A stretch of 25,063 nucleotides of DNA, counting the filler, from an uncultured virus (IMG/VR IMGVR_UViG_2061766007_000575) (Duplodnaviria > Heunggongvirae > Uroviricota > Caudoviricetes). It is 2 parts of one record of this genome, joined end to end, with 100 filler letters (N's around TTAATTAATTAA, not from the genome) between each part and the next. Parts side by side here need not be neighbours in the genome. Positions count along the whole stretch, not along the records: positions 10,760 to 25,063 come from IMGVR_UViG_2061766007_000575; 1 more part is not named here. The stretch is one strand, 5' to 3'. Each line of letters opens with the position of its first letter. Positions within the stretch are counted from its first letter, which is position 1. Under the pieces are notes generated by a model. It did not search any database and was not told the origin of the DNA. It saw only the letters and a program-made list of their open reading frames with translations. Positions 1 to 25,063 of this stretch are shown one piece after another. A program made the position numbers and the translations under genes.

Positions 1-10
1 TTTAAATTTT

Positions 11-19
11 TGTTATAAT
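11..19 (+). promoter_or_regulatory. Extended -10 promoter element (TG-n-TATAAT); -35 lies outside the window
   Basis: tgttataat at 11-19 followed by N5-TAGAA as at the other promoters; SD aaggag before ATG 51. Confidence 0.7.
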
Positions 20-50
20 ATATATAGAATAATGGAAAGGAGTTTATAAA

Positions 51-617
51 ATGAGTAATGAGTATAAAGATTGGATAGAAGATAAAAAAAATGCTCCTAT
101 CGACTCTCCAGATCATAATTATTGGCTTTGTTATAAATACCCCTGGCTAATTCCTCACAATCGTTGGACAGATGAAGAAATTGAGGATTTTGATTTTAGT
201 TATACAGAACTTGATGGTATGCCAGAAGGCTGGAAAAAAGCATTTGGAGAACAGATGTGTGAGGAAATTCAGAAGTTACTTGAAGAAGCAGACTATGTTT
301 ATAAGTATAGAATTCTTCAAATTAAAGAGAAGTTTGGAGGTCTGCGGTGGTATGATAACAGTGTCCCTGAATCTATTAGAGAAAGACTTAGCGCAATAAT
401 CAAAAAATATGAAGATCTAAGCGAAAGAACTTGTGTTAACTGCGGCGCGCCGGCCACGAAGATCTCAACTGGTTGGATTAGTCCTTGGTGTGATAAATGT
501 GCTGAAAAAATTCACGATAATTTTGTTCCGGTTGATGAGTGGTTCAAAAAGCAAGAGACACCTTTTGCTGATGGGACAACACTTCATTGGGTTTCAATCG
601 AGCCTTTCGGTCATTAA
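51..617 (+). CDS. Conserved hypothetical phage protein with QIKEKFGGLRWY motif and C-terminal CxxC..CxxC
   Basis: 188-aa ORF with SD; KEKFGxLRxY...TCxxCG pattern recalled from uncharacterised large-phage proteins. Confidence 0.8.
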   Translation: MSNEYKDWIEDKKNAPIDSPDHNYWLCYKYPWLIPHNRWTDEEIEDFDFSYTELDGMPEGWKKAFGEQMCEEIQKLLEEADYVYKYRILQIKEKFGGLRWYDNSVPESIRERLSAIIKKYEDLSERTCVNCGAPATKISTGWISPWCDKCAEKIHDNFVPVDEWFKKQETPFADGTTLHWVSIEPFGH

Positions 618-620
618 AAT

Positions 621-649
621 TTGAAAGTTTTGAAAATTTTGTCTATGCT
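621..649 (+). promoter_or_regulatory. sigma70/sigmaA-like promoter for the topoisomerase genes
   Basis: TTGAAA 621-626, 17-nt spacer, TATGCT 644-649; SD aggag 666-670. Confidence 0.6.
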
Positions 650-678
650 ATAAGAGATAGACAAAAGGAGTTGAATTA

Positions 679-2977
679 ATGGAATATAATGCGAATGACA
701 TTAAGACTCTTGATTTTAGAACCGCAATTCGCTCTCGTATTGCCATGTATATGGGCAGCGCAGATAATCAAGGTGTTCTTCAATGCGTCAGAGAAATTAT
801 TACGAACTCAATAGATGAAGCAACAATGGGCTTTGGCGATAAAATTTATCTTGATTTATGGGAAGGTAATAAAATTAGGATTGCTGATGAAGGCCGCGGC
901 TGTCCATTCGGAATTAGAGAGGATGGAACGGAAGCTCTTGAGGCTATCTATACAATGGCGCACTCCGGCGCAAAGTTTGATGATAAGATCTTTCAAAATG
1001 TGGCAGGCATGAATGGTATCGGCGCGAAAGGTGTGGCGCTTTCTTCAGATATATTTGAAGTTTGGAGTACAAGAGATAATAAATGTGCCTATCTTCGTTT
1101 AAAAGATGGAATAAAAGAATCCTTTACAGTTGGCCCACAAGANNNNNNNNNNACTTGATTTTAGAACTGCAATTCGCTCTCGCATTGCCATGTATATGGG
1201 CAGCGCAGATAATCAAGGTGTTCTTCAATGTGTCAGAGAAATTATTACAAACTCAATAGATGAAGCGACAATGGGGTTTGGTGATAAAATTTATCTTGAT
1301 TTATGGGAAGGTAATAAAATTAGAATTGCTGATGAAGGTCGTGGCTGTCCATTCGGAATTAGAGAAGATGGGACAGAAGCTCTTGAGGCTATCTATACAA
1401 TGGCACACTCCGGCGCAAAGTTTGATGATAAGATCTTTCAGAATGTAGCAGGCATGAATGGTATCGGTGCAAAAGGTGTTGCGCTTTCTTCAGACATATT
1501 TGAAGTTTGGAGTACAAGAGATAATAAATGTGCCTACCTTCGTTTAAAAGATGGAATAAAAGAATCCTTTACAGTTGGCCCACAAGAAAAAATACATACT
1601 GGAACTATTGTACAATTTATTCCCTCTCAAGAAGTATATAACCTTGAACCTATTTCAATTGATTTTGAAGAAATCAAAAAAATGTGCCAAGATTGGTCTT
1701 ATCTTTCCAAAGGCGTTTCATTTATTCTCCATAATCATATTACTAATGAAAGAGTAACCTATCTTTCTAAAAATGGTTTAATTGATTTTATGAAAGAACA
1801 AGGCGGCCGACCACTTCATCGAACCCCTCTTAAAATTGAGGTTAAAGAAGATGGTATTGAAGCCGAAATCGTTATGGAGTGGACAGACAGCCGTACCGAA
1901 ACTTGGCATGTTTTCACAAATGGACTTGAAAATGTTGAAGGCGGCACTTCTCTCACTGGTATTAAAACCGCTTTAACCAACTTTTTTAAGAAAAAATTAA
2001 AAGGTGAAGCAAGTCCAGAAATTTTGAGAAAGGGTTTGTTTTATGCTGTAAGTTGTAAAGTTCCAAATCCTTCTTTTGCCAATCAAACAAAAACAAAAGT
2101 TAACAATCCAGAACTACGAGGGCTTTGTCAGCGCGCGACTGGTCAAATGTTGGAAGAGTTCGAACGTCGGCACAAAGATGAGTTTGAGAGAGTTTTAGAA
2201 CTATTAACAAAAGAAATGAAGGCTGAAGCTGCTGCGGAGAGAGCGCGCAAACAAGTTTTAGAAGCAACAAAAGATATTGAGAAGAATCAAAAGAAGAAAG
2301 TTTTTGCAAGCGATAAATTGAAAGATGCAGAATTTCTTGGACAAGGATCAACTCTTTTAATTTGCGAAGGTGATAGCGCGCTTGGAGCAATGGCGCAGGC
2401 AAGAGATGTTACCAAGTATGGCCTTATGGCTATTAGAGGAAAAATTTTAAATTGTCTTTCTAATGACGAAGAAAAAATTTATCAAAACGAAGAAATTAAA
2501 CTTCTTCTTAGTGCTATGAATATAGTGCCAGGTAAATATAATGCTTCTAAATTGAGATATGGTAAAATTGCTATTTGTAGTGATAGTGATAGCGATGGTT
2601 ATCACATTGGTTTACTTATAATGGCCGCGATTCATTATTTAGCGCCGCAATTTCTAGAAGAAGGTCGCTTATGTTGGCTTCGTTCTCCACTGTTTATTGT
2701 TAAAAAAGGAAAAGAAGAAACTTATTTCTTTACCGAAGAAGAATTTAATAAACAGCGTAATAAAATAAAGGGAGAAGTAAGCCGAGCTAAAGGTTTGGGT
2801 GCTTTATCACCAGAGCAAGCAAAAAAATCTATGTTTGATCCGCAATATCAAAAAATGGATATTTTAGAGCCAACTGAAGAGTCTTTGGTATTACTTGAAC
2901 AATTAATGGGCAAAGAAGTTGAGCCAAGAAGAGATTATATTTTTTCAAAAATTGACTTTTCTACAATTAGGGAGTAA
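679..2977 (+). CDS. gyrB: Type IIA topoisomerase / gyrase subunit B (single gene, N-terminal part duplicated across an assembly gap)
   Basis: GHKL ATPase motifs (EIITNSIDE, DEGRG, HSGAKF, GMNGIGAK); TOPRIM motifs EGDSA, IRGKILN, DSDSDG; KGLG. Confidence 0.93.
1154..1587 (+). repeat. Variant duplicate of 709-1142 across a 10-N gap (assembly or strain artefact)
   Basis: Same translation with synonymous changes (acc/act, cgt/cgc, tgc/tgt). Confidence 0.9.
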
Positions 2978-3003
2978 TTTTATATATCTTGGGGCATTCA
3001 GCT

Positions 3004-3017
3004 CTACTTACAATTAG
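3004..3017 (+). promoter_or_regulatory. Putative alternative (late?) promoter motif yTACTT-N5-TAG
   Basis: ctactt acaat tag; same motif precedes the other two endonuclease genes. Confidence 0.5.
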
Positions 3018-3029
3018 GAGGCGAAAGTA

Positions 3030-3773
3030 ATGATAGGGATATATAAAATTACCAATAAAAATAACGGCTTAATTTATATTGGGCAAAGCAAAAATATAGA
3101 AAGAAGAAAGACAGAACATTTTAATAATAATAAATACAATCTGTCTGAAATAGATAAAACCATTCAATTAATTGGTGCTGAAAATTTTTCTTTTGAAGTT
3201 TTAGAAGAATGTTTAGCCGAAGAATTAGATCAAAAAGAAGAATATTGGATTCAATATTATGATAGTTATAATAATGGATATAATAAAACGAAAGGCGGCC
3301 AAGGTCGTTTTAGTGGCGGCAGACCCATTTTAACTGAAGAAGATGTAATTAACATAAGAAAAGCTTATGCTAATCGAGAAGAAAGAGATAGGGTTTATTT
3401 ATTATACCAAAACAAAATTACTAAAAATGGTTTTTTACAAGTGTGGCAAGGCAATAGGTGGAAAAATATAATGCCAGAAGTTTATACAGAAGAAAATAAG
3501 GAATATCAAAAACAAAAAGGCAAATTTAAAAGTGGTGGGGAGCATTTTAAAGCAGCATTTTCAAACGAAGAAGTCCTTTTAATAAGAAAAAGATATGTAA
3601 ATGAAACTGCTAAACAGATTTGGGAAGACTATCAAGATCGTTGTACTCTTGGTTCTTTTAAACAGATACTAATAGGAGTAAAGTATAGTAATCTTCCTAT
3701 ATATAAAAAACAACAAAAACAATGGATTAATATAGGAGAATATGATGAATTTAAAACAAATAATCGAGGATAG
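3030..3773 (+). CDS. Free-standing GIY-YIG homing endonuclease
   Basis: MIGIYKITN...IYIGQS...RxxEH, E..YWI, GYNKTKGG; two repeated C-terminal DNA-binding-like units; lies between gyrB and gyrA. Confidence 0.9.
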   Translation: MIGIYKITNKNNGLIYIGQSKNIERRKTEHFNNNKYNLSEIDKTIQLIGAENFSFEVLEECLAEELDQKEEYWIQYYDSYNNGYNKTKGGQGRFSGGRPILTEEDVINIRKAYANREERDRVYLLYQNKITKNGFLQVWQGNRWKNIMPEVYTEENKEYQKQKGKFKSGGEHFKAAFSNEEVLLIRKRYVNETAKQIWEDYQDRCTLGSFKQILIGVKYSNLPIYKKQQKQWINIGEYDEFKTNNRG

Positions 3774-6510
3774 TTTTTCTCAATATAGTGCAGCAGTATT
3801 ACAAAATAGAGCTTTGGTTGATGTAAGAGATTGTATTAAACCTTCTGCTCGTCAGATTTTTTATTGTATGTTTACTGATAATTTTATTCATAAAAAGCCT
3901 TTTCAAAAAACCCTTAAGGCCATTGGTAGCGCAATGAGGGTATATATTCATGGAGATAGCTCTTGTGAAGGAATTATTATGAGGGCCGCGCAGCCTTTTG
4001 CTATGCGTTATCCATTAGTTGAGGTCGAAGGAAATGGAGGAAATTTAATTTCCTCTGGTAATTATGCCGCGCCACGTTATACTGGAGCAAGATTATCCCC
4101 TTTGGCTGAATATCTTTTTGCGGACATTGATAAAGATACAATAAATGAATGGCGTGACAATTATGATAATACTGAACAATATCCAGCGGTACTTCCTTCT
4201 AAAGGTTTTTACAACTTAGTAAACGGAAATTTTGGAATTGCAATTGGAGCAAGTTGTTCAATTCCTCAATATAATTTGAAAGAGTTAAATGAAGCACTTT
4301 GTAAATTACTTTTGAATCCAGAAATTGATTTTGAAGAAATTTACTGCGCGCCGGACTTTGCAACTGGTGCGATTTTACTCAATGCGGAGGAAGTAAAAGA
4401 AAGTCATCGAAATGGTCACGGTTTTGCTTGTAAGTTAAGAAGTAAAGTTGATTATGACTCAAAAGAGCGTTGTTTCATAGTTTCTGAAATTCCTTATATG
4501 GTTTATACCGAAACAATTTGTAAGGAACTCGAAGAAATTATTGAAGGTGATAAGAATCCTGGTATTGATAGATTTAATGACTTAACAGGCGAAAAACCTA
4601 ATATTAAAATTTATCTCGCGCGCAATGCTAATCCGGATCGTGTTCTTAAAGANNNNNNNNNNACCGGACTTTGCGACAGGCGCGATTCTACTTAATGCGG
4701 AAGAAATTAAAGAAAGTCATAAGAATGGTCACGGTTTTGCTTGTAAACTGCGTAGTAAGGTTGATTATGATTCAAAAGAGCGTTGTTTTATAGTTTCTGA
4801 AATTCCTTATATGGTTTATACTGAAACAATTTGTAAGGAACTCGAAGAAATTATTGAAGGCGACAAAAACCCTGGAATTGATAGATTTAATGACTTAACA
4901 GGTGAAAAACCCAACATTAAAATTTATCTCGCGCGCAATGCTAATCCGGATCGTGTTCTTAAAGAACTCTACAAAAATACCTCTCTCCAATCTTATTACT
5001 CTGTAAACTTTACAATGTTGGAGAATGGTAGATTTCCAAGAGTTTTCGGCTGGAAAGAACTCCTACAANNNNNNNNNNGCTTTATAAGAATACTTCACTT
5101 CAATCTTACTACTCTGTGAACTTTACGATGCTGGAGAATGGTAGATTTCCAAGAGTTTTCGGCTGGAAAGAACTCCTACAAGCCCATATTGACCATGAAA
5201 AAGAAATTTATCGTCGGGGTTTTGAGTTTGATCTAAAGAAAATTCAAAATCGGCTTCACATCATTGAAGGACTCTTAAAAGCCTATGATGTAATTGATGA
5301 AGTTATCCAAACAATTAAAACTGCGGCGGACACAAAGAGTGCAAATATTGCTCTCCAAAAACTTCTTCAAATTGATGAAACCCAAGCAAAAGCAATTTTG
5401 GACTTAAAACTTTCTAAACTCTCAAAACTCGACATTGGAAAGTTAAAAAATGAACAAGACGAGCTTACACAGCGCGCGAGCCATATTTTGGAGATTTTGA
5501 ATAGTACAGAACTGTTCAATAATGAACTAATAAAGGGATGGCATGAAGTTGCAGAAAAATTTGGGGATTCGCGCCGTACACGTATTCTTAACTTGAGCGA
5601 AGATAACAATGAAACTATTGAAGTTAAATCTTTAATGGCGAATCTGACTAATGAGAATAATCTCTTCATTGAAGAAACTTCTTCTCTCTATAGTCAGCGG
5701 CGCGGTGGAGTCGGCAGTAAGTTCAAACTTGGAAAAAACGAATATGTGACAACTTCCACAACTTGCCAAAATACTGATAATCTTCTCTTCTTTACACAGA
5801 AGGGCAATGTTTACGCCTATGAAGCCGGCGCCCTACCTATTGGAGAAAAGATTGCAGTTGAGAGTTTGTTTGCGATTTCGACTAATGAAAAGGTTTGTGC
5901 GATTACAAACCTTTCAAATTCTAATCCGGCGCGCCACATCGTCTTTATTACTAAAAATGGTATGCTGAAGAAGAGTCTTCTCTCTGAATATAATATAAAG
6001 AGAGCTAAAAATGGAATTAAGGCACTTGAATTAAATCCAAACGATGAAGTTAACTCAATTCTCTTTATGAATGAAGAAAAACTTGGAATCGCAACTAAGT
6101 CCGGTAACTTCATTATCATTGAAACAAAGGACATTCGTTCAATTGGGCGCACCGCAAAAGGCATTGTCGGCATTAAGCTTGACGCATCCGACTACGTAGT
6201 CAGCGCGCGAGCCATCGACTCTGATACAAAAGAAATAATCTCAATTTCAGAAGATGGTTATATAAAACGCACTTCAATTGATGAGTTCCGCACAACTGGT
6301 CGCGGTACTAAGGGTGTAAAGCTTCAAAAGACCGATTCTCTTTGTGATTTTCTACCAGTGGCCGGCGCTCTCGACGTACTTATAACCGCCGAAACATCTC
6401 AAATTCGGCTCCGTTTAACCGAAATCCCACAATTGTCCCGTGGCACACAAGGGGTGCGCGCAATAAAGCTCCCAGAAAATTCCAAAATAAAAGAAATTGC
6501 AAAAATTTAA
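3742..6510 (+). CDS. gyrA: Type IIA topoisomerase / gyrase subunit A with C-terminal beta-pinwheel (single gene across two gaps with overlapping variant copies)
   Basis: NRALVDVRDCIKP, HGDSS, catalytic AAPRYT, PDFATG; CTD repeats (SIGRTAKGI, TGRGTKGV, SRGTQGV); QRRGGVG box. Confidence 0.92.
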
Positions 6511-6521
6511 CCACTAAAAAT

Positions 6522-6550
6522 TTGAAACTTTTCAAAAATTAATATATAAT
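6522..6550 (+). promoter_or_regulatory. sigma70/sigmaA-like promoter
   Basis: TTGAAA 6522-6527, 17-nt spacer, TATAAT 6545-6550. Confidence 0.75.
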
Positions 6551-6636
6551 AAATATAGAAAGTTGAGAGAAAACTTTCTAATAAAATTGCGCCATCATAA
6601 TGGCAAATCTATTATTAAAAAAAGGAGAAAAAAAGA

Positions 6637-6894
6637 ATGGCTGAAGGAATTAAACTGACTGAGAAGAGTGCTGAAGTATTTAACTATGTGAAGGCTAATG
6701 GTGGTCGCGTTTCTATTGATGAGATCGTTAATGCGACTGGCCGTACTGCTCGTTCCATCAACGCGAACGTGACGGATCTGTGCGGTGAGAAGAAGGGTCT
6801 TTGCGAGCGTGAGAAGGTTGAGGTTGAGGGCCAGGATAAGCCTGTTACCTATGTTAAGCTGACTCCTGCTGGCGAGGCTTTTGTTGCTGAGTAA
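6637..6894 (+). CDS. Small winged-helix DNA-binding protein
   Basis: 85 aa; LTEKSAEVFNYVK...SIDEIVNATGRTARSINANVTDL...YVKLTPAG fits a wHTH pattern; strong SD aaggag. Confidence 0.75.
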   Translation: MAEGIKLTEKSAEVFNYVKANGGRVSIDEIVNATGRTARSINANVTDLCGEKKGLCEREKVEVEGQDKPVTYVKLTPAGEAFVAE

Positions 6895-6899
6895 TATAG

Positions 6900-6921
6900 G
6901 GGAAGCTTTGCTTCCCTTTTT
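6900..6921 (+). terminator. Intrinsic terminator
   Basis: gggaagc-ttt-gcttccc followed by ttttt. Confidence 0.8.
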
Positions 6922-6965
6922 ACTTAGTCTTTAAAAGAACCATTTATTAAAAGGAGAAAAATTAA

Positions 6966-8256
6966 ATGATTAGAGAAGCAGAAAATAATGTAAGAATTGA
7001 AGGTATACTGTCTGAAGTTGATTTAAACTACGGTTCTTTTAAGAAAAAGACGACTGGTGAAACCGTCAACTCAATTGGCGGTACTATTAAAGTTCAGGTA
7101 AATCAGAACATTAATGGTGAGCCTGTTATGCTTGAGGTTCCTGTGCATATGTTTGCATCTGAGTATACAAACAAGGGTACAAAGAATCCTGCATATCAGA
7201 ACATTGAAAAGATTAAGAATGAACTCACTTCAATTGCTGCGGCAGGTGGTGTACAGAACGCAGATGCAATCCGTATCACCAGCGGGCGCATTGTGATGAA
7301 TGAATTTGCAAATAGGTTTGGAGAGATTTCTTCTTATCCGCGCATTCAGGCATCTTTTGTCAATAAGATCTCGCAGGATGAGATGACTCCGCAGGCAACT
7401 TTTAGCATTAACTTTGTTGTGGGTAAGAAAACTCCCGAAGTTAACAAGGAAGGTATCGAAACTGGTAGGCTCAAGATTACTGGTGTAGTGCCGCAGTTCG
7501 GTGGTAAAGTTGATGTTGTTGACTTTATCGCAACTAATCCGAAGGCAATTGAGTCTATTGAACAGTATTGGAATGAGAATGACACAGTTAGCGCGATTGG
7601 TCGTCTGAACTTNNNNNNNNNNCGAGAAAATTAAGAATGAACTCACTTCAATTGCTGCGGCGGGTGGCGTACAGAACGCAGATGCAATCCGTATCACCAG
7701 CGGGCGCATTGTGATGAANNNNNNNNNNNNNNNNNNNNNNNNNNNNNNNNNNNNNNNNNNNNNNNNNNNNNNNNNNNNNNNNNNNNNNNNNNNNNNNNNN
7801 NNNNNNNNNNNNNNNNNNNNNNNNNNNNNNNNNNNNNNNNNNNNNNNNNNNNNNNNNNNTCCGCAGTTTGGTGGTAAGGTTGATGTTGTTGACTTTATTG
7901 CAACTAACCCGAAGGCAATTGAGTCTATTGAGCAGTATTGGAATGAGAATGACACAGTTAGCGCGATTGGTCGTCTGAACTTTAGTTCGCGCAAGGAAAC
8001 TGTTGTCAAGGAAGTTGATTTTGGCGAGCCGCAGGAAACTGTTCGTACTTTCTCTGTCAGTGAGCTGATTATAACTGGTGGCGCGGCAACTCCTCTTGAG
8101 GGTGACGCAGCCTATGATCCGGCAGAAATCAGAGACGCTCTTGCTGATAGAAAAGCTCGTCTGGATAAGATGAAGGAAGACGCAGCTAACACAACCACAA
8201 AGACGCGTAACGCGCCGGCTGCTGATTCGAAAGGTAGGATAGACCTCGGTTTTTAA
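6966..8256 (+). CDS. Probable single-stranded DNA-binding protein (gene spans gaps with duplicated variant pieces)
   Basis: Beta-rich OB-like N-terminus (NNVRIEGILSEVDL), flexible tail ending DLGF, position before the ATPase and helicase genes. Confidence 0.6.
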
Positions 8257-8267
8257 GGAGGGCTTAA

Positions 8268-8918
8268 ATGGCAATTAATTTGTTAGACCTCCAACCATCT
8301 GTTATAAATAAAAGTTTATCGGGTAAAACAATCCTATTAGCAGGACAGCCAAAAATAGGTAAGAGTGAGTGGTGTGCGTCTAGTCCGCGCACCCTCATTT
8401 TTGACCTTGAAAATGGTTACAATGCACATCCTGGAGTTTATAAAGTTTCTGTCACTAAATGGAGTGACATTAAAATGTATCTCCAGCAACTAAAAAAAGA
8501 AGAACTCAAAGCTAAATACGATAATGTCGCATTTGATACTATTAGTGTAGCTTGGGACCTTTGTACACAGTATATTTGTGCCCAAAANNNNNNNNNNGAA
8601 TGGTTACAATGCACATCCTGGAGTTTATAAGGTTTCTGTCACTAAATGGAGTGACATTAAAATGTATCTCCAGCAACTTAAAAAAGAAGAACTCAAAGCT
8701 AAATATGATAATGTCGCATTTGACACTATTAGTGTAGCTTGGGACCTTTGTACACAGTATATTTGTGCCCAAAATGGCGTAAGTAAAATTGGGGAAATTC
8801 CTTACGGCGCGGGTTATAAAGCTCGTGACGATGAGTTCGCCAATACTCTTCGTTCTTTTATTATGCTCGATTATGGACTTATCCTTACTTGCCATGTAAA
8901 AGAAACTACCGTTGGTAC
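8268..8918 (+). CDS. AAA_24/Sak4-like P-loop ATPase, N-terminal part
   Basis: Walker A GQPKIGKS, DLENG, Walker B NVAFDTIS; overlaps in sequence with the piece at 12939. Confidence 0.8.
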
Positions 8919-9026
8919 NNNNNNNNNNGAAAAAGCAAATTTGATTATTTAATTGAAGTAGAAGGGAAAATTTTTTACTTCTAATTGTTAGAGGACACAA
9001 ATCTATCTAAGAAAGGAGGGAAACAG

Positions 9027-11075
9027 ATGGCTATTAAACTTATGTCTGTTAATGGTGTCAATAATGAGAATATAGCGGAATTTATAGTTGATACTGAAGA
9101 TGAAAAGTCTCAAATTCCAGCTGAATATATGGTTCAAGGTACTGAAGCACAGGTTATTGAAGGTGGAAAAAGATATAGATTAGATTGTGATTTAGATTGG
9201 ACCGAAGTAAAAGAATTTACTGGTAGTGGAAGCGGCGGAAGTGGTGGAGGAGACACTAGACCAACTGTAGTTGTTAAACCATTATCTGTTGAACAAAATG
9301 GAACTATAACCGCTCCAAGAGGAAAGGCTTATAGTCCAGTTACAGTAAATGTACCAAATACATATACTCAAGAAGATCAAGGGAAAGTCGTTTATCAAGA
9401 TGGATTAAGAGGACAGCTTTCTAAAAGCATTAGTTTTAATGGTACTTGGGATACTACATATTATAATAGTGTATTTGTTAGTGTCCCAAATAGATATACC
9501 GCTGAAGATAATAATAAAGTTGTTCAGGGATCTTCTTTAATAGAACAAACTTCTACAACTTTTACTCAAAATGGTACTTATGATACTACGCTTAATAATA
9601 GTGTTGAAGTTCATGTAGAATATTCAGAAAAAGATTTTTTTAAAGAAGAAAAGGATGTAAATTTTATTGATTATAAAGGAAATATAATTCATTCTTATTT
9701 TATCGAAGAATTTTTACAATTAAATGAACTACCTGAAAATGCTCCCAGCCTACCCGAAAAAGGTGTAACTACTCATGGATGGAATTATCTTTTACCATCA
9801 GCAAAAAGTGCTGCACAACTTTATAAAAAGCTATGGATTGGAGCAGTATATATTTGTCAAAATACTGAATTAGATATAAGTTTAGACAATGGAGCAACTT
9901 CACCTACTTTATGTATTGAAATAACTTCGGGAGCTATTAATATAGATTGGGGAGATAATACTTCTTTAGATGAAGTGGTATGGGATGCTAATTCTCCAAC
10001 TTTACGCTTTATTACTCATAATTATAATAAACCAGGGAAATATACAATAAAAATCATTAGTGAAAATAATGTACCTCATTATTCATTAACAGGTTCATAT
10101 TCTTATAGCTGTCTCCTTTCTGATAAAAACAAAGGAGAAAGTTATAACGCTGTTTATGCAGAAGCTATTTTAGAAGCAAGAATAAATGGTTTAGGTAAAG
10201 TTTCTTCATATGCTTTTTCTAATTGTAAAAATCTTAGTTATTTAATTTTAAATTCTGGCTCAGATCTTTCTTCAGATTATATTTTTCAAAATTCTGGAAT
10301 AAAAAATATTATTATTCCGATTACTTCCACTAATCATGTTTATTCAGCAGGGATAAATTGTTTTTCTAATTGTAGCAGTTTAAGATATATTTCTTGTATT
10401 CCTAATGTGATGCAGTTTGGAGATTCTTGCTTCCAAAATTGTTTAGGATTAAGAAATGGCGTCTTTTTAGGTACTAATGATATTCATTCTTCTTGTTTTA
10501 AAGATGATAAAGGTTTAAGCAATATTATAATTCCAGATTACGTAACTATAATNNNNNNNNNNAAGCATTTTTTTGATCTTCTATCCAATCTTTATATTCA
10601 TTACTCATATTTATAAACTCCTTTCCATTATTCTATATATATTATAACAAAAATTTAAANNNNNNNNNNNNNNNNNNNNNNNNNNNNNNNNNNNNNNNNN
10701 NNNTTAATTAATTAANNNNNNNNNNNNNNNNNNNNNNNNNNNNNNNNNNNNNNNNNNNNCTTAGGATTAAGAAATGGCGTCTTTTTAGGTACTAATGATA
10801 TTCATACTTCTTGTTTTAAGGATGATAAAGGTTTAAGCAATATTATAATTCCAGATTACGTAACTATAATAAGAGCCAATGCTTTTAATGGTTGTATGGG
10901 TATAAATGAAATTTATTTTAAATCTACCACTCCTCCAATAATACCAAACAGTAATGCTTTTTCTAGTATTCCTTCTACTTGTAAAATATATGTGCCAGAT
11001 GGAACTCTTGAAACATATACTACTGCCACTAATTATCCGAATCCAAATACTTATACCTATATAGAGGAGGCTTAA
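9027..11075 (+). CDS. Multidomain virion/surface-type protein: ~44-aa repeats, PKD-like domain, BspA-type leucine-rich repeats (3' end resumes at 10760 after gaps)
   Basis: SD aaggaggg before ATG 9027; NGTxD repeats; IDWGDN..THNYNKPGKYTIKI; AFSNCKNL, CFSNCSSL, CFQNCLGL; C-cap KIYVPDGTLETY then TAA 11073-11075. Confidence 0.8.
10563..10659 (-). repeat. Inverted variant copy of window positions ~1-96 (promoter and start of ORF 51), bounded by N-gaps
   Basis: Reverse complement reads tttaaatttttgttataatatatatagaataatggaaaggagtttataaatatgagtaatgaatataaagattggatagaagat. Confidence 0.9.
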
Positions 11076-11077
11076 AA

Positions 11078-11944
11078 ATGGCAATTCAATTAATAAAACA
11101 AAATAGTAAATTTAATATACTACATCAATATTTTTATATAGATGATGTATCTGATTTAGATACAATTGAAGATGAATTTGAGTGTCATATGGGTGATATT
11201 GCAGAATTATCTAATGGAACAAAATACCAAAGACATTCCGATGATTATTTAGGAGAATTATGGGAATATTATCAAGGAGGTAGTTCTGGTAGTTCAGATG
11301 ATGGCTCTAGTGAAGGCGCAGCAGGTGGCTTTGTAATTCAAGCAGTAAATAAAGTAGTTATTAATACTCAAGAAATTACTCCTGAATTTTATGGAAATTC
11401 TTATGAAGGAAAGCCTATTTTAGAAGATCCTCAACCCATTATAAAAGAGGGAGCTTCTTGTAAAGTTACTTTTAATAATGAAGAATATGATATAATCGCA
11501 TCTGAAGTAGATGGAGGTATAATGCTTGGTGAGGCTGATCTAACTGATTTTGCACCTTCTTTTGAAAATTATCCTTTTTTAATATTTATTGGTATAGGTA
11601 ATTCTACTATTATAACAGAAAATGCAAATAGCTATACAATAAAAGTTGAAGGTTTAGTAGAAGAAATCACGCCAAGGAATGAAGCGGCTCTTATTGTTGA
11701 TATTATAGAAGAAGATGATGGAAACTCTACTTATTCTTTAAATAAGACAGCAAGACAAATTATTAATGCCTTACCTGCTGTTTTATTTAAACAAATTAAT
11801 GGAAATATGACAAATTATAGTGTTCTTTATCTTTTTAGTTATAATTCTTTTAATGATACTTGGTCCTTCCAAATAGATGGACAAAATTTTGCAACAGAAG
11901 ATTTAGATGATTATCCAACAACTGGTGGCATAATAACTCAATAA
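11078..11944 (+). CDS. Acidic hypothetical protein; N-terminal domain resembles that of the 9027 gene
   Basis: 288 aa; SD gaggagg; MAIxL..F.(V/I)D..G..A..Y..W followed by a G/S linker in both proteins. Confidence 0.75.
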   Translation: MAIQLIKQNSKFNILHQYFYIDDVSDLDTIEDEFECHMGDIAELSNGTKYQRHSDDYLGELWEYYQGGSSGSSDDGSSEGAAGGFVIQAVNKVVINTQEITPEFYGNSYEGKPILEDPQPIIKEGASCKVTFNNEEYDIIASEVDGGIMLGEADLTDFAPSFENYPFLIFIGIGNSTIITENANSYTIKVEGLVEEITPRNEAALIVDIIEEDDGNSTYSLNKTARQIINALPAVLFKQINGNMTNYSVLYLFSYNSFNDTWSFQIDGQNFATEDLDDYPTTGGIITQ

Positions 11945-11990
11945 AGAGTATTTAAATAATTAATATAATCAGATAAACTAGATTAAAAAT

Positions 11991-12019
11991 TTGATTTTCC
12001 TCCTATTTTTTGTTATAAT
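11991..12019 (+). promoter_or_regulatory. sigma70/sigmaA-like promoter with extended -10
   Basis: TTGATT 11991-11996, 17-nt spacer, TGtTATAAT ending 12019. Confidence 0.8.
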
Positions 12020-12048
12020 AATAATAGAAAATAGGAGGATTATTATAT

Positions 12049-12616
12049 ATGGATAAATATAATTTATATGACAAAATATTAAGTGTTACTTATACTAATA
12101 TAGCAATAGATGCAAATAAAAATAACGGTATATATTTCAATTCTTTTAATAAAAATAATACAGAACATAAAGTTTTTCTAAAAATAGGCTTTATAGTAGC
12201 AAATTTTGAAAATAAAAAAATCTATCTTAATACTAAATATTTTGACTTTTTAAAAATTTTATTTGATAATTATACTATNNNNNNNNNNCAAAAATAATGG
12301 AATATATTTTAATTCTTTTAATAAAAATAATACAGAACATAAGATTTTTCTAAAAATAGGTTTTATAGTAGCAAATTTTGAAAATAAGAAAATATACCTC
12401 AATACTAAATATTTTGACTTTTTAAAAATTTTATTTGATAATTATACTATAAAAGAAATCTTTCTTCGGAAAACCCGACTTCGATTTAGACGACTCCAGC
12501 ATTCACCCTGCACTAATATAGATTTTTTGGCTTCTTTTGAAATAAAAGAATTTAAAGTTAATCCTGATATTTTTGAGGAGATTTGGACAGCATATTATGA
12601 AGATAATAATAATTAA
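12049..12616 (+). CDS. Hypothetical protein (single gene, variant duplicate across a gap)
   Basis: SD aggagg; ORFs 12049 and 12263 share the segment KNNGIYFNSF...LFDNYT. Confidence 0.7.
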
Positions 12617-12928
12617 TGGAATGCCGCAATCTGGTAAATCAACTTTTGTTAATTTTTGTATTAATGAATTAAATTCTTGGGGCAGAGAAATATCTACAGT
12701 TGATTTTGTTAAAAAAATAGCGATAGAATGTGGTTGGGATAAAACAAAAACACCTAAAAATCGTAAATTTTTAAGTGACCTTAAAGATTTATTAACTGAC
12801 TGGGGAGATGTTCCTTTTAAAGAAGTTGAAAAAGATTTAAGAGTTTGGATTTTTAGTTTTGAACAATTTGGAATACCAACAAAAGATTGTTTCTATTTTA
12901 TTCATTGTAGAGAACCAAAAGAAATACA
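12597..12928 (+). CDS. P-loop nucleotide-kinase-like protein, truncated by a gap
   Basis: MKIIIINGMPQSGKSTFV Walker A at the N-terminus; RKFLSDLK and HCREPKEI motifs. Confidence 0.7.
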
Positions 12929-12938
12929 NNNNNNNNNN

Positions 12939-13657
12939 TGCGGGTTATAAAGCTCGCGATGATGAGTTCGCCAATACACTCCGTTCTTTTATTATGCTTG
13001 ATTATGGACTTATCCTTACTTGCCATGTAAAAGAAACTACCGTTGGTACAAAAGATGATGTTGACATAGTTGCTTTGCGCCCAGATCTTGACAAGCGTTG
13101 TTTACCTATAGTAAATAGCCTTGTTGATGTAATTGGTGTAATTCAGCAAACTTGGGATGAAAATGGACAGAGCCAGCGCTGGCTTCTTACAAAAGCTACT
13201 CCAACTATTACTGCTGGTTCTAGGTGGGCGCATCTCGATCCACGAATTCCATTTGGATATAAATATCTTGAAGAAGCTATTATTCGTGCGATTGATGCAG
13301 AAGCGAATGCCGGCGCGACTGTCACATCTGAAAAACCTCAAAAAGAGGAAGTTCGTCCTTTTGAAGAAACAGTTGCGGAAGGTCGTGAACTGTGGAACTC
13401 TTTAATTCAGAAAGACGAAAAAAATGCAGAAAAAATAATGAAGTTTGTAACACAAATTTTTGGTAGACCGATTAAACTTTCAGAGATTACAGAAGATCAG
13501 CAAGANNNNNNNNNNGATTCAAAAAGACGAAAAAAATGCAGAAAAAATAATGAAGTTTGTAACACAGATTTTTGGTAGACCGATTAAACTTTCAGAGATT
13601 ACAGAAGATCAGCAAGATTTGTTTGAATTAACAATTGCTGAAATGAAATCTCTATAA
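12939..13657 (+). CDS. AAA_24/Sak4-like ATPase, C-terminal part
   Basis: Begins AGYKARDDEFANTLRS, identical to the end of the 8598-8918 piece; continues to TAA 13657 across another duplicated gap. Confidence 0.8.
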
Positions 13658-13678
13658 TTAAACACCCCTATAGTTTAG

Positions 13679-13705
13679 AGGAGTAGGTTTTATACCTACT
13701 CCTTT
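13679..13705 (+). terminator. Probable intrinsic terminator
   Basis: 10-bp stem aggagtaggt/acctactcct, 5-nt loop, short T tail. Confidence 0.7.
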
Positions 13706-13709
13706 AAAT

Positions 13710-13738
13710 TTGCATTTTTTTCAAATTTTTGTTATAAT
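13710..13738 (+). promoter_or_regulatory. sigma70/sigmaA-like promoter for the helicase-primase-RecJ operon
   Basis: TTGCAT 13710-13715, 17-nt spacer, TGtTATAAT ending 13738. Confidence 0.78.
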
Positions 13739-13767
13739 ATAATTAGAAAGAAATGGGGTGAAATAAA

Positions 13768-14295
13768 ATGTCACACATTGTTAAATGCCGAGCGTGTGGA
13801 ATTAGATTTGATACTGAAAAAGAGCCTTGGATAATGCCCTCCACTAACTATTATTATCATAGAGGTTGTTATGAGAGATGGGAAAAAAGGCAAGGCGCAC
13901 TTGAAGCTAAAATGTCAGATGATGAATGGTTTGAAGCACTCAAATATTATTTAAACCATGTAGTAAAAGCACCGATTGATTGGAAAAAACTTACATCTCA
14001 ATGGAATAATTTTTTAAAACAAAAAAAGACTGCAAAAGGTATCTATTTTACAATGCGATATACTTATGATATCATGAAAGCCGATAAAGAAAAAAGTCAA
14101 GGCGGAATTGGTATTGTTTCTGTAGCATATCAAGATAGTTGTGCATATTGGGAAGATCGATTTGTTCATGACGCAACTATAATAGATAAGATAGAACAAC
14201 AAGCAAGGGCGCAGTTAGCGCGCAAAGTAACGACAGTCGCGCAGACTAAACAAACAAAACAAAAGAAAAAAGCAGTTTCTCTTGAAGATATTTAA
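13768..14295 (+). CDS. Hypothetical protein with N-terminal Zn-finger (CxxC...HxxC), possible helicase accessory factor
   Basis: VKCRACG...YYHRGC; immediately upstream of the helicase. Confidence 0.7.
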   Translation: MSHIVKCRACGIRFDTEKEPWIMPSTNYYYHRGCYERWEKRQGALEAKMSDDEWFEALKYYLNHVVKAPIDWKKLTSQWNNFLKQKKTAKGIYFTMRYTYDIMKADKEKSQGGIGIVSVAYQDSCAYWEDRFVHDATIIDKIEQQARAQLARKVTTVAQTKQTKQKKKAVSLEDI

Positions 14296-14311
14296 GTAAA
14301 GGAGCTAAAAG

Positions 14312-15901
14312 ATGGCGTTTGTTGATAAGAAATGTATTCAACAAGTCCTTGGATGCCTTCTTAAAAATCCGCAGTATTTAAGTGAAGTAGATAAGTACAG
14401 ATTAACAACAGCCGATTTTCCAAGTCGTTTTGAACGCTACATATTTGGTGCGATTCAAGGGTTGTATTATAATGGCGCGAAGAAAATCTCAGCTTTTGAT
14501 GTTGAAAACTACTTAAATACAAACGAAAGTGCGGCTAAAACTTTCTCCAATAATAATGGAATAGAATATCTTCAAGACATTGAAGAATATTCCAATGAAG
14601 AAAACTTTGAATATTATTATAATAAATTAAAGAAATTAAATTTATTAAATGACTTCCAAAAGCAAGGAATTGATGTTAGTGATTTTTATATTGAAGATTT
14701 AACTGATGTTCGTTCGATGGAAGTCAATCAAGCATTTGAAGACTTAACAATTCAAGATATTGTTTCAAAAATAAAGAAAAAGATTATTAAGTTGGAAAAT
14801 GAGTATTCAAAGTCTGAAGAAGTTGAGAGTTGGACAGCCGCAGACGAAATAGATGAGATTATAGATGGATTTGGAAGTCCAGAAGAAATAGGACTTCCCG
14901 TACAAGGCGAAATTTTTAATAAAATAATAAATGGAGCAGAGCGCGGCGCCTTAACGATTAGAAGCGCGCCGAGTGGAACTTTTAAGACCAGGCAAGCAGT
15001 AGCTGATGCCTGTCTTTTGGCATATCCATTAAGATATGATAGCTCAATAGAACAATGGAAGTTAGAAGGCAATTGTGAGAAGGTTTTGTTTATTATAACA
15101 GAGCAGAAGCTATCGCAGTTATTAAAGATGATTGTTGCATATTTGAGTGATGTAAATGAAGGTAAATTTAAATTTGGTCATTTTACAGCAGAAGAAACTT
15201 TAAGAATTGAGCAAGCAAAAGCAATCATTAAACATTTTAAAGATAATTTTCAAATTATAAGAATGCCGAATCCAACAATTGAGCTAGCGAAAACGATGAT
15301 TAGAGAAAATTGTCTGACGCATGATATTGGATATGTTTTCTTTGATTATATTTTTATCAATCCGATGTTATTAGCTGAATTTAGAGGTTTTAATATTAGA
15401 AATGATGAAGCTTTATTAATGTTTTCAACAGCCTTAAAAGATCTCGCAATTGAATTAAATGTTGCAGTATTTACGTCAACACAGGTCAATGCAAAAATTG
15501 ATGATAATAGAGAAATTAAAAATGAAAGTGTTATTGCCGGTAGCAGAAGTATTATAAATAAGGCAGATAATGCCTGTGTTTGTACAAGACCAACCAGAGA
15601 AGAGCTAGAAGTTTTGGATAAATTGTCAATGAAAAAGCCGAACCTTGTAACAGATATATTTAAAGTTAGAAGTGGTGCATGGACACAAGTTCGTATTTGG
15701 TCTTACTTTGATGGCGGCACAATGAAAAAAGAAGATTTATTTATAACAGATAGTAGATTGGAGCCGATTCAAGATTTTTATGATGAAGAAGAAGTTCAAG
15801 TTATATCTTGGGAAGTACAAGAAAATCAAAAAGAGATTGAAGAATTGGTGAATAAATATAATGATGAGTTAAAGGAGTCGGCGCGGAATGAATTGGCTTG
15901 A
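14312..15901 (+). CDS. dnaB: DnaB-like replicative helicase
   Basis: Walker A-like APSGTFKT, IITEQ, YVFFDYI, LKDLAIELNVAVFTSTQVN, GSRSIINKAD, KVRSG. Confidence 0.88.
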   Translation: MAFVDKKCIQQVLGCLLKNPQYLSEVDKYRLTTADFPSRFERYIFGAIQGLYYNGAKKISAFDVENYLNTNESAAKTFSNNNGIEYLQDIEEYSNEENFEYYYNKLKKLNLLNDFQKQGIDVSDFYIEDLTDVRSMEVNQAFEDLTIQDIVSKIKKKIIKLENEYSKSEEVESWTAADEIDEIIDGFGSPEEIGLPVQGEIFNKIINGAERGALTIRSAPSGTFKTRQAVADACLLAYPLRYDSSIEQWKLEGNCEKVLFIITEQKLSQLLKMIVAYLSDVNEGKFKFGHFTAEETLRIEQAKAIIKHFKDNFQIIRMPNPTIELAKTMIRENCLTHDIGYVFFDYIFINPMLLAEFRGFNIRNDEALLMFSTALKDLAIELNVAVFTSTQVNAKIDDNREIKNESVIAGSRSIINKADNACVCTRPTREELEVLDKLSMKKPNLVTDIFKVRSGAWTQVRIWSYFDGGTMKKEDLFITDSRLEPIQDFYDEEEVQVISWEVQENQKEIEELVNKYNDELKESARNELA

Positions 15902-16931
15902 AGTAATTGACAACTTAACTGAACAAGATATAATTGATTTAATGAGATATTTTGGAGTTACAAATTATAAAATGACTCCAGAAGCTATTATCTTTCCGAC
16001 AATTTGTCATAATGAAGATGCTGATAGTGCTTCTATGAAACTTTATTATTATCGAGATAATCACTTCTTTTATTGTTATACAGAATGCGGCGGTATTAGT
16101 GTTTTTAAATTTATTGAACACGTATATCAAACTCGTGGTATTGAATATGATTGGTATAACGATGTTTATCTTTTATTAACAAAGAAAAAACAAGAAGAAG
16201 GTTTTAAAACTGAAAAAAGAGAACTTCTTGGAGAAAAATATGGACGTAGAAGGCGCGCGACCCATCTAGATACTTATCCAGAAGGTGTTTTAGATGTCTT
16301 TGAAAAAATTTATCCAGCACAATGGTTAGAAGAAGGAATTTCTAAAGAAGCTATGGATAAATTCAACATAAAGTTTTCGATTTCTCAAAATAAAATTATC
16401 ATTCCGCATTATAATGTAGATGGTGAATTAGTTGGAATTAGAGGTCGCGCGCTGAATGCGTGGGAAGTTGAAAATATTGGTAAATATATGCCAGTTCAAA
16501 TTGAACAAAAGTGGTATAAACATCCATTGAGTTTAAATTTATATGGACTAAACAAAACTAAAGTCAATATAATGAAATATGGGATGGTTTTTCTGTTTGA
16601 GGGAGAAAAAAGCGTCCTTAAAATGGAAGGTTTTGAGCGACCGAACTGCGCGGTTGCAGTTTGCGGCAGTTCTATTAATAAATTTCAAATTGATATTTTA
16701 ATTAGGAATTGCGCGCCATCTGAGTTTATAATATGTTTTGATAAAGAAGAAGAAGGTTTAGAAGATAAGTATTTTAATAAGTTAAAAAAATTAGGAGAAA
16801 AGTACCAAAACTATGGGAATTTTTCTTTTATATATGATTTTCATAATAGATTAGACCTAAAAGATTCTCCAGTTGATAAAGGAGAAGAAATTTTTGAGCA
16901 GTTATTAAAAGAGAGAGTGAGGATTAAATAA
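15888..16931 (+). CDS. DNA primase (Zn-binding domain plus TOPRIM)
   Basis: TICHN...CYTECG; IIIPHYNVDGELVGIRGRAL; LYGLN; FEGEKS; ICFD. Confidence 0.87.
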   Translation: MNWLEVIDNLTEQDIIDLMRYFGVTNYKMTPEAIIFPTICHNEDADSASMKLYYYRDNHFFYCYTECGGISVFKFIEHVYQTRGIEYDWYNDVYLLLTKKKQEEGFKTEKRELLGEKYGRRRRATHLDTYPEGVLDVFEKIYPAQWLEEGISKEAMDKFNIKFSISQNKIIIPHYNVDGELVGIRGRALNAWEVENIGKYMPVQIEQKWYKHPLSLNLYGLNKTKVNIMKYGMVFLFEGEKSVLKMEGFERPNCAVAVCGSSINKFQIDILIRNCAPSEFIICFDKEEEGLEDKYFNKLKKLGEKYQNYGNFSFIYDFHNRLDLKDSPVDKGEEIFEQLLKERVRIK

Positions 16932-18649
16932 TGCAATATAAGCTAGTAAATGAAAACTTCAAGAGTGATTATGGGAAGAATCTACTGCGGGCGCGCGGTA
17001 TTACAAATATTAATGATTTTCTAAAACCAACTTCAATTTGTCTTCAAAGTCCAGAATTTTTGGACAATATTCTAAAAGGAACAGAAGTTTTAATAAAGAC
17101 TTTAAAAGAAAATAAACCAATTTTAATTATAGTTGATAGCGATGTTGATGGATATACATCAGCCGCGATCACATATCAATATATTATGACCGCTTTTAGT
17201 TACTTGAATCCAAATGTTCAATATAAGCTCCATAATGGTAAACAGCATGGATTAGAAGACCATATTGAAGAATTAATAAATGAAGATTGGGGATTAATTA
17301 TTTGTCCTGACTCTAGTTCTAATGATAAAGAATACCATGAAAAGCTGAATTGTCCGGTTCTAGTTTTAGACCACCATGAACTCGACCGCGATACGGCGCC
17401 AAACGCTATAATTATAAATAATCAGACTTCCCCTTATTATAATAACAAGGAACTGACTGGCGCTGGAGTCGCATATCAGTTCTGCCGCTATGTAGACTTT
17501 AGTTATACTCATGTCCATTATGCAAAAGACCTTATTGATCTCGCCGCTCTTGGTATTTGTGGCGATATGGGTTCAATGGCACAGATTGAAAATAGATATA
17601 TTTGTTATACTGGATTTAGAAATGTGAAAAATCCTTTCTTTAAAGCAATTCTTGAAAAGCAGTCCTATTCAACTGGTGGAAAGGTTAATCCAATGACAGT
17701 TGCCTTCTATGTTGTTCCAATGATTAATGCTATGATTAGAACAGGGACAATGGAGGAAAAGACAAGACTTTTTGAAGCTTTTATCCATGGAAATGAAATG
17801 ATTCCAAGCGGGAAGAGAGGCGCGAAAGGAACTTTAGAAAAAAGAGCTGTTGAAAGTGTAAGAGAATGTACAAATGCGCGCAGTCATCAAAATAAAATTC
17901 TGGATAAAAATGTTGAGAAGTTTGAGGATAGAATTTATAAATATGGGCTGTTAGATAATAGAATTTTGTTTGTAAGGTTGGAAGATGACGATGATCTACC
18001 TTCAGAATTAAATGGGTTACTTGCAATGAAGTTGGCGGCGAAGTATAAGAAGCCTACAATTGTGGCGCGGCTCAATCCTGAAGGATATGATAGAGGATCA
18101 ATTAGAAATGTAAGTAATTGCGCGCTAACTGATCTTAAAGCCTTTTTAAATGAAAGCGGATATTTTGAATATGTGCAAGGTCATGCTAATGCGGCCGGCT
18201 GCAGCATTTTAGACAAAGATTTAAGAGCTTTTCATGAATATGCTAATGACGCTCTTAGTACAATTGATTTTGGCGAAGGGGTCTATGATGTGAACTTCGT
18301 GAGGGCGGCCGCAGACTCAGATATTGAAGATATTATTTTTGATTTAGCTAATTATGAGGATACTTGGGGACAAGGCAATCCACAAGCTCTTATTTATGTG
18401 AGAGATTTAAACATTACAAAAGATGATTATCAGATTATGGGCAAGAATAAAGATACATTAAAGATTACAAAATTTGGTATTGCTTATATGAAGTTTTTTG
18501 CAAAAGATTTAATTCAGCAATTAGAACAAATGGATAAAATTAAGATAAATTTAGTTGGAAAGCCGAATTTAAATGAATATTGTGGCAATCTTATCCCGCA
18601 AATTTTTATTGAAGCTTATGAATTGGAGGACGATACCTTCGGTTTTTAA
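16931..18649 (+). CDS. recJ: RecJ-like ssDNA exonuclease (DHH/DHHA1)
   Basis: DSDVDG, HGL, LDHH, LTGAGV, RGSIR, GHANAAG. Confidence 0.92.
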   Translation: MQYKLVNENFKSDYGKNLLRARGITNINDFLKPTSICLQSPEFLDNILKGTEVLIKTLKENKPILIIVDSDVDGYTSAAITYQYIMTAFSYLNPNVQYKLHNGKQHGLEDHIEELINEDWGLIICPDSSSNDKEYHEKLNCPVLVLDHHELDRDTAPNAIIINNQTSPYYNNKELTGAGVAYQFCRYVDFSYTHVHYAKDLIDLAALGICGDMGSMAQIENRYICYTGFRNVKNPFFKAILEKQSYSTGGKVNPMTVAFYVVPMINAMIRTGTMEEKTRLFEAFIHGNEMIPSGKRGAKGTLEKRAVESVRECTNARSHQNKILDKNVEKFEDRIYKYGLLDNRILFVRLEDDDDLPSELNGLLAMKLAAKYKKPTIVARLNPEGYDRGSIRNVSNCALTDLKAFLNESGYFEYVQGHANAAGCSILDKDLRAFHEYANDALSTIDFGEGVYDVNFVRAAADSDIEDIIFDLANYEDTWGQGNPQALIYVRDLNITKDDYQIMGKNKDTLKITKFGIAYMKFFAKDLIQQLEQMDKIKINLVGKPNLNEYCGNLIPQIFIEAYELEDDTFGF

Positions 18650-18659
18650 GTTTGCTTAC

Positions 18660-18725
18660 ACAGCGGCCGAGTGTCCTTGCGCAATCAAGGAAGAACCAAA
18701 AAATCATTTGCCTCGGGCGCGCTGT
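18660..18725. other. GC-rich intergenic branched stem-loop of unknown function
   Basis: acagcg/cgctgt and ccgag/ctcgg outer stems; inner tccttg/caagga hairpin. Confidence 0.55.
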
Positions 18726-18731
18726 AGAAGT

Positions 18732-18760
18732 TTGACTTTTCCATAAAATTATGGTATAAT
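18732..18760 (+). promoter_or_regulatory. sigma70/sigmaA-like promoter
   Basis: TTGACT 18732-18737, 17-nt spacer, TGgTATAAT ending 18760. Confidence 0.85.
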
Positions 18761-18781
18761 TATTATATAAGGTAAGAAAAG

Positions 18782-18973
18782 ATGAGGTTAATTGAAGTAT
18801 TAAAAATCTTAGCTGCATATATTTGTGATTGGGACTGCCCGCTTAGTGCAGAACACGATGTAATAATTTTTAACACATATTATGATGATATCCCAAAAGA
18901 TGTATTAGAAACTTTAGATGAATTGGGTTGTTTTTATAGCAATGAATATGATAGTTCAATTATGTTTGTTTAA
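18782..18973 (+). CDS. Small acidic hypothetical protein
   Basis: 63 aa directly after the promoter; SD taaggt. Confidence 0.65.
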   Translation: MRLIEVLKILAAYICDWDCPLSAEHDVIIFNTYYDDIPKDVLETLDELGCFYSNEYDSSIMFV

Positions 18974-19030
18974 AGAAGTTAATAAAATTTGGAAGTTTAC
19001 ATAACTTTGTGGAGAGTTCCAAGATTTTAT

Positions 19031-19044
19031 CTACTTATATATAG
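19031..19044 (+). promoter_or_regulatory. Putative alternative (late?) promoter motif yTACTT-N5-TAG
   Basis: ctactt atata tag, then SD aaggtg and ATG 19056. Confidence 0.55.
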
Positions 19045-19055
19045 AAGGTGATGAA

Positions 19056-19796
19056 ATGATTGGAATTTATAAATACACCAATAAAGAAAATGGTAAAATT
19101 TATATTGGTCGCAGTTTAAATATAGCTAAACGCAAATGGGAACATTTAAAAAATCCATCTCCATATTCTTATTTTGATCAAACATTAGCAGCGATAGGTG
19201 AAGAGGCTTTTAATTTTGAAGTAATTGAAGAATGTACGGCCGAAAAATTAAAAGAAAGAGAAAAGTATTGGATTCAATATTATAATTGTTGTGTATTAGA
19301 TAATAGAAATGGTGGATATAACTTAACTCGTGGTGGTGAAGAATATAAGAGTGAAGAAAATCCGTGGGCACAATTAACTATTAAGCAAGTAGAAGAAATT
19401 ATTGATAAACTTGCTAATACAACTATTTCAATTCAACAATTAGCAAAAGAATATAAAGTACATCCCAATACAATTGGTAATATAAATAGATGTAAAACAT
19501 GGACTTGGTTACATAATTATCAAAGCAATATTAGAGAGAGCGTTCAAGGTAGTTTATATCATGGGGCCTTAAATGGTTGTGCAATAATAACCGAAGAAAT
19601 AGCAAAAAATATTATATATGATATTAAGTACAGTAATGAATCTCTGGCGGCTATTAGTCGAAAATATAAAATAAAAACTAGTTTAGTTTATGATATTAAT
19701 AGGTGCAGAACCTGGAAATATTTACATAATTTTAAGTATAATATTAGAAATGAGTTTAAGAAAGGTGGTGATGCTAATAATGAAGACTATAATTAA
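19056..19796 (+). CDS. Free-standing GIY-YIG homing endonuclease with two HTH-like repeats
   Basis: MIGIYKYTN...IYIGRS...RKWEH, EREKYWI, GYNLTRGG; duplicated INRC(K/R)TW.(W/Y)LHN..NIR units. Confidence 0.9.
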   Translation: MIGIYKYTNKENGKIYIGRSLNIAKRKWEHLKNPSPYSYFDQTLAAIGEEAFNFEVIEECTAEKLKEREKYWIQYYNCCVLDNRNGGYNLTRGGEEYKSEENPWAQLTIKQVEEIIDKLANTTISIQQLAKEYKVHPNTIGNINRCKTWTWLHNYQSNIRESVQGSLYHGALNGCAIITEEIAKNIIYDIKYSNESLAAISRKYKIKTSLVYDINRCRTWKYLHNFKYNIRNEFKKGGDANNEDYN

Positions 19797-22653
19797 AGAT
19801 TATCCCGGAAGTCTTCATAATTAGGGAACCATACAGATTATTCAAATATTAGATTAAGAGATTGTATAATTAAGACAGANNNNNNNNNNAGATTTAATTA
19901 AATATGCAAGTGAGCTTGGACATAAGGTTGTGGCGATAACTGATCATGAATGTCTTAGTAATCATGTTAAGGTTGAAAAAATAGCAAAAAAGTATCCAAA
20001 TATAAAAGTTATTCGTGGTAATGAGATTTATCTGTGCCGCAATAGTCTTAATGCAGATAATTATAATAGAGAAGTCGATCGTTATTATCACTTCATTCTT
20101 CTCGCAAAGGACGCAATTGGTCATCAGCAACTTAGAGAAATATCTACAAGAGCATGGCATCGTTCTTATATGGCGCGAGGTATGAGAAGAGTCCCAACAT
20201 ATTATCAAGATTTATTTGATATAATTGGTGAGAATCCTGGTCATGTGATTGGGTCAACAGCTTGTTTAGGTGGCGCGCTGCCGACGCAAATTTTAAGATA
20301 TATTGAACTTGCAAGAGGAACTGGACGAAACGATAAAGCATTAGAACTAGCAAATAAAATTGATATTTGGATTAAGCAAATGGATGAATTATTTGGTCAT
20401 GGAAATTTTTTCTTTGAACTTCAACCATCTGCATCTACAGAACAAACAATAGTTAATCAAGCATTATTGGAATACTCAGCAAAGTTTGATATTCCTTATA
20501 TTATAACAACAGATAGTCATTATCTTAAAAAGGAAGATGCACCGATTCACAAGGCGTTTCTTAACTCTCAAGATGGTGATCGTGAAGTAGATAGTTTTTA
20601 TGCGACTACTTATATGATGAGTACTGAAGAACTTGAATCTTACTTTAAAGGATATGAAAAAGAAGTATTAGAAACGGCTTATCAAAATATTTTAAAAATT
20701 AGCGAGATGTGTGAAGACTATTCACTTCTCAAATCTTTAAAAATACCTGAATTGACTTGGAAGAAGGCGCCGGCGCTCTCGACGTCTGATAAGGACAAAT
20801 GGTTTAAACTCATTCCTCAGTTATTTGAGTTCTATATGTCTGATTATGAAGGAGATAAACTTCTTTCTGAGCTTATAATTAATCGAATTAAGGATGATGA
20901 AACTCTTCAAAATGAAAAAACTTATAATGCAATAAATGAATGTCTTGAAATGACAAAAGTTTCATCTGAGGTCAATAAAACTCATTGGAGTGCATATTAT
21001 CTCAATCTCCAAAAAATTATTGATGTATGTTGGGAAGCAGGTAGTCTTGTTGGTCCTGGTCGTGGTTCTGGTGTCGGTTTTATTCTTCTTTATCTCTTGG
21101 GAATAACTCAAATTAATCCTCTGCGTGAAACAACTCCGACGTTTGCGTGGAGATTTTTGAATCCGGCGCGAGTCAGTGTGCTTGATGTTGACTTTGATAT
21201 TGAAGGTAGCCGGCGCGCAACTGTTTTGTCGAAGTTTAGAGAGGTTTATGGTGAAGATCGAGTATCAAATGTTGCAACTTTTGGTACTGAAAAGTCAAAG
21301 TCAGCAATATTGACGGCGGCGAGAGGTCTTGGGATTGATGTTGATACAGCTTCTTATATAGCGAGTTTGATCCCAGCTGATAGAGGATTAACTCGAACTC
21401 TTGATCAATGTATGTATGGTGATGAAGAGTCTGGTTTTGATCCGATTAAGCAGTTTGTAATAGAAATGACCGAAAATTATCCCGAACTTTGGGAAGTGGC
21501 GCATAAAATTGAAGGATTAGTTAATAGATTAGGACAGCATGCAGGTGGAGTTATATTTGTTGATGAGCCATTCACGAACTCAACCTCATTGATGCGGGCG
21601 CCGGATGATACAATCATCACAGCTTTCGACCTTCATGATTGTGAAGATGTTAGTTTGATTAAATATGATGCACTGTCGGTCGAAGCAATGGATAAGATTC
21701 ATATTTGTCTTGATTTATTGTGTGATGCAGGTTTTGTTGAGCGCAAATCAACTTTAAAAGAAACCTATGAAAGTGTTCTTGGTATTTATAATATAGAGCG
21801 CGATGATCCTAAAATGTGGGAAATGGTTTGGAACCATGAAATCTTCAGTCTATTCCAAATGGAAAAGCAAAGTGGTATCCAAGGTATCGCGCTCTCTAAG
21901 CCATCTTCGGTTGATGACTTAGCAACTCTTAACTCCGTTATTAGGCTAATGGCGCAAGAAAAGGGCGCTGAACAGCCTTTAAATAAATTTGCAAGATTTA
22001 AAGCAAACATTCAGAATTGGTATGATGAAATGAGTGCATATGGGTTAACATATGCAGAACAGAGGATTCTTGAACCACATCTTCTTCCATCAAATGGTAT
22101 TTGTGAATCACAGGAAGGTTTTATGCAGCTAGTTCAGATTCCTGAGTGCGGTGGTTTCGATCTGACTTGGGCGGATAGACTCCGTAAGTCAATTGCAAAA
22201 AAGAATCCAGCAGAATATGAACAACTAACAAAAGAATATTTTGAACGAGTTAAAGAAAAAGGGTTAAGTCCGAAACTTTGTAATTATGTTTGGAATGTAT
22301 TGGTTGCGACGAGTCGTGGTTATGGTTTTAATAAGTCACATACATTAGCTTATAGTTTGATAGCACTTCAAGAAATGAATTTGGCTTTCAAATATCCAAT
22401 AATCTTTTGGAATTGTGCTTGTTTGATAAGTGATAGTGGCGGCGCGGAAATCACAGAAGATGATGATGAAGAACCACAACTGAATTGTGAAGAAGAAAAA
22501 TATTATAATGAAATGGAAGAATTTGGGGAAGATGATTCCGAAGATGACATCGAAGATTCTTATGAAGAAGAAGATTGCGATGGATATCCAGCAGAAGTTG
22601 TAGTTCTCAAAAATGGTAAAAAGAAAAAGAAAGTCAAAACAACAAACTATGGT
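19780..22653 (+). CDS. dnaE: DNA polymerase III alpha (DnaE-type), exon 1; true start 19780, with an 8-nt frame-breaking insertion at 19819-19826
   Basis: SD aaggtggtg; MKTIIKDYPGSLH|NHTDYSN...AITDHE PHP motifs; GPGRGSG; catalytic DVDFD; HAGG; KYDALS; YGFNKSH. Confidence 0.92.
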
Positions 22654-22683
22654 AAAATTTTATAGAGTTTATATTAATAAATT

Positions 22684-22697
22684 TTACTTATAAGTAG
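22684..22697 (+). promoter_or_regulatory. Putative alternative (late?) promoter motif for the intron ORF
   Basis: ttactt ataag tag upstream of SD ggag and ATG 22727. Confidence 0.5.
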
Positions 22698-22726
22698 AAG
22701 ATAACAACAGACTACGGAGAAGTAAA

Positions 22727-23467
22727 ATGAAATATTCAGAAGAAACGATTCAAAAAATAATAGAGTTGCGTGAAAGTGGCAAAGGCGTAACTGAAATAGG
22801 AAGATTATTAAATCTTGACCGCGCGGCGGTATCAAGAAATCTTAAACAAAGAGGATATGATACTAGCCGTAATCCACTTATTAAAGACATTTTTCATGTT
22901 ATAGATACAGAAGAAAAAGCTTACTGGTTAGGTTTTCTATACGCGGATGGATATGTCTCAAAATATAATCAAATTGAAGTAAGTTTGTCTTTAAAAGATG
23001 AAGAACATTTGTATAAATTAAAAAAATTTATAAATACAAACACAAATATTATTAAAGATGACCACCGTTGTAGATTATTGTTCTGTAGTAAAGAAATGGC
23101 GGCAGACTTAGCAAAACTAGGGTGTATAAATAATAAAAGTTTAACTTTAACATTTCCTTCTGAAGAACAAATTCCTCAACATTTGTTAAGACATTTTTTA
23201 AGAGGTTATGTAGATGGAGATGGTTGTTTGTGCCATACAGATAAAACTCAACAGTTTAGCATTACCTCAACTCAAAAATTTTTTGATGGTATGTTACAAA
23301 GAACGGGATGGAGTCAAGATAAAAGTAACTATTATCCTAGCGGTCAAGCAATAACTTGGCGCTGTCATAAAGATGTAATGCCACAGTATTTAAAATATCT
23401 TTATGATAATAGTAATATATATTTGAATCGTAAATATGAAAAATATAAAACTCTCACTGCCGTTTAA
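22727..23467 (+). CDS. Intron-encoded LAGLIDADG homing endonuclease with N-terminal HTH
   Basis: EEKAYWLGFLYADG and HFLRGYVDGDG motifs; LNRKYEK C-terminus. Confidence 0.9.
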   Translation: MKYSEETIQKIIELRESGKGVTEIGRLLNLDRAAVSRNLKQRGYDTSRNPLIKDIFHVIDTEEKAYWLGFLYADGYVSKYNQIEVSLSLKDEEHLYKLKKFINTNTNIIKDDHRCRLLFCSKEMAADLAKLGCINNKSLTLTFPSEEQIPQHLLRHFLRGYVDGDGCLCHTDKTQQFSITSTQKFFDGMLQRTGWSQDKSNYYPSGQAITWRCHKDVMPQYLKYLYDNSNIYLNRKYEKYKTLTAV

Positions 23468-23689
23468 GTGAGAAATCATTTAAATAATGAGCGCGGAAAA
23501 AATCTGGAAGACTGAGATGTTAATCAGAGGTGAAGGCTTATGCCAGCCGCAACGCATAGGAAATGAAATAATTTTCCCACGAGGCCGCGCCACCCAAACG
23601 TAAAGTCGTGGGTGAAAAGATATGCTGAGCTTATGCGAATAAGAAGCATAAGAACTAAAGGATAAAAAGCCTTTAGGGTAACATAACTG

Positions 23690-23808
23690 AAAATAGCAAC
23701 AGCAATAGGTAAAATGAGGATGGCCGGCATTGAAGTTGCGCCGCCGGATATAAATGTTTCAACTTATACTTTCTCACCGGATGTTGAACATAACACAATT
23801 CGTTATGG
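23690..23808 (+). CDS. dnaE: dnaE exon 2, first part (variant duplicate at 24423-24512)
   Basis: KIATAIGKMRMAGIEVAPPDINVSTYTFSPDVEHNTIRYG, containing the PPDIN motif. Confidence 0.88.
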
Positions 23809-23818
23809 NNNNNNNNNN

Positions 23819-24412
23819 AGTTATTAATTCAACTAAATGATATGGAGTTCTTGCATATTTTTTTGCAATAAAACTATCTTCGCGCCGAATACCAGTTACT
23901 ATAATTTTATTCCCTCGACTTAACCATGATTTTTCAATAACATGCTTCTTACCATCAGCTCCGCGCTCACTAAGCTGTTTGTCATAATGAGTAAACACTT
24001 GACCAAAAATCTTTACCGTTACGACTCCACTTTTTGTGAGCAAAGTTACCATTTTCTTTGCTTTATCCTTATCAAGAACCGTTCCCATAATTCGGGTTAT
24101 TTTAAATAGAGGAACTTTTTTACCTTTTATAAAAATTACTCTATCAACAGGAGGCTCTTCCGGTAACTCATAAAAATCGCTAAAGTCATATAACTTCTCT
24201 TTTACTTTTGCTAATTCATGTTCATGGGAGTAAAAAGATACAGAATCCATTTCCCATTTACTAATTGTTCCAAGACAATATTTGTTCCATGTATCACTCA
24301 TTAATCTTGTGTTAATTGCATTGAGTAACTCATCATGATGAGCTTTTACATATGGACGAACTTTATCCATATTCTTTTTATAAATATTATCCCAAGAAGT
24401 TTGTTTGATGCG
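23819..24412 (-). CDS. dnaE: dnaE C-terminal (OB-fold) fragment, inverted in the scaffold
   Basis: ISKWEMDSVSFY, IMGTVLDK, VTVKIFG; bounded by N-gaps. Confidence 0.75.
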
Positions 24413-24522
24413 NNNNNNNNNNAATGGCCGGCATTGAGGTCGCGCCGCCGGATATAAATGTGTCAACTTATACTTTCTCACCGGATGTTGAACATAACAC
24501 AATTCGTTATGGNNNNNNNNNN

Positions 24523-24732
24523 GAAGCCGCCTTCTGCACTTTCTAATAAATCCATATCAAAGTTAGATTCATAGAATGGGAAGCTATTTTCATCTAAATC
24601 ATAATAATTTCCATCTTTAAACTTCTTTAAATATTTATTAAAGTTAAAGACCTTACACTCAAAGCTTAACTCGTCTGGTAACAATCCAAAATCAATTAAC
24701 ATTTTCATATTTTGAAGAGTTACTCTCTTCTT
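24523..24732 (-). CDS. dnaE: dnaE internal fragment (variant), inverted in the scaffold
   Basis: KKRVTLQNMKMLIDFGLLPDEL matches the + strand at ~24946-25063. Confidence 0.8.
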
Positions 24733-24743
24733 NNNNNNNNNNA

Positions 24744-25063
24744 TTAAGTGGTATTAGTAAAATTGGTGAAGATTTAGTTAAATCAATTTTATCTAATCGT
24801 CCATATGAATCAATTGAAGATTTAACTTCAAAAGTAAAAATAAATAAGCCGCAAGTCATTAATTTGATTAAGTCTGGCGCCTTCGACTTTTTAGGTGATA
24901 GAGTTGAAGTCATGCGGCAGTATGTAGCGAGTATTAGCGATCAAAAGAAGAGAGTAACTCTTCAAAATATGAAAATGTTAATTGATTTTGGATTATTGCC
25001 AGATGAGTTAAATTTTGAGTGTAAGGTCTTTAACTTTAATAAATATTTAAAGAAGTTTAAAGA
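24744..25063 (+). CDS. dnaE: dnaE exon 2 continuation (HhH region), runs off the window
   Basis: LSGISKIGEDLVKSILSNRPY...NLIKSGAFD continues directly from IRYG. Confidence 0.88.

Follow-up and report, generated by a model that had tools for sequence, protein, structure and literature searches.

The DNA that we analysed (the window) is a 25,063-nucleotide stretch from an uncultured phage, and it carries on its plus strand a gene for a DNA polymerase III alpha of the DnaE/YorL-like type. The body of this dnaE gene (19830..22665) runs from CAT at 19830 to a stop codon at 22663-65 and encodes PHP, Pol III alpha NTPase and finger domains (Pfam PF02811, 1.8e-15; PF07733, 3.1e-54; PF17657, 1.7e-18). 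The best protein matches are SPbeta YorL and the DnaE-like polymerases of Enterocloster phages, which belong to the same protein family and likewise have a RecJ-like exonuclease neighbour upstream, at only 37-38.5% identity over 400 aa. Nucleotide and protein searches found no close cultured relative. Immediately upstream lies a 246-aa ORF (19056..19796, plus strand) for a GIY-YIG homing endonuclease (Pfam PF01541, E 3.2e-08) of a type that we call GIYa. Its final 17 nt overlap the start of dnaE out of frame, and the Shine-Dalgarno-like sequence for dnaE, AAAGGTGGTGA (19761..19771), sits within its 3' end.

The 5' end of dnaE does not join the body in one frame. From ATG at 19780 a 14-codon ORF (ORF1, 19780..19821) reads MKTIIKDYPGSLHN and ends in the Asn codon AAT (19819..19821), which is followed directly by an in-frame TAG (19822..19824). 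After GG (19825-26) comes a second Asn codon, AAC (19827..19829), and CAT ACA GAT TAT TCA then continues as NHTDYSNIRLRDCIIKT.. in a frame offset by 8 nt. The 8-nt coding gap TAGGGAAC (19822..19829) thus consists of the stop, GG and the AAC codon, and excising it restores the ..SLHN / HTDYS.. motif that is unbroken in 116 intact relatives. The original prediction was that ribosomes cross this gap by a short programmed bypass, with AAT as the take-off and AAC as the landing codon. When we re-read the window sequence, the layout it had described, from the Shine-Dalgarno sequence and the ATG through AAT-TAG-GG-AAC to the 8-nt offset, was borne out exactly.

The window contains 15 ten-N joins, one 141-N run and one N44-TTAATTAATTAA-N44 linker, and is therefore a pseudomolecule of small contigs. 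One of the joins, at 19880..19889 between ..IIKT and DLIKYASELGH.., was overlooked in the original prediction, and only 51 nt separate it from the gap. In so fragmented a pseudomolecule the 8 nt could be a sequencing or assembly artefact close to a contig end. However, contigs from 4 of 4 runs, representing four bovine-gut studies, bridge 19822-19829 without an indel. In run X1, which may be where the window comes from, a 5,059-nt contig at depth 40.5 spans 19300-19879 with 0 differences and 0 gaps and continues for 319 nt, and the three other studies supply bridging contigs with 0 indels (X5 record 3; X6 records 7, 8 and 9; X7 record 12). No inserted or omitted letters are listed across all 4 runs. 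In addition, an independent 36-kb contig (L078) carries a junction identical to that of the window. These contigs exclude the sequence error that had been named as an alternative, and the artefact is refuted as far as contigs allow; we give it practically no chance. The ten-N join itself is not biology and has zero length, since removal of the Ns brings the frame back (GA|A), L078 is 100% identical to 19840-19909 of the window with the Ns taken out, and the intact relative L007 reads ..IIKTEDLIKYA.. at this position. It is the sole interruption of the dnaE body, whose reading frame is open for 924 codons from 19891.

We then compared SPbeta-YorL-like dnaE genes, grouped at 99% identity into 158 non-redundant clusters among the matches listed. 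A gap of 4-12 nt was present in 41 of the 158, always within the same HxH segment, where it takes one of four sites, which we numbered 4, 5, 6 and 10 along G-S-L-H-N-H-T-D-Y-S. A stop codon opens each of the 24 gap types (18 TAG, 3 TGA, 3 TAA), which places a slow-to-decode A-site codon immediately 3' of the take-off codon, as TAG 19822-24 is placed in the window. The landing triplet is identical to the take-off codon in nine types and synonymous with it in seven, against a background of 0.03-0.07. Sixteen of the 24 types therefore have a cognate landing codon, as with AAT and AAC in the window, and eight do not; in these eight the triplet is non-synonymous (AGC, CAA, TAT, AAT or ACT), five of the types being one letter off and three matching, as typed, at a single letter only. 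At the site used in the window, gaps of 5, 7, 8, 10 and 11 nt occur, and the 3' AAC is kept in all of them. Because stop-first gaps recur within one 7-codon stretch in 41 of 158 non-redundant relatives, chance can be excluded. Alignment of related dnaE 5' ends had been proposed as a check on the 8 nt, and both the identical junction in L078 and the recurrent stop-first gaps speak for them. An exact-pattern scan of viral contigs across the junction gave 0 matches, and we found no analogous dnaE gaps in print.

Gap lengths at homologous sites are 4, 5, 7, 8, 10, 11 and 12 nt, with a remainder modulo 3 of 0 in two types, 1 in eight and 2 in 14. Since all three classes occur, no single frameshift direction can serve. 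Frameshifting at the stop, which for 8 nt means -1 or +2, or readthrough would translate part of the gap and place 2-3 extra residues between the Asn and the second His. Recoding at shifty stops is a known class of event, SD-like GGG, GAGG or GGTG is found inside site-5 gaps, and a distant relative (L074) has CTT TGA C, a classic RF2-type +1 site. However, closely related cassettes with gaps of 4, 5, 7, 8, 10 and 11 nt at the same site, together with the in-frame 12-nt type, would call for +1 in one case, -1/+2 in another and readthrough in a third. CAT AAT TAG offers no slippery heptamer, and TAA at 19818-20 closes the -1 frame, so that a shift would have to take place within a single codon. 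The added residues would also break an H-x-H spacing that is fixed in 116 of 116 intact relatives, and the cognate landing triplets would be left unexplained. We consider decoding by frameshift or readthrough unlikely. Two further candidates were rejected. Reassignment of the stop codon is at odds with the use of all three stops and with the frame change in most gaps, and a tRNA scan of the window, which is part of one genome, gave 0 genes, so that no suppressor tRNA is seen there. An upstream exon split off by a large intron was rejected as well, since the conserved YPGSLH is encoded by ORF1 itself, which 8 nt separate from the resume point.

The gap coincides with the edge of a mobile element. 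The window endonuclease is 96% identical to its L078 homologue, and identity between the two sequences is 90-100% over 19000-19909 and about 80% in the flanks. Homology to L078 begins at 18984, and homology to the cassette-free relatives L007 and L076 begins exactly at 19827, the first letter of the landing codon, which is also where the native letters of the invaded gene begin. The L007 and L076 edge and the L078 identity profile thus show the sequence to be polymorphic for presence, with a sharp boundary where the landing codon begins. The X6 and X7 contigs have loose ends, which diverge on the upstream side of 19755. The cassette (18984..19826, plus strand; 5' edge approximate, 3' edge exact) comprises the endonuclease gene, a replacement dnaE 5' end, and the stop and spacer. 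A distant-mode nucleotide search of cultured phages with 19000-20400 returned only a 61-nt endonuclease match, in two Pseudanabaena phage records.

Among the matches listed, and counting loci with at least 800 nt upstream, a GIYa, GIYb or HNH endonuclease gene adjoins dnaE in 21 of 36 gap loci and in 0 of 110 intact loci (Fisher p = 4.6e-16). The families pair with particular sites, GIYa with sites 4 and 5, GIYb with site 6 and HNH with site 10, and GIYa was seen next to dnaE only in loci gapped at sites 4 and 5. Six intact loci have another endonuclease, GIY-YIG/NUMOD1, without a gap, and an endonuclease at dnaE therefore does not always require one. Descendants without the endonuclease keep an intact gene and the gap; AAAGGTGGTGA is kept in such variants, and homology to one of them, L077, begins at 19761. 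An endonuclease that adjoins the interrupted gene and is correlated with the gap is the arrangement of a MobA/gene 60-type cassette. Our data show that the cassette is mobile and endonuclease-linked.

We found that the gapped genes are under strong purifying selection. In the clade with the 12-nt gap, dN/dS is 0.018-0.028 at pS 0.21-0.39 in all 10 pairs, and it is 0.05-0.17 in other gap groups, values to be read with the horizontal movement of cassettes in mind, since divergence between gap-sharing gene bodies need not all post-date the gap. Constraint is seen on both sides of the gap: pN/pS is 0.26 over the 13 codons 3' of it and, in 40 gap-bearing sequences, 0.19 over the last six ORF1 codons up to the first His, where YPGSLH is kept in 34 of the 40 even though Ser and Leu codons switch family. 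An open frame of about 1,300 codons is found in six gapped genes. Three gap-bearing genomes, 82-99% complete, each have one PF07733 match and no family A or B polymerase.

These results bear on two readings in which the full-length protein is not made. If the gapped dnaE were dead, a host polymerase would replicate these phages. Additional in-frame stops occur in the gap loci L100 and L148, as they do in the intact loci L147 and L149, and some gapped copies may therefore be dead. As a general account this is highly improbable in the face of a dN/dS of about 0.02 in a clade with the gap in all five lineages, the six long open genes, and the endonuclease-less descendants that retain an intact gene and the gap. 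Moreover, 41 of 158 lineages are gapped, and the window sequence, with a contig depth of 40, was found in 4 studies. Alternatively, the 14-codon ORF could be a decoy or coupling ORF, with the polymerase starting downstream (at GTG 19930 in the window) and working without the HxH strand. Some Pol III alpha PHP domains have lost metal ligands, and an ATG, GTG or TTG lies in the resume frame just 5' of the resume codon, within 15 codons, in 15 of 41 gap loci, so that re-initiation is possible in this subset. However, the first start falls anywhere from -15 to +110 codons, and in the window, at +30, it would remove the HxH motif and the first strand. The segment would be expected to evolve freely, yet it is constrained before and after the gap as described above. 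We regard a decoy ORF as quite unlikely.

The sequence just upstream of the take-off codon can form a 9-bp stem. Its 5' arm, AUGAAGACU (19780..19788, plus strand), comprises the start codon and codons 2-3, and its 3' arm, AGUCUUCAU (19810..19818, plus strand), comprises the Ser-Leu-His codons, the nine letters that abut the take-off codon on its 5' side. In our pairing analysis 87.7% of cells for the stem were paired, against 34-53% in slid controls. Median duplex energy was -10.9 kcal/mol in site 4/5 cassettes and -5.4 kcal/mol in intact genes, and 0 of 116 intact genes attained the cassette median. In each of the four site classes, the stem shifts its position with the take-off site (MWU p = 9e-6, 2e-10, 0.01 and 1e-5), although these p-values, like the Fisher value above, overstate independence because the sequences are related. 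Stem z-scores were computed against mononucleotide shuffles. Alignment A2 yielded only one clearly compensatory pair, and coding also constrains the 3' arm. There is no stem-loop inside the gap in the window; a take-off hairpin within or after the gap was rejected as a general feature, as it occurs at a few site-10 loci only (L021, L111) and is absent from the window.

A hairpin that ends directly 5' of the site could also favour removal of the gap in RNA, by a micro-intron, by processing and ligation, or by RNA polymerase realigning past it after the hairpin, and the original prediction had pointed to the U before the gap and the G at its end. However, a self-splicing fold cannot fit in 4-12 nt, and the U...G ends are not conserved across types. 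The 8 nt of the window are too short for a group I intron or other self-splicing RNA, and an Rfam search over 18600-23808 gave 0 matches at E <= 0.1. Neither the stop as obligatory first gap codon (24 of 24 types) nor the match of take-off and landing at the level of codons would be explained. We hold removal in RNA to be very unlikely. The micro-intron and re-initiation, both raised in the original prediction, therefore fit the comparative evidence poorly.

The comparative sequence evidence supports instead the short programmed bypass with matched AAU and AAC codons and an intervening stop. The stop comes first in every type, a cognate landing codon is present in 16 of 24 against the 3-7% expected, lengths vary, a conserved stem keeps in step with the take-off codon, and both flanks of the gap are under purifying selection. 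We therefore think it likely that ribosomes read these endonuclease-linked cassettes by hopping, as they do in T4 mobA/gene 60. The resemblance to T4 gene 60 that had been predicted is closer than was noted at the time, since here, as in the MobA element, the gap marks where a homing-endonuclease cassette ends on its 3' side.

The events may be pictured as follows. A cassette of about 840 nt has inserted itself at the beginning of the sole DNA polymerase gene of the phage, bringing a GIY-YIG gene, a ribosome binding site in the 3' end of that gene, 14 replacement dnaE codons, and a stop plus two letters; the 8 nt are its 3' edge, and native dnaE picks up again at AAC. By analogy with T4 MobA/gene 60, the gap would split the endonuclease target in the conserved HxH-coding DNA, so that carriers would be immune and gap-less relatives would be cut and converted. 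After translating ..SLHN the ribosome would stall with TAG in the A site, peptidyl-tRNA-Asn would let go of AAU, the mRNA would slip by 8 nt, and the tRNA would re-pair at AAC. Decoding would restart at CAU, and the ..LHNHTDYS.. metal-binding motif would be exactly restored. The stem may be part of the proposed signal, and its role is speculative: it might push forward slippage by re-forming behind the ribosome, or it might limit ribosome loading.

The bypass of T4 gene 60 sits within the MobA homing-endonuclease element (Bonocora 2011 via PMC5009743; bioRxiv 10.1101/2022.08.31.505936). As far as the consulted parts of these sources describe it, the T4 system shares with dnaE an endonuclease ORF directly 5' of the new start of the interrupted gene, overlapping it out of frame (17 nt in the window; 8-32 nt according to Manning and Atkins, bioRxiv 10.1101/2022.08.31.505936), a stop after the take-off codon, matching take-off and landing codons, and a 5' stem-loop upstream of take-off. 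In the same portions of text, the T4 gap also persists while the endonuclease is often degenerate or lost, and one kind of cassette is served by different endonuclease families. The shortest gap in the consulted part of bioRxiv 10.1101/2022.08.31.505936 is 20 nt, against 4-12 nt in dnaE. There are further differences from T4 gene 60, which has a 50-nt gap. The 8 nt of the window, like the other dnaE gaps, are too small for an internal take-off stem-loop, the interrupted gene is dnaE and not a topoisomerase II gene, and the stem takes in the start codon. Rather than dividing the gene into two, the cassette lies at its extreme 5' end, and the nascent peptide is therefore only 12-19 residues long. 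Within one 7-codon stretch there are no fewer than four separate sites and three types of endonuclease. The T4 lineage is marked by a MobA-type HNH enzyme and a topoisomerase target, and the window has a GIY-YIG (PF01541) enzyme and a dnaE target. By its layout the window element would work like the T4 element, and by its enzyme and target it is not a member of the T4 lineage.

Known synthetic stop-hops are inefficient, and the byp elements of mitochondria are 27-55 nt long and are not known to be endonuclease-linked. Such synthetic stop-hops were engineered in E. coli (Weiss et al. 1987, as described in PMC5009743), and the consulted part of that review knows of no natural in-frame stop-hop. 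In the Streptomyces phage Hau3 terminase a natural gap is bypassed, and mass spectrometry verified the junction in E. coli (PMC10732093). Like Hau3 and the Magnusiomyces mitochondrial byp elements described there, the dnaE genes would have natural coding gaps skipped by translating ribosomes; unlike the dnaE genes, Hau3 has at some sites the rare UUA codon in place of a stop, and the term 'homing endonuclease' occurs 0 times in PMC10732093. In contrast to the synthetic E. coli stop-hops, the dnaE layout is natural, conserved, mobile and located in a gene that is essential, and an in-frame gap of 12 nt is among its types.

To our knowledge, natural bypassing is known from very few systems, namely T4 gene 60 and its homologues, one yeast mitochondrion and phage Hau3. 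In dnaE, an essential gene, we find a much smaller signal, in dozens of natural forms. In the window, from a cattle-gut phage, dnaE is broken 14 codons in, and hopping, a very rare way to read a gene, is judged from sequence to be the most likely one. We are inclined to believe, with somewhat less assurance than for hopping itself, that the 4-12 nt gaps are a widespread modular class of natural hop signals, composed of stop, spacer, cognate landing codon and stem. Three or more unrelated families of homing endonuclease would have adopted them independently to protect their carriers in the most conserved stretch of the polymerase. The natural variation in gap length, stop, landing codon and stem offers a ready-made mutational series for what a ribosome needs to hop, and the idea that an endonuclease comes with its own immunity insert, drawn from a single T4 locus, is extended by the cassettes to several families of nuclease. 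Gene callers will label gapped polymerases as truncated or as pseudogenes, and replication modules in gut and rumen viromes are therefore mis-annotated. If the reading of the gaps as a modular class of hop signals is true, a ribosome can make short hops efficiently on much less information than T4 gene 60 implies, and such hopping may be a general, overlooked and cost-free route by which selfish nucleases disrupt their target sites in essential genes.

The layout described in the original prediction matches the window sequence and its translation letter for letter. On the plus strand a 14-codon dnaE frame, MKTIIKDYPGSLHN, begins at ATG 19780 and ends with AAT (19819-19821), which is followed directly by TAG (19822-19824). 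After GG the reading is resumed, displaced by 8 nt, at AAC (19827-19829) CAT ACA GAT TAT TCA, which reads NHTDYSNIRLRDCIIKT.. on the same strand. A domain search identified PHP, Pol III alpha and finger domains; the gene encodes a DnaE-type polymerase whose closest cultured relatives, Enterocloster phages and the SPbeta group (SPBc2 YorL), share only 37-38.5% identity with it. Upstream, a RecJ-like gene occupies 16931-18649 and a GIY-YIG endonuclease ORF 19056-19796; the last 17 nt of this ORF overlap the dnaE start. In some relatives the RecJ-like gene is itself split by inserts (L009, 1341-1580; L021, 263-1177, with a GIY-YIG ORF).

The original prediction had listed a sequence error as one alternative. 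We found the stretch in bovine-gut metagenome runs of several studies and compared Logan contigs from four studies with the window. In run X1, a possible source of the window, a 5,059-nt contig (depth 40.5) spans 19300-19879 with 0 differences and 0 gaps and extends 319 nt beyond the N join. Contigs from three other runs, X5 (record 3), X6 (records 7, 8 and 9) and X7 (record 12), bridge 19822-19829 with 0 indels, and the listings for the four studies' runs show neither insertions nor omissions of letters. The 8 nt are therefore real DNA, and an artefact, contradicted by these bridging contigs, accounts for the gap less well than a translational hop does. One X5 contig departs from the window directly after TAGGG and continues AGCCAT.., a sister gap type, and the X6 and X7 contigs part from the window upstream of 19755 and represent variants that lack the endonuclease gene.

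Small contigs joined into a pseudomolecule make up the window, which has 15 runs of ten N, a single run of 141 N and an N44-TTAATTAATTAA-N44 linker; the original prediction did not mention the ten-N run at 19880-19889. At 10 of the 15 ten-N runs, this one included, the Ns split a codon of the longest open frame after its second letter, so the frame is restored once they are deleted. With the Ns dropped, L078 (a gapped relative) is 100% identical to the window over 19840-19909, and L007 (an intact, that is gap-less, relative) reads ..IIKTEDLIKYA.. across the join. Both relatives thus show the join to be of zero length. Breaks between the second and third letter of a codon in a long open frame are far from random phase; one idea is that they could sit at variable third positions in a mixed-strain assembly. 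Beyond 23809 (23809-25063) the order is scrambled: a piece of about 90 nt is duplicated (23714-23808 and 24423-24512), the C-terminal part of dnaE runs in reverse orientation at 23819-24412, and other pieces overlap each other, a pattern that suggests an assembly graph of mixed strains.

Protein-guided scans covered 55 viral loci, 20 loci from metagenome-assembled genomes, and the best 80 of 532 metagenome and best 80 of 377 viral matches. A script classified 234 loci with a 5' end, plus the window, as intact (165), gapped (59), unparsed (8), without the anchor motif (2) or too short (1). By eye, five of the unparsed loci have an in-frame 12-nt gap and three are intact; the two without the motif are L070, which is intact, and L074, in which one additional T makes CTT TGA C. 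Collapsing the listed loci at 99% identity gave 158 clusters: 116 intact, 41 gapped (window counted) and L074. Thus the alignment of dnaE 5' ends, which the original prediction had proposed as a check, shows that gaps recur among relatives. On its 36-kb contig L078 has the window's exact junction, though its polymerase is only 82% identical over 220 residues. In L074, a 48%-identical relative with no endonuclease upstream, the extra T (about nt 2950-2990) falls inside ..NLRLL|DCINK..; CTT TGA C is the classic release-factor-2 type +1 shift site, and the T may be a homopolymer error.

We found gaps at four places in G-S-L-H-N-H-T-D-Y-S: site 4 follows the first His, site 5 (the window's) follows Asn, site 6 follows the second His and site 10 follows Ser. 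There are 24 combinations of take-off codon, gap and resumption, from 22 distinct gap strings, with lengths of 4 nt (1 type), 5 (2), 7 (3), 8 (11), 10 (4), 11 (1) and 12 nt (2). A stop opens the gap in 24/24 types (TAG 18, TGA 3, TAA 3). The last gap triplet, the landing codon, is identical to the take-off codon before the stop in 9 types, synonymous in 7, one letter off in 5 and two letters off in 3, against a pooled synonymous-triplet background of 0.03-0.07. Several imperfect landing triplets could, we infer, pair with the same anticodon through G-U wobble, such as AGC for Asn or UAU for His. Related cassettes that share the window's site have TAAAC, TAGGAAC, TAGGGAAC, TGAGGAAC, TAGGGTGAAC and TAGGGTTGAAC, in which mid-gap indels alter the length and the 5' stop and 3' AAC stay constant. 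Removal of the gap from the RNA leaves the obligatory stop and the codon matching unexplained, and frameshifting would have to proceed by three distinct mechanisms in sister cassettes and would put extra residues into H-x-H; both fit less well than a hop. In site-5 gaps, an SD-like GGG, GAGG or GGTG also lies close before the landing codon (19822-19826 in the window), a possible landing aid to judge from the letters; site-4 and site-10 gaps have none. Site-4 gaps of 8 and 12 nt (L009, L118 and relatives) resemble an imperfect tandem copy of the preceding 10 letters, TAGTTTACAT, which hints at an origin by duplication.

In the window AUGAAGACU (19780-19788) is the exact complement of AGUCUUCAU (19810-19818), which ends directly 5' of AAU. 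Across 24 site-4/5 sequences the 11-pair helix has 87.7% of its cells paired, a share that falls to 34-53% once the partner is shifted by 1-3 columns, and one pair varies on both sides (G-C in 15 sequences, A-U in 8). Pairing of the G-S-L-H codons with the 44 nt upstream had a median duplex energy of -10.9 kcal/mol across 28 site-4/5 cassettes; for the 116 intact genes the median was -5.4, and 0/116 reached -10.9. We then scored the 12 nt just 5' of every possible take-off codon, comparing users of a site with the rest. With kinship ignored, so that for these metagenomic assemblies of related lineages the p-values overstate independence, the values (MWU) were -9.4 vs -5.8 at site 4 (p 9e-6), -11.5 vs -5.5 at site 5 (p 2e-10), -10.6 vs -4.6 at site 6 (p 0.01) and -8.0 vs -5.0 at site 10 (p 1e-5). 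The stable stem is thus found in the cassettes that use that take-off site. Since its partner is always the gene's first codons, cassettes have N-termini of their own (MKT.., MINR.., MTS..), unlike those of intact genes (MEK.., MEY..). Whole folds of 98 nt had a mean z of -1.34 in 39 gapped loci and +0.10 in 112 intact loci, relative to mononucleotide shuffles.

The ORF adjoining dnaE was identified by Pfam and tblastn. GIYa, the type in the window, is confined to gaps at sites 4 and 5 (15 clusters); GIYb accompanies site 6 (1 cluster) and HNH accompanies site 10 (6 clusters). Where the upstream sequence was 800 nt or longer, one of these was present in 21/36 gapped vs 0/110 intact clusters (Fisher p = 4.6e-16, kinship ignored); one of the 21 holds a 19-residue remnant. 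The 15 gapped clusters with adequate upstream sequence and no endonuclease retain in alignment the ORF's final letters and the ribosome-binding site before the ATG; homology between the window and one of them, L077, runs from 19761 on. A different GIY-YIG/NUMOD1 enzyme adjoins intact dnaE in six clusters (L030, L042, L061, L090, L160, L171) and evidently needs no gap. Against L007 and L076, the closest cassette-free relatives, homology begins exactly at 19827, the AAC, and identity to L078 is 90-100% across 19000-19909 and about 80% on either flank. Therefore the gap forms the edge of a mobile cassette that provides the endonuclease, a ribosome-binding site, 14 new first dnaE codons and TAGGG, with native dnaE picking up at the landing codon. 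A second GIY-YIG-like stretch, at 3030-3326, matches residues 1-103 of the 19056 endonuclease at 54% identity.

The gapped genes look functional from their sequences. Beyond the gap, six have an open frame of 1,295-1,309 codons, and the majority of the rest reach the locus end first. All five lineages of a 12-nt clade keep the gap at 21-39% synonymous-site difference, with dN/dS of 0.018-0.028 in 10/10 pairs; in other shared-gap groups dN/dS is 0.05-0.17. Because cassettes move horizontally, part of the divergence in all these groups may pre-date the gap. In 31 gapped sequences the 13 codons that follow the gap show pS 0.84 and pN/pS 0.26; the six before the first His have pN/pS 0.19, and YPGSLH is retained in 34/40 although Ser and Leu codons switch family. 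In each of three phage genomes that bear the gap, with completeness estimates of 99, 96 and 82%, Pol III alpha was matched exactly once and no polymerase of family A or B was found. Gene death is contradicted by the long open frames, the purifying dN/dS and the single polymerase. Re-initiation downstream leaves the selection on both sides of the gap unexplained and finds no consistent start, the first in-frame one lying at -15 to +110 codons (+30 in the window). Both account for the gap less well than a hop.

Other interruptions were seen in dnaE. In the window, homology to full-length relatives ends at about 22659 and resumes at about 23690; this insert of roughly 1,030 nt (22660-23690) holds a LAGLIDADG ORF (22727-23467, PF14528) and probably represents a group I intron that carries an endonuclease of its own, although Rfam gave no match. 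Intron-like inserts near codon 420 occur in 2 gapped and about 10 intact clusters. At this hot spot (codon 415-432) structured inserts that begin ..GGAGATTAACCC..GGTCTCC.. in gapped and intact genes (L081, L231, L090, L027, L103, L233, L029, L046, L219) look like group I introns, some with GIY-YIG ORFs. Isolated in-frame stops in otherwise conserved dnaE were found in gapped L100 (nt 1573, TAG at a conserved Trp position) and L148 (nt 2158, TAG TAG in place of Lys-Gln) and in intact L149 (nt 3115, TAG at the Ala of conserved H-A-G-G) and L147 (nt 2452, TAA). These could be nonsense variants, readthrough or further in-frame hops.

Taken together, a stop that occupies the A site, a cognate codon shortly after it, gap lengths in every class modulo 3, exact restoration of a metal-binding motif with fixed spacing and the take-off-linked RNA stem argue for a translational hop. 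In such a hop, peptidyl-tRNA-Asn would detach from AAU and, after a shift of the mRNA by 8 nt, pair anew at AAC. By analogy with T4, the stem may help drive the slip and the gap may give immunity to the endonuclease. As far as the accessible text of the Manning and Atkins preprint (bioRxiv 10.1101/2022.08.31.505936) goes, the architecture of the dnaE cassette matches that of the MobA/gene 60 element. However, the dnaE gaps are 4-12 nt, compared with 50 nt in T4 and a shortest of 20 nt in that text, and the dnaE cassettes differ in target gene, sit at the very start of the gene, have a stem that takes in the start codon and occupy several independent sites. The words polymerase, dnaE and PHP have 0 occurrences in the accessible text, and full-text searches, which covered listings, abstracts and passages from a library with few subscription-journal papers, turned up no account of gaps like these in any phage polymerase gene.

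Follow-up and report, generated by a model that had tools for sequence, protein, structure and literature searches.

The closest described counterpart of the element reported here is the translational bypass of T4 gene 60, in which a stop codon directly follows the take-off codon, the landing triplet is matched to it, and refolding of a stem-loop as the mRNA exits the ribosome has been proposed to drive movement (10.1101/2022.08.31.505936; 10.1101/2024.12.09.627546; PMC11194080). The gene 60 insert is described as linked to the free-standing mobile nuclease MobA, as lying inside a conserved metal-binding motif, and as outlasting loss of the nuclease (10.1101/2022.08.31.505936), and it has been reported to block nuclease nicking (10.1101/2022.08.31.505936; 10.1101/2024.12.09.627546; PMC11194080). 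In Streptomyces phage Hau3, short gaps of 7–10 nt are bypassed in the terminase gene, an essential phage gene; bypass was favored over frameshifting on the basis of conserved junction residues, and a 5' stem-loop was proposed as the stimulator (PMC10732093). Synthetic stop-hops take place between matched codons that flank a slow A-site codon, in any frame, but they are low-level and unstimulated events in constructs; the passages of a 2016 review that treat such hops regard a natural in-frame stop hop as not known and state that shorter counterparts of gene 60 have long been presumed (PMC5009743). Matched codons are also a feature of the Magnusiomyces mitochondrial byps, which are 27–55 nt long and involve an unassigned sense codon (10.1101/2022.08.31.505936).

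The dnaE locus analyzed here shares with gene 60 the stop codon, the matched triplet, the link to a free-standing mobile nuclease, the position inside a metal-binding motif, and the persistence of the insert after nuclease loss. It differs in that the gap is 4–12 nt (8 in the window) rather than 50 nt, the interrupted gene is dnaE with a GIY-YIG ORF in the window rather than a topoisomerase gene with the HNH nuclease MobA, and ORF1 has about 10–18 codons instead of 46. Moreover, the take-off codon lies on the 3' arm of the hairpin, not on the 5' side of an A-site stem-loop, the 5' arm is the Shine–Dalgarno (SD) sequence and the start codon itself, and four take-off codons and two nuclease families are involved. 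The Hau3 case differs in its A-site codon (UUA, a rare sense codon), in its internal position, and in its proposed host-sensing role, and passages describing its terminase bypass mention no nuclease link (PMC10732093). The 6- and 12-nt gaps found here would be natural in-frame stop hops.

The window, that is, the whole stretch of DNA that was analyzed, comprises 25,063 nucleotides (filler included) from an uncultured virus of the Caudoviricetes (IMG/VR IMGVR_UViG_2061766007_000575), and all features described below lie on its plus strand. A free-standing GIY-YIG endonuclease ORF of 246 aa (19056..19796; PF01541, E value 3e-8) overlaps the start of dnaE, which is preceded by an extended SD (19760..19773). 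Fourteen codons into dnaE, the frame is broken by a stop codon together with five additional bases. ORF1 (19780..19824) reads MKTIIKDYPGSLHN and then TAG; its final sense codon, AAT (Asn, 19819..19821), is the putative take-off codon. The 8-nt coding gap (19822..19829) consists of the stop TAG (19822-24), which places a slow A-site codon directly 3' to the codon of take-off, then GG, and the putative landing triplet AAC (19827-29), which the gap purines adjoin. Exon 1 of ORF2 (19830..22653) starts at the resume codon CAT (HTDYSNIRLRD...) and encodes the PHP, Pol III alpha NTPase, and finger domains. The gap, AAT/TAG GG AAC/CAT, sits within the HxH motif of the PHP domain; in Taq Pol III alpha, the aligned motif is LHQHT.

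A second dnaE interruption outside the hop element (22654..23689) is likely a group I intron; the exon ends in T and the insert in G, the frame resumes as NYG/KIATAIGK, and the insert carries a LAGLIDADG ORF (22727-23467; PF14528). An Rfam search over 18600-23800 returned no match, and a group I intron was rejected for the first insert, which is only 8 nt long. Upstream of the cassette, a sigma-70-type promoter-like site (18732..18760; 11/12 consensus matches and a TG extension) is taken as a lead only, because such matches are no rarer than in shuffled sequence. A further hairpin was predicted over the SD and ATG of the nuclease gene (19014..19068; −20.2 kcal/mol for the fold of 18976-19075), and comparable upstream hairpins have been described for free-standing phage nucleases (PMC2677866).

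The eight extra bases are real DNA, as contigs of three further studies span them without an indel, and an assembly artefact was therefore rejected. One of these contigs (X5 record 3) shows 0 differences from the window over 19571-19879, and X6 record 5 and X7 record 10 also span the gap, which is missing from the intact close relatives L001, L081, and L084. An N run at 19880-89 marks a scaffold joint downstream of the element, where the close relative L083 reads through in frame. Two runs of doubtful RNA status probably represent DNA; no reads on the stretch came from two raw-read runs. Among cultured phages, no close match to dnaE or to either nuclease was found (best identities of 46%, 34%, and 33% over most of the query). 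The best reading of the sequences is a short programmed hop that would protect a nuclease target, with a hairpin that would throttle initiation and likely aid take-off.

The original prediction placed a long hairpin between the start region of dnaE and the take-off region, and its main helices were borne out. The core helix joins ATGAAGACT at 19780-88, a 5' arm made up of the start codon plus codons 2-3, to its perfect reverse complement AGTCTTCAT at 19810-18, a 3' arm formed by the Ser-Leu-His codons directly 5' of take-off. Beyond an A19779-A19819 mismatch, the spacer arm CTAAT (19774-78) pairs with ATTAG (19820-24). Folding of 19760-19860 gave −21.6 kcal/mol (z −2.82; 3/200 shuffles were as good), and pair probabilities in a 179-nt context were 0.94–1.0 for the core and outer helices and 0.83–0.85 for the inner helix. 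The stem is longer than first noted: at its outer end, a 5' arm that belongs to the SD, GTGGT (19765-69), is joined to ACCAT (19828-32) with a pair probability of 0.96–1.0, and in the predicted fold the SD is therefore paired with bases of the landing and resume codons. The start codon was said to pair with the take-off codon, but the partner of AUG is the His codon CAU (19816-18), one codon before it, and the spacer that separates SD from AUG is the partner of the take-off codon and the stop. Likewise, ATTAG was said to lie in the insertion; TAG does, being the start of the gap, but AT is the end of the take-off codon. The inner stem-loop (19789..19803; ATAAT 19789-93 with ATTAT 19799-803) is predicted to pair but lacks conservation, with at least 4 pairs in only 14/36 same-class loci, and a T19800A variant in two other studies disrupts it.

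For comparison, 173 distinct homologous loci were collected, 60 with a gap and 113 intact; rows with a take-off index of 3 or a low motif score, artefacts on distant intact genes, were dropped from the take-off scan. The gaps are stop-led, 4–12 nt long, and located at four codons. Gap-bearing homologs keep the pairing through compensatory changes, and intact loci almost entirely lack it. Loss of the pairing in insertion-bearing homologs, which would have refuted the original prediction, was thus not seen. The core helix holds 7–8 of 8 fixed-register pairs in 36/36 Asn-class loci, compared with 3/113 intact loci, and the duplex between start arm and take-off arm reaches −13.4 kcal/mol in gap loci and −7.4 in intact loci (best of four registers). 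The median fold z was −1.33 in 19 distinct gap loci and +0.11 in 46 intact loci (p 1.4e-5), where the relatedness of the loci means that this and the other p values overstate independence. GGTGATG occurs within 22 nt of the start in 40/60 gap loci and in 2/113 intact loci. In all four classes, the pairing register moves with the take-off codon, with compensatory changes, such that the 5' arm is complementary to whichever codons precede and form the take-off site.

In the eight Ser-class loci, 60/64 pairs are kept in the fixed register, and double changes occur among them; of 40,320 permutations of the arms, 8 scored as well. This fixed-register count was used in place of RNAalifold, which on a MAFFT alignment of the same loci gave a weak consensus (−1.56 kcal/mol; double changes at 4/11 pairs) because the 5' arms were misaligned. 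For the spacer arm, the pairing of each of the 36 Asn-class loci with its own partner was beaten by 6 of 10,000 permutations. The same core helix is found with gaps of 4 to 11 nt; it therefore does not set the hop distance. A common A-site hairpin is absent, as only 19/60 loci reach −3 kcal/mol and the median local fold over the 60 is −1.25 kcal/mol. Across dozens of related phages, the hairpin and the break vary together; it is therefore most likely that the hairpin helps ribosomes to hop. We consider it probable that this hairpin belongs, as a conserved component, to a mobile nuclease cassette which replaced the 5' end of phage dnaE, and that it aids an 8-base hop from AAT to AAC while also limiting initiation.

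That the hairpin gates initiation, as had been proposed, is supported by computation: the predicted median cost of opening the initiation region is 13.5 kcal/mol in the 60 gap loci and 7.8 kcal/mol in the 113 intact loci, and 17.8 kcal/mol in the window. The idea of a push from behind fared less uniformly. A conserved upstream helix is present, but the energy gain of its refolding depends on the assumed ribosome footprint. Across five footprints, the zipper gain from take-off to landing exceeded that of intact genes if mRNA can pair within 0, 3, or 6 nt of the P-site codon, but was no larger at an exclusion of 9 nt (p 0.13–0.16), the spacing of the gene 60 5' stem-loop, or of 12 nt (p 0.76–0.87). 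The outer helices, which join SD and spacer to the gap and landing site, suit gating better than pushing, because they cannot exist while the ribosome sits there.

The hop could be driven only by the slow stop and the matched triplet, with the hairpin a mere initiation gate that spaces ribosomes or caps DnaE levels. Besides the opening energies and the loss of the zipper excess at 9–12 nt, this explanation can draw on the SD, which pairs with landing and resume bases in 35/36 Asn-class loci. However, a pure gate is not required to track the position of take-off, as the register does in all four classes, and intact genes of the same promoter context manage without a hairpin. We judge a gate without a role in the hop to be unlikely. 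The proposal that ribosomes leaving the nuclease ORF open the helix proved unnecessary: 33/56 gap loci with enough flank lack the nuclease but show a hairpin of equal strength (p 0.43), and in 30 of these 33 no ORF ends near the dnaE start. Translational coupling was therefore rejected as a requirement.

The hop from AAT to AAC is itself well supported by comparative evidence across the gap loci. A stop heads every gap found by motif spacing alone (24/24 loci; 26/26 distinct regions), with TAG in 48, TAA in 7, and TGA in 5 of the 60 gaps. With anticodons assumed, the take-off tRNA can pair with the triplet that precedes the resume codon at three positions in 51/60 loci and at two in 9/60, or at three in 27 and two in 5 of the 32 distinct gaps, whereas 8–14% of background triplets pair at three positions. 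The landing triplet varies as a tRNA partner and not as a residue (Asn AAC/AAT/AGC; Ser TCA/TCT; His CAT/CAA/TAT). Many loci hold further fully pairing triplets nearby, so landing may be imprecise, and the matched triplet might also come from the cassette duplicating the codon of its recipient.

A −1 or +1 shift at the stop, or readthrough of in-frame gaps, would instead add one to four residues. All out-of-frame gaps are open in the shifted frame, the 4-nt gaps would need only one added residue by +1, and six HNH loci resemble true +1 shifts at CTT TGA. Nevertheless, gap lengths span all three frames, so no single frameshift or readthrough accounts for them; −1, +1, and readthrough would all be required among sister alleles. 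The additions would land within HxH or next to it. None of the 113 intact loci kept has a break in this motif, and His is invariant at both positions. The matched triplet would also be left unexplained. We hold such shifts to be quite improbable. Readthrough of TAG, or recoding of TAG to Gln, was rejected for the window, where the frame after TAG stops within 12 codons and is not that of DnaE; the close relative G005 uses the standard code.

It is even less probable that the gap is a micro-intron cut from the RNA by a protein enzyme recognizing the long helix. If placed as AATTAGGG, the insert follows a U and its last base is G, and the helix brackets it, but 4–12 nt leaves no room for a ribozyme, part of the gap is paired, and a common bulge geometry is absent. 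Excision would also have no need for a leading in-frame stop, for a last triplet matched to the tRNA, or for TAA or TGA in recoded genomes. TAG-recoded genomes have TAA or TGA at the gap in 4/6 tested; the other two (G009 and G011) retain TAG there, one of them with a sense TAG in the same gene.

A split or dead dnaE, with ORF2 restarting downstream or the host polymerase in use, is similarly remote: ATG, GTG, or TTG follows within five codons of landing in 5/60 loci, but 16/60 have none in 60 codons, the first such codon in the window (GTG 19930) lies past HxH and RLRD, the codons that flank the gap on either side show synonymous variation with the motif kept, and gaps reappear along many branches of a 162-tip tree (33 changes). 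ORF2 is open for at least 200 codons in 52/57 gap loci; the other five stop first at TAG, and both of the two genomes tested among them read TAG as sense. Each gap-bearing record tested has one dnaE.

The preferred reading, a hop within a mobile cassette, is tied to the nuclease genes. GIY-YIG family A precedes dnaE in 16 His1- or Asn-gap loci and the HNH family in 6 Ser-gap loci, whereas 0/106 intact loci have either family; gap position thus follows nuclease family, and the family in the window precedes dnaE only in gap-bearing loci. In 12 independent tree pairs, the link never ran in the opposite direction (median p 0.004). Identity to the nearest intact gene was higher after the gap than before it in 21/22 closest pairs (94% vs 57% for the window). 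As read from these sequences, the mobile cassette is the GIY-YIG nuclease gene, a new dnaE 5' end, and the 8-nt gap, bringing a new SD, start codon, and first codons together with a stop-led gap in the PHP HxH motif. Among the closest HNH relatives, 14/14 inspected loci precede a dnaE with a broken 5' frame. Six of them have a CTT TGA C/T site near the beginning of dnaE and continue in +1, which resembles the RF2 (prfB) +1 frameshift site CUU UGA C (PMC5009743) and is not seen in the window; three of these six were folded and gave no significant hairpin (z +1.1 to −1.0).

In the proposed mechanism, the 30S subunit would enter via the 5' half of the long SD, which is unpaired, and then open the stem, making initiation infrequent and usually leaving one ribosome on the 14-codon ORF1. 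Once Asn-tRNA occupies the P site and UAG the A site, the 5' arm, now free, would re-pair with the mRNA leaving the ribosome, loosening the codon–anticodon pair and blocking backward movement. The tRNA would re-pair at AAC and decoding would resume at CAU, giving ...SLH-N-HTD... with the motif intact, and terminating ribosomes would release a 14-residue peptide. The gap may shield the target site of the nuclease, as the gene 60 gap does for MobA.

A broader generalization is possible, although we hold it only tentatively: gut phages may possess a minimal recoding device of general use, whereby an essential gene receives a new 5' end from a mobile nuclease, and an SD/start-codon hairpin admits one ribosome at a time, re-zips behind it, and forces an efficient 4–12-nt hop without a nascent-peptide signal. 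Such a device would be readjusted to the target of each nuclease, with four take-off codons and all three frames, and even to the point of an RF2-type +1 shift. It would count among its cases the first in-frame stop-hops of natural origin, and in TAG-recoded phages it could serve the polymerase as a sensor of release factor or suppressor tRNA.

Very few cases of natural programmed bypass are known, and our literature search did not find the dnaE start-codon hairpin and hop element in print. The loci described here supply 32 distinct gaps of natural origin, each with its matched triplet and covarying hairpin in under 90 bases; mRNA re-pairing as a driver of bypass is therefore testable with natural variants in a simple reporter. 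They also point to a further route by which homing nucleases may protect a conserved target. By protein search, 44 of 157 distinct loci bear a gap, and about a quarter of the dnaE genes of this phage family are likely annotated without their first PHP motif.

The window holds a phage replication region (gyrase genes, primase, a RecJ-like gene, and dnaE), and the sequencing runs containing it are mostly bovine gut metagenomes. A GIY-YIG ORF (19056–19796; PF01541) overlaps the dnaE start at 19780, and a 63-aa ORF (18782–18973) lies between a promoter-like site and this nuclease gene. Translated from the ATG at 19780, the first dnaE ORF (ORF1) reads MKTIIKDYPGSLHN and is ended by TAG at 19822–19824, and the remainder of the motif, HTDYSNIRLRD, begins at 19830 in a different frame. 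Because GSLHNHTDYSN is unbroken in intact relatives, 8 extra bases (19822–19829) are placed within the PHP HxH motif, between its Asn and second His; the LHQHT sequence in Taq Pol III alpha lines up with this motif. Both His residues are presumably among the metal-binding PHP residues. The PHP site is described as nine residues, five of them His, that hold three metals (PMC5636811). The insert was also found in contigs of three further studies beyond the probable source, with variants confined to the inner stem and bulge of the hairpin considered below. Ten-base N joints at many window positions (e.g., 19880–19889), several with duplicated flanks, are scaffold artefacts.

Four protein scans and one pattern scan yielded 332 dnaE loci. 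With the window added, 327 of 333 were anchored to give 218 distinct 5′ regions, and removal of 45 distant or low-scoring regions left 60 gap-bearing and 113 intact loci. Sixteen of the 60 came solely from the pattern scan, which selects for the 3′ arm and stop; the protein scans by themselves gave 44 gap-bearing loci among 157. Gaps measured 4–12 nt and followed the codon for His1 (12 loci), Asn (36), His2 (4), or Ser (8). An ORF1-frame stop led every gap located by motif spacing alone (24/24 loci; 26/26 distinct regions), and the wider anchored search of the 218 regions considered stop-led gaps only. These comparisons indicate that the gap is a trait of the dnaE family.

The triplet preceding the resume codon (in the window, landing triplet AAC at 19827–19829 before CAT at 19830–19832) paired at all three positions with the assumed anticodon of the take-off codon (AAT, 19819–19821) in 51 of 60 loci; in the others, two positions paired. 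Counted by distinct gap, 27 of 32 matched at three positions and the other 5 at two, with TCT take-off and TCT landing scored as a full match by identity; 8–14% of background triplets match at three. Further fully pairing triplets often lie near the gap, which is a point against the matched-landing argument, and a matched triplet could be seeded by copying of the recipient codon at insertion. Landing triplets at His positions include CAA, TAT, GAT, and AAT, and those His are invariant in the 113 intact loci; decoding of the landing triplets is therefore unlikely. Between the two His, the 113 intact alleles carry Asn (86), Gly (10), Asp (7), Thr (6), or others (4); the varying loci, including L017, L040, L042, and L043, could be nuclease-resistant alleles.

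The pairings listed in the original prediction, among them the one joining the dnaE start (19780–19788) to 19810–19818, were all found in the window. The predicted fold of this region has an energy of -21.6 kcal/mol (z = -2.82), matched by 3 of 200 shuffles, and its helices have pair probabilities of 0.83–1.0 in longer sequence context. The AUG pairs with the His codon preceding the take-off codon, and the SD–AUG spacer with the take-off codon and stop; an additional helix joins the SD to the landing and resume bases. The predicted inner stem proved dispensable, being kept in 14 of 36 Asn-class loci.

Conservation of the pairing, proposed as a check, was borne out in gap-bearing homologs. The median fold z was -1.33 in 19 distinct gap loci versus +0.11 in 46 intact loci (p = 1.4e-5; the loci are kin, and p values for the hairpin are upper bounds on the evidence). 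Pairing between the start and take-off arms had a median of -13.4 kcal/mol in gap loci, whereas the most favourable of four registers gave -7.4 in intact loci. Eight of eight core pairs, of which three (AUG with CAU) are nearly automatic, were present in 31 of 36 Asn-class loci and seven in the other 5, whereas among 113 intact loci eight were found in 1 and seven in 2; the start was placed manually at a nearby in-frame ATG for ten loci. The Asn-class core was largely invariant, with a single double change (L009). Covariation was strongest in Ser-class loci. Their gap is located five codons farther downstream, and codons 2–4 are altered to complement the codons preceding Ser: 60 of 64 pairs were kept, with double changes at four to five positions, and 8 of 40,320 arm permutations were equally good (one locus was shifted manually by three bases in register). 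The spacer arm varies together with the gap and its stop, and 6 of 10,000 permutations scored as well. By sequence comparison, the hairpin belongs with the gap. In L072 (2385–2453) and L032 (1038–1100), dnaE apparently starts at ACG and TTG, respectively, and the core helix is kept in both.

The computed opening cost of the initiation region was 13.5 kcal/mol (median) in gap loci versus 7.8 in intact loci, and 17.8 in the window, in agreement with the proposed gating of initiation; on this model the hairpin buries the initiation region. The SD was longer in gap loci (GGTGATG in 40/60 versus 2/113 intact), SD energies being computed against an assumed anti-SD motif. Opening by ribosomes leaving the nuclease ORF, as had been suggested, is not required. 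Another predicted hairpin (19014–19068; -20.2 kcal/mol for the 100-nt region) spans the GIY-YIG gene's own SD and start codon. With lower probability, the hairpin is a pure initiation gate, but this leaves unexplained why its register follows the take-off codon. The proposed refolding push was assessed as the folding energy gained when the ribosome shifts from take-off to landing: the gain exceeded that of intact controls when pairing was excluded over a distance of 0, 3, or 6 nt from the P-site codon, but not when this distance was 9 or 12 nt. The 5′ stem-loop of gene 60 is reported to terminate 9 nt upstream of take-off, and pairing of exiting mRNA is proposed to drive bypass (10.1101/2024.12.09.627546); trailing ribosomes are reported to weaken that pairing (PMC11194080). 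With the start codon inside it, the hairpin would both exclude a trailing ribosome and re-zip behind the leading one; we infer, as the best reading, that it does both. The dnaE hop is proposed to work like gene 60 bypass, although it differs in gap length, host gene, and take-off stem-loop, the defining features of gene 60.

Frameshifting or readthrough at the gap stop would demand -1, +1, and readthrough events among sister alleles, and frameshifting would put additional residues in HxH. Removal of the gap by RNA splicing does not predict the codon-level signals. A dead or split dnaE is at odds with the open downstream frames in gap loci, the synonymous variation both upstream and downstream of the gap, and the single copy of the gene.

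Six of nine gap-bearing records tested, picked partly by stop codon, read TAG as sense (G006, G007, G008, G009, G011, and G012, from related phages; coding density 0.42–0.59 under code 11 versus 0.78–0.89 under code 15, with a CTA-anticodon tRNA in five), and three use the standard code. The gap stop was TAA or TGA in 4/6 and TAG in 2/6 of the former, compared with TAG in 2/3 and TGA in 1/3 of the latter. A link to the genetic code is only suggestive, the two TAG-keeping records not fitting it.

A second dnaE interruption (22654–23689), likely a group I intron, contains a LAGLIDADG ORF (22727–23467); its exon ends in T, the insert ends in G, and the frame resumes at NYG/KIATAIGK, with no match in an Rfam search. 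Many homologs (L011, L032, L052, L065, L071, L087, and others) are broken downstream, likely by introns, at recurring positions (about codons 213, 404–439, 591, and 815 from the RLRD Asp).

In loci whose upstream flank measured 900 nt or more, the GIY-YIG family of the window accompanied 16 His1- or Asn-gap loci; a GIY-YIG of more distant kinship was present at 1 His2-gap locus, and 6 Ser-gap loci had an HNH family. These families were found in 0/106 intact loci (another GIY-YIG family in 2/106), and 33 gap loci had no such nuclease. A further free-standing GIY-YIG ORF (3030–3773) is located between the genes for the two gyrase subunits, overlapping the start of gyrA. In a FastTree phylogeny built from 162 downstream DnaE segments, with 11 rows excluded for shortness, 33 or more changes in gap presence were required, and none of 12 independent pairs ran contrary to the nuclease link. 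Searched from the nuclease side, four full-length GIY-YIG matches, on contigs already in the set, all lay upstream of gap-bearing dnaE. Similarly, all 14 inspected of the best 15 HNH loci preceded a dnaE whose 5′ frame is broken, comprising 8 Ser-class gaps and 6 alleles (L443–L446, L448, and L449; about 1860–1925 in L443) in which one extra base immediately upstream of the conserved Asp creates CTT TGA C/T and dnaE continues in +1. This sequence is described as an RF2 shift site (PMC5009743), and no significant hairpin was obtained on folding three of the six.

No published account of such gaps in dnaE was found in a search of mainly open-access papers, and preprint supplements could list more; no cultured phage carrying the cassette of the window was found. 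In 21 of the 22 closest pairs, identity between a gap-bearing gene and its nearest intact allele rises sharply at the gap, indicating that the cassette replaces the 5′ end of dnaE. This origin resembles that of the MobA element, where the gap reportedly blocks self-nicking and outlives the nuclease (10.1101/2022.08.31.505936).
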